A stretch of 50,358 bases of DNA from Acidimicrobiia bacterium (GCA_051986275.1 JBPYDT010000118.1:1-50358), one strand, 5' to 3'; shown: positions 1 through 50,358, numbered from the stretch's first letter. A program made the numbers and translations. Notes: generated by a model not told the origin, from the sequence alone.

Positions 1-1
1 C

Positions 2-124
2 GGGCGCGGCGGCCTGCTTCGACAGCTGGGCGACGCGGTCGCGCTTGGCGTCGACCTGCAGGTAGCCGCGCGCGTCCTCGATGCGACGGCGAGTCGCGGC
101 CAGTGGGTCAGTGAAGTCGCGCAC
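2..124 (-). CDS. prfB: Peptide chain release factor 2, N-terminal part (runs off the window)
   Basis: Manual translation from GTG at 124: MRDFTDPLAATRRRIEDARGYLQVDAKRDRVAQLSKQAAAP. Resembles the RF2 N-terminus and lies directly downstream of secA. Not in the ORF track. Confidence 0.8.
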   Translation of the reverse strand, partial: MRDFTDPLAATRRRIEDARGYLQVDAKRDRVAQLSKQAAAP

Positions 125-151
125 GGCGAGACGGGAGCGAGTCGCGGGCCG

Positions 152-2923
152 TCAGCGGCCGTGGCAGAGCTTGTACTTCTTCCCGCTCCCGCAGTAGCAC
201 GGCTCGTTGCGCCCGGGGGTCTTCGCGACGCGGACGGGCTCCATCGTCGCGTTCGGGTCGTTCGGATCGAACGCCTGCGCCGCGGGCGGCGCGGCGGGCG
301 CGTCGGGGAAGGCGGGGAGCTCCTCGGGCGGCGCCGTGGCGAGCGTGTCGCGGAGCCCCGCCGCTCCCTGGACCGGGTCTTCCGGCGCGCTGTAGCGCAG
401 GTTCGTCGCCACCGGCGCCGGGGCGTCCTCGGCGATCACCTGCAGATGGGTGACGTAGCGGACGAAGTCCTCCTCGATCGAGGCCATCATCGCCTCGAAC
501 ATGTCGTAGCCCTCGCGCTGCCACTCGGCCAACGGGTCCTTCTGGCCCATGGCCCGCAGGTTGATGCCTTCACGGAGGTAGTCCATCTCGTAGAGGTGCT
601 CGCGCCAGTGCTGGTCGATGACGGAGAGCATCACGCGCCGCTCGATCTCGCGCAGCGTCTCCTTGCCGATCGTCTGCTCCTTCGCCTCGTACTTGGCGAG
701 CGCCTCGCCGAGCACGAGCTCGCGGAGCTGGTCGATATGGAGGCAGTCGTCCAGCTGAGCGCGCGTGATGTCGGTCGGCAGCGTCGTGGCGAGGTTGCGG
801 GCGAATTCGTCGAGGTCCCAGTCCTCGGGGTACTCGCCGGGACAGAACGCGCCGAGCAGCCCTTCCACGATGGCCTCGATCGCCTCGAACGTCTGGTCGC
901 GCAACTCCTCGCCGTCGAGGATCTGCTGGCGGCGCTGGTAGATGACCTTGCGCTGCTCGTTCATCACCTCGTCGTACTTGAGGACGTCCTTGCGGATCTC
1001 GAAGTTGCGGTCCTCGACCGTGTGCTGGGCCCGCTCGATCGCCTTCGTGACCATGCGCGCCTCGAGCGGCATGTCGTCCGGGAAGGCGCGGTCCATGACC
1101 CAGCTCATCGCCCCCGTGGCGAAGAGCCGCATCAGGTCGTCCTCGAGCGAGAGGTAGAAGCGGGTGCTGCCCGGGTCGCCCTGGCGGCCCGAGCGACCTC
1201 GCAGCTGGTTGTCGATCCGCCGGCTCTCGTGGCGCTCCGTGCCGAGGACGTAGAGCCCGCCGACGTCACGGACACGGTCGGCGTCCTCGGCGCACTCCCC
1301 GGTGTAGCGGTCCAGTAGCTCGGCGAAGCGCGCCGGGTCCTCGTCGGGCTGCTTCCCGTCGGCGAGCAGGTCCCGACGGGCGAGCCCGTCCGGGTTGCCG
1401 CCGAGGAGGATGTCGACGCCGCGGCCCGCCATGTTCGTCGCGACGGTCACCGTGGAGGACCGGCCGGCCTGGGCGACGATGTGCGCCTCCGGCTCGTGCG
1501 CCTTCGCGTTGAGGACGGAGTGCGGGATGCCGCGCTTGTTGAGGATCCGGGAGAGCACCTCGGACTTGTCGACCGAGATCGTCCCCACGAGGACCGGCTG
1601 GCCCTCCTCGTGTCGCTCCTCGATGTCGTCGGCGACCGCGTTGAACTTGCCCTCCTCCGACTTGTAGATGAGGTCGGCGTTGTCCAGCCTGATCATCGGC
1701 GCGTTGGTGGGGATCGTCACGACCTCGAGCGCGTACGTGTGCGCGAACTCGCCGGCCTCGGTCGAGGCCGTCCCCGTCATCCCCGAGAGCTTCTCGTACA
1801 TGCGGAAGTAGTTCTGGAGGGTGATCGTGGCGAGGGTCTGGTTCTCCTCCTTGATCCGCACACCCTCCTTCGCCTCGACCGCCTGGTGCAGGCCCTCGCT
1901 CCAGCGGCGGCCCTCGAGGATCCGGCCGGTGAACTCGTCGACGATCTTGACCTCGCCGCCCTGGATCACGTAGTCGACGTCGCGCTTGAACAGCTCCTTG
2001 GCGCGCAGGGCGGCCTGCAGCTGATGCACGAAGTTCTGGTTCACGTGCTCGTAGAGGTTGGTGACGCCGAGGGACTCCTCGACGCGGGCGATGCCCTCCT
2101 CCGTCGGCGCCACCGTGCGCTTCGCCTCGTCCACCTCGTAGTCGCGCTCGGCGCGCAGCGGTCGCACGATCCGGGCGAACTGGTAGTAGAGGGCCTGGGC
2201 GTCGTCCGACGGCCCGGAGATGATGAGCGGCGTCCGGGCCTCGTCCACGAGGATCGAGTCGACCTCGTCGACGATCGCGAAGTAGTGGCCGCGCTGGACC
2301 TGGTCCTCGCGGCTCCCCGCCATGTTGTCCCGCAGGTAGTCGAACCCGAACTCGTTGTTGGTGCCGTACGTCAGGTCGGCCTGGTAGGCGCGCCGCTTCT
2401 CGCCGTAGTCGGCGATGTCGGGGATGACAACGCCGACGTCGAGCCCCAGCGCGTGGTAGATCCGGCCCATCCACTCGGCGTCCCGGCGCGCGAGGTAGTC
2501 GTTCACCGTGACGACGTGCACGCCGTACCCGGCGAGCGCGTTGAGGTAGACGGGGAGCGTCGCCACGAGGGTCTTGCCCTCCCCGGTCTTCATCTCGGCG
2601 ACCCACCCGAGGTGCAGCGCGGCGCCGCCCATCACCTGGACGTCGAAGTGGCGCTGCCCGAGCGTGCGGCGGGCGGCCTCGCGCACGAGCGCGAACGCCT
2701 CGGGGAGCACGTCGTCGAGCGCGTCGAGTCGGCGGTCGCGCTCGGTGACCGGGTCGCCGGCGCGGTCGATCCGACCGCGCAGCTCGCCGGTGAGCGCGCG
2801 CAGCTCGTCGTCGGTGCGCTGCTCCATCTCGGGCTCGTACGCGCCGACCTCGGGCACGAGCGACTCCAGAGCCTTGAGCTTGCGGCCCTCACCGACGTGC
2901 AACAGCCGTTCGAAGACTCCCAT
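152..2923 (-). CDS. secA: Preprotein translocase ATPase SecA
   Basis: MKTGEGKT Walker A, DEVDSILVDEARTPLIISG, NMAGRGVDI, RRIDNQLRGRSGRQGDPG, and a C-terminal SEC-C zinc motif CYCGSGKKYKLCH. Confidence 0.99.
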   Translation of the reverse strand: MGVFERLLHVGEGRKLKALESLVPEVGAYEPEMEQRTDDELRALTGELRGRIDRAGDPVTERDRRLDALDDVLPEAFALVREAARRTLGQRHFDVQVMGGAALHLGWVAEMKTGEGKTLVATLPVYLNALAGYGVHVVTVNDYLARRDAEWMGRIYHALGLDVGVVIPDIADYGEKRRAYQADLTYGTNNEFGFDYLRDNMAGSREDQVQRGHYFAIVDEVDSILVDEARTPLIISGPSDDAQALYYQFARIVRPLRAERDYEVDEAKRTVAPTEEGIARVEESLGVTNLYEHVNQNFVHQLQAALRAKELFKRDVDYVIQGGEVKIVDEFTGRILEGRRWSEGLHQAVEAKEGVRIKEENQTLATITLQNYFRMYEKLSGMTGTASTEAGEFAHTYALEVVTIPTNAPMIRLDNADLIYKSEEGKFNAVADDIEERHEEGQPVLVGTISVDKSEVLSRILNKRGIPHSVLNAKAHEPEAHIVAQAGRSSTVTVATNMAGRGVDILLGGNPDGLARRDLLADGKQPDEDPARFAELLDRYTGECAEDADRVRDVGGLYVLGTERHESRRIDNQLRGRSGRQGDPGSTRFYLSLEDDLMRLFATGAMSWVMDRAFPDDMPLEARMVTKAIERAQHTVEDRNFEIRKDVLKYDEVMNEQRKVIYQRRQQILDGEELRDQTFEAIEAIVEGLLGAFCPGEYPEDWDLDEFARNLATTLPTDITRAQLDDCLHIDQLRELVLGEALAKYEAKEQTIGKETLREIERRVMLSVIDQHWREHLYEMDYLREGINLRAMGQKDPLAEWQREGYDMFEAMMASIEEDFVRYVTHLQVIAEDAPAPVATNLRYSAPEDPVQGAAGLRDTLATAPPEELPAFPDAPAAPPAAQAFDPNDPNATMEPVRVAKTPGRNEPCYCGSGKKYKLCHGR

Positions 2924-2999
2924 AGCCGCGCCGAGTGTACCGGCGCGGCCCTCCGACTCCGGCGGCGCCGCGCCCAGATTCGTGCGCGTCGTCGTCCCT

Positions 3000-5012
3000 A
3001 TGCTCGCCGCCGTGCGCCCCTCGACCAGCGAGCCCCTCGGGCGCGCGGACCGACGGTGGTTCGTCGCCGCGGTCCTGGCGAGCGTCGCGGCGCTGGCCGC
3101 TGTGCTCGTCGTGGCGATACCTCACGCCCGGTCGAACGATCCGACCGTCGACGTCGCCGCCCGGCTCTGGCTCGTGGTCTGCACCGCGGTCGTGCTCACC
3201 ATCCTTGCCTCGCGGCTGCCGCGGGGAACGAAGGGGCTGCTCATCGCGGTCCTCGTCGGCTCGGCGCTCATGCTCGGCGCGGCGTTCATCCTGAGCGCCA
3301 ACGACTTCGCCCCCTTCGGGGCGGCACTCGACCAGAGCCACCGGACGGCCAGCATCACGAAGTTCGCCGCCGGCTGGGGCTGGGTCGATTTCGCCTACAA
3401 GGGCTTGCCCGCCTCGTATCCGCCGCTCAGCTTCTGGGTGCTCGGTCGGCTCGCCGCGCTGCTGTCGATCGCGCCGTGGAAGATGCTGAAGGTCGACGTC
3501 CTGGCCACCGCCTTCCTCGTCCCGGTGCTCAGTTGGCCGCTGTGGCGGCGGGTCGTCGGCGAGGTCAGCGGCGCGGCGGCCGTGCTGGCCGGCGCCCTCG
3601 TCTTCCAAGCGTGGTACCGCCCCATGGCGTGGCTGGTCGTGGCCCTGTTCGTGCCGTGGTGGCTGTGGGGCGTGCTCGGCGTCGGCCGCTCCCCCGCTCG
3701 GTCCCGGCTGGAGCTCGCAGTGGCCGCGGTCATCGGCGCGGCGTTGCTGTGCACCTACTACTTCCCGTTCTTCCTCGGGGTGCTCATGCTCCTCGTGGTC
3801 CTCGTCCTGCGTCGGCCGGCGGCGGCCCGAGGACTCGCGCTCCCACCACAGAACCTGCGCGACACCGGTCTCGTGCTGGGCGGAACCGCGGTGTTGAGCT
3901 CGCCGTTCTGGCTGCCCCTCGCGGTCTCCGTGCTGCGCTACGGGTACCAGTCAAGCTTCAACCGCTACTACGTGTCGGACTTCGTGGACCTGCGCCTGCG
4001 CTTCTTGACCTTCGACGTGCCCGGCATCGTCATGCTCGTCGGGCTGGTGTACCTCCTCCTCACGGCCCGGCGCTCCCCGATCTCACTGGCGCTGCTCGGC
4101 CTCCTCGCGGCGGGGCTGCTGTATTACGTCGCCGGCTACGTCGGTGTCCTCGCGAACGTTCCGATCCTCTCGTTCCAGGCCGATGAGGTTATCGATGCGA
4201 TCCTCGGGGCCGCGGCGGGGCTCGCGCTCGTGGACGGTTGGCAGTTCCTCGTCGGCAGCGAGTGGCTGCGTGCGCGGTTCGGGCGCGCCGGTGTCACCAC
4301 GGCCGCGGTGGTCGCCGGTGTGCTGCTCGCGTTCAGCTTGGCGCAGAGCGCCGTCAGCTCGATCCCCTACGTCAACGAGCAGCGCGCCTCGGTGTACCCC
4401 GCGACGCTGCTCGCCGACTTCCAGCGGGCCGCGGGCGGTTCGGTCACGCACCGCGTCGTGCTCACCGACCTGTGGCAGCTGCCCACCTTCCTCCCCGTGT
4501 ACGTGTTCAACTGGTGGGACACCCAAGCGAGTTCGCCGTCGTCTCGCGAGAACGATCGGACGGCGTTCCTCGATCGCCTCTCGCAGGAGCAGGACCCGGC
4601 CGCCTTCTCGATCGCGCTGCTGCACAACGTCTATGACCGGATCGACGACGTGGTCCTGCGCCCGGGCATGAACGGTGGGTTCGCGTACACGTTCACCGAC
4701 GATGCGTTCCCGCGACCGCCCGTCGTCCGCACCTTCACCTACGCCGGGGTGCTCTTCGCGACGTCCGCGTTCCGACGAGTCAACACGCCCAGCTTCACGC
4801 TCTTCCGAGTCGAGCCGCGTGGTGACCCGCTCCGGGGACTCCGCGCCTGCCCGCGCCAGCCGAGCCGCGCGGGCTGCCAGGCACTCGGCGACGTTGCCCA
4901 CCGCTTCGCGGGCGATGTGGACGCCAACGTGCTCGACCTCGCCCGTCGCTGGGAGGCCGCGCGACGGGGGGATGCCAGCCACCTCAGCGACGTCCGTGGT
5001 CATCGCACCTAG
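3000..5012 (+). CDS. AftA-like arabinofuranosyltransferase (GT-C polytopic membrane glycosyltransferase)
   Basis: About 12 hydrophobic segments plus a soluble C-terminal domain. The loop DQSHRTASITKF...DFAYKGLPASYPPLSFWVLGRLA resembles the AftA signature DQQFRTEYLTR...DMTYxGLPPFYPPGWFWxGGR. ATG 3000 chosen because the longer ORF overlaps secA. Confidence 0.7.
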   Translation: MLAAVRPSTSEPLGRADRRWFVAAVLASVAALAAVLVVAIPHARSNDPTVDVAARLWLVVCTAVVLTILASRLPRGTKGLLIAVLVGSALMLGAAFILSANDFAPFGAALDQSHRTASITKFAAGWGWVDFAYKGLPASYPPLSFWVLGRLAALLSIAPWKMLKVDVLATAFLVPVLSWPLWRRVVGEVSGAAAVLAGALVFQAWYRPMAWLVVALFVPWWLWGVLGVGRSPARSRLELAVAAVIGAALLCTYYFPFFLGVLMLLVVLVLRRPAAARGLALPPQNLRDTGLVLGGTAVLSSPFWLPLAVSVLRYGYQSSFNRYYVSDFVDLRLRFLTFDVPGIVMLVGLVYLLLTARRSPISLALLGLLAAGLLYYVAGYVGVLANVPILSFQADEVIDAILGAAAGLALVDGWQFLVGSEWLRARFGRAGVTTAAVVAGVLLAFSLAQSAVSSIPYVNEQRASVYPATLLADFQRAAGGSVTHRVVLTDLWQLPTFLPVYVFNWWDTQASSPSSRENDRTAFLDRLSQEQDPAAFSIALLHNVYDRIDDVVLRPGMNGGFAYTFTDDAFPRPPVVRTFTYAGVLFATSAFRRVNTPSFTLFRVEPRGDPLRGLRACPRQPSRAGCQALGDVAHRFAGDVDANVLDLARRWEAARRGDASHLSDVRGHRT

Positions 5013-5293
5013 CGGTTGTGGTGGCGGCTCACCTGGCGGCGCAGCTTGTCGACGACGAGGTCCAGGGCGGCTTCCGGAACCGGCGCGGCCGCGCGCGCGG
5101 CGACGGGGGCGTGGCGACGGTGCACGACCACCGCGCAGCGATGGCGACGCGCGATCCGCGGGTTGCGCTCCTCGGTGAAGTCGACCTCGGCCCACGAGAC
5201 GTCCCGCACCATGCGCTCGAGCCGCCCGAGCTTGCGCTCCGCGGCGCTGCGCAGCGTCGAGGGAACGTTCCGTCCGCGTACGACGACGTCCAT
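5009..5293 (-). CDS. hpf: Ribosome hibernation factor (HPF/RaiA family), short 94-aa form
   Basis: MDVVVRGRNVPSTLRSAAERKLGRLER...EVDFTEERNPRI...AALDLVVDKLRRQ; GGGAGG RBS upstream; usual position upstream of secA. Confidence 0.85.
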   Translation of the reverse strand: MDVVVRGRNVPSTLRSAAERKLGRLERMVRDVSWAEVDFTEERNPRIARRHRCAVVVHRRHAPVAARAAAPVPEAALDLVVDKLRRQVSRHHNR

Positions 5294-5376
5294 GCGCGCC
5301 TCCCGTCGGCCGGTCGGGGTTCGCTCGCGCGGAGTGTACGCCCGCACCGCCGGGCCGGCCCCCGGAGCCTCCGGCG

Positions 5377-6825
5377 TCAGTACCGGTAGTGGTCGGGCTT
5401 GAAGGGCCCGGCGACCGGGACGCCGAGGTACGCGGCCTGGGCGTCGGTGAGCGTCGTCAGTCGCACCCCGAGCTTGTCGAGGTGCAGGCGCGCCACCTCC
5501 TCGTCGAGGTGCTTCGGCAGCGTGTACACCCTCCGCTCGTAGAAGTCGCGGTGCGTGTACAGCTCCAGCTGGGCGAGCACCTGGTTCGTGAAGCTGTTCG
5601 ACATGACGAAGCTCGGGTGCCCCGTCGCGCACCCGAGGTTCACGAGGCGGCCCTCGGCGAGGACGATGACGGCGTGCCCGTCGGGGAAGCGCCACTCGTC
5701 GACCTGGGGCTTCACGTTGACCCTCGTGATCCCGGGCACGGCGGCGAGGCCGGCCATGTCGATCTCGTTGTCGAAGTGGCCGATGTTGGCGACAATCGCG
5801 TTGTGCTTCATCTGCGCCATCTGCTCGGCCGTGATGATGCTCGTGTTGCCCGTCGCCGTGACGAAGAGGTCGGCCGTGCGCACCGCGTCCTCGAGGCGCA
5901 GCACCTGGTAGCCCTCCATGGCCGCCTGCAGCGCGCAGATCGGGTCGATCTCGGTGATGACGACGCGGGCTCCCTGGCCGCGGAGCGACTGGGCGCAGCC
6001 CTTCCCGACGTCGCCGTAGCCGCAGACGACGGCGACCTTCCCGGCGAGCATCACGTCGGTCGCCCGGCAGATCCCGTCGACCAGCGAGTGCCGGCAGCCG
6101 TAGAGGTTGTCGAACTTCGACTTGGTCACCGAGTCGTTCACGTTGATCGCGGGGAACAGGAGGGTGCCGGCCTCGTGCATCTGGTAGAGGCGGTGCACGC
6201 CGGTCGTGGTCTCCTCGGTCACCCCGAGGATGGCGTCGGCCATGCGGTGCCAGCACCGGTCGTCCTCGGCCCGGACGCGGCGCAGCATGCCGAGCACGCA
6301 GCGCCACTCCTCGCTGTCGTCGGCGCTCGGCTGAGGGACCGCGCCCGCCGTCTCGTACTCGACGCCGCGGTGCACGGCGAGGGTGGCGTCACCGCCGTCG
6401 TCGAGCAGCAGGGTGGGCCCGCCGGTGTCGGCGTCCGGCCAGCGCAGCGCCTGCTCGGTGCACCACCAGTACTCCTCCAGCGTCTCGCCCTTCCAAGCGA
6501 ACACGGGGATGCCGCGCGCCGCGATCGCGGCCGCGGCGTGGTCCTGGGTGGAGAAGATGTTGCAGGAGGCCCAGCGGACGCGCGCGCCGAGCGCGACGAG
6601 GGTCTCGATGAGCACCGCGGTCTGGATGGTCATGTGCAGCGAGCCGGTGATCCGTGCTCCGGCGAGCGGCTGCGTCGCGGCGTGCCGCTCGCGCATCGCT
6701 ATCAGCCCGGGCATCTCGAGCTCGGCGAGCGCGATCTCCTTGCGGCCGAAGTCGGCGAGGCTCGGGTCGGCGACCTTGCTCGCGGGACGGTCGGTCGAGC
6801 GGTTGGCGGGTGCGGTGGTGGTCAT
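5377..6825 (-). CDS. ahcY: Adenosylhomocysteinase
   Basis: [49 protein letters not shown]-terminal [10 protein letters not shown]; GGAGGAG RBS. Confidence 0.99.
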
Positions 6826-6929
6826 GTCGACTCCTCCGGGCTCGGGCGCGTCGACGCGCCGCAGCGATGTTCGGGGAGTCGGCCCGGATCACCGGGTGAC
6901 AGCTGCGGGCAGCCCGACCGCCAACCAGG
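6826..6929 (-). promoter_or_regulatory. Structured 5' leader of ahcY, candidate translational riboswitch
   Basis: Stems on the minus-strand RNA: CCGCAGC/GCUGCGG (6902-6908 with 6859-6865), CCCGG-UGAU-CCGGG (6883-6896), 16-nt palindrome 6845-6860. CGACUCC (6875-6881) is complementary to GGAGUCG (6828-6834), which overlaps the SD. Confidence 0.5.
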
Positions 6930-7982
6930 CTAGTCGGCGGTGGGACCCATCGCCGCCTTGAGCTGGGCGATCGCGTCGATCGGTCCCGGGTCGACGTCGT
7001 TGTCGAGCGCGAGATAGCACGACACCCAGTCGCCGAGGTACATGAGGTCGAGGAGCTCGGCGAGACGGCCCTCGCCCTCGGCGGTGACCTCGATCACCTG
7101 CTGGACGGCCTCCTCGATCAGCTCGGTCGTGCGGTCGATCCGCTCGGAGAGCCGGGCGTGCTCGAACCCGTGGCGCAGCGACACGAGCGTGAGGAGCTGG
7201 CGCGTCACGTCGCCGTGCTGGCCCCAGCCGCAGATCTCGTTGTGGTCAAGCTCGGGGTACGACGCGTCGAAGGCCGGCGCCTTGGCGTTCTCGTTGATGT
7301 CGCACTTCCAGCGGTAGGCCGCGACCGCCCCGAGCGCGCCGCCCCCGTAGATGAGCGGGATGCTGCGGCCGATGCGACGCGCCAGCTCCCGGGCGGGGTT
7401 CGCCGCGCCCTCGACGCGTGGGGCGCACTGGTCGCGGCGCCGCTTCAGCTGCGCCTGGGCCTCGACCAGGAGCGCACGCCCCTGCGGCAGCAGCCCGGCG
7501 TGGAACACAGCCACGAAGAGCGGCGCGACGAGCGCGCCGATCGCGGCGCGCGGCATCCCCAGGTTCGGGTCGCAGGGCACGTGCACGCCGCCTCGGTCGG
7601 CCGCGAGCGCCGCGAGGTCACCACCCGCCGCGACGGCGACGAGGCGGGCGCCGGCGTCGAGCGCGCCGCTCGCCATGGCGAGGGTCTCTTCGGTGTTGCC
7701 CGAGTAGGACAGCGCGAACGCGAGCGTGCGCGGCCCGACGAACGCCGGGGTGCGGATCTGCTTGAGGACGACGACCGGGACGGGGAGCGACGAGGCGGTC
7801 GCCCGCAGCACGTCGCCGGCGATGCCCGAGCCGCCCATGCCGAGCACGACGATGTTGTCGACCTGGTCGGCGTGGGGCAGCGTCGTGTGGTCAAGGACCA
7901 CGCCGGCCTGCTCGTGGGCGGCCGCGAGCTGCTCGGGGAGCTCGCGCACGGAGTCGAGGAACCCGAGGGTGTCGGGCGCCAC
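6930..7982 (-). CDS. Bifunctional phosphoglucose/phosphomannose isomerase (SIS domains)
   Basis: GMGGSG, SYSGNTEET, RWKCDINENAK, PELDHNEICGW. Confidence 0.92.
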   Translation of the reverse strand: MAPDTLGFLDSVRELPEQLAAAHEQAGVVLDHTTLPHADQVDNIVVLGMGGSGIAGDVLRATASSLPVPVVVLKQIRTPAFVGPRTLAFALSYSGNTEETLAMASGALDAGARLVAVAAGGDLAALAADRGGVHVPCDPNLGMPRAAIGALVAPLFVAVFHAGLLPQGRALLVEAQAQLKRRRDQCAPRVEGAANPARELARRIGRSIPLIYGGGALGAVAAYRWKCDINENAKAPAFDASYPELDHNEICGWGQHGDVTRQLLTLVSLRHGFEHARLSERIDRTTELIEEAVQQVIEVTAEGEGRLAELLDLMYLGDWVSCYLALDNDVDPGPIDAIAQLKAAMGPTAD

Positions 7983-7984
7983 GC

Positions 7985-8221
7985 CTAGGCCTCGAAGGTC
8001 GGCTGGATGCCCTCGGCCGCGGCCTTGGCGACGAGGCGCTCGTGCTCGCCGTCGTCGACGGTCTCGGCCTCGTCGATGAGCATGATCGGGATGTCGTCCC
8101 GGACGGCGTAACGGCGGTGCAGCCGCGGGTTGTAGAGCGCGGACTCGTCGGGGAAGTAGAGCAGCGGGCCCTTGTCCTCGGGGCAGGCGAGGATCTCGAG
8201 CAGTTTCGGGTCGAGCGTCAC
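7985..8221 (-). CDS. Trm112 family protein
   Basis: From GTG 8221: LDPKLLEILACPEDKGPL...YAVRDDIPIMLIDEA; conserved position between manB and the SIS gene. Confidence 0.92.
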   Translation of the reverse strand: MTLDPKLLEILACPEDKGPLLYFPDESALYNPRLHRRYAVRDDIPIMLIDEAETVDDGEHERLVAKAAAEGIQPTFEA

Positions 8222-8226
8222 GGGCG

Positions 8227-9603
8227 TCAGTCTGCCTCGCGCGCCACGAGCGTGAGGACCTCGGCGGCGTGCGCTTGGCACGCGTCGGCGTCGGGCGCCT
8301 CGACGTTCAGGCGCAGCAGCGGCTCGGTGTTGCTCGGCCGCAGGTTGAACCACCAGGCGCCGTGGTCGACCGTGAGGCCGTCGAGTCGGTCTTGGGAGAC
8401 GCCGGCGTACGCGGACGCGACCGCCTCGAGGACCGCCCCGGGGTCGCCGACGCGCTGGTTGATCTCGCCCGACTGGACGTAGCGCTCGTACGGGCGGCGC
8501 AGCGTCGAGAGCGGCATCCCGCTGCGGGCGAGCGCCTCGAGGACCACGAGCGCGGCGATGATGCCCGAGTCGGCGCGGTAGTTGTCGCGGAAGTAGTAGT
8601 GGCCCGAGTGCTCGCCGCCGAAGCTGGCGCCCGTCTCGGCCATGACCGCCTTGATGAACGAGTGGCCGACGCGGGTGCGCACGGGTGTGCCGCCCAGCTC
8701 ACGCACGATCTCGGGGACCGCCTTCGAGCAGATGAGGTTGTGCACGATCGTGCGGTCGGGCAACGGCGCGTCGGCCGGCAGCCCGCGCAGCGTCGATGCG
8801 GCCACGATCGACGTGGTGAGGGACCCCGAGAGGGGCTCCGCGGCGTCGTCGACGAGGAACACCCGGTCCGCGTCGCCGTCGAAGGCGAGGCCGACGTCCG
8901 CGCCTCGATCGCGGACCGCCCGCTGGAGGTCGACCAGGTTCTCGGGCTGGATCGGGTCGGCCGGGTGGTTGGGGAAGGTGCCGTCGAGCTCGCCGTAGAG
9001 CAGCTCGACGCTCACCGGCAGCCCGTCGAACACCGCGGGGACGACGAGGCCCCCGAGCCCGTTCGCCGTGTCGGCCACGATCCGCTGGCCGGCGAGCGCG
9101 TTGACGTCGACGAACGAGCGCACGTGGCGGACGAACGCCGGCAGCAGGTCCTGGTGCTCGACCTCGCCGCGCCGGCCGCCCCCGTCGAGGTGCCCGTCGG
9201 CGACGAGCGCGCGGATCTCGGCAAGGCCGGTCTCCTCCCCCACCGGCGCGGCCCCGGCGCGGCACAGCTTGATGCCGTTGTACTCCGCCGGGTTGTGGCT
9301 CGCCGTGAACATCGCGGCGGGCGCGTCGAGGTGCCCCGACGCGAAGTACACGAGGTCGGTCGAGGCGAGGCCGAGGTCGACGACGTCAGCGCCCGCGGCG
9401 GTCGCGCCGTAGGTGAACGCCGCGACGAGCGGCTCGGACGACGGCCGGGCGTCGCGCCCGACGAGCACGCGGCGCGCCTTGGTGTACGTGACGAACGCGC
9501 CGCCGACGCGCTCGGCGATCGACTCGTCGAGCTGGTCGGGGTACACGCCCCGGATGTCGTACGCCTTGAAGATGAGGTCGAGCGACGCCGGCCGGGGGCT
9601 CAC
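8227..9603 (-). CDS. manB: Phosphomannomutase/phosphoglucomutase
   Basis: FKAYDIRG, TASHNP phosphoserine motif, FDGDADR, GGEHSGHYYF. Confidence 0.96.
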   Translation of the reverse strand: MSPRPASLDLIFKAYDIRGVYPDQLDESIAERVGGAFVTYTKARRVLVGRDARPSSEPLVAAFTYGATAAGADVVDLGLASTDLVYFASGHLDAPAAMFTASHNPAEYNGIKLCRAGAAPVGEETGLAEIRALVADGHLDGGGRRGEVEHQDLLPAFVRHVRSFVDVNALAGQRIVADTANGLGGLVVPAVFDGLPVSVELLYGELDGTFPNHPADPIQPENLVDLQRAVRDRGADVGLAFDGDADRVFLVDDAAEPLSGSLTTSIVAASTLRGLPADAPLPDRTIVHNLICSKAVPEIVRELGGTPVRTRVGHSFIKAVMAETGASFGGEHSGHYYFRDNYRADSGIIAALVVLEALARSGMPLSTLRRPYERYVQSGEINQRVGDPGAVLEAVASAYAGVSQDRLDGLTVDHGAWWFNLRPSNTEPLLRLNVEAPDADACQAHAAEVLTLVAREAD

Positions 9604-12254
9604 GCGTCGGTCAACCTACCCGCCGTTCCGCTCGCGACCGCCAGCCGCCGGGTCCGTCGCGCCCACCAGACGAGGAGCGCGATGCCCGCGAGGCCGAGCA
9701 GGGTGAGGATGCGTCCGAGCCACTCGGCGCCCGTCGTGCCGTAGGCGAGCGTCACGTGGTGGCTGGTGGGCACGACCACCATGAAGTTCGGGGTGGACCG
9801 GTAGGGGCCGGTCGCGCCGCGGGCCTGCCAGTTAGGGAAGTAGGACGTCTTCACGAGCACCGGCACGCCGGTGCGGGACACGTCGAACGAGACGCTCGTG
9901 TCGGTCTGGCGGATGTGGGTGACCCGCACCGGCGGCAGCGCCTTGCGCGTCAGCTGGCGCGCCGGCGTGGCCTGGGCGTGCTGCCAGCTGGCGGGGCCGT
10001 CGGCGACGAGGACGCGGTCCAGCGCGGTGGGGTCGTTGAACCACGGCACCGCGATGCAGTCCTGCCAGTCGTGCAGCGTGACGTCGCCCGGGTCGACCCC
10101 GTTGTTGATGACCTCCTGCGTGCACGTCGCCTGCTCGTGCGACGACAGCGCGTCGACGACGACGGGCTGGGCCGTCAGCGGGGACACAGTCGGCGAGTTC
10201 GCCACGCGGTAGATGTTCCACCGGTCCGGGTAGATCCCGCCGTGGCTCGTCGGGCTCGTCGCGACGAGCTTCAGCGCGGGACTGCGGTCGGCGGCCTCAC
10301 GCGCCACCGACGAGTGGGCGGCGTAGTACCGGACGCCGAGCATCTGCAGGTACGCCACGCCGAGCGGGAAGTCGGCGATCGTCCGGTACGGCACGCCCCG
10401 GACGGGGTTCGAGATGTTGCCCGGCGCGCCGAGGGTGGCGATGGCCATGAACACGTAGGGGGTCGTCGCCGACGACTCGTAGTAGAGACCATCCATCGTG
10501 GGGAACCGGCCGTTCGTCCAGTACGGCAGCAGCATGAGCGCGAGCGGCGTCCCGTACACGTTGATGCCCGGCCCGCCCTCGAAGAGGGTCCGGCCCGGGT
10601 CGGGCAGCCGCCCGATCGTGTCCATGAGGCGCTGGTACTCGGGGAAGTCCTTCTTCAGGCCCGGCCCCTGCCCCCTGAGGTCCTGGTACCCGCTCTCGTT
10701 CCACTTCACCCAGTAGGGCAGGAAGTCCCTCGACCGGTCGATGTTGATGAGCGTCCCGACGGTCAGCGCCACGGTGAGCACGACGGCGGTGCCGATGCCG
10801 ACGATTCGCGGCGCGGCCGTCCAGCGCGGCGGGACGCCGTCGAGCAGCACGTCGTCCGCTCGGGCGGCGAGGCGCCACGCCTGGACGCGCCGGGCGAGCC
10901 ACGCCGCGCCGCGCACGAGCTCGGCGACGCCGACGCCCATCATGAGGAACACGCACAGGTACCAGAACGGGAGCACGCGCAGGTTCCAGGCCGGGGTGGC
11001 CTGCACGCTCGCCCACACGACGAACATGAGGCCGGTGAGCGCGGTGAGGAGGGCGAGCACGAGAGTCGAGCGGCGCCGGCCGAGGACCCCGCCGACCACG
11101 GCGATCGTGATGAGCACCGCCGCACCCCACTGCCACGGCAGCGCGCCACGGATCCCGAAGAGGTACGACCACGGGAACAGGAACGACCCGTACTGGGTGA
11201 TCGGCGCGTAGCGCATGTCCGTCGTGTACTGGAGCGTGGCGACGAGGGGGACGCTCCAGACCGCGGTGAGGAGCACGCCGACGACGCCGATCGCCATCGC
11301 GCGCGCCAGCGTCTCGCGCGGCCAGCAGGCGCACAGCACGATGAGCACGCCGAGGCCGGCGAACACCACCGACGCCACCCCGCCGGGCTGGCCGGTCACG
11401 ACCGTGAGGAGGGCCGGCCCGACCGCGACGAGCGCGCCGAGCCCCACCCAGGCGGCTCGTCGTCGCCCGCGCGTCCAGGGCTTCGGCGACGACCCGACGA
11501 CCACGACGACGGCGCCGACGACCGCGAACACCGCGACGACGATGTGGCTCATCGCGGTCGCGGCGAGCAGCACCGCGGGGAGCCAGAGCCCGCGCCGCGT
11601 GCGCAGCGACCACGCGAGCGCGCCGAGGAAGCACAACGCGAGCGCGAGCGCGATCGTGTAGGAGAACTCGCCGGCGAGGTTGCTGGCCAGCGTGCCGCCC
11701 ATGATGTGCTGGTCGAAGGCGACGGTGCTGCGGTCGAACGTCGACGAGCCGGTGTCGCCGTTGAAGAAGACGAACCCGGTGGCGGCGACGGCGAATGCCG
11801 CCGGCGTCGGCTCGGGGGCACGCAGGCCCCGAGCGAAGACGTACGCGCCGACCGGCATGAGCAGCGGGCCAAGCGCGGTGATGAGCTTGAACGCGACGTT
11901 GTAGTTGATGACGCCGTTCAGGCCGACGATCAGCAGCGCCGGGAACGGGAAGTAGAACTGCCCGGCCGGGAAGCCGGCGTAGTAGTCGGGCGACCAGCCC
12001 GAGAGCCGCCACGGCAGCAGGTGGTCGCGGAGGAACGCCGGCCACCAGACGTGGGCGCCCGTGTCGCCGCCGGACGGGGTCGTGTTGCGCAGCAGCAGCG
12101 TCGGGTTGAGCTGCACGAAGATGAAGGTGACGCACGCCGCGAGGACGAGGAGCCCCACCCACACCTCGAGGCGGCCCCACCAGGGGGCCGGCGGCGGCTC
12201 GACCGGCTCGGCGTCGTCGGCCGGCGCGTCGAGCACCGACGTCGAGGCGGCCAT
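9600..12254 (-). CDS. Large polytopic membrane protein, PTPS-related/YfhO-like GT-C glycosyltransferase
   Basis: GGDTGAH...GWSPDYYAGFP..FYFP first loop, about 14 TM segments, extracellular domain with LGVRYY and KTSYFPNW, C-terminal TM helix. Confidence 0.7.
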   Translation of the reverse strand: MAASTSVLDAPADDAEPVEPPPAPWWGRLEVWVGLLVLAACVTFIFVQLNPTLLLRNTTPSGGDTGAHVWWPAFLRDHLLPWRLSGWSPDYYAGFPAGQFYFPFPALLIVGLNGVINYNVAFKLITALGPLLMPVGAYVFARGLRAPEPTPAAFAVAATGFVFFNGDTGSSTFDRSTVAFDQHIMGGTLASNLAGEFSYTIALALALCFLGALAWSLRTRRGLWLPAVLLAATAMSHIVVAVFAVVGAVVVVVGSSPKPWTRGRRRAAWVGLGALVAVGPALLTVVTGQPGGVASVVFAGLGVLIVLCACWPRETLARAMAIGVVGVLLTAVWSVPLVATLQYTTDMRYAPITQYGSFLFPWSYLFGIRGALPWQWGAAVLITIAVVGGVLGRRRSTLVLALLTALTGLMFVVWASVQATPAWNLRVLPFWYLCVFLMMGVGVAELVRGAAWLARRVQAWRLAARADDVLLDGVPPRWTAAPRIVGIGTAVVLTVALTVGTLINIDRSRDFLPYWVKWNESGYQDLRGQGPGLKKDFPEYQRLMDTIGRLPDPGRTLFEGGPGINVYGTPLALMLLPYWTNGRFPTMDGLYYESSATTPYVFMAIATLGAPGNISNPVRGVPYRTIADFPLGVAYLQMLGVRYYAAHSSVAREAADRSPALKLVATSPTSHGGIYPDRWNIYRVANSPTVSPLTAQPVVVDALSSHEQATCTQEVINNGVDPGDVTLHDWQDCIAVPWFNDPTALDRVLVADGPASWQHAQATPARQLTRKALPPVRVTHIRQTDTSVSFDVSRTGVPVLVKTSYFPNWQARGATGPYRSTPNFMVVVPTSHHVTLAYGTTGAEWLGRILTLLGLAGIALLVWWARRTRRLAVASGTAGRLTDA

Positions 12255-12297
12255 TTCCTTAGCCTGCCAGGACGGTCACCCGTCCCGGCGGCGGGGG

Positions 12298-12465
12298 CTA
12301 ACGGGCCCGGGCCAGCTCCAGGACGTGGCTCAAGGGCACGTGGCTGTCACCGGCGGTCCAGGTCTTCGCCTCGCAGCGGCCGCAGCGCCGGAACGTCAGG
12401 TCCTGCCCGGAGACCCGCATCCGAATCTCGACGAGAGAACCTTTGACACACGAAGGGCATTGCAT
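12298..12465 (-). CDS. Small zinc-ribbon protein (55 aa), not in the ORF track
   Basis: MQCPSCVKGSLVEIRMRVSGQDLTFRRCGRCEAKTWTAGDSHVPLSHVLELARAR; two CxxC pairs; GGGAGG SD at 12471-12476, 5 nt from the ATG; fills an otherwise empty gap. Confidence 0.8.
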   Translation of the reverse strand: MQCPSCVKGSLVEIRMRVSGQDLTFRRCGRCEAKTWTAGDSHVPLSHVLELARAR

Positions 12466-12495
12466 CGCAACCTCCCAGCCTCACCTAGACCCGCC

Positions 12496-12523
12496 CTATC
12501 GGCGCGCGGGAGCAGGACCTTGA
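12496..12523 (-). promoter_or_regulatory. Sigma28 (FliA/WhiG)-type promoter
   Basis: TCAAG-N15-GCCGATAG on the minus strand, 30 nt upstream of the zinc-ribbon ATG; close to the sigma28 consensus TAAA-N15/16-GCCGATAA. Confidence 0.5.
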
Positions 12524-12561
12524 ATCGCTCGAATCGGCTGTGGAGGGGGAACCGTCGGGAC

Positions 12562-13290
12562 CTAGAGGAGGATCTGCAGCACGGCCAGCAGGTTGAACCC
12601 GGCGTGGAGGAAGAGCGATTCGGACAGGTCGCCGGTCCGCAGGGCTCGGTCCCCCGACACGAGCCCCAGGAAGAAGAGGGCGGGGACGGCGAAGCCGGCG
12701 CCCGGGTCCAGCGCCACGTGGACGAGGGCGAACACCAGCGCCGAGACGGCGACCGCCGCCGTCGCGTTGGTCCGGCGCACCAGCGCGCGCAGCAGCGCCC
12801 CGCGGAAGAGCAGCTCCTCCCCGAGCGGGGCGACGACGAGCACCGCCACCACGAACGCCGCACCCTCCCAGCCGTGCGCCGACTGGAAGACCCGGACGAC
12901 GCTCTGGGACGACTGGCCCTGGTTGAGATTCCCGGCGTCGACGATCGGGGTGAGGCCGATCCCGGCGACGAACGCCAGCCCCAGCCCGACGACGAACCAG
13001 CCGCTGTCCCGCAGCGAGAGGTGCAGCCCGAAGTCGGCTCGGAGGCTGCCGAGGCCGCGGCGGGCGGCGAAGCTGAGGTACACGACGGCCGTCGTGGTCT
13101 GGGCCGCCAGCCCGGCGAGCGACGCCGGCACCTGGGCGCTCTGGGGGAGCTTCCCGTGGGTGATGAACGGCGCCTCGACGATCGAGGCGGCGAGCAGAGA
13201 GAGAAGGAAGGCGACGGCGGCGTCGGGGAGGCCCCAGCCGACGCGCGGCGCCTCGCTGGACCCGAGCGGCCCGACGGCCCGACCTTCCAT
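12562..13290 (-). CDS. CPBP/Abi family intramembrane metalloprotease
   Basis: APLGEELLFRG, FALVH and HAGFN motifs; multiple TM segments; ATG 13290 preceded by a TAGCGT -10-like hexamer. Confidence 0.9.
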   Translation of the reverse strand: MEGRAVGPLGSSEAPRVGWGLPDAAVAFLLSLLAASIVEAPFITHGKLPQSAQVPASLAGLAAQTTTAVVYLSFAARRGLGSLRADFGLHLSLRDSGWFVVGLGLAFVAGIGLTPIVDAGNLNQGQSSQSVVRVFQSAHGWEGAAFVVAVLVVAPLGEELLFRGALLRALVRRTNATAAVAVSALVFALVHVALDPGAGFAVPALFFLGLVSGDRALRTGDLSESLFLHAGFNLLAVLQILL

Positions 13291-13426
13291 CGGCCGGGAC
13301 GCTACCGGCCGGTCTGCGCCGCCCCGACGCCGCGGCCGCGGCTCGGATTCCGAAGTCGGCGTGCGAGCCGTACCATGGAGGGGCGGAGGGGCTGCGCGAC
13401 GCCCGTCCACCCGCTGAGGAGCCCCG

Positions 13427-15454
<2,028 letters not shown>

Positions 15455-15455
15455 G

Positions 15456-15914
15456 TCAGGCGGGCGGGTCCTCGAGCGCGCCGAGCGTCGGCTCGGGCGT
15501 CGAGCCCGGGGCGCGCAGCTCGGCGACCGCGGCCCACAGATCCGTGGCCGTCGTCGCGCCGACGAACGCGCGGCGCACCACGCCGCCTGCGTCGGCGAGC
15601 AGGATCATCGGGATCGCCGAGATCTCGTAGCGGTCGTGCAGGTCGCGGCGCTCGACGAAGTCGAGCTCGCACGTCGCGACGGCGTCCGACTCGAGGACCG
15701 CGACCTTCGGGCCGAGCCCCTGGCACGACGCGCAGGTGTCGGACGAGAAGTAGGCGACGAGCCACGCCGCGTCCGGCCGGGCGAAGTCGGCCCGGTCGAG
15801 CTGGCGCGGGATCGGGTACTGGTCGCGCGGCGGGCTCTCCGGCCGGCGCCGGCGCAGGCGTGCGGCGACGGCGAGCGCGACCAGGAGGACGCCGGCCCCG
15901 ATGAGGAGCGTCAT
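15456..15914 (-). CDS. Membrane-anchored thioredoxin-like protein
   Basis: ATG 15914 overlaps the upstream stop (ATGA); N-terminal TM helix, FSSDTCASC CxxC, and YEISAIP cis-Pro-like motif. Confidence 0.75.
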   Translation of the reverse strand: MTLLIGAGVLLVALAVAARLRRRRPESPPRDQYPIPRQLDRADFARPDAAWLVAYFSSDTCASCQGLGPKVAVLESDAVATCELDFVERRDLHDRYEISAIPMILLADAGGVVRRAFVGATTATDLWAAVAELRAPGSTPEPTLGALEDPPA

Positions 15915-17341
15915 CCGAGGTCCGGCACGCCGGTGCCGGTGATCACGCTCGGCCCGAGCACCAGCCGGCCCCCGACGACCGGCCCGGTCGCCTGCAGGAC
16001 GAGCACCTGATCGGGTCCGATCGTCGCGTCGAGCGGGAAGACGGCCCGCCGGTGCGCGCCGACCGCCGTCGTGGACACGGGGTGCAGCGCGGCCGCGTCG
16101 CTCCCCGCGGTCAGCAGGGTGACGTGGAGGCGCCGGCCCGTCGTGTTGAGCGCGACGACCTGCGCCGGGTCGGCGGTGTCGAGGCGACCGGTCGTGAACA
16201 CCCAGCGGCGGGCCGACGCGGTGGCGCCGACCGTCGCGGACATCCCCGCGACTGCCGCGGGCGCGGCCCACGTCTCGGTGACGGCCGGGAGGATGGGCCC
16301 GGCGCGGGGGCCGCGGACGGTCAGCGCCCAGCCGCCGCTGGGCGGCACGTTCTGGCCGACGGGGTTGGCCGTGACGTCCATCGACGGGACGGTGAAGCGG
16401 TTCACGGGCAGGGTCGCGTGCTGGTCGAGCGCGAAGTTCAGTGTCGTCTTCGTGCCGGCGTTGGCGAAGTTGGCGATCGAGAGCGTCGCGGCCGTGCCGG
16501 ACTGGGCGTCCAGCGCCGGGATGCGCCACGTCGTCGCCGGCGCGGCGACGCCGAGCATGGTGGTCAGCCCGGCCGGGCCGTTGGACCCGTCGGTCGCGAT
16601 CGACTGCTCGGCGACGAGGCGACCGAGACGGGCGTGCACGTGGAAGGCGAGCGCCTCGTGGTCGGGGACGATGACGTGGAGCGGCAGCGACACGCGGGAG
16701 CGCCGGGGCACCACGACAGCCTGCGCCGAGCCCGGCGACTCGACGCCCGTCGAGGTGAGGAACGTCACGTCGACGATGGCGTCGTCACCGAACGGGTTGA
16801 ACAGCGCGAGCCAGTCTTCGGCGCCGACCCCGGTGTTGCCGCCCGAGAAGTACCAGTCGGTCGTGGCCTGGCGCGCGCAGGGCCCGATGGTGTCCTGCGA
16901 CCCGCGGCTGAGCTCGTGCTCGACGACGCCCCCGCTGCCGGGCACCTCGACGACCACGCCCGGCTCCGGTGCGGTCGCGAGCGTGGAGACCGGCACGCGC
17001 CGCTGGCCGAACGCGGCGACCGACAGCCGTCGCGTGAGGGGCTTCGCGGACCCGGTCATCACCGTGACCGTGGCGGTCACGGTGCGCGGGGCGACGTTCG
17101 CGATGAGCACGGTCTCGGCGGCGCGGCCGTTGGTGACCGCGGTGCCCTCGGCGCAGAACCACGTCGACGCGATCGCGCTCCCGGGAGCGAGCACCGGCCC
17201 CGCGGTGGCCGACGGGGCGGGCGGCAGCGAGGGTCGATAGGGGTGGCCGACCTGGCTGGCGGCGAAGAGCCCGAACGCGCCCCCGGCGACGGCCAGGACG
17301 GCGACGAGCCGCCGCCCGGGCGCGCTGCGCCGCGGGCTCAC
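15911..17341 (-). CDS. DUF5719-like secreted or membrane-anchored beta-rich protein
   Basis: Signal/TM helix, repeated STWFCAEGT / TDWYFSGG...LFNPF modules; coupled to the GT2 gene as in other actinobacteria. Confidence 0.7.
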   Translation of the reverse strand: MSPRRSAPGRRLVAVLAVAGGAFGLFAASQVGHPYRPSLPPAPSATAGPVLAPGSAIASTWFCAEGTAVTNGRAAETVLIANVAPRTVTATVTVMTGSAKPLTRRLSVAAFGQRRVPVSTLATAPEPGVVVEVPGSGGVVEHELSRGSQDTIGPCARQATTDWYFSGGNTGVGAEDWLALFNPFGDDAIVDVTFLTSTGVESPGSAQAVVVPRRSRVSLPLHVIVPDHEALAFHVHARLGRLVAEQSIATDGSNGPAGLTTMLGVAAPATTWRIPALDAQSGTAATLSIANFANAGTKTTLNFALDQHATLPVNRFTVPSMDVTANPVGQNVPPSGGWALTVRGPRAGPILPAVTETWAAPAAVAGMSATVGATASARRWVFTTGRLDTADPAQVVALNTTGRRLHVTLLTAGSDAAALHPVSTTAVGAHRRAVFPLDATIGPDQVLVLQATGPVVGGRLVLGPSVITGTGVPDLG

Positions 17342-20300
17342 CCCTGCTCCCAGAACTCGACGTCGCTCTCGATCAGGGGGGCGCCGCTGAGCCGGCGCTC
17401 CTCGCGCTCGCGGCGGGCGGCGAGCCGGGCCGCATCACGCGTCGGGTCGGGCGGGGCGCGCCGGCGGCCGCGGGCCCACCACACGAGCGCGAGGAGCCAG
17501 AGCAACGCTTCGATGCCGACGAGCTCGTAGACACGACCTTGGCCGGTGTGCGTGATGCTGACCGAGGCGTGCGCCGGCAGGCGGAACTGGTTCGTGACCC
17601 CGAACGCGGGGCGGTGCGCGAGCCCCTGCCCGCCGGCTCGCGCCTGCCAGCCGGCGTCGAACGACTCGAACCAGAGCACGGTCCCGGGACCCGCCGGTGC
17701 CGAACCGAGCGCGCGGCTGGTGGAGAGGTCGAACCCGGCGGCGGCCCGCGCCGGGTCGGCGACCGCGCCCGGAATCGCTCCACGGTGCCGCGGGACGACG
17801 GCGCGTCCCGGGAACCACGCCTCGTTCTCATAGAGCTCGATGCCCGCGTCGCTGCCCAGCCGCGCGAGGTCGAGCTGCCCGCGGAGCCCGGCGTCGAGCG
17901 CGGGGAGCGGCCGCCCGGCGATCCCGCCCGGTCCGTTGCGCCGGGTCAGGACGACGTAGCGCACGCCGAGCGGGCCGAGCACCCGCCCCAGCCGGTTTGT
18001 GCGGCCAGTGATCGCGGCGGTGAGCGCCTCGGCCACGGGGTCGGGCGTCCGCGTGACCGGCGCCCGCAGGAACTCCCGTCCGTCGCCCGGGCCGTTGCGG
18101 GTCAGCGTGTACGAGAGGCCCGGGGTGACGGCGACGGGCGCGAGCGGCAGGACGTTCGGGTCGCCGACCCACAGGATCCGGAACTCGCCCTGGGACTGCT
18201 GGTCGCTCGTGAACGAGAGCGCGGACGCCCACGACGAGCCCGGGCTGTGCCAGCGGCCGTCGGCCGCGTCCCCGAGGAACCCGAGGCCGGCGAGCGTGAC
18301 CCCCGCGACCGCGACGACGATCGTGAGCCCGCGCACACCGAGGCGACGCGGCCGGCGGCTCGCCACGGCGAGGCCCGCGGCGACCGCGAGGCCGAGGGCC
18401 CCGAGCGAGAGCACGCCTTCGGGCGCGGGCACGGCGAAGCCGGGCGCGAAGCGGGCCGGTAGCTCGACCGCGGCCCACGCCACGAGCGTCAGCACCCACG
18501 CACGCGTCGCCCACGCGAGGCGCGGACCGGTCGCGACCAGGAGCGCCATGGCCGCGGCGGCGAGCAAGCCGAAGACGGCGACGCCGCCCCCGGCCGGGCC
18601 GGTCTCGAAGCGCACCAGGTCGAGGATCGAGTAGCTGGGATGGAAGGTGAAGCCGAACGACCCCGGGTCGTGGAGCCCGTGCGACGCGGTGGTCGTCCAC
18701 GGGAACAGCAGGACGGCGGCGCCGACGCCGCCGAGGAGCGCCGCGCCGACGCCGCGGAGCGCGGGCCCGACGCCACCGGCGACGAACCCGGCGACGACGA
18801 ACGCGACCGCCGCGAGCAGCAGGACGACGGCGGCCGGCGGGAACCACGCGCTGGCGAGCGCGGTCACGATGGCGAGGCCGAGGAGCTGACGCCGCCCCGT
18901 CGGGGCGTTCTCGTCGAAGCGCGCGGCGCGCACGAGGAGCAGGACGAGGTGCGGGACGAGCGCGAAGAGGATGAGCGGGCCGAGGCGCCCCTGTGCGATC
19001 GCGTTGCGCGGCACGGGATTGACCCCGTAGGCGATGGCGGCGACGACCGCGCCGGTGCCGTCGGCGCCGACCTGTCGCGCGAGGCGCAATGCACCCGCGG
19101 CGCCCACCGGGATCGCGAGCACGACGAGGAGGGTCAGCCCGAGTCCCACGCTCCCGACGAGCACGGTGCCGATCCCCGTCATGAGCGCCAGCGCGGGCGG
19201 CGCGGCCGCGGTCGATCCGAGGGTCGTGTAGCGCCACGCCGACGTGAACGCCGCCGCGAGGGCCTGCACGCCGGGCCAGGCCGCGAAGTCGCCGACCGCC
19301 GGCACCCCCGACGAGAAGAAGTCCCGTGACCCGATGATGACGGCGAGCACGAACGCGATAAGGCCGAGCGCCGCGGGATGGGTCAGCGCGTGCGCGAACG
19401 ATTCGAGGTTGTCGCGCAGCCGGTCTTCGAGCGATTCGATGCGCTCGTCGGCGTGGTGCTGGCTGAGGAACGCGCCGACACGCGCCGTCGAACCGACCTG
19501 CAGCTCGCGCAGCTCGCCGTCGTTGATCGTGCGCGCCGACTGGGCGCGGCGCCGGGCGCGACGGCGTCGCCCGGCGTGCATGAGGTTCCAGCGCCAGGCG
19601 CCGAGCATGGCGAGGGCCTGTCGCCGTCTCGGGGTGGCGGCGTAGAGGATGGCCTCGAACAGCGCGAGCGCGATGCCGACCGGCACGAGCCGCAGCAACG
19701 AGCGGCGCGAGTAGCAGGTGACCACGACGCGGACCCGCCGGCGGGCCAGGTCGCGTGCGGACGGGATGTCCTCGGGCTGGCGCAGCATCGCGGCCTCGAC
19801 GTGGGCCGCGCGGGCGTCCGGCGCGACGACCACGCGTGCGCCGGCCAGCCAGGCCCGCCAGCACAGGTCGAGGTCCTCGGACCCAGGGAACGCCTCGGGG
19901 TCGAAGCCGTCGAGGGCGTCGAAGAGGTCGGTGCGCACGAGCATCGCGGCGCTGGAGACGTAGAAGACGTCCCGGACAGCGTCGTGCTGCTCCTGGTCGA
20001 GCTCGCCGGGCTCGATCCCGGTGTGCGACCCCCCGAGGCGGTCGATGTTGCGCCCGACGTCGAGGAGGACCTCCGGGTTGTTCGCCGAGACGAGCTTCGG
20101 GCCGACGATCCCGGCGTTCGACCGGTACGCCTCCTCCACGAGCACCCGGACGGCGTCGGGGGCGAGCACCGCGTCGTCGTGGCAGCACAGGAGGAAGGTC
20201 GCGCTCTTCGCGAAGCGCAGGGCCAGGTCGGCCGCCCCGCCGAACCCCGCCTTCCGCCCCGCTTGGTGGACGATGGCGTCGGGCAGGACCGCGGCGACCC

Positions 20301-20517
20301 GTGGCGCCGGGTCCGTGGTCGAGCCCGCGTCGACCACCAGGACGGACAGCGCCGGGTAGTCCTGGCTGCGGAGCGCGCGGAGGGCGGGCTCGAGGAAGGA
20401 CCCGGGGTTCCGGGTCACGACGACCGCGACGACCGACGGCGCGCCCTCGTCGATCTCCTCGAACTCCTGCTCGCCGGGCGGGCGGAGGAGACCGTCAGCG
20501 TCGTCGGGCAGGCTCAT
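17338..20517 (-). CDS. GT2 glycosyltransferase fused to a large multi-TM domain and an extracytoplasmic domain
   Basis: VVAVVVT, VVDAGS, CHDD, EDLDLCWR in the N-terminal domain, then about 13 TM segments; ATG 20517 preceded by TATCCT. Confidence 0.85.
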   Translation of the reverse strand: MSLPDDADGLLRPPGEQEFEEIDEGAPSVVAVVVTRNPGSFLEPALRALRSQDYPALSVLVVDAGSTTDPAPRVAAVLPDAIVHQAGRKAGFGGAADLALRFAKSATFLLCCHDDAVLAPDAVRVLVEEAYRSNAGIVGPKLVSANNPEVLLDVGRNIDRLGGSHTGIEPGELDQEQHDAVRDVFYVSSAAMLVRTDLFDALDGFDPEAFPGSEDLDLCWRAWLAGARVVVAPDARAAHVEAAMLRQPEDIPSARDLARRRVRVVVTCYSRRSLLRLVPVGIALALFEAILYAATPRRRQALAMLGAWRWNLMHAGRRRRARRRAQSARTINDGELRELQVGSTARVGAFLSQHHADERIESLEDRLRDNLESFAHALTHPAALGLIAFVLAVIIGSRDFFSSGVPAVGDFAAWPGVQALAAAFTSAWRYTTLGSTAAAPPALALMTGIGTVLVGSVGLGLTLLVVLAIPVGAAGALRLARQVGADGTGAVVAAIAYGVNPVPRNAIAQGRLGPLILFALVPHLVLLLVRAARFDENAPTGRRQLLGLAIVTALASAWFPPAAVVLLLAAVAFVVAGFVAGGVGPALRGVGAALLGGVGAAVLLFPWTTTASHGLHDPGSFGFTFHPSYSILDLVRFETGPAGGGVAVFGLLAAAAMALLVATGPRLAWATRAWVLTLVAWAAVELPARFAPGFAVPAPEGVLSLGALGLAVAAGLAVASRRPRRLGVRGLTIVVAVAGVTLAGLGFLGDAADGRWHSPGSSWASALSFTSDQQSQGEFRILWVGDPNVLPLAPVAVTPGLSYTLTRNGPGDGREFLRAPVTRTPDPVAEALTAAITGRTNRLGRVLGPLGVRYVVLTRRNGPGGIAGRPLPALDAGLRGQLDLARLGSDAGIELYENEAWFPGRAVVPRHRGAIPGAVADPARAAAGFDLSTSRALGSAPAGPGTVLWFESFDAGWQARAGGQGLAHRPAFGVTNQFRLPAHASVSITHTGQGRVYELVGIEALLWLLALVWWARGRRRAPPDPTRDAARLAARREREERRLSGAPLIESDVEFWEQG

Positions 20518-20606
20518 CGGCGGGGCTGAGGATAGGGGCCGCTTCCCTCGGCACCCCGACCATCTGCGGCGGTGCGGGCGCCCCATCAGGCCTGTGGCAC
20601 CAGTGC

Positions 20607-20635
20607 TTGCAATAGTTAGCAGTTTCGGCTATCTT
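20607..20635 (+). promoter_or_regulatory. Housekeeping sigma promoter of the 20673 gene
   Basis: TTGCAA (20607-20612), 17-nt spacer, TATCTT (20630-20635), in an AT-rich patch. Confidence 0.65.
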
Positions 20636-20672
20636 CGCTAGCAGCGATCACCTCCTCCGAAAGGAGCCTTCG

Positions 20673-21107
20673 ATGAGCAACGACACGCTTCGTGATCTCC
20701 GCCAGCGCGCCGAGGACGCGGCGTACACCGCCGTGGGGGTCGGCGTGCTCGGCTTCCAGCAGGCGCAGGTCCGGCGGCGCGCCGTCCAGCAGCGGCTGGC
20801 CAGCGCGACCCATGACGCGCGCTCCCAGGCCGTGACGCTGTCGGGCGACGCCCGCACCGCCCTCGAGTCGTTCGGGGCCGAGGTGAAGGCGCGAGTCGAG
20901 CCCGTCGTCAGCCGCCTGGGCGAGCAGGTCGAGCCGATCGTGGCCGACGTCCGCACCCGCGTCGAGCCCGTGCTCGAGAGCCTCGGCGTCGCCACGCGCC
21001 GTCCGGCGGACCCCAAGACCGCCACCAGCGCCAAGAGCGCCACGACCGGCAAGAGCGCCACGACCGGCAAGAGCTCCACGAGCGCCACGAGCGCCACGAA
21101 GAACTGA
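20673..21107 (+). CDS. HBHA/phasin-like amphipathic helical protein with Lys/Ala/Thr/Ser-rich tail
   Basis: AAYTAVGVGVLGFQQAQVRRR N-terminus, VEPVV/VEPIV/VEPVL helical repeats, KSATTG repeats; AAGGAG RBS. Confidence 0.6.
   Translation: MSNDTLRDLRQRAEDAAYTAVGVGVLGFQQAQVRRRAVQQRLASATHDARSQAVTLSGDARTALESFGAEVKARVEPVVSRLGEQVEPIVADVRTRVEPVLESLGVATRRPADPKTATSAKSATTGKSATTGKSSTSATSATKN
21032..21074 (+). repeat. 18-bp tandem repeat (about 2.4 copies) encoding KSATTG
   Basis: caagagcgccacgaccgg at 21032-21049 and 21050-21067, partial copy at 21068-21074. Confidence 0.9.
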
Positions 21108-21153
21108 CCCCTCGACGGCGAGCGCGGCGAGCCCGGACGCGTAACGTCACGGG

Positions 21154-22092
21154 GTGCTCGCGGCGCTCGCCGGAGGGGTAGGGGCGGCTCGCTTCCTGTG
21201 CGGGCTGGTCGACGTCGTCGACCCCGCGTCAGTCACGGCCATCGTGAACACCGGCGACGACGACGAGTTCCACGGGCTCTGGGTCTGCCCCGACCTCGAC
21301 AGCGTCACGTACGCGCTCGCCGGCGCGAACAACCCCGAGACGGGGTGGGGTCTGGCCGGCGAGTCCTTCCACACCATCGACGCGCTCGATCGTTACCGCG
21401 CCCCGACGTGGTTCCGCCTCGGCGACCGTGACCTCGCCACCCACCTGTATCGCAGCGAGCGCCGGCGCGGGGGCACGCCGCTCAGCACGATCAGCCGGGA
21501 GATCGCGGCGGCCTGGGGGGTCACGACCCGCCTCCTCCCGATGAGCGACGACCGGGTCGCGACCCGGATCACCGTCCGCGGCCCGGACGGCACCCCGAAC
21601 GAGCTCGCCATGCAGGAGTGGTTCGTGCGCGAACGGGCCGAGCCGCCCGTTCTCAGCGTGCACTTCGCGGGCGCCGACGCGGCCCGCCCGGCGCCCGGCG
21701 TCCTCGAGGCGCTCGCCACCGCCGACGCCATCGTGATCTGCCCCAGCAACCCCGTGATCTCGATCGGACCGGTCCTGGCCGTGCCCGGGATCCGCGACGC
21801 CCTGGCGGCACGGCGCGACCGCGTCGTCGCCGTCAGCCCGATCGTCGGGGGTCGCCCCGTGAAGGGCCCCGCGGACCGGCTCATGGCCCCGCTCGACATC
21901 GAGGTGTCGAGCGTCGGCGTGGCCCGCGCCTACCGGGACGTCTGCGCCACCGTCGTGATCGACCAGGTCGACGCCGACGACCGGCAGCGCATCGAGGCCC
22001 TTGGGGTGCGCGTCGTGGTCACCGACACGTTGATGCGAGACGCGCGGGTCGCCGCCGCGCTGGCGCGCGACACGCTCGCCGCAGTGGCGTGA
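21154..22092 (+). CDS. cofD: 2-phospho-L-lactate (PEP) transferase, F420 biosynthesis
   Basis: LAGGVGAARFL, VNTGDD, CPDLDSV, WFRLGDRDLATH, PSNPVISIGP, KGPAD. Confidence 0.96.
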   Translation: MLAALAGGVGAARFLCGLVDVVDPASVTAIVNTGDDDEFHGLWVCPDLDSVTYALAGANNPETGWGLAGESFHTIDALDRYRAPTWFRLGDRDLATHLYRSERRRGGTPLSTISREIAAAWGVTTRLLPMSDDRVATRITVRGPDGTPNELAMQEWFVRERAEPPVLSVHFAGADAARPAPGVLEALATADAIVICPSNPVISIGPVLAVPGIRDALAARRDRVVAVSPIVGGRPVKGPADRLMAPLDIEVSSVGVARAYRDVCATVVIDQVDADDRQRIEALGVRVVVTDTLMRDARVAAALARDTLAAVA

Positions 22093-22796
22093 CGCTCACG
22101 ATCATCCCCGTCCGGGGACTGCCCGAGGTGCGCCCCGACGACGAGCTCGCCGTCCTCGTCGACGACGCCGCCCGCGAACAGGACACGCCGCTCGCCGACG
22201 GCGACTGCCTCGTGATCACCCAGAAGGTGGTCTCGAAGGCCGAGGGTCGGCTCGTCGAGCTCGACCCCGACGACCGCGACGCTCGTCGCCGTCTCGTCGA
22301 CGCTGAGTCGGCGCGCGTGCTGCGCCGGCGCGGCGACCTGATCATCAGCGAGACGCGACACGGCTTCGTGTGCGCGAACGCCGGCGTGGACCTCTCGAAC
22401 GTCGAGGAGGGCTTGGCCGCGCTGCTCCCCGTGGACGCCGACCGCTCCGCCCGGCACATCCGGGATGCGCTGCGGGCCCGCGCCGGCGTCGATGCGGCGG
22501 TCATCGTCTCGGACACGTTCGGTCGAGCGTGGCGACACGGGCTGACCGACGTGGCCATCGGCGTCGCCGGGCTGGCCGCCGTCGTGGACCTGCGCGGCGG
22601 CGCCGACGGTCTCGGCCGAGAGCTGCAGGTGACCGAAGTCGCGGTCGCCGACGAGGTCGCGGGCGCCGCCGAGCTGGTCATGGGGAAGTCGGCGCGCGTC
22701 CCGGCGGCGATCGTCCGCGGGCTCGACCCGGCCTGGCGGCGCGACGGCTCGGTGCGCGAGCTGGTACGCGCCCCGGGCGACGACCTGTTCCGCTGA
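22089..22796 (+). CDS. cofE: Coenzyme F420-0:L-glutamate ligase
   Basis: GTG overlaps the cofD stop; GLPEV, KVVSKAEG, ANAGVDLSN, SDTFGRAWR. Confidence 0.95.
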   Translation: MTLTIIPVRGLPEVRPDDELAVLVDDAAREQDTPLADGDCLVITQKVVSKAEGRLVELDPDDRDARRRLVDAESARVLRRRGDLIISETRHGFVCANAGVDLSNVEEGLAALLPVDADRSARHIRDALRARAGVDAAVIVSDTFGRAWRHGLTDVAIGVAGLAAVVDLRGGADGLGRELQVTEVAVADEVAGAAELVMGKSARVPAAIVRGLDPAWRRDGSVRELVRAPGDDLFR

Positions 22797-23449
22797 TGTC
22801 GGCGGTCCCGGCGTTCGTCGAGGCCCGCCGCTCGATCCGGGCGTTCCGCCCCGATCCCGTGGCGCCCGCGCTGCTCGACACGCTCGTCGAGGCCGCGTGC
22901 CTTGCGCCCGCGCCCCACCACTCCCGGCCGTGGCGCTGGGTCGTGCTGGCCGACCCGACGCGGCAGGCCGCGCTCGCCGACGGCATGGGCGCCCGCTGGC
23001 GCGTCGACCTCGCGGGCGACGACGTCCCGACGCCCCGGATCGACGAGCTCGTCGCGTCGTCGCGCGCCCGGCTGGTCGGCGCCCCCGCCGCGCTGCTCGG
23101 CTGCCTGACCGACGAGGGGCTCGACCGCTACCCGGACGAGCGCCGCCAGCGCGCCGAGTGGGGCATGGCGCTGCTCGCGCTCGGCGCCGCGGTCGAGAAC
23201 CTGATGCTGACGGCGACGGACCTCGGGCTGGCGTCGTGCTGGGTCGCGGCACCGATTTTCTGCCCCGAGGAGGCGGGGGCGGCGCTCGGGCTCGACCCGA
23301 CCTGGCGACCGCACGCCCTCGTGCTCGTCGGCTACCCCGACCCGGGCTACGTGGCCCGCACCCGACCCGCGGTGGACCTCGCCACGATGCGGGCCCGCTT
23401 CGTCAGTCGCGCTGACTCTGGGACCGGAACCACTCCACGGTCCGCGTGA
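22796..23449 (+). CDS. Nitroreductase-fold protein, stand-alone equivalent of the FbiB C-terminal domain
   Basis: TGATG coupling to cofE; RRSIRAF, APAPHHSRPWRW, YPDERRQRAE, GAAVENL, GLASCW. Confidence 0.88.
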   Translation: MSAVPAFVEARRSIRAFRPDPVAPALLDTLVEAACLAPAPHHSRPWRWVVLADPTRQAALADGMGARWRVDLAGDDVPTPRIDELVASSRARLVGAPAALLGCLTDEGLDRYPDERRQRAEWGMALLALGAAVENLMLTATDLGLASCWVAAPIFCPEEAGAALGLDPTWRPHALVLVGYPDPGYVARTRPAVDLATMRARFVSRADSGTGTTPRSA

Positions 23450-24353
23450 CCCCGTCCTCGAGGGTGGTCCACGCCCGCCAGCCGAGCTGGGTGGCGGCCG
23501 CCGTCGGGTCGAGCGCCGAGCGTCGCAGCTCGCCCGGCCGGGCCGGCTGGAGCCGCGCGCGACCGCCGTAGCCCGCGGCGGCCGCGACCAGGTCGTAGAG
23601 GTCGAGCACCGACGTCTCGATCCCCGTCCCGATGTTCAGCAGCTTCCCGTCGGCGCGGTCGCTGGCCCGGACGAACGCGTCGACGGCGTCGTCGACGTAG
23701 ACATAGTCGCGGGTCTGCTCGCCGTCGCCGTAGATCGTCGGCTGCGCCTTCGCGAGCACCTTCTTCGAGAAGATCGCGACGACGCCGGCCTCACCGTCGG
23801 GGTCCTGACGCGGCCCGTAGATGTTCGCGAGCGCGAGGACCGTGAACGACAGGTTGTGCTGGTCGCGGTAGTAGTGGAGGTAGTCGGCCACCGCCAGCTT
23901 CGAGACGCCGTACGGCGAGACCGGGTGCTTGGGGTGGCTCTCGGGGGTGGGGATCGTTTTCGCGATGCCGTAGAGCGTTCCGCCCGACCCCGCGAAGACG
24001 AGCTTGCGCGTCCCGGCGTCGACCGCGCCCTGCAGCACGTGCAGCGACCCGACGATGTTGACGAGCGCGTCGTACCCGGGGTCGGCGACCGACGCGGTGA
24101 CGCTCTTCTGCGCTGCGAGGTGGTACACGATCTCGGGCTTGCGGTGCGCCATGAGTTCCTCGACGCCGCCGACGCTCACGTCGAGGCGGTGGAAGCTGCA
24201 GCGCCGGTGCCGCTGCGCCCGTGCCTCGGCGAGGTTCGGCAGCGAGCCGCTCGAGAGGTCGTCGACCACGTCGACGTCGCAGTCCTCGGCGAGCAGCCGA
24301 TCCACGAGGTTCGAGCCGATGAAGCCCGCGCCGCCCGTGACGAGGACCCTCAC
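23403..24353 (-). CDS. NAD-dependent nucleotide-sugar epimerase (UDP-glucose 4-epimerase-like)
   Basis: From GTG 24353: VLVTGGAGFIGS, HLAAQ, SGGTLYG, SPYGVSK, NIYGPRQDP. Confidence 0.9.
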   Translation of the reverse strand: MRVLVTGGAGFIGSNLVDRLLAEDCDVDVVDDLSSGSLPNLAEARAQRHRRCSFHRLDVSVGGVEELMAHRKPEIVYHLAAQKSVTASVADPGYDALVNIVGSLHVLQGAVDAGTRKLVFAGSGGTLYGIAKTIPTPESHPKHPVSPYGVSKLAVADYLHYYRDQHNLSFTVLALANIYGPRQDPDGEAGVVAIFSKKVLAKAQPTIYGDGEQTRDYVYVDDAVDAFVRASDRADGKLLNIGTGIETSVLDLYDLVAAAAGYGGRARLQPARPGELRRSALDPTAAATQLGWRAWTTLEDGVTRTVEWFRSQSQRD

Positions 24354-25465
24354 GCCGGCGCCCCCGCGTCCGCCGGCGGGACCCGCTGGCCGGCGAGCGT
24401 CGCGCCGGCGTCGACCGTCACGTTCGGCCCCACGATCGACGCGTCCTCGACGGTCGCGCCCGCGCCGACCACCGCGCCGGCTCCGACGATCGACGCGCGC
24501 ACGGTCGCGCCCGGCCCGATCGTGGCGCCGACGTGGACGACCGAGTCGGCGACCGTGGCGTGGGCGCCGACCCGCACGCCGGCGCCGAGCACGGAGCTCA
24601 CGACGTGGGCGCTCGGGTCGACCTCGTGGCGCTCCCCCACCAGCGCCGGCGCGGTGACGCCCGACGGCGCCGGTCCGGGGCCCTGCACCCACACCCCCGG
24701 CTTCACCTCGCGGGCGCCCGGCGCGGGCGGCGTCCCCAGCCGGCCCGCGAGCAGGTCGGCGTGCGCCTGCAGGTACTGGGCGACGGCGCCGACGTCGATC
24801 CAGTACGCGTCGCTCGGCAGCGCGTAGAGGCCGCCCCCGTTCTCGAGGATGGCCGGAAACGTCTCGAACTCGATCGACACGGGCCGCTCGGGCGCGATCC
24901 GCTCGAGCACGCTCGGCTCGAGCACGTAGGTCCCGGCGTTGATCCAGCGCGTCGGCTCGGTCCCGGGCGCCGGCTTCTCGACGAAGGCGACGACCCGACC
25001 CCGGTCGTCCGTCGGCACGACGCCGAAGCGCGATGGCTCGTCGACGGCGGCGAGGTGGATCGTCGCCTCGGCGCCGCGCTGGTCGTGGAACGCGATGAGC
25101 GCGCCGAGGTCGAGGCCCGTGAGCACGTCGCCGTTGCACACGACGAAGCGCTCGCGGACGCCGAGCTGCTCGGCGGCGAAGCGCACCGCCCCCGCGGTGC
25201 CGAGCGGCGTCGGCTCCGGCGCGTAGCGCAGCCGCACCTCCCGCCCGTCGGGGTCGGTGAACGTCCCCTCGGGGTACCGCTCGACGAAGGCGTCCGGCAG
25301 GTAGCCGAGGGACAGGCCGACCTCGTCCACGCCGTGGGCCGCGAGCCAGCCGAGCTGGCGATCGAGGAACACCTGGTTGACCACCGGCAGCAGCGGCTTG
25401 GGGGTCTCGAAGGTCAAGGGCCGGAGGCGGGTGCCCTCGCCGCCCACCAGCACGACCGCCCTCAT
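24350..25465 (-). CDS. manC: NDP-sugar synthase, probable mannose-1-phosphate guanylyltransferase
   Basis: VLVGGEGTRLRPLT, PKPL, NGDVL, FVEKP, INAGTY, C-terminal hexapeptide repeats. Confidence 0.85.
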   Translation of the reverse strand: MRAVVLVGGEGTRLRPLTFETPKPLLPVVNQVFLDRQLGWLAAHGVDEVGLSLGYLPDAFVERYPEGTFTDPDGREVRLRYAPEPTPLGTAGAVRFAAEQLGVRERFVVCNGDVLTGLDLGALIAFHDQRGAEATIHLAAVDEPSRFGVVPTDDRGRVVAFVEKPAPGTEPTRWINAGTYVLEPSVLERIAPERPVSIEFETFPAILENGGGLYALPSDAYWIDVGAVAQYLQAHADLLAGRLGTPPAPGAREVKPGVWVQGPGPAPSGVTAPALVGERHEVDPSAHVVSSVLGAGVRVGAHATVADSVVHVGATIGPGATVRASIVGAGAVVGAGATVEDASIVGPNVTVDAGATLAGQRVPPADAGAPA

Positions 25466-25552
25466 GGCCGGACGCGGCGACGGGCACGGCGCGCGCGGGC
25501 CATGCCGGAGGCTACCTGGGGCCACGCGGCGCGGGCCGGCTCGGCGCGCGTC

Positions 25553-26491
25553 TCAGGCGTCGGCCGCGCAGCGATACGACTCGTACGTCAGCTCGACGCC
25601 GGTCCGCAGCGGGACCTGCGGTGACCAGCCGAGCACGTCCCGCGCCTGGCTGATGTCCGGGCAGCGTCGCGTCGGGTCGTCTTCCGGCAGGTCGACGAAG
25701 CGCAGCTTGGACTGCGAGCCGGTGACCTCGAGGACGAGCTCGGCGAGCTCGACGATCGTGTGCTCCTCGGGATTCCCGATGTTCATCGGCCCGACCCAGT
25801 CGGAGGCGAGCAGCGCGAGGATCCCGCGGACCTCGTCGGCGACGTAGCAGAAGGATCGGGTCTGTTCGCCGGTCCCGTAGACGGTGAGCGGCTCCCCCGC
25901 CATCGCCTGGGCGAGGAAGTTCGACACCACCCGGCCGTCACCCGGGGCGAGGCCCGGCCCGAAGGTGTTGAAGATGCGCACGATCTTCGTGTCGACGCCG
26001 TGCGTGCGGTGGTACGCCATCGTGAGCGCCTCGGCGTAGCGCTTCGCCTCGTCGTAGACGGCCCGGGGACCGACCGGGTTCACGTGGCCCCAGTAGCTCT
26101 CGCGCTGGGGGTGCTCGAGCGGGTCGCCGTAGATCTCGCTCGTGGATGCCAGCAGGAACCGGGCGCGGTGCGCCCGGGCCATCTCCAGCGCGTTGCGGGT
26201 GCCCTCCGAGCCGGCGCGCAGCGTCTCGACCGGCCGGGCGAGGTACCGCGGGACGCTCGCCGCGCTCGCGAGGTGCAGCACCGCGTCGACCGGCCCGGTG
26301 ACGGGGATCCCCTCGACGACGTCGTGCTCCAGCAGCGTGAACTTGGGGTCATCGAGCAGGTCGGCGACCTGGTCACGGCTGCCCGTCGAGAGGTCGTCGA
26401 CCGCGATGACGTCGTGCCCCGCCTCGCGCAACGCGCGACAGAGGTGCCCGCCGACGAACCCGGCGCCACCCGTGACGACGGTGCGGGGCAT
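25553..26491 (-). CDS. UDP-glucuronic acid decarboxylase (UDP-xylose synthase) family
   Basis: ATG coupled to the ugd stop; [48 protein letters not shown]. Confidence 0.9.
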
Positions 26492-27783
26492 CAGCGCCCG
26501 ATGCCGCGGTAGGCGAAGCCCAAGTGGCGCATCGCGGCGGGGTCGAGGACGTTCCGCGCGTCGACGATCGACCGGCCGGGAAGCAGGCTCGCGACCCGCT
26601 CGTAGTCGAGCCACCGGAACTCGTCCCACTCGGTGAGCACGCAGAGCACGTCCGCACCGACGCACGCCTCGTACGGGTCCGCGACGACCTCCAGGCCAGG
26701 GACGAGGCGGCCGGCGGCCTCGCCCGCCGCGGGGTCGTAGCCCCGGACGAGGGCGCCCGCGCCGAGAAGTCGGCGGGCGATGTCGATCGCCGGCGAGTCG
26801 CGCAGGTCGTTGGTGTTGGCCTTGAACGTCAGGCCCCACACCGCCACCGCGCGCCCCGCGAGGTCGCCCCCCGCCGCGTCCGCCACCTTCGCGACGACCC
26901 GGTCACGCTGCTCGCGGTTCGTGTCGATGATCGCCGAGAGGATCGGGAAGGCGTCGCCGACGCGCGCCGCGGTGCGGGCCAGCGCGGCGGTGTCCTTCGG
27001 GAAGCAGGAGCCGCCCCATCCCGGCCCGGGGTGGAGGAACTCGAAGCCGATCCGGGGGTCGTACCCCATGCCGAGCGTGACCTCGCGCACGTCGGCGTTC
27101 ACCGCCTCGCAGAGGTTCGCGATCGCGTTCACGAAGGACACCTTCGCCGCGAGGAAGGCGTTCGAGGCGTACTTGATCATCTCGGCCGACGCCGTGTTCG
27201 TCACCAGCATCGGGCCCTGCACGTCGCGGTAGAGGTCCGAGACGCGGACGGCGACGGTCGGATCATCGGCGCCGATCACGACCCGCGCGGGCGACAGGAA
27301 GTCGCGGACGGCGGTGCCCTCGCGCAGGAACTCGGGGTTCGACGCGACGCCGACGTCGGGCGCGGCGCCCGAGGCCCGCAGCAGCCGACCGACGTGGCCG
27401 CTCGACCCGACGGGCATCGTCGACTTGTTGACCAGCACGGCACCGGGGGGCAGCGCGACCGCGAGCTCGCGCACGACCGCCTCGACGATCGACAGGTCGG
27501 CGTCCCCGTCGGCGCCTTCCGGCGTCGGGACGCACAGGAACACGAACTCGGCGTCGGCGGCGGCCTGGGCGGCTCCCACGACGAAGCGGAGGCGCCGCGT
27601 GGCGAGGCCCTCGGCCACGAGCTCGGGGAGCCCCTCCTCGAGGACGTCGACGTCACCCTTCGCGAGGCGTCGCACCTTGTCGGCGTCGATCTCGCCGACG
27701 GTGACCTCGTGCCCGAGGTGCGCGAGGCACGCGCCCGTCGTCAACCCCACGTAGCCGGCGCCGACGACGCCGACGCGGCTCAC
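26491..27783 (-). CDS. ugd: UDP-glucose/GDP-mannose dehydrogenase
   Basis: [45 protein letters not shown]. Confidence 0.93.
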
Positions 27784-27793
27784 GTCGGTCGGC

Positions 27794-29308
27794 TCACCGG
27801 CAGTATCCCTTCGCTGCCGGCGCCCCGAACTGGGCCGCGTCGACGCCCGTCCCGCTGCCGGTGGCGTACGTGTCGCCCGCGTTGTCCTGACCGTTCGGCC
27901 CCGTGGCCTGGGGCGTCCCGGCGTTCTGGCCTGTCGTGACCGCCCCGCCGCCGTTGGGGATCGTGATCGAGGAGAAGTCCTTGCCCAGCACGACCTCCAC
28001 GCCGACGCCGAGCGACGGGTCCTCGACCAGCTGCGTGTTCGGTGACAGGAACTGCAGCACCAGCTCGCCCTGGGTGATCGAGCCCGGCCGGTAGCGGACC
28101 TGCGTCGTGGCGAAGGAACCCGACACGTGGCCGATCCCGCCCGACTTGAAGCCGGCCCGCGAGACGAACTCGCTGAGCGCCGAGGTGGCGAGGCTCGGGT
28201 TCCCGCTTCCGTCGGCCACGCGCACCGTGACCTGCTTCGGCGTGAGGGTGGTGACGGACTGGCTGGTGTCGGTGCCGCTGAAGTCCCGTAGGCGGGCCAG
28301 GATCGCCTGCTCCTGCTCTCCCGGCTGCACGTACAGGACGTCCTGGCCCTGTTGCGTCGGCGGTTGGGCCGTGCCCGCGACGCCCTCCTGCCAGGGCAGC
28401 GTTTCGAACTCGAGGTGGCTGGTGTCGTTGGGGTTCACGCTGCGGAAGTCGTCGACGAGGGTGAGCACGTCATTCTTCGACAGATTCTGGTCGAAGATGA
28501 GGTCCCCGATGACCTTGTCGACGATCTGGAGCCCCGTCGCGGGGTCCTGGAGGCTGCGGGCGACGGCGATCCCGGCGAGCTCCCGGATGAACTGCTGCTG
28601 GCGGGCGATCCGCCCGATGTCGGCGGTCGGGTCGGCGAGGATCCACTGCTTCGAGACCGTGCTGTAGAACTGGAGTGTGCGCGAGCGCGCGTACGCGAGC
28701 GCTTGGGCGCCGTTCAGCTGGATGCAGCCCGGCAGCACGCCGAGTCCGCTCTCCGGGTCCCGCGCCGCGTAGGGGAAGTACACCGGCACGCTGCCGATGG
28801 CGTCCACGATCTGTTCGAAGGCCTGGAAGTCGACGAGGATGTAGTGGTTGATCGGGATGTTGAAGTTGTCCTTCAGCGTCGCGATCGTCGTGTTCGCGCC
28901 GGCCCCGAGCGCCGCGTCGATCTTCGCCATCCCGATCCCAGGAATGTTGACCCACAGATCACGCGGGAACGACACGATGAGGAGCCGCTTCTGGTTCGGC
29001 TCCACGTGCACCACCATCATCGTGTCGGAGTTGACACGGTCCTCGGTGGACTGGCTGTTGTTGACGTCGTAACACGTTCCCGGACCGGGTCGTGCGGCAC
29101 GGGGCGTGGCGCAGCCGAGGATGAGGTAGTTCGCGCCCTGCGATGGGGCCGGGGCGACGTTGACCGTCACGCGCTTCACCGAGTTGACCTTGCTGGTGAT
29201 CAGTGCGTTCACGGCCACCACGCCCACGACCATCACGGCGACGGCCACGCCGAGGGCGATGAGGTACCGCCCCGACAGGGCGCGCAGGACGGAGCGGGGA
29301 ACCTTCAT
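27794..29308 (-). CDS. LCP (LytR-CpsA-Psr) family glycopolymer ligase with LytR C-terminal domain
   Basis: N-terminal TM helix, SDTMMVV, SFPRDLWV, ALAYARSR, DIGRIARQQQF. Confidence 0.93.
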   Translation of the reverse strand: MKVPRSVLRALSGRYLIALGVAVAVMVVGVVAVNALITSKVNSVKRVTVNVAPAPSQGANYLILGCATPRAARPGPGTCYDVNNSQSTEDRVNSDTMMVVHVEPNQKRLLIVSFPRDLWVNIPGIGMAKIDAALGAGANTTIATLKDNFNIPINHYILVDFQAFEQIVDAIGSVPVYFPYAARDPESGLGVLPGCIQLNGAQALAYARSRTLQFYSTVSKQWILADPTADIGRIARQQQFIRELAGIAVARSLQDPATGLQIVDKVIGDLIFDQNLSKNDVLTLVDDFRSVNPNDTSHLEFETLPWQEGVAGTAQPPTQQGQDVLYVQPGEQEQAILARLRDFSGTDTSQSVTTLTPKQVTVRVADGSGNPSLATSALSEFVSRAGFKSGGIGHVSGSFATTQVRYRPGSITQGELVLQFLSPNTQLVEDPSLGVGVEVVLGKDFSSITIPNGGGAVTTGQNAGTPQATGPNGQDNAGDTYATGSGTGVDAAQFGAPAAKGYCR

Positions 29309-29447
29309 GTGGCGGGTCAGTGTACTGAGGAGGCACCGTCGTTCCCCACCAGGCGCCTACCCTCGGCGGCGTGTCGTCGGGCCCGCGCCGCGCCCTGCAC
29401 CGTTCCTTCACGAAACCTGAGGGCTTCTTGCGACGCGGAGTCGTTCG

Positions 29448-30287
29448 GTGACGTCGTCGGTCTGGGTGAACGGGTCGCTCGTCGCCAGCGACGCGCCCCA
29501 CCTGTCGGCGTTCGACCACGGGGTCTTGGTCGGTGACGGCGTGTTCGAGACGCTCGGCGTCTACGGGCGCGTGCCCTTCGCGTGGACACGGCACGACGCC
29601 CGGCTCCGCCGCTCGGCGGAGGGCCTCGGGCTCACGGTCCCGGACGGCGGCACGCTCCGCCAGGCCGCCGACCGCGTGCTCGACGCCAACGGGATCCGGG
29701 ACGGTCGGCTGCGCATCACCGTCACGGGCGGGCCGTCCCCGCTCGGCTCCGAGCGGGGCGACGGCCCGCCGACGGTGATCCTGGCGGCCGCACCGGCGCG
29801 GCCGCGCCGCGACCAGGAGGCGGTGGTGACCGTCCCATGGCCCCGCAACGAGCGGGGCGCGACGGCCGGCCTGAAGACCGTGTCCTACGCCGACAACGTC
29901 CGTGCCCTCGCCCTCGCTCACGAGCGCGGCGCGACCGAGGCCGTGTTCGCCAACACCCGCGGCGAGCTCTGCGAGGCCACCGGCTCCAACGTGTTCGTCG
30001 CCGTCGACGGGGTCGTGTGCACCCCGCCGCCCGCCGCGGGGTGCCTCCTCGGCGTGACTCGGGCGCTCGTGCTCGAGCTCGGACCCAGCGCCGGCGTACC
30101 CGTTGAAGAGCGCACGCTGCCGCTCGAGGCGCTCGCCGCCTCCGAGGAGGCGTTTCTCACGTCGAGCACGCGGGAGGTCGTGGCCATCGCCGCGGTCGAC
30201 GAGACCCGTCTCGCCGCGCCCGGACCGCACACACGCACCTTGGCGCGGGCGTTCAGCGAGCTGGTGGCGTCGAACCTCGATCCGTGA
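29448..30287 (+). CDS. Class IV aminotransferase (branched-chain/aminodeoxychorismate lyase-like)
   Basis: FDHGVLVGDGVFET, LKTVSYADN, EATGSNVF, LLGVTR, EAFLTSS. Confidence 0.92.
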   Translation: MTSSVWVNGSLVASDAPHLSAFDHGVLVGDGVFETLGVYGRVPFAWTRHDARLRRSAEGLGLTVPDGGTLRQAADRVLDANGIRDGRLRITVTGGPSPLGSERGDGPPTVILAAAPARPRRDQEAVVTVPWPRNERGATAGLKTVSYADNVRALALAHERGATEAVFANTRGELCEATGSNVFVAVDGVVCTPPPAAGCLLGVTRALVLELGPSAGVPVEERTLPLEALAASEEAFLTSSTREVVAIAAVDETRLAAPGPHTRTLARAFSELVASNLDP

Positions 30288-31032
30288 CGGGGCGGAGGTG
30301 CACGACGTCGCCGACGGCGACGACCGTGGGTCCACCGCTCGCCGGCTGCACCACCAAGCGCCCTGCCGCGTCGACGTCGGTGGCGACCCCCTCCAGCGCG
30401 CCGTCGGCGAGCTCGATGCGGACGGTGCGCCCGATCGTCGAGAGGCGGGTTCGGTAGTCGGTCGGAACGTCGTCGAGCGCGTCGAGGCGCGCCGCGAGCG
30501 AACTGAGGAGCGCGTCGAGCAACGAGCCCCGGTCGACGTCGCGGCCGGCCTCGAGGGCGCACGAGGTCGCGGTGTCGGCGAGCTCGGGCGGGAAGTCGAC
30601 CCATCCGACGTTGCAGCCGATCCCGACGACGATGCGCTGCACCGTCCCGCCGCGCACGTCCGCCTCGGCGAGCAGACCCGCGAGCTTGCGGTCTTCGACG
30701 ACGAGGTCGTTCGGCCACTTGAGCGCGGCCTCCACACCCGCGACCTTCGACACCGCGGCCTGCAGCGCCAGGGCCGCCGCCATCGTGAGCACATGCGCGT
30801 CGCGGGTAGCGGGTGGCGCGAGCAGCACAGACACGAGCAGCGACGACCCGGCGGGTGCGGTCCACGTGCGGCCGCGGCGCCCGCGACCGGCGTGCTGATG
30901 GTCGGCGACGACGACGAGACCCGGCGGCTCCCCGGCTCGGGCCGCGTCGAGCGCGTAGCGGTTGGTGGAATCGATGTCCTCGAAGCGACGGACTCGCCAG
31001 CGCACGTCCCGGGTGGCGGGCGGATCGCCCAT
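30253..31032 (-). CDS. birA: Biotin-protein ligase (no HTH domain)
   Basis: IDSTN, QHAGRGRRGRTW, LKWPND, KLAGLL, GDVVHLR. Confidence 0.95.
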   Translation of the reverse strand: MGDPPATRDVRWRVRRFEDIDSTNRYALDAARAGEPPGLVVVADHQHAGRGRRGRTWTAPAGSSLLVSVLLAPPATRDAHVLTMAAALALQAAVSKVAGVEAALKWPNDLVVEDRKLAGLLAEADVRGGTVQRIVVGIGCNVGWVDFPPELADTATSCALEAGRDVDRGSLLDALLSSLAARLDALDDVPTDYRTRLSTIGRTVRIELADGALEGVATDVDAAGRLVVQPASGGPTVVAVGDVVHLRPVTDRGSTPPAR

Positions 31033-31078
31033 CGCCCGTAGGATACGGCGGCTTACTCACCGGACGTCTCGAGACCCT

Positions 31079-32842
31079 GTGCCCTCCAAGATCCTGATCG
31101 CCAACCGCGGTGAGATCGCGGTGCGCGTGATGCGCACGTGCCGGGAGCTGGGTGTGGGCACGGTCGCCGTCTACTCCGACCTGGACCGCGACGCGGCGCA
31201 TGTGCGCTACGCCGACGAGGCGTACGCGCTCGGCGGGCAGACCGCGGCGGAGAGCTACCTCAACACGGCGTGCATCCTCGAGATCATCGAGCGCAGCGGT
31301 GCCGACGCGCTGCACCCGGGCTACGGCTTCTTCGCCGAGAACGCCGACTTCGCCCGCGCCGTCACCGACTCGGGCGCCACCTGGATCGGACCGCCCCCGG
31401 GGGCGATCGAGGTGATGGGCGACAAGATCTCGTCGCGGCTCGCCGCCGCCGCGGCGGGCGTCGACGCCGTCCCGGGCACCACGACCGCCATCCAGGACGT
31501 GGACGAGATCGTCGCCTTCGGCGAGGACCACGGGTGGCCGGTGGCCATCAAGGCGGCCTACGGCGGCGGCGGCAAGGGCCTCAAGGTGGTCCGCGACGCC
31601 GACGGCGCCAAGGCCGCCTTCGAATCGGCCACGCGGGAGGCGACCGCCTACTTCGGGCGCCCCGAGGCGTACCTCGAGCGCTACCTCCCCCGGCCGCGCC
31701 ACATCGAGATCCAGGTGTTCTGCGACACCCACGGCCACGCGGTCTGGCTGGGCGAGCGCGACTGCTCCACGCAGCGCCGCCACCAGAAGCTGATCGAGGA
31801 GGCCCCCGCGCCCGGGCTCGACGACGAGACCCGCACCGCGATGGGCGAGGCCGCGGTGAAGGTCGCCCGGGGCTGCGGCTACGTGAACGCCGGCACGGTC
31901 GAGATGCTCTACCAGGACGGCGGCTTCTGGTTCCTCGAGATGAACACCCGACTGCAGGTGGAGCACTGCGTGACCGAGATGGTCACGGGCCTGGACCTGG
32001 TCGCGGAGCAGCTGCGCGTCGCCGACGGCGAGCCGCTCTCCTTCACCCAGGAATCGATCCGCCGAGACGGCCACGCCATCGAGTGCCGGATCAACGCCGA
32101 GGACCCCGCGCGCGGCTTCCTTCCGTCACCGGGACCGATCACGCGCCTTCGTGTGCCGGGCGGGCCGGGGGTGCGCTGGGACGGCGGCTACGAGGAAGGC
32201 GACGAGATCTCGCAGTACTACGACAACCTCGTCGGCAAGCTCGTCGTCTGGAGCGCCCACCGGGACAGCGCGCGCCACCGCATGCTGCGAGCCCTCGGCG
32301 AGCTGCGCATCGGCGGCGTGCGCACCACCATTCCGGCGCATCAACTCCTCCTGGCGCATCCCGACTTCGCCGCGGCGCGCCACTCGACCAAGTGGGTGGA
32401 GGAGGAGCTCGACAGGTCGTTCTTCGCGGCCGTGCCCGAAGCCGAGCCGGCCGACGCGGAGGCCGAGGCCGCGGCCAGCGAGGGCCTCGTCGAGCGCACG
32501 GTCCCCGTCGAGGTGGACGGCAAGCGGTTCTCGGTGCGGCTGTGGCTGCCGGACGAGCCGGCGACGGCACCGGCCGCGGCGCGGCGCGCGCCCCGGCCCA
32601 AGCCGGGAGGCGGGGCGGGAGCGGCCGGGAACGGGACGATCGCGGCGCCCATGCAGGGCACGATCGTGCGCCTGCTCGTGCAGGTCGGCGACGAGGTGAG
32701 CGTCGGGCAGGCCGTCCTGGTGCTCGAGGCGATGAAGATGGAGAACCACCTCAACGCCGAGATGGGCGGGACGGTGAAGGAGATCCGGGTCCAGCCGGGC
32801 GACACCGTCGGGACGGGCGACGTCCTCGTCGTGATCGGCTGA
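31079..32842 (+). CDS. Acyl-CoA carboxylase alpha subunit (biotin carboxylase plus BCCP)
   Basis: From GTG 31079: KILIANRGEIA, HPGYGF, QRRHQKL, EMNTRLQVEH, EAMKM biotinylation site; divergent from birA. Confidence 0.96.
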   Translation: MPSKILIANRGEIAVRVMRTCRELGVGTVAVYSDLDRDAAHVRYADEAYALGGQTAAESYLNTACILEIIERSGADALHPGYGFFAENADFARAVTDSGATWIGPPPGAIEVMGDKISSRLAAAAAGVDAVPGTTTAIQDVDEIVAFGEDHGWPVAIKAAYGGGGKGLKVVRDADGAKAAFESATREATAYFGRPEAYLERYLPRPRHIEIQVFCDTHGHAVWLGERDCSTQRRHQKLIEEAPAPGLDDETRTAMGEAAVKVARGCGYVNAGTVEMLYQDGGFWFLEMNTRLQVEHCVTEMVTGLDLVAEQLRVADGEPLSFTQESIRRDGHAIECRINAEDPARGFLPSPGPITRLRVPGGPGVRWDGGYEEGDEISQYYDNLVGKLVVWSAHRDSARHRMLRALGELRIGGVRTTIPAHQLLLAHPDFAAARHSTKWVEEELDRSFFAAVPEAEPADAEAEAAASEGLVERTVPVEVDGKRFSVRLWLPDEPATAPAAARRAPRPKPGGGAGAAGNGTIAAPMQGTIVRLLVQVGDEVSVGQAVLVLEAMKMENHLNAEMGGTVKEIRVQPGDTVGTGDVLVVIG

Positions 32843-32860
32843 CGGCGCGCGCGCCGCGCG

Positions 32861-34222
32861 TCAGGACGCTGCTTCGGCCAGGGATTCCGACAGGGTCGGG
32901 TGCACGAGCAGCGAGTCGATGATGTCATCGACCTTGAGACCGTTCGTGACCGCGACCGCGACGATCCCGATCAGCTCGGCCGCGTTTCGCCCCACGATCG
33001 AGCCGCCGAGCACGACGCCGCGCGCCGGGTCGGAGATGATCTTGACGAACCCGCGCGGGTCCCCCTTGATCAGGGCCTTGGCGTTCGCGGTGAACGGGAC
33101 CTTCGTGACGCGGATCTTGCGCCCGGTGGAGAACGCCTCAGCCTCGGCGAGCCCGACGTCGGCGATCTCGGGCTCGGTGAAGATCGCCGACGGGGCCTTG
33201 TCGTAGTCGAGGTGGCGGTGGGGACGGTTGTGCATCCCCATCATGTGCTCGGCGATCTTGCGGCCCTGCATCGCCGCCACCGAGGAGAGCGGCAGCCGGC
33301 CGGCGACGTCGCCCGCGGCGTAGATGTGCCCCACGGTCGTCAGGCAGTTGTGGTTCACGGGGATGCAGCCGCCGTCGTCGACCTCGAGGCCGGCCTCCTC
33401 CAGCCCGAGACCCTCGCTGTTCGGCACCGAGCCGACGCCCAGCACCGCGTGGGACCCCTCGATGACGCGCCCGTCCTCGCAGGTGACGCACACCGTGTCG
33501 CCGTTGCGGGTCACGGCCGACGCCCGCGCGCCCTTCAAGAGCTTGACGCCCTGCTCGAGGAACGCCTCCTCGAGCACCGCGGCGACCTCGGGGTCCTTGA
33601 TCGGCAGCACCTGCTGGCGGGACACGAGCAGCGAGACCTTCGAGCCGAGCGACCCGAACATGTGCGTGAACTCGACCCCGGTGACGCCCGAGCCGATGAT
33701 GATCGCGTGCTCGGGGATCTCGGGGGGCGGGTAGGACTCGCGCGTGGTGAGCACCCGCTCGCCGTCGACGGTCACGAAGTCGGGGATCCGGGGCCGCGAG
33801 CCCGTCGAGATCAGCACGACGTCGGCCGGCAGCTCCTCGATCCCGTCGGCGGTGTCCGCCACGACGGTGTGCGGGTCCTTGAACCGGGCGACGCCGTGCA
33901 CGAGCCGGACGCCCTGTGACGTGAGCAGCGTGCAGAGCTGGGCGTGCAGGTGCGCCTGGATGTCGGAGACTCGGCGACGCAGCGCCGCGATGTCGAGCGC
34001 GCCCTGCGCCTTCAGCCCCATCGTCGGGGCGCGCGTGAGCTCGGCCAGCTCGGCGCCCGTGGCGATGAGCGCCTTCGAGGGGATGCAGTCCCAGAGGTGC
34101 GCCGCCCCGCCGATGACCTCCCGCTCGACGAGCGTCACCTCGGCGCCGAGCGACGCCGCGACGGTCGCGCACGTGTTCCCCGCCGGGCCGGCGCCGATGA
34201 TGACGAGACGAGTGGTCGGCAT
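32861..34222 (-). CDS. LpdA-like flavoprotein disulfide reductase (NAD(P)H-quinone reductase family)
   Basis: GAGPAG, GGAAHLWDCIPSK (a single Cys), GSGVTGVEF, IYAAGD, FTEPEIA. Confidence 0.85.
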   Translation of the reverse strand: MPTTRLVIIGAGPAGNTCATVAASLGAEVTLVEREVIGGAAHLWDCIPSKALIATGAELAELTRAPTMGLKAQGALDIAALRRRVSDIQAHLHAQLCTLLTSQGVRLVHGVARFKDPHTVVADTADGIEELPADVVLISTGSRPRIPDFVTVDGERVLTTRESYPPPEIPEHAIIIGSGVTGVEFTHMFGSLGSKVSLLVSRQQVLPIKDPEVAAVLEEAFLEQGVKLLKGARASAVTRNGDTVCVTCEDGRVIEGSHAVLGVGSVPNSEGLGLEEAGLEVDDGGCIPVNHNCLTTVGHIYAAGDVAGRLPLSSVAAMQGRKIAEHMMGMHNRPHRHLDYDKAPSAIFTEPEIADVGLAEAEAFSTGRKIRVTKVPFTANAKALIKGDPRGFVKIISDPARGVVLGGSIVGRNAAELIGIVAVAVTNGLKVDDIIDSLLVHPTLSESLAEAAS

Positions 34223-34281
34223 CCCGCCAGGGTAGGCGGCGAATCCCCGCCTCCCCAGGAGCGGCCCGTACGCTCCCGTCG

Positions 34282-35205
34282 GTGCCGGTGCTGCGTCACG
34301 GCCAGCTGACGGGAGAGGTCGTCCTCGTGGCGCCCGGGCGCGCCGCGCGCCCCCACACGACGGCACCAGTGACCGAGGGTGACGCGTCGACGTGCCCCTT
34401 CTGCCCGGGCCACGAGGCAGAGACGCCACCCGAGGTCGCCCGCCTCGGCGGCGGCGAGCCAGGCGGGCCCGGCTGGCGCGTCCGGGTGTTCGCCAACCTC
34501 TACCCGGCGGTCGGCGGGCCCGACGCGGCGCCGGGCGCCACCGGCGCGCACGAGGTCGTGGTCCTCTCGCCCGATCACGACCGCACGCTCGCCCGGCTCG
34601 ACGACGACGCGATCGTCGAGGTCGTCGAGATGCTGCGGGCGCGGGCGCGCGCTCACGCCGCCGAAGGGCACGCTCACGTCCAGGTGGTCGTGAACCAGGG
34701 GCGAGCCGCCGGCGCGTCGATCGCCCACCCGCACGCCCAGGTGGTGGCCCTAGATTTCGTGCCGCCCGCGGTCGTCGCCGCGCTCCGCCGCTTCGCCGCG
34801 ACCGACCGGGTCCTCGAGGATCACGCCGCGGCCGCGGGCGCCGACGGCGCGGTGCTCACTCGGGGCGACACCGTCGCGTGGTGCTCGCCGAGCTCGAGCG
34901 CCGGGTTCGAGGTGCGCCTCGCCGCGCTCGGCGCCGGTCGTCGGTTCGCGGAATCCTCGGACGAGGAGGCCGCGGATGTGGCGCTCGCGCTGCGGGACGC
35001 GACGCGGCTGCTCGCCGCCGCGCTCGCCGACCCGCCCTACAACGTCGTCGTGTACGACGCGCCGACCGCGGGCGACGAGCCGTACCACTGGTGGATCCGG
35101 ATCGTGCCCCGCCTCGAGGTACCGGCGGGGTTCGAGCTCGGGACGGGTGTGTCGATCGAGCCCGTCGATCCGCGCCGCGCCGCGGAGGCGCTCCGGGCGG
35201 AGTAG
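34282..35205 (+). CDS. GalT-family nucleotidyltransferase (galactose-1-phosphate uridylyltransferase-like)
   Basis: CPFCPGHE, NLYPA, GAHEVVV, GASIAHPHAQ, AGFELGTG. Confidence 0.88.
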   Translation: MPVLRHGQLTGEVVLVAPGRAARPHTTAPVTEGDASTCPFCPGHEAETPPEVARLGGGEPGGPGWRVRVFANLYPAVGGPDAAPGATGAHEVVVLSPDHDRTLARLDDDAIVEVVEMLRARARAHAAEGHAHVQVVVNQGRAAGASIAHPHAQVVALDFVPPAVVAALRRFAATDRVLEDHAAAAGADGAVLTRGDTVAWCSPSSSAGFEVRLAALGAGRRFAESSDEEAADVALALRDATRLLAAALADPPYNVVVYDAPTAGDEPYHWWIRIVPRLEVPAGFELGTGVSIEPVDPRRAAEALRAE

Positions 35206-35253
35206 CGCTGCGTGCCGGCTCGTATGTGCTGCCGGGTGCGCGCGTTGCGTCGG

Positions 35254-36030
35254 TTACCGACCCTCGAAGGTCGCGCGGCCCGGACCGTGGTCGAGGAACG
35301 AGCGGACACCGCGGGCGGCATCGTCGGTTCGGAAGACGTCGATGAACGCGTCGCGCTCCAGATCGAGCCCGCCCGCGAGTGTCCCGTCGAGGCCGCGGTC
35401 GATCGCGTGCTTGGCCAGGCCCATCGCCACCACCGCGCCGTCGGCGAACGATGCCGCCCATGCCAACGCGGCGGTCTCGACCTCGTGGTCGGGCACGACC
35501 CGGTCCACGAGCCCGATCGCCGCGGCCTCGTCGGCGCGCACGTGGCGTCCGCTCCACACGAGCTCTTTCGCCCGCGCCGGCCCCACCAGGCGCGGGAGAC
35601 GCTGGGTGCCACCGGCCCCCGGGAGGATCCCGAGCAGCGTCTCGGGCTGGCCGAGCCGCGCACCCTCGCCCGCCACCCGCAGGTCGCACGCCATGGCCAG
35701 CTCGAGGCCGCCGCCGAGCGCGAAGCCGCGGACGGCGGCGATGACCGGACGCGGGATCGCCGCCACCCCGTCGAAGGCCACCCGGAACGCGGCGGCGACC
35801 CGGACCGGGTCCACCGCCTCGAGCTCCTCGATGTCGGCGCCCGCGGCGAAGGCCCGCTCGTTCCCGGCAACGACGACGGCCTTCGGTACCGGAGCCCGGC
35901 AGAGACTGCTCGCCACGTCAGCGAGCTCCTGCAGCAGTCCGATCGACAGCGCGTTGAGGGGTGGCCGCGCGAGCCGCAGCACCACGACGCCGTCGTCGTG
36001 GTTGTCGAGCCGCACCATCTCGGTCGTCAC
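35254..36030 (-). CDS. Enoyl-CoA hydratase/isomerase family protein
   Basis: FAAGADI, ALGGGLELA, GQPE..LGILPGAGGTQRL. Confidence 0.93.
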   Translation of the reverse strand: MTTEMVRLDNHDDGVVVLRLARPPLNALSIGLLQELADVASSLCRAPVPKAVVVAGNERAFAAGADIEELEAVDPVRVAAAFRVAFDGVAAIPRPVIAAVRGFALGGGLELAMACDLRVAGEGARLGQPETLLGILPGAGGTQRLPRLVGPARAKELVWSGRHVRADEAAAIGLVDRVVPDHEVETAALAWAASFADGAVVAMGLAKHAIDRGLDGTLAGGLDLERDAFIDVFRTDDAARGVRSFLDHGPGRATFEGR

Positions 36031-36156
36031 GCGCCGAGCCTATTGCCGACCCCACGCGAGCGAGGGGTGACGAGCGGCCGGGCCGCTAGGGTGCCGCGCG
36101 TGCACGGCGGCGCGACGCTCCCGATGCGGCGTGCTCGTACCACCGTGACCTGAGTC

Positions 36157-37176
36157 GTGCTCCCTCGCCGCCGGCAGGTGCTGTTCAACCCGGGTCCCGT
36201 CAACCTCGACCCCGAGATCAAGCACAACCTGTTCAACGTCGAGCTCTGTCATCGCGAACCCGAGTTCGATCGGCTCGCGGCGAGCATCCGGCGCCGGCTG
36301 CTGGCCGCGGTGGGCTTCCCGTCCGCCTTCGAGGTCAGCCTCATGCACGGGTCCGGCACCCTCGCGGTCGACGCCGCCCTCGCGTCGCTCGTGCGAGGCC
36401 GAGTGCTCGTCGTGCACAACGGCCTCTACTGCCAGCGCATCAGCACCACGCTCGCCGGGGTCGGCGGCGCCGACGTCGTCGAGCACACGCTCGGCGTCGG
36501 CCGTCCCGTGGCTCTGGACGAGCTCGAGGCGGTCATCGCCCGCGCCGTGCCCGACTGGGTCGCGATCGTCCACCACGAGACCACCACCGGTCTCCTGAAC
36601 CCGCTGGCCGCCGTCGCCGGGCTCTGCGCGGAGCAGGGCGCGCGCCTGTTCGTCGACGCCGTCAGCTCGCTCGGTGCCCACCCGGTCGACCCGCGGGCGG
36701 ACGTCGTCTGCTTCAACAGCAGCAAGTGCCTCGAGTCGCTCCCCGGGATCGCGGGCGTCCTGTGGCGCTCCGACCTCCCGACCCACGCCACCGTCCCGGT
36801 GCTGGACGTCGGCGCGTACGCGCGGGGGATGGCCAGCACACCGAACGTGCAGGCGTACGTCGCGCTCGACATCGCGCTCGACCTCCTCGCCGGGGAGGAC
36901 CGGCCGGCCCGGTACGAGCGCCTCGCCCGACACGTGTGGGCGACGGGCGGCGAGCACTTCGAGCTCCTGCTCGACGAGCCGCACCGCTCACACGTGCTGA
37001 CCTCGTTTCGCCTCGGCGGGCACACGATCGACGACCTGTTCCGCCGCGCGTACGAGCACGGCATGGTCATCTACCCGGGGCAGGCGGAGCTGCGAGACGA
37101 GATCTTTCGCGTCGCGAACATGGGCGCGCTGATGGATCGCGACACGATCGACGAGCTCTTCGCCGTCCTCACCTGA
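36157..37176 (+). CDS. Class V aminotransferase, 2-aminoethylphosphonate transaminase (PhnW/AEPT)-like
   Basis: LFNPGPV, GSGT, NGLYCQRI, HHETTTGLLNP, DAVSSLG, SSKCLESLPG, VIYPG, FRVANMG. Confidence 0.75.
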   Translation: MLPRRRQVLFNPGPVNLDPEIKHNLFNVELCHREPEFDRLAASIRRRLLAAVGFPSAFEVSLMHGSGTLAVDAALASLVRGRVLVVHNGLYCQRISTTLAGVGGADVVEHTLGVGRPVALDELEAVIARAVPDWVAIVHHETTTGLLNPLAAVAGLCAEQGARLFVDAVSSLGAHPVDPRADVVCFNSSKCLESLPGIAGVLWRSDLPTHATVPVLDVGAYARGMASTPNVQAYVALDIALDLLAGEDRPARYERLARHVWATGGEHFELLLDEPHRSHVLTSFRLGGHTIDDLFRRAYEHGMVIYPGQAELRDEIFRVANMGALMDRDTIDELFAVLT

Positions 37177-37192
37177 CGCGCCGAGGGTCGGG

Positions 37193-38140
37193 TCAGCTCT
37201 CCGGGTCGTCGAGCAGCGACGTCACCGCGGCGTACGGGTCGAGCGCACGGTCCGCGACCCGCGTCACGAGGTCGTCGAAGCTCGGACCTTCGCAGACGGC
37301 GGCGGCGCGCGGTCCGAGCTGCTCCCGCACGAGCGAGCGCAGCTCGTCCCGCGTCCGGGCCGCCCGCTTCGCCGTGAGGCCATCGCTGGCCACGAGGTGG
37401 GCGCGGTGGGCGCCGATCGCGGCCCAGAGGTCGTCGACGCCCTTCCCCTCGGTCGCGACGGTCTCGACGACGGGCGGCCTCCAGTCGCCCTGAGCGGCTA
37501 ACGCCAGCATGCGGTGCAGGTCCTGCACCGTCTCGTCGCGGCCGGCCCGGTCGGCCTTGTTCACCACGAGCACGTCGGCGACCTCGAGGAGGCCGGCCTT
37601 CTGGGTCTGCACCGCGTCGCCCCATCCCGGGTTCACCACCACGACCGTCGTGTCGGCCGCGCCGGCCACCTCGACCTCGACCTGGCCGACGCCGACGGTC
37701 TCGATGATCACCCACGGGATCCCCACCGCGTCGAGGACGCGGACCGCCTGCGGCGTGGCGAGCGCGAGCCCGCCGAGGTGGCCGCGGCTCGCCATCGAGC
37801 GGATGAAGACCTCGGGGTCGGTGGCGTGGCCCTGCATGCGGACCCGGTCGCCGAGGATCGCGCCGCCGCTGAACGGGCTGGACGGGTCGACGGCGAGGAC
37901 ACCGACGGCCGCGCCCTCGCGGCGGATGCGCGCGATGAGCCGGTCGGTGAGCGTCGACTTGCCGGCACCCGGCGCGCCCGTGACGCCGATCGTCCACGCG
38001 CCGCCGGTGTGCGGGTAGAGGTGGGCGAGCGCCTCGACCGCGCCGGGCCCGCCCGCCTCGATCAGCGACAGGAGCCGGGCGAGGGCTCCTCGGTCACCGA
38101 GTCGCGCCCGGTCGGCGAGCGCGGCTGGTGTGGTGCTCAC
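37193..38140 (-). CDS. meaB: Methylmalonyl-CoA mutase-associated GTPase
   Basis: GAPGAGKS, VDPSSPFSGGAILGDRVRM, ETVGVGQ, NKAD. Confidence 0.95.
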   Translation of the reverse strand: MSTTPAALADRARLGDRGALARLLSLIEAGGPGAVEALAHLYPHTGGAWTIGVTGAPGAGKSTLTDRLIARIRREGAAVGVLAVDPSSPFSGGAILGDRVRMQGHATDPEVFIRSMASRGHLGGLALATPQAVRVLDAVGIPWVIIETVGVGQVEVEVAGAADTTVVVVNPGWGDAVQTQKAGLLEVADVLVVNKADRAGRDETVQDLHRMLALAAQGDWRPPVVETVATEGKGVDDLWAAIGAHRAHLVASDGLTAKRAARTRDELRSLVREQLGPRAAAVCEGPSFDDLVTRVADRALDPYAAVTSLLDDPES

Positions 38141-38367
38141 GCCGCGTCGACGGCCTCGACGGCCGCGACGCTCGGGACGCGATCCTTGATGATCCGCTCA
38201 ACACCCGCCTTCAGGGTCATCGTCGAGATCGGGCAGGTGCCGCAGGCGCCGACGAGCTCGACGTGCACGACACCGGCGTCGTCGACGTCGCGGAACACGA
38301 TGTCGCCCCCGTCGGCCTGCAGCGCGGGCCGGATCGCGTCGATCGCCCGCGCCACGTCCGTCTCCAT
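38137..38367 (-). CDS. NifU C-terminal domain (NfuA-like) protein
   Basis: IRPALQADGGD...GACGTCP...TLKAGVE. Confidence 0.93.
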   Translation of the reverse strand: METDVARAIDAIRPALQADGGDIVFRDVDDAGVVHVELVGACGTCPISTMTLKAGVERIIKDRVPSVAAVEAVDAA

Positions 38368-38384
38368 CGAGGTGCCCAACGTCG

Positions 38385-39665
38385 TCAGTCTCGCCCGTCT
38401 TCCCGCGCCGGCTCCCCCTCCCGACGGACATCGGCGCCGAGCGCTTGGAGCCGACCGGGGAGGTCGGCGTACCCGCGCGCGACGGGGTACGTGTCCACGA
38501 CCGTCGTCTCGCCGTCGGCCGCGAGCCCGGCGAGCAGCAGCGCCGCTCCGGCGCGCACGTCCGGCGCCCGGACGGGCGCACCCGAGAGCCGCGGCACGCC
38601 CCGGACGACCGCGTGGCGTCCTTCGGTGCGCACGTCGGCGCCCATGCGGTTCAGCTCACCGACGAACACGAACCGGTTGTCGAAGACGTTCTCGGTCACG
38701 ATCGCCGTGCCGTGGGCCGTGGCGAGCGCGGCGACCGCGAGGGGCATGAAGTCGGTGGCGAAGCCCGGGAACGGCAGGGTCTGCACGTCCGTGGGGTCGC
38801 GGCGGCCCTCCGCCCGGGCCGCGATCCCGTCGGGGGCCGGCCCGACGCGGACGCCCATGGCGCTGAGCTTGCGGGCAACCGTCTCGAGATGGCTGAGCGG
38901 GACGCCGTCGATCACGACGTCGCCCCCGGCGATCGCGCAGGCGAAGAGCAGGGTGCCGGCCTCGATGCGGTCGCCGATGATCGCGTGGTCGCTCGCGGCG
39001 AGCTCGGTGACACCCTCGACCCGCACCGTCGACGTCCCGATCCCGTCGACGTGCGCCCCCATCTCGTTGAGGAGCCGGCACAGGTCGGAGACCTCGGGCT
39101 CCCGGGCGGCGTTGTCGATGACCGTCTCGCCCTTCGCGAGCACCGCGGCGGTGAGCACGGTCTCGGTGGCGCCGACGCTCGGGAAGTCGAGCAGGACCGG
39201 CGCGCCGGCGAGGGCGTTCGCTCGAGCCTCGATGAACCCGTTGCGGACGTCGAGCTCGGCGCCCATCGCCGTCAACGCGGCGAAGTGCATGTCGAGCTTC
39301 CGGCTGCCGATGTTGTCCCCACCCGGCATCGCGACGCGCGCCCGCCCGTAGCGGGCGAGCAGCGGGCCGAGCACGTTGATCGAGGCCCGCATCCGGCGCA
39401 CGTGCTCGTACGGCGCCTCGGGCACGAGGTCGTTCGACGCGTCGACCGCCACGACGTCACCGTCCCGGCGCACCGTGGCGCCGATCGCCTCGAGCAGCTC
39501 GACCATCACGTCGAGGTCGGCCACCGGCGTCATGTTGCGCAGCGTCGTCACACCCGGCGCGAGCAGCGCGGCGGCCATCTGCTTGCACCCCGCGTTCTTC
39601 GTCATGCCCGAGACGCGGACCGTGCCGGCGAGGGGCGCGCCCGACCGTACGACGTAGCGCTCCAT
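38385..39665 (-). CDS. murA: UDP-N-acetylglucosamine 1-carboxyvinyltransferase
   Basis: KNA, MRAS..VLGPLL, PGGDNIGSR, SVGATE, NAAREPE, DRIEAGT, PFPGFATD. Confidence 0.97.
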   Translation of the reverse strand: MERYVVRSGAPLAGTVRVSGMTKNAGCKQMAAALLAPGVTTLRNMTPVADLDVMVELLEAIGATVRRDGDVVAVDASNDLVPEAPYEHVRRMRASINVLGPLLARYGRARVAMPGGDNIGSRKLDMHFAALTAMGAELDVRNGFIEARANALAGAPVLLDFPSVGATETVLTAAVLAKGETVIDNAAREPEVSDLCRLLNEMGAHVDGIGTSTVRVEGVTELAASDHAIIGDRIEAGTLLFACAIAGGDVVIDGVPLSHLETVARKLSAMGVRVGPAPDGIAARAEGRRDPTDVQTLPFPGFATDFMPLAVAALATAHGTAIVTENVFDNRFVFVGELNRMGADVRTEGRHAVVRGVPRLSGAPVRAPDVRAGAALLLAGLAADGETTVVDTYPVARGYADLPGRLQALGADVRREGEPAREDGRD

Positions 39666-39704
39666 CGGCGCATGGTACGCGGACCGGCCGGGCCGGTCCC
39701 GGTT

Positions 39705-40535
39705 TCAGGCGCCTTTGTAGACGGGGGGCCGCTGCTCCACGAACGCGGTGATGGCCTCGGTCATGTCGGTCGAGCGCAGGCACGCCGCTTGCCCCTCGGC
39801 TTCGACGAGCAGACCGTCGGCGACGCTGCACCCCGACACCGCGGCCTGCACCGCACGCTTCGTGCCGCGGACCGCGAGCGGCGGCTGCGCGGCGATCCGG
39901 TCCGCCAGCGCGCGAGCGGTGTCCTCGACCGCATCGTCGGCGACGAGCACGTCGGCGAGCCCGAGCCGCGCCGCCTCCTCGGCGTCGATGCGCGCGCCGG
40001 TGACGATGAGCTGCAGCGCCTTGGACGGGCCGACGAGTCGCGGCAGCCGCTGTGTGCCCCCGAGGTCGGGCAGGATGCCGTACTGCAGCTCCAGGAGCCC
40101 CAGCTTCGTGCCCGTCCCCATGACGCGCAGGTCGCAGGCCAGGGCGAGCTGCAGGCCGGCGCCGAGCGCGTAGCCGTGCGTCGCGGCGATCGTCACGTAC
40201 GGCGCCCGCTCCAGCCACGTGAACGTGTCCTGGACGGCCAGGATCCCGGCGATCGTCGGGTCGGGGTGACGCGCGGCGCGGTCCGCGACGATCGAGTCGG
40301 CGCCCGTCCCGTCGGTGAACACGGACGTGTCGATGCCGCTCGAGAAGGCGCGGCCGTCGCCGATGACGACGACGGCCCGCAGGTCCTCGTCGTCACCGAC
40401 GCGGCGGCCGAGCTCGCCGAGCTCCCGCCACATGGTGGGCGTCATGGCGTTGAGCTTCTCGGGCCGGTGGAGCCGCAGCCACCCGACGTGCTCGTGCCGC
40501 TCGAACCGCAGCGTCTCGTAGGTCGGCTCGCCCAC
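39705..40535 (-). CDS. Enoyl-CoA hydratase/isomerase family protein
   Basis: RPEKLNA, FSSGID, GAGLQLALACD, E..YGILPDLGGTQRL; GTG 40535 preceded by TAACGT. Confidence 0.92.
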   Translation of the reverse strand: MGEPTYETLRFERHEHVGWLRLHRPEKLNAMTPTMWRELGELGRRVGDDEDLRAVVVIGDGRAFSSGIDTSVFTDGTGADSIVADRAARHPDPTIAGILAVQDTFTWLERAPYVTIAATHGYALGAGLQLALACDLRVMGTGTKLGLLELQYGILPDLGGTQRLPRLVGPSKALQLIVTGARIDAEEAARLGLADVLVADDAVEDTARALADRIAAQPPLAVRGTKRAVQAAVSGCSVADGLLVEAEGQAACLRSTDMTEAITAFVEQRPPVYKGA

Positions 40536-40546
40536 GACCGGCGACG

Positions 40547-41068
40547 TTACCGGCCGGCGCCCACCGCAGGGAGGGCCACCGAGGCCTCGACGCGCACGAC
40601 GTCGATCGCCATCGGGAACCCCGAGATGTCGCGGGGGCCGACGGGCACGGCGTCCGCCCACGGCGGCACGGCGTCCGCCAGCTCCGCCGTCGCGAGCAGC
40701 TCGCGGGGCTCCGCGGCGTCGCAGAGCCGGGCCGCGAGGTTGACCGGCCCGCCGATGTAGTCGTCGCCCTCGAAGAGGATCACGGGTCCCGCGGCGAGCC
40801 CGGCGCGCAACGGCAGGCGCACCCCGACCTCGTCGGCGCGTCCGGCGAGATGCAGGATCGATTCGACGGCGGGCTCGCGCGCCGTGCTGACGAACATCGC
40901 GCCGTCACCGAGCCACTTCGCGACCCGCACCCCGTAGCTCGACCCGATCTCGCGCACGACCCCGCGGAACCGGGTGAGCACGTCGACCGCGCGCTCGTCC
41001 CCGTGCCGGTTCGTGAAGTGCGTGAACCCGCAGAGGTCGGCGAACGCGAAGGTGCGCTGGACTCGCAT
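40547..41068 (-). CDS. Stand-alone class III adenylate cyclase domain protein
   Basis: FADLCGFT, KWLGDGAM, DYIGGPVNLAARL. Confidence 0.88.
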   Translation of the reverse strand: MRVQRTFAFADLCGFTHFTNRHGDERAVDVLTRFRGVVREIGSSYGVRVAKWLGDGAMFVSTAREPAVESILHLAGRADEVGVRLPLRAGLAAGPVILFEGDDYIGGPVNLAARLCDAAEPRELLATAELADAVPPWADAVPVGPRDISGFPMAIDVVRVEASVALPAVGAGR

Positions 41069-41087
41069 GCGTCCAGTCTCGCAGGCC

Positions 41088-41129
41088 GGCCCACGACATC
41101 TCGAACCAATTCGAGGTCGTTTACGGGCC
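41088..41129. other. Imperfect inverted repeat between the hydrolase and cyclase genes (terminator or operator)
   Basis: GGCCC-ACGAC-at-CTCGAA-ccaa-TTCGAG-GTCGT-ttac-GGGCC; no U-tract. Confidence 0.5.
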
Positions 41130-41131
41130 GT

Positions 41132-41812
41132 TCACGCGGGACGGCGGGCGCGATGTCGCTTCGGAAGAGATTGGACCCATGTGACAGAAGTCTCGGCGAC
41201 TTCGGCGAGCACGTCGTCGATCGTTCGGCCGCTCGACTTCAGCGGCCGGTATCCGTGGTCCGCGGACTCGAGCCAGTGCAGCGTCACTGGACCGGCCACG
41301 CGCTTGGTGGCGCGGGTCAGCTCGGCGCGCGGCGCGAGCGCGTCGCGCGTCCCGGAGAGGAAGCACACCGGCATCGTGAGCGCCCCGAAGTGTCCGTCGC
41401 GTCGGCGGTCGGGCCGCCCGGCGGGCTGCAACGGGTAGCCGAGCAGGAGCAGCCCGAGGGCGGGCAGCGGCTCGTCCGGGTCCGCAACGAGGAGGGACGC
41501 GACGCGCCCGCCCATCGACCGGCCGCCGAGGACCAGCCGCTCGGGCGGCAGCCCGGCGCGCCGGGCCAGCTCACGCGCCGCCTCGCGCGTCGCGGACGCG
41601 AGCACGGGCGGGCGGTCCGGCGCGCGCCGCCCCGCGGCGCGGTAGGGGTAGTCGAAGCGCAGTGACGGGATGCCCGCCGCGGCGAGCGCGTCCGCGACGG
41701 CCACGAGGGCGGGCGCGCGGCGATCGGCGCCGGCTCCGTGGGCGAGGAGCACGGCACGGTCCGCCTGGCGGCGAGGTCCCTGGTAGTCCACGGCGCGATC
41801 CTGCCCGCTCAT
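41132..41812 (-). CDS. Alpha/beta hydrolase (KANL3/Tex30-like)
   Basis: LLAHGAGA, GGRSMGGR, LGYPL, GTRDAL, ADH; ATGA overlap with the upstream gene. Confidence 0.88.
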   Translation of the reverse strand: MSGQDRAVDYQGPRRQADRAVLLAHGAGADRRAPALVAVADALAAAGIPSLRFDYPYRAAGRRAPDRPPVLASATREAARELARRAGLPPERLVLGGRSMGGRVASLLVADPDEPLPALGLLLLGYPLQPAGRPDRRRDGHFGALTMPVCFLSGTRDALAPRAELTRATKRVAGPVTLHWLESADHGYRPLKSSGRTIDDVLAEVAETSVTWVQSLPKRHRARRPA

Positions 41813-43608
41813 CGGTCGGCGACGTGGCGGCGGAGGAAGGCGTCGATGCGCTGGTATGAGTCCTCGATCGTGTCGGGGAGCCGCCAGCCGTGGCCCTCGC
41901 CGTCGTACAGGTGGCACTCGACCGTGCCGCCGACCGCGTCGACGGCGCGGACAAGCGCCTCGGCCTGCGCGACGGGCACGACCCGGTCGTCCCGGCCGTG
42001 GAGCACGAGCACCGGGACGCGGAGCCCCGCGGCGTGGGTCGCGGGCGAGCGGTCGCGGTAGCGCGCCGCGTCGCGCGGCAGCAGGCCGACGAGCCGGTCG
42101 AGGTAGCGCGACTCGAACCGGTGGGTGGTCGCGGCGAGGGCCGCGAGGTCGGTCACGCCGTACTGGCTCACCGCGGCGCGCACGAGGTCGGGGTGGCGAA
42201 CGCAGACCAGCAGGGCAGTGAGCGCGCCCGCGCTACCGCCGCTCACCACGACCCGGTCGGGGTCGCCCCACCCGCGGGCGGCCGCGGCACGGATCCCGGC
42301 CGCGACGTCCTCGACGTCGCGCTCACCCCACCGGCCGGCGAGCGCCTGCGCGTACGCGCGGCCGTACCCGGTGGACCCCGTCGGGTTCGGCGCGAGGACG
42401 GCCCAGCCGCGGCTGGTGAAGAAGGAGGCGGCGGGCCGCCACGCCGCGGTGGCCTGCCCGGTGGGCCCCCCGTGCACGTCGACGAGCAGCGGCGGGCGCG
42501 ACCCGGGCCTAGTACCGGTGGGCCGCCAGAGCAGTCCGGGGACCGTGGTCCCGTCGGTGCCCGGCCATGCCACCGGCTCGGGCTCGACGAGACCGACCGT
42601 CTCGAACCCGCCGACCGGCCCGCGGGCCACGACGCGCCGGCCGTCCGGCCCGAGCACCGTGACCGCCGACGGCGTGCGCCCCCCGGACCGCACCGCGACG
42701 ATCCCCGCCTGGCCCCAGTCGAGGCCGTGGTGCCAGCCGCGGGCGCGGGGCTGCGCGCCGTCGGGGCCGACGGTGACGAGCCGGCCGAAGCCGTCCTCGT
42801 TTCGCACCAACGCGACCGCCGACCCGTCAGGCGACCAGGCGAAGGACCGCTGCCCCGGACCCCACGGCGGCTCCGCCTGCTCGCGGGGCTCGGCGAGCAC
42901 CGGACGCGCATCGCGGCCCTCGCGGTCGACCGTCCACACGTTCCACCAGCCGTCCCGGTCGGTCACGAAGCCGAGCCGCGACCCGTCAGGCGACCAGCGC
43001 GGCTGCCCGACCGCCTCGTCCTCGCCGCCCGCGACGACACGCGACCCGTCGCCGATCGCGGCGACGACGATGCGGGACCCGTCCCACGGCATGTGCGGGA
43101 GGTCCCACTCGTGCCAGGCGACGAGTGCCCGGTCGGGCGACCACGCCGGGTCCCACGCGTAGTCCGCCGCGCTCAGCACCGTCGCCTCGCCGGGCTCCTC
43201 GAGTCCCACGACCGCCAGCTCGCAGCAGTCGTCGCCTTCGCGGACGAACGCCACGCGGCCCGGCACGGCGGGGCACGCCGGCGCGGCCGCCCGGCCGACC
43301 GCCGAGAGCGTCGTGGCGTCGGCGCCGTCACCCGCGACCGCCACGAGCCGACCGTCGGACGCGGCCACCACGAGGCGATCGGCGCCCGCCCACGTGTACG
43401 CGCCGCCGCCGTAGGCGCCCACCGACGCGACGGACGTGTCGGCGGTCACCACGATGGGTGGCCCCGAGCCGTCGGCCGCGGCGACCACGATGTCCGCCCG
43501 GCCGGCGAAGGCGTCCACCCACGCCAGGCGGCGACCGTCGGGCGACCACCGGGGCTCGGCGACCGTGCGAGAGCGAGCGAGCATCGCGGCCGACACCGGG
43601 GGCCCCAC
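41809..43608 (-). CDS. S9 family peptidase with beta-propeller (WSPDG) repeats
   Basis: WSPDG repeats, VHGGP, GSTGYG, GGSAG, HGRDDRVV, GEGHGW; start taken as GTG 43608 behind TACCGT. Confidence 0.9.
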   Translation of the reverse strand: MGPPVSAAMLARSRTVAEPRWSPDGRRLAWVDAFAGRADIVVAAADGSGPPIVVTADTSVASVGAYGGGAYTWAGADRLVVAASDGRLVAVAGDGADATTLSAVGRAAAPACPAVPGRVAFVREGDDCCELAVVGLEEPGEATVLSAADYAWDPAWSPDRALVAWHEWDLPHMPWDGSRIVVAAIGDGSRVVAGGEDEAVGQPRWSPDGSRLGFVTDRDGWWNVWTVDREGRDARPVLAEPREQAEPPWGPGQRSFAWSPDGSAVALVRNEDGFGRLVTVGPDGAQPRARGWHHGLDWGQAGIVAVRSGGRTPSAVTVLGPDGRRVVARGPVGGFETVGLVEPEPVAWPGTDGTTVPGLLWRPTGTRPGSRPPLLVDVHGGPTGQATAAWRPAASFFTSRGWAVLAPNPTGSTGYGRAYAQALAGRWGERDVEDVAAGIRAAAARGWGDPDRVVVSGGSAGALTALLVCVRHPDLVRAAVSQYGVTDLAALAATTHRFESRYLDRLVGLLPRDAARYRDRSPATHAAGLRVPVLVLHGRDDRVVPVAQAEALVRAVDAVGGTVECHLYDGEGHGWRLPDTIEDSYQRIDAFLRRHVADR

Positions 43609-43648
43609 AGGAGTCTGACGGTATTCGGCCGATAGGCTCGCCCCCCTC

Positions 43649-44917
43649 ATGCCCGCCCCGGAGCGCCTGCGCATCGCGTATCTCGTGTACCGGGGGAACC
43701 CCCACTGCGGCGGGCAGGGCGTGTACACGCGGGAGCTGGTCCGGGAGCTCACCGCGCTCGGCCACGAGGTGACGGTGCTGTCCGGGCCGCCCTACCCCGA
43801 CCTGGCCGACCCGACCCAGCTCGTCCGGGTGCCGAGCCTCGACCTCTACCGGCCCTCCAACCCCTTCCGGGTCCCGTGGCCCCACGAGTTGCGCACCACG
43901 ATCGACGTCCGCGAGCTGGCCATCATGTGCGCCGCCGGGTTCCCCGAGCCGTACACGTTCAGCCTCCGGGCCCGGCGGCTGCTCACCGAGCGTCGAGGCG
44001 ACTTCGACCTGGTCCACGACAACCAGTGCCTCGGCCGCGGCCTCGTGCCGATGATGGAGCGGGACGGCTGGCCGGTGCTCGCCACGCTGCACCACCCGAT
44101 CACGGTCGACCGTGACCTCGACCTGGCGCACACCCGCAGCCCGCTGCGACGCCTCACCCTCCACCGCTGGTACGGGTTCCTCCACATGCAGATGGAGGTC
44201 GCCCGGCGCATCCCCCGCCTGGTCACGGTGTCGGAATCGTCCAAGCGCGACATCGCCGACCAGATGGGGGTCGACCCGGCGCGGCTCCACATCGTCCCGG
44301 TCGGCGTGGACCCCGTCGTGTTTCGGCCGCTCCCGGGCGTGGCCCGCGTCCCGGGTCGGATCATGACCACCGCCAGCGCCGACGTGCCGATGAAGGGCCT
44401 GGTCCACCTGCTCGACGCGCTGGCCAAGCTGCGGACCGAACGCCATGACGCGCACCTCGTGGTGATCGGGCGCCCAAAGCCCAAGAGCCCCATCCCTCGA
44501 CGGATCGAGCAGCTCGGTCTCGCGGACGCGGTCACGTTCGTGAGCGGCGTGACCACCGAGGACATCGTCGAGCGCTACGCGCAGGCCCAGGTGGCGTGCG
44601 TGCCGTCCCTCTACGAGGGGTTCTCGCTCCCGGCCGTCGAGGCGATGGCCTGCGCCGTCCCCGTCGTCGGCACGACCGGTGGCGCGGTGCCGGAGGTCAT
44701 CGGACGCGACGGCGACACGGGCCTGCTCGTCCCGCCGGCCGACCCCTCGGCGCTCGCCGCGGCGCTCGGCCGGGCCCTCGACGACGCGGCGCTCCGCGAC
44801 CGGATCGGCGCCGCGGGGCGGAAACGCGTCCTGGCCCGCTTCACCTGGCGGCGCACCGCCGAGGGGACGGTCGACCAGTACCGGGCGCTGCTCGAGGAGC
44901 ACGCCCGGCCGTGCTGA
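43649..44917 (+). CDS. GT4 glycosyltransferase
   Basis: GGQGVY, HDNQCLG, KGL, PSLYEGFSLPAVEAMAC. Confidence 0.93.
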   Translation: MPAPERLRIAYLVYRGNPHCGGQGVYTRELVRELTALGHEVTVLSGPPYPDLADPTQLVRVPSLDLYRPSNPFRVPWPHELRTTIDVRELAIMCAAGFPEPYTFSLRARRLLTERRGDFDLVHDNQCLGRGLVPMMERDGWPVLATLHHPITVDRDLDLAHTRSPLRRLTLHRWYGFLHMQMEVARRIPRLVTVSESSKRDIADQMGVDPARLHIVPVGVDPVVFRPLPGVARVPGRIMTTASADVPMKGLVHLLDALAKLRTERHDAHLVVIGRPKPKSPIPRRIEQLGLADAVTFVSGVTTEDIVERYAQAQVACVPSLYEGFSLPAVEAMACAVPVVGTTGGAVPEVIGRDGDTGLLVPPADPSALAAALGRALDDAALRDRIGAAGRKRVLARFTWRRTAEGTVDQYRALLEEHARPC

Positions 44918-45630
44918 CCGTCGACTTCGAGCGGCTCGACCTGCGCCCCGGCTCCCGGGTCCTCGACCTGGGCTGCGGCGGCGGCCGGCACGCCTTCGAG
45001 GCGTGGCGCCGCGGCGCGACGGTCGTGGCCCTCGACCGGTCGGAAGGTGAGCTGAAGGACGCCCGCGCCGTCGTCGGCGGGATGCTCGCCGCCGGCGAGC
45101 TCGCCGCCGGGGCACCGGGCGGCGTCGTGAACGGCGACGCGCTCGCGCTGCCGATGCCCGACGGCGTGTTCGACGCGGTGATCGCCTCGGAGGTGCTCGA
45201 GCACGTCTGGGACGACCGCGGCGCGCTCGCCGAGCTCGTCCGCGTGCTGCGCCCGGGCGGCCGCCTCGCCGTCACCGTGCCGACCCGCTGGCCCGAGCGG
45301 GTGTGCTGGGCGCTCGACTACCGCTACCACGACACGCCGGGCGGGCACGTGCGCATCTACCGCCAGCACGAGCTCGAGGCCAAGATCGAGGCCGCCGGCT
45401 GTTGGCTGCGCGGCTCGCACCACGCGCACGCGCTCCACTCGCCGTACTGGTGGTTGAAGTGCGCGACGGGCGTGCACCGCGTCGACCCCCCGTGGGCCGT
45501 CCGCCGCTACCACGACCAGCTCGCGCGGCAGATCGCGGGCCGCGCCCCGCTCCTCGCCGCGCTCGAGCGGGCGCTGAACCCGGTGTTGGGCAAGAGCGTG
45601 GTCGTCTACGCCCAGCGGTGCGAGCCGTGA
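44911..45630 (+). CDS. Class I SAM-dependent methyltransferase
   Basis: GTG 44911 overlaps the GT4 end; VLDLGCGGGRH, SEVLEH, RVLRPGG. Confidence 0.9.
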   Translation: MLTVDFERLDLRPGSRVLDLGCGGGRHAFEAWRRGATVVALDRSEGELKDARAVVGGMLAAGELAAGAPGGVVNGDALALPMPDGVFDAVIASEVLEHVWDDRGALAELVRVLRPGGRLAVTVPTRWPERVCWALDYRYHDTPGGHVRIYRQHELEAKIEAAGCWLRGSHHAHALHSPYWWLKCATGVHRVDPPWAVRRYHDQLARQIAGRAPLLAALERALNPVLGKSVVVYAQRCEP

Positions 45631-46745
45631 GCCCGCGTCCGCCGCTGCCGGCGGTCGAGGGGATCCTGACCGTCGGCGACGTCAGCGCGACGGTCGACGC
45701 CATCGTCGCCATCCAGCAGCCCGACGGGCACATCCCGTGGAGCGTCGGCGACCACACCGATCCGTGGAACCTGATCGAGGCGGCCATGGCGCTCGACGTC
45801 GGGTACCGGCACGCCGCGGCGGAGCGCGCGTACGAATGGCTGCGTGAGATGCAGCGCCCCGACGGCTGCTGGCACGCCTACTACGTCGGCCGGGCGGTGA
45901 AGGACCCGGCGCTCGACACGAACGTCACCTCCTACATCGCCAACGGCGTCTGGCACCACTACCTCGCGACGGGCGACACGGCGTTCCTCGAGGAGTTCTG
46001 GCCGGTGGTCGAGACGGCCATCGACTTCGCGCTCGGCCTCCAGACCGAGACCGGCGAGATCGCGTGGCGCGGCGACCAGCCCGCCGACGGCGCGCTGCTG
46101 ACCGGCTCGTCGAGCATCCACGCCAGCGTGCGGTGCGCGATCGCGATCGCCGAGCGCCTCGACCACGAACGGCCCGACTGGGAGCTGTCCCTCGGCGCGC
46201 TCGCCATCGCGGTCGCGCACCGCCCGGACGCGTTCCTCGACAAGGCCCGCTGGGCGATGGACTGGTACTACCCGATCCTCGGCGGCGTGCTCCGCGGCCA
46301 CTCGGCCCACGCCCGGGCCGCCGCGCAGTGGGACCGCTTCGTGGTCGACGGGCGCGGCGTGCGCTGCGTGTCCGACCGGCCCTGGGTCACGGCCGCCGAG
46401 ACGTGCGAGCTCGTGATGGCCCTGGACGCGATCGGGCTCGACGCGAAGGCGCGGCAGCTCTTCGGGTGGGTGCAGTTCCTCCGCGCCGACGAGGGCGGCT
46501 ACTGGACCGGCGCCAACTTCGACGACGGGCGCTTCGCCGAGGACGGCGAGCTGTTCCCCGTCGAGCAGCCGAGCTGGAACTCGGCCGCCGTCGTGCTCGC
46601 GGCCAACGCGCTCGGCGGGTCCGGCCCGACGGCCGGGTTGTTCCGGGGCGAGGGCCTCCCGGTCGGACTGACGGCCGACGAGCTCATCGAGGCGGGCGCG
46701 GAGATCGAGCGCGAGCTCGCGGCCCGAGAGCCGCGGGCGGAGTAG
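45627..46745 (+). CDS. (alpha/alpha)-barrel protein of the prenyltransferase/squalene-cyclase-repeat type
   Basis: GTGA coupling; QW-like repeats QQPDGHIPW, QRPDGCW, QTETGEIAW; also DPWNLIE, MDWYYP, WVTAAETCE. Confidence 0.75.
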   Translation: MSPRPPLPAVEGILTVGDVSATVDAIVAIQQPDGHIPWSVGDHTDPWNLIEAAMALDVGYRHAAAERAYEWLREMQRPDGCWHAYYVGRAVKDPALDTNVTSYIANGVWHHYLATGDTAFLEEFWPVVETAIDFALGLQTETGEIAWRGDQPADGALLTGSSSIHASVRCAIAIAERLDHERPDWELSLGALAIAVAHRPDAFLDKARWAMDWYYPILGGVLRGHSAHARAAAQWDRFVVDGRGVRCVSDRPWVTAAETCELVMALDAIGLDAKARQLFGWVQFLRADEGGYWTGANFDDGRFAEDGELFPVEQPSWNSAAVVLAANALGGSGPTAGLFRGEGLPVGLTADELIEAGAEIERELAAREPRAE

Positions 46746-46746
46746 C

Positions 46747-47358
46747 TCAGCGCCGCAGCACGCGCAGCGACCCCGTCGTCGACGCCGGCGTGAACCCGTC
46801 GGCGGCGGCGCGCTGCCACACCCGGAACGGCGCCTGCCCGCCGTCGGCCGGGTCCTCGAACACGTCGTGGAACACGAGGACGCCGTCGGGCGCGACGTGG
46901 GGCGCCCAGCTCTCGTAGTCGGCGAGGGCCACGTCGTAGGCGTGGCCGCCGTCGATGAACACGAGGCCGAGCGGCGTCGCCCAGTGCCGCCCGACGGTCG
47001 GCGAGTTGCCGACGATCGCCACGACGACGTCCTCCAGGCCGGCGGCCGCGATCGTGCGGCGGAACGCGGGCAGCGTGTCGAGCCGGCCGGTCGCCGGGTC
47101 GACGAGCCGCTCGTCGTGCCACTCCCAGCCCGGCTGGTTCTCCTCGGACCCGCGGTGGTGGTCGACGGTGTAGACGACGGTCCCGCCGGCACGCGCCGCC
47201 GCGCCGAGGTAGATCGCCGACTTCCCGCAGTAGGTGCCGATCTCGAGCAGCGGGCCCGCCGCCGTCGCGGCCCGCCCGGCGTCGTGCAGGGCGAGCCCCT
47301 CGTCGTCGGGCATGAACCCGATCGCGGTGCGGGCGTGCTCGAGCAAGGTCGGGTCCAT
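46747..47358 (-). CDS. Class I SAM-dependent methyltransferase (Methyltransf_24-like)
   Basis: GFMPDDEG, LEIGTYCGKS, VDHHRGSEE, FIDGGH, FHDVF. Confidence 0.9.
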   Translation of the reverse strand: MDPTLLEHARTAIGFMPDDEGLALHDAGRAATAAGPLLEIGTYCGKSAIYLGAAARAGGTVVYTVDHHRGSEENQPGWEWHDERLVDPATGRLDTLPAFRRTIAAAGLEDVVVAIVGNSPTVGRHWATPLGLVFIDGGHAYDVALADYESWAPHVAPDGVLVFHDVFEDPADGGQAPFRVWQRAAADGFTPASTTGSLRVLRR

Positions 47359-47424
47359 CGGCGCGGCGCCCACGGTACCGGGCGCGCCCGGCTGCTACGT
47401 TCCGCGCGCGACGAGGAGGACGCC

Positions 47425-47793
47425 ATGCGCGCGGGAGACGTCGTCGCCCAGCTGATCAAGGCCAACGAGGACCGGGACATCGACGCGCTGTGCGCCGTGC
47501 TCACCGACGACGTCGAGTACGAGAACGTCGGCATGGGCGTCTGCCACGGGCCCGACGAGGTGCGGGCCCTGCTCGGCGGGTTCTACGCCGGCGCCGAGCG
47601 GGTGAAGTGGGACGTGCTCGCCCAGCTCGAGCAGGACCGCACGGTCATGAACGAGCGGGTCGACCACTTCTTCATGCCCGGCGGCAAGCAGGTCGACGTG
47701 CGGGTCGCGGGCTACTTCGAGGTGGTCGGCGACAAGGTGCGGCGCTGGCGCGACTACTTCGACACCAGCGCGATGATGCGCGACCTCGCCTGA
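47425..47793 (+). CDS. Limonene-1,2-epoxide hydrolase family (NTF2/SnoaL fold)
   Basis: YENV, VMNERVD, WRDYFD; GAGGAGG RBS. Confidence 0.88.
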   Translation: MRAGDVVAQLIKANEDRDIDALCAVLTDDVEYENVGMGVCHGPDEVRALLGGFYAGAERVKWDVLAQLEQDRTVMNERVDHFFMPGGKQVDVRVAGYFEVVGDKVRRWRDYFDTSAMMRDLA

Positions 47794-47797
47794 GCCG

Positions 47798-48562
47798 TCA
47801 CCGCGGTGGGGGCACCTTGCCGCGGAACTGGCCGGTGCCGGCGGTGACGCCCCCGTCGACGGGGAAGGCAACCCCGGTCACGAACGAGGCATCGTCGCTC
47901 AGCAAGAAGGCGACCGCGGCGGCGATCTCGTCGGGCTCCCCGAAGCGGCCCATGGGGATGTGCGTGCGCATCTCCTCGTACAGCTCGGGAGCGTGGCGCT
48001 CGAGCGGCCCGGTCATCCCGGTCCCCCGGATCCCGCCCGGGCACACCGCGTTGATGCGAATCCCCTCAGGTGCGAGGTCGAGGGCGACGCTGCGCACGAG
48101 GTTCACCACGGCGCCCTTCGACGCGTTGTAGGCGAACAGACCGGAGTCACCGCCGAGGCCCGAGACCGACGCGGTCACGACGATGCGCCCGCCCCCGGTG
48201 GCGCGCAGCGCGGGCAGCGCCGCGCGCAGGCCGAGCACCACGCCGCGGAGGTTGACCGACAGCACCCGGTCGAAGCCGTCCATCGTCTCGACGTCGAGCT
48301 CGCCGCGGGACGCGACGCCGGCGTTGAGGACCAGCCCGTCGAGGTGGCCGAAGCGGTCGCCCGCGGCCTGGACCATCGCGGCGTTGCCCTGCTCGGTGAC
48401 GATGTCGGCGGCGACGGTCACGACGTCCGCCGGGAACCCGTCGAGCCCGCCGGCGCGCGCGTCGACCGCGACGACCGACCAGCCGTCGCGGGCGAGCCGC
48501 GTTGCGGTCGCGCGTCCGATGCCCGACGCCGCGCCCGTCACCGCCGCGACCCGGTCCGCCAC
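47798..48562 (-). CDS. Short-chain dehydrogenase/reductase
   Basis: [26 protein letters not shown]. Confidence 0.95.
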
Positions 48563-48650
48563 GGCCGGAACCTACCGCGGGTCGCCCGGCGCCCTTCCCG
48601 GCGGGGCCGGGTACCCTCTAGGCCCGATCGCGTGACCGGAGGAACACCTC

Positions 48651-49640
48651 ATGGAGCAGCGAGAGGCCCCCGACCGCAACCTGGCGATGGACCTCGCCCG
48701 GGTGACCGAGGCGGCCGCGCTGGCCGCGGGCCGCTGGGTGGGGCGGGGCGACAAGGAGTCGGCCGACCAGGCGGCGGTCGACGCCATGCGGCTCGTGCTC
48801 AACACCGTCCCGATGGACGGCGTGGTGGTCATCGGGGAGGGCGAGAAGGACGAGGCCCCGATGCTCTTCAACGGGGAGGCGATCGGCGCGGGCAACGGGC
48901 CGACGACCGACATCGCCGTCGACCCGATCGACGGGACGACGCTCACGTCGCTCGGCCGCAACCACGCCGTGTCGGTCATCGCGCTCGCCCAGCGGGGCGA
49001 GATGTTCGACCCGGGGCCGTGCTTCTACATGGAGAAGATCGCCGTCGGCGCCGAGGCCGTCGACCTCATCGACCTCGAGGCGCCCGTGAAGACGAACCTC
49101 GAGGCCGTGGCGAAGGCCCGCGGGGAGCAGGTCAAGGACGTGACGGCGGTGATCCTGGACCGCGACCGCCACGCCGACCTGATCCGCGAGTGCCGAGAGG
49201 CCGGGGCCCGTATCCGGCTCATCCCCGACGGCGACGTGATGGGGGCGCTCGCCACCGGCTGGCCCGACACCGGCTACGACATCCTCTTCGGGATCGGCGG
49301 CACGCCCGAGGGGGTCATCGCGGCCTGCGCGCTGAAGGCGCTCGGCGGCGAGATCCAGGGCCGGCTCTACCCGCGCAACGACGACGAGCGGCGGGCCGCC
49401 CTCGACCGGGGCTACGACCTCGACAAGATCCTCCACACCGACGACCTGGTGGGCGGCGAGGACGTCTTCTTCGCCGCCACGGGCGTGACCGACGGGGACC
49501 TGCTGAAGGGCGTCCGCTACCGGGGCGACGGCGCCACGACGGAGTCGCTCGTCATGCGGGCCAAGAGCGGCACCATCCGGCGCATCCAGGCGAACCACAT
49601 GTGGCACAAGCTGATGCGCTACTCGTCGCTGCAGTACTGA
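48651..49640 (+). CDS. glpX: Class II fructose-1,6-bisphosphatase
   Basis: [49 protein letters not shown]. Confidence 0.97.
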
Positions 49641-49641
49641 G

Positions 49642-50358
49642 TCACGGCCGCAGGTACGGCCAGTCGCTCGTGGCCGTCCCCGTGACGTCGAAGATCGAGC
49701 GGCCGATCGCGCCATTCTTCTTCGCCGCGAGCGCGAACTCGTTCAGGTCGTTCGGCGTGCTGGAGCCGGCCTCCCCGCCGATCGGCGCCACCCTCGCGTG
49801 CGGGTCGTGGAGATCGGCGCGCAGCCGGGTGATGCTCTGGTCGGTGTACGCGAAGGCGTCCCGGTACGGGCCGCTGCGCAGCGTCCAGTAGGTCTCGGGC
49901 AGCCACACGTCCACCGACGGCGCGAGCGCCTGGTACGGGAAGTCGGGCCACAGGCCCGGGTTCACGGCCTCGAGGAGCACCGCGGGGTAGACGATCGCGC
50001 CGACGGGCAGCGTGGCGGCCCGGGCGCGCAGCTGCTGGGCGAGCGCGACGAGGCGCTGGTTGCGGGCGATGATCGTCGGCACCTGCGCCGACTCGATGTC
50101 GAGCGCGATCCCGTCGAAGTGCTCCCCGCCCGCCCGGAAGGCGAGGATCGCGTCCAGGCGCGCCGCGTCCCGGGTCGGGTCGACGAGCTGCGGGTAGTAC
50201 CAGGCGACGACGCGCAGGCCGTCGGCGTGCGCGCGGCGCAGCATCGCGGCGAGCAGCGGCGGGTCGGCGATGAGCCCCGCCGCGCGCGGGTCGTCGATCG
50301 TCGCCTGCAGGTAGAGGGTGTGCGCGCCCAGCGCGGCGAGGTCGTCGACGGTCGCGGG
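49642..50358 (-). CDS. Hypothetical protein with glycoside-hydrolase-like TIM-barrel features (5' end outside the window)
   Basis: Frame open to the window edge (PATVDDLAALGAHTLYLQ...); GLRVVAWYYP, FDGIALDIE, DVWLPETYW. Confidence 0.6.
   Translation of the reverse strand, partial: PATVDDLAALGAHTLYLQATIDDPRAAGLIADPPLLAAMLRRAHADGLRVVAWYYPQLVDPTRDAARLDAILAFRAGGEHFDGIALDIESAQVPTIIARNQRLVALAQQLRARAATLPVGAIVYPAVLLEAVNPGLWPDFPYQALAPSVDVWLPETYWTLRSGPYRDAFAYTDQSITRLRADLHDPHARVAPIGGEAGSSTPNDLNEFALAAKKNGAIGRSIFDVTGTATSDWPYLRP

Follow-up and report, generated by a model that had tools for sequence, protein, structure and literature searches.

A conserved three-way junction in the ahcY leader of mostly uncultured Acidimicrobiia is a candidate SAH-responsive riboswitch

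The window, by which we mean the whole stretch of 50,358 nucleotides of Acidimicrobiia DNA that was analysed, carries on its minus strand the genes around the leader studied here, including the gene for S-adenosyl-L-homocysteine (SAH) hydrolase, ahcY, and its upstream neighbours. The locus is made up as follows:

5377-6825, minus strand: ahcY, encoding a 482-aa S-adenosyl-L-homocysteine hydrolase (Pfam AdoHcyase, E 1.9e-147)
6823-6825, minus strand: ahcY start codon
6930-7982, minus strand: bact-PGI/SIS isomerase-like gene, upstream of ahcY, with its TAG stop at 6930-6932
7985-8353, minus strand: Trm112-like gene, upstream of the bact-PGI/SIS gene
upstream of ahcY, minus strand: phosphogluco/phosphomannomutase (PGM/PMM) gene
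ending at 5012, plus strand: AftA-like gene, downstream of ahcY and convergent with it

The AhcY product was also matched by the Pfam model AdoHcyase_NAD (E 1.2e-83). Since the AftA-like gene converges on ahcY from downstream, ahcY looks monocistronic; the convergent stops of the two genes are separated by 364 nt (5013-5376), in which no Pfam-annotated ORF was found. On the 5' side, a gap of 104 nt (6826-6929; mRNA on the minus strand) lies between the ahcY start and the stop of the bact-PGI/SIS gene, and the next junction upstream measures 2 nt (7983-7984). The gap, in an operon whose other junctions measure 5 nt or less, had been pointed out in a sequence-only reading of this DNA, which had proposed a translational switch in a structured leader. 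The elements of the leader, in their order on the mRNA, are:

6927-6932, minus strand: -10-like hexamer TAGCCT (TANNNT), overlapping the TAG stop of the bact-PGI/SIS gene
6914-6919, minus strand: 5' strand of P1, GGUCGG
6902-6913, minus strand: P2 hairpin GCUG-CCCG-CAGC, variable in length and sequence, with an invariant G-C/C-G base
6897-6901, minus strand: J2/3, UGUCA, the sole unpaired junction strand
6883-6896, minus strand: P3 hairpin CCCGG-UGAU-CCGGG with a conserved tetraloop
6877-6882, minus strand: 3' strand of P1, CCGACU, with GACU in common with the anti-Shine-Dalgarno (anti-SD) strand
6872-6881, minus strand: anti-SD strand CGACUCCCCG, paired to the Shine-Dalgarno (SD) region in the minimum-free-energy fold
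6845-6860, minus strand: linker hairpin, a 16-nt palindrome GGCGCGUCGACGCGCC, inside the sequestering helix
6828-6838, minus strand: SD region CGGAGGAGUCG, with GGAG at 6831-6834, 5 nt before the AUG

Of 133 distinct leaders, 127 have a hexamer of the form TANNNT that begins 11-16 nt ahead of the first base of P1; at random positions in the same loci the test succeeds 54 times in 6700 (0.8%). We infer from this placement that ahcY has its own promoter and that its mRNA would begin 0-3 nt before P1. The gap had been taken for a spacer inside an operon; its length is as described, but with a -10-like hexamer in front of P1 it is probably a promoter plus a 5' UTR. In four metatranscriptome contig sets, short contigs from relatives lay over conserved parts of the ahcY coding sequence and left 6810-6917 uncovered, and a search of RNA runs gave small word shares only (0.06-0.08). 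When 131 nt are folded (-66.4 kcal/mol, z = -3.66), a strong hairpin CACCGCCGACUAG / CCUGGUUGGCGGU forms at 6914-6945 (minus strand) that spans the stop codon of the upstream gene and takes in both the -10-like hexamer and a portion of the P1 5' strand; in transcripts reading through from the upstream gene this hairpin would sequester the P1 5' strand.

Taken alone, the 107-nt leader has a folding z of -1.44, and 20 of 200 shuffles were at least as stable. Single-sequence thermodynamics are therefore unremarkable and the case is built on comparative evidence. The AhcY protein was searched in 41 related genomes and matched in 40 of them; 30 loci were taken, one of which ends at a contig edge, leaving 29 ahcY-anchored leaders. 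The element is carried by 27 of these 29 (L029 and L030 are without it), and the motif occurs in at least 15 family codes. A MAFFT alignment of the 27 sequences (A1) has 26 invariant columns, and RNAalifold independently predicts the P1/P2/J2/3/P3 junction including the P1 helix. In the 26 distinct rows of A1, 96.2% of cells are paired. None of 500 shuffles matched A1 in cells paired, in cells changed on both sides or in covariation score; for the number of pairs with changes on both sides and the number of further pair types, however, 280/500 and 214/500 shuffles, respectively, reached the value of A1.

We then built a covariance model (R1), which was followed by a class-wide model search for further loci, and one exact-pattern scan of GTDB species genomes gave at least 120 stretches. 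Alignment A2 holds 99 matches from 100 sources. Pairing extends to 97.1% of the cells in its 87 distinct rows, with changes on both sides at 5 pairs, figures to be read with the provisos that much of A2 comes from an exact pattern fixing most of P3 and J2/3, where only the free positions can vary, and that the relatives in either alignment are not independent of each other. None of 500 shuffles reached A2 in any of five measures, and slid controls were 15-57% paired. Both conservation and covariation, on which the sequence-only reading had staked its proposal, are found across related ahcY leaders. It is this recurrence with covariation in 27 of 29 anchored leaders, with scores of up to 74 bits and one site per genome, that leaves hardly any credence for the view that the stems are chance products of G+C-rich sequence, or that the leader is a diverged member of the SAH riboswitch family RF01057, to which we return below; what can be said for that view is the single-sequence fold, which is not significant (z = -1.44).

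The conserved fold of about 45 nt consists of P1 (GGUCGG/CCGACU), the P2 hairpin, J2/3 (UGUCA) and P3 (CCCGG-UGAU-CCGGG), with the consensus layout [R]GUCGG, then GC, a variable hairpin and GC again, UGUNA, YCCNG-UGWU-CNGGG, and CCGRCU followed by CC. P2 is the most informative helix. Three of its four pairs change on both sides in A2, and three or more stacked terminal pairs form in 91 of the 101 distinct P2 elements, whose lengths run from 8 to 69 nt, as compared with 568 of 2020 interior-shuffled controls (28%). P3 has 99.8% of its cells paired in the 87 distinct rows of A2. Its fourth pair is G-C in 20 rows of A1, A-U in 4 and C-G in 2, with the A-U and C-G variants falling in six different family codes, and in the large alignment the counts are GC:75, AU:5, CG:3, GU:2 and UA:1. 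Covariation supports P2 and P3. The inner five pairs of P1 are invariant or show wobble-only changes, with 97.5% of cells paired (87 distinct rows); its 3' strand is CCGACU in 105 of 131 leaders, and the variants CCGGCU and CCGGCC still pair. In both alignments the changes in P1 are wobble or one-sided, with zero double compensatory changes, and the conservation of this helix could partly reflect the anti-SD constraint. A conserved aptamer-like domain with covariation and variable-length stems, as looked for in a riboswitch, is present in these leaders, P1 being without double compensatory change.

The unpaired positions are nearly invariant. Among 131 distinct leaders J2/3 reads UGUCA in 122, UGUGA in 6 and UGUUA in 3 (position 4 being free in the search pattern), and the P3 loop (L3) is UGAU in 121 and UGUU in 10. 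The sequence-only reading had raised the possibility of a pseudoknot, and no covariation pointing to one was seen: the variants of J2/3 (C/G/U at position 4) and of L3 (UGAU/UGUU) occur without co-variation, either with one another or with further segments, as judged by eye. Other parts of that reading fared unevenly. The hairpin CCCGG-UGAU-CCGGG is indeed present at 6883-6896. The outer stem CCGCAGC/GCUGCGG that was said to enclose it exists in the window but is kept in 6 of 131 distinct homologous leaders and clashes with P2, for which we rejected it as a conserved element, and the segment CCGAACAUCGC is not conserved among homologous leaders. P1, P2 and the -10-like hexamer overlapping the upstream stop codon had escaped it. 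The translational switch in a structured leader survives in its conserved fold and co-varying anti-SD:SD pairing, but the architecture is that of a three-way junction, P1-P2-P3.

The pairing pattern also bears on whether the element acts as DNA. The P3 inverted repeat, CCCGG-TGAT-CCGGG, lies downstream of the promoter, about 25-40 bp past the predicted -10 hexamer, where it could serve as an operator for a dimeric transcription factor. The closing pair of P3, however, is U-G in 50 and C-G in 36 of 86 rows, and P1 has G-U pairs as well (GU 54, UG 18), which break DNA symmetry. With G-U pairs this frequent in P1 and at the closing pair of P3, pairs that the opposite strand would turn into mismatches, the structure exists only on the mRNA strand, which argues against a DNA operator. 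Such an operator would also not account for a P2 hairpin of variable length with compensatory changes, nor for co-variation between the element and an SD region that is some 50 nt distant, and we hold it to be very improbable.

The partner of the SD is composed of GACU of the P1 3' strand, CC and 3-8 lineage-specific bases. In the window CGACUCCCCG (6872-6881) pairs with CGG-A-GGAGUCG (6828-6838) as part of the minimum-free-energy fold, just as the sequence-only reading had drawn it, and the 16-nt palindrome that it had described is present at 6845-6860; in most relatives the linker position is taken by a G+C-rich hairpin of differing sequence (by eye). The window's genus pairs CCGACUCCCCG with CGG-A-GGAGUCG; other examples are CCGACUCCUG with CAGGAGUCG, CCGGCUCUUUCGA with CCGAAGGAGUUG, and CCGGCCUCCG with CGGAGGACC. 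The pairs flanking the core were examined in 124 leaders, with CUCC/GGAG as the anchor of an ungapped register. On the P1 side the adjoining A:U pair was formed in 97 (shuffle mean 77.5, max 85). On the other side, where all four Watson-Crick pair types occur, the flanking pair was formed in 56 (shuffle mean 28, max 38). For 80 distinct anti-SD 12-mers the mean duplex energy was -13.0 kcal/mol with their own SD region versus -11.05 kcal/mol with those of others, and the own-SD mean was reached by 0 of 2000 permutations. The sequestering anti-SD:SD helix is conserved and co-varies, and GGAGUC is kept beyond what a ribosome-binding site needs.

Minimum-free-energy folds were computed for 126 distinct leaders. 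In 96 of them four or more bases of GACUCC pair with the 22 nt that precede the start codon, the other 30 being without such pairing to the SD region, and P1 is found in the fold of one leader only. When P1, the base of P2 and P3 are imposed on the fold, the median cost is 8.4 kcal/mol (interquartile range 7.0-10.6; 126 leaders), so that the aptamer fold would require strong stabilisation by a ligand or by tertiary contacts, or kinetic control. With the aptamer enforced, the probability that the SD is unpaired goes up in 103 of the 126 leaders, down in 8 and is unchanged in 15, its median moving from 0.20 to 0.40; the predicted gain in SD accessibility is modest. Since P1 and the sequestering helix compete for GACU, a stabilised junction should open the ribosome-binding site, which amounts to ON logic. 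An expression platform that excludes an aptamer helix is thus found in the shared GACU, the co-varying helix and the change in SD accessibility.

That the sequestering helix is the predicted ground state in 96 of 126 leaders would fit a constitutive structured 5' UTR without an effector, whether it sets a fixed low level of translation, stabilises the mRNA 5' end or works as an RNA thermometer. A 5'-terminal stem-loop can protect an mRNA, which counts in the same direction. Thermometers and stabilisers, however, usually conserve structure and not sequence, and it would be left unexplained why, in at least 15 families, J2/3 and L3 are near-invariant and P1 and the anti-SD are kept in competition, making a leader of this kind a rather unlikely answer.

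Some leaders depart from the common layout. CUCC is absent in L065, L095 and L137, and linkers of 116-171 nt occur in some leaders. In genus g8 (L023, L034), in the stretch 60-140 nt before the ahcY ATG, the aptamer gives way to a sequestor-like GACUCCCCAA/UUGGGGAGU helix that lies about 60-70 nt upstream of the annotated ATG, which has its own AGGAGG, and two in-frame GTG codons stand just after the helix; either another type of expression platform or an alternative start could account for the layout. The P1 5' strand, once freed, is seen in several minimum-free-energy folds to pair through GGUCG with UGACC in the start region AUGACC, in the window 6914-6919 with 6819-6825. Such pairing could add a further block to initiation in the OFF state and could equally be a by-product of a common Met-Thr start in G+C-rich genomes.

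We compared the leader with the known RNA families. Rfam 15 (4227 models, including SAM-I to SAM-VI and SAM/SAH) gave no match at gathering score anywhere in the window, so the idea that such a scan might place the motif in a catalogued family found no support. A permissive scan (E up to 10) of 6700-7050 had nothing at the motif; its sole match, to CC1840 sRNA, falls for the most part upstream and scores 20.7 bits (E 1.2) where the gathering score is 50. Likewise, 0 of 20 further leaders had a match at the motif with E up to 5. RF01057 (gathering score 37 bits) matched neither in the window (E up to 10) nor in 36 sampled same-order genomes, in agreement with the sequence-only reading, which had not recognised a canonical SAH riboswitch in the leader. 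That the model can recognise a true member is seen in a sister order, at 44.4 bits in genome G061 (L182/L185, G061:C1:1348397-1348517), where it lies directly before a long-type ahcY. These results, with all Rfam models failing at E up to 10 in the leader and up to 5 in the 20 others, speak against a diverged RF01057 member. Among 151 genomes of the class, G061 was the only one with a canonical SAH riboswitch, and the window's order had none; most genomes of the sister order of G061 have a shorter AhcY type, about 48% identical to that of the window over residues 198-468.

The motif is confined in its distribution. The covariance model matched 30 of 36 sampled same-order genomes, with one strong site each and scores of up to 74 bits; it found the motif in 0 of 115 genomes from other orders of the class and in none of 140 genomes from other classes, and in a phylum-wide sample of 151 genomes it matched the window's genome and one same-order genome only. 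A small-genome family of the same order gave 0 matches in 4 genomes, and the one ahcY leader read there (locus L213, genome G034) is AT-rich and without the motif. A search for a diverged version in L029, L030, L213 and the long-type leaders L183 and L184 of the sister order found none, the best R1 score being 14.9 bits (E 0.077). In L030 (genome G027, same order), four tandem 12-nt units (CCGACTTCCCGA plus A or C) stand within about 60 nt before the ahcY start, directly before GGAGGCTCC-ATG, and the unit resembles the anti-SD segment of the motif.

The association with ahcY is strict. Among 177 collected core-bearing loci, ahcY lies downstream in 169; six others are cut off and two (L064, L105) are chance matches, since the remainder of the motif is missing and they fall in coding sequence of unrelated genes. 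Each genome has the motif in a single copy, and the gene that it precedes is always ahcY and never metH, metF or metK. A second match in the window's genome, on contig 103 (G000:C103:7189-7239; L032 1501-1551; 27.8 bits), has GGUCGG...CCGACU and a P2-like hairpin; we judged it a chance match, since it is without P3 and falls in a coding region whose peptide looks FtsW/RodA-like (by eye). With few exceptions the pattern matches listed belong to MAGs with the record title 'Acidimicrobiia bacterium' or 'Actinomycetota', and cultured isolates are absent from these at least 120 matches, all being metagenome- or single-cell-derived assemblies. Six core-bearing loci (L094, L106, L127, L134, L140, L147) stand under public MAG titles of Bifidobacteriaceae, Bifidobacterium breve, Burkholderiales or Bordetella parapertussis. 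All but L147 score 61-69 bits with the model and have AhcY downstream; in L147 the core is present and the sequence ends 161 nt after it. These labels look unreliable.

As to what the element does, the characters that can be read from the alignments look like riboswitch hallmarks: a compact domain, invariant junction and loop bases and covarying stems, one of them of variable length, at a predicted mRNA 5' end, in strict association with a single gene and with an expression platform that would exclude the aptamer. Gene context alone points to SAH (or SAM) as the candidate ligand. High SAH is toxic and inhibits SAM-dependent methyltransferases, and known SAH riboswitches activate ahcY, metH and metF, as described in PMC1950547. 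This toxicity, together with the activation of ahcY by the known SAH riboswitch, makes SAH-induced translation of ahcY the most economical reading. We therefore favour, with a probability of about 55%, an uncatalogued class of riboswitch at the 5' end of the ahcY mRNA that would sense SAH and switch translation on.

The proposed mechanism would run as follows. Transcription would start a few bases after the -10-like hexamer, and the first ~45 nt of the mRNA would fold into the three-way junction P1/P2/J2/3/P3. The anti-SD (GACUCC with its lineage-specific extension), whose GACU is common to P1, would pair with GGAGUC across the linker hairpin, so that in the absence of ligand the thermodynamically favoured sequestering helix would hide the SD. 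With ligand present, the junction and P1 would be locked, four pairs of the sequestering helix would be lost and the SD would become more accessible, AhcY being made when its toxic substrate SAH accumulates.

The junction offers few unpaired conserved bases from which to build a selective pocket. This scarcity, and the conservation of P1, P3 and the UGAU loop in both sequence and pairing, which is typical of protein-binding sites too, would fit a cis-acting leader to which a small RNA or a protein binds, for instance a dedicated regulator or AhcY itself, so as to stabilise either the junction or the sequestering helix. No candidate binder, however, is found among the neighbours (bact-PGI/SIS, Trm112-like, PGM/PMM, AftA-like), and a variable P2 beside an invariant junction, at the predicted transcript 5' end and overlapping an anti-SD, is the classic arrangement of a riboswitch; we regard recognition by a macromolecule as unlikely. 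Much the same weight goes to a riboswitch with this architecture and SD occlusion that responds to another ligand, be it SAM, adenosine, homocysteine, the AhcY cofactor NAD+ or something else, possibly as an OFF switch. Indeed the structural and comparative evidence is silent on ligand identity, and with ahcY as the only gene controlled, never metH, metF or metK, the regulon gives a single clue. Against such a ligand, the competition of P1 and the sequestering helix for GACU gives ON logic, which suits the substrate SAH over the products; one genome of a sister order has a canonical SAH riboswitch at this very place; and the sole known riboswitch class dedicated to ahcY senses SAH (PMC1950547).

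Under the favoured reading, that of an SAH-induced ON switch, the nearest known relative in function would be RF01057. Like this family, the motif lies 5' of a gene of SAH metabolism, in the ahcY leader, with a presumed logic of turning the gene on when SAH rises, and both combine highly conserved sequence with variable-length stems. Sequence and structure show no detectable similarity: the fold of the motif, some 45 nt long, is a simple three-way junction in which nothing points to a pseudoknot. It stands before ahcY only and its records are nearly all labelled Acidimicrobiia or Actinomycetota, whereas RF01057 is reported before metH and metF as well, and mainly from beta- and gamma-proteobacteria (PMC1950547). 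The SAM/SAH riboswitch RF01727 resembles the motif in being small, in accepting SAH and in controlling translation by way of SD accessibility, but it is an H-type pseudoknot (PMC7367207), as opposed to a three-way junction before ahcY with apparent ON logic.

SAM/SAH riboswitches stand before metK in alphaproteobacteria and are OFF switches. SAM-III (the SMK box) and SAM-VI are compact junction aptamers of Gram-positive or actinobacterial mRNAs, in which the SD/anti-SD helix belongs to the ligand-bound fold, giving OFF logic. They share with the motif a coupling of anti-SD/SD pairing to the binding of a SAM-related ligand; in the motif, by contrast, the anti-SD competes with P1, giving ON logic, and no Rfam match is seen. 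We rate the kind of mechanism, an aptamer set against an anti-SD, as familiar and the putative aptamer class as new. To our knowledge RF01057 is the only riboswitch class dedicated to SAH, and no description of the motif or of a second SAH class was found in the openly available papers searched. We give even odds to the further proposition that the motif is a second SAH-specific class, unrelated to RF01057 and built on a ~45-nt junction, which would have arisen independently in one order of mostly uncultured Acidimicrobiia and would switch SAH hydrolase on when SAH accumulates. Such a class would have gone unnoticed because all of the at least 120 records listed are metagenome- or single-cell-derived.

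If this is true, a second unrelated fold for SAH would be a new example of convergent RNA evolution and would provide a new small scaffold for SAH recognition and possibly for discrimination between SAM and SAH. SAH-based methyltransferase assays currently use the known SAH aptamer (PMC11188199 and PMC11790956), and the motif could potentially become a compact part for such assays. From an evolutionary point of view it would suggest that riboswitch classes of order-level distribution may still be hidden in lineages known almost only from metagenomes.
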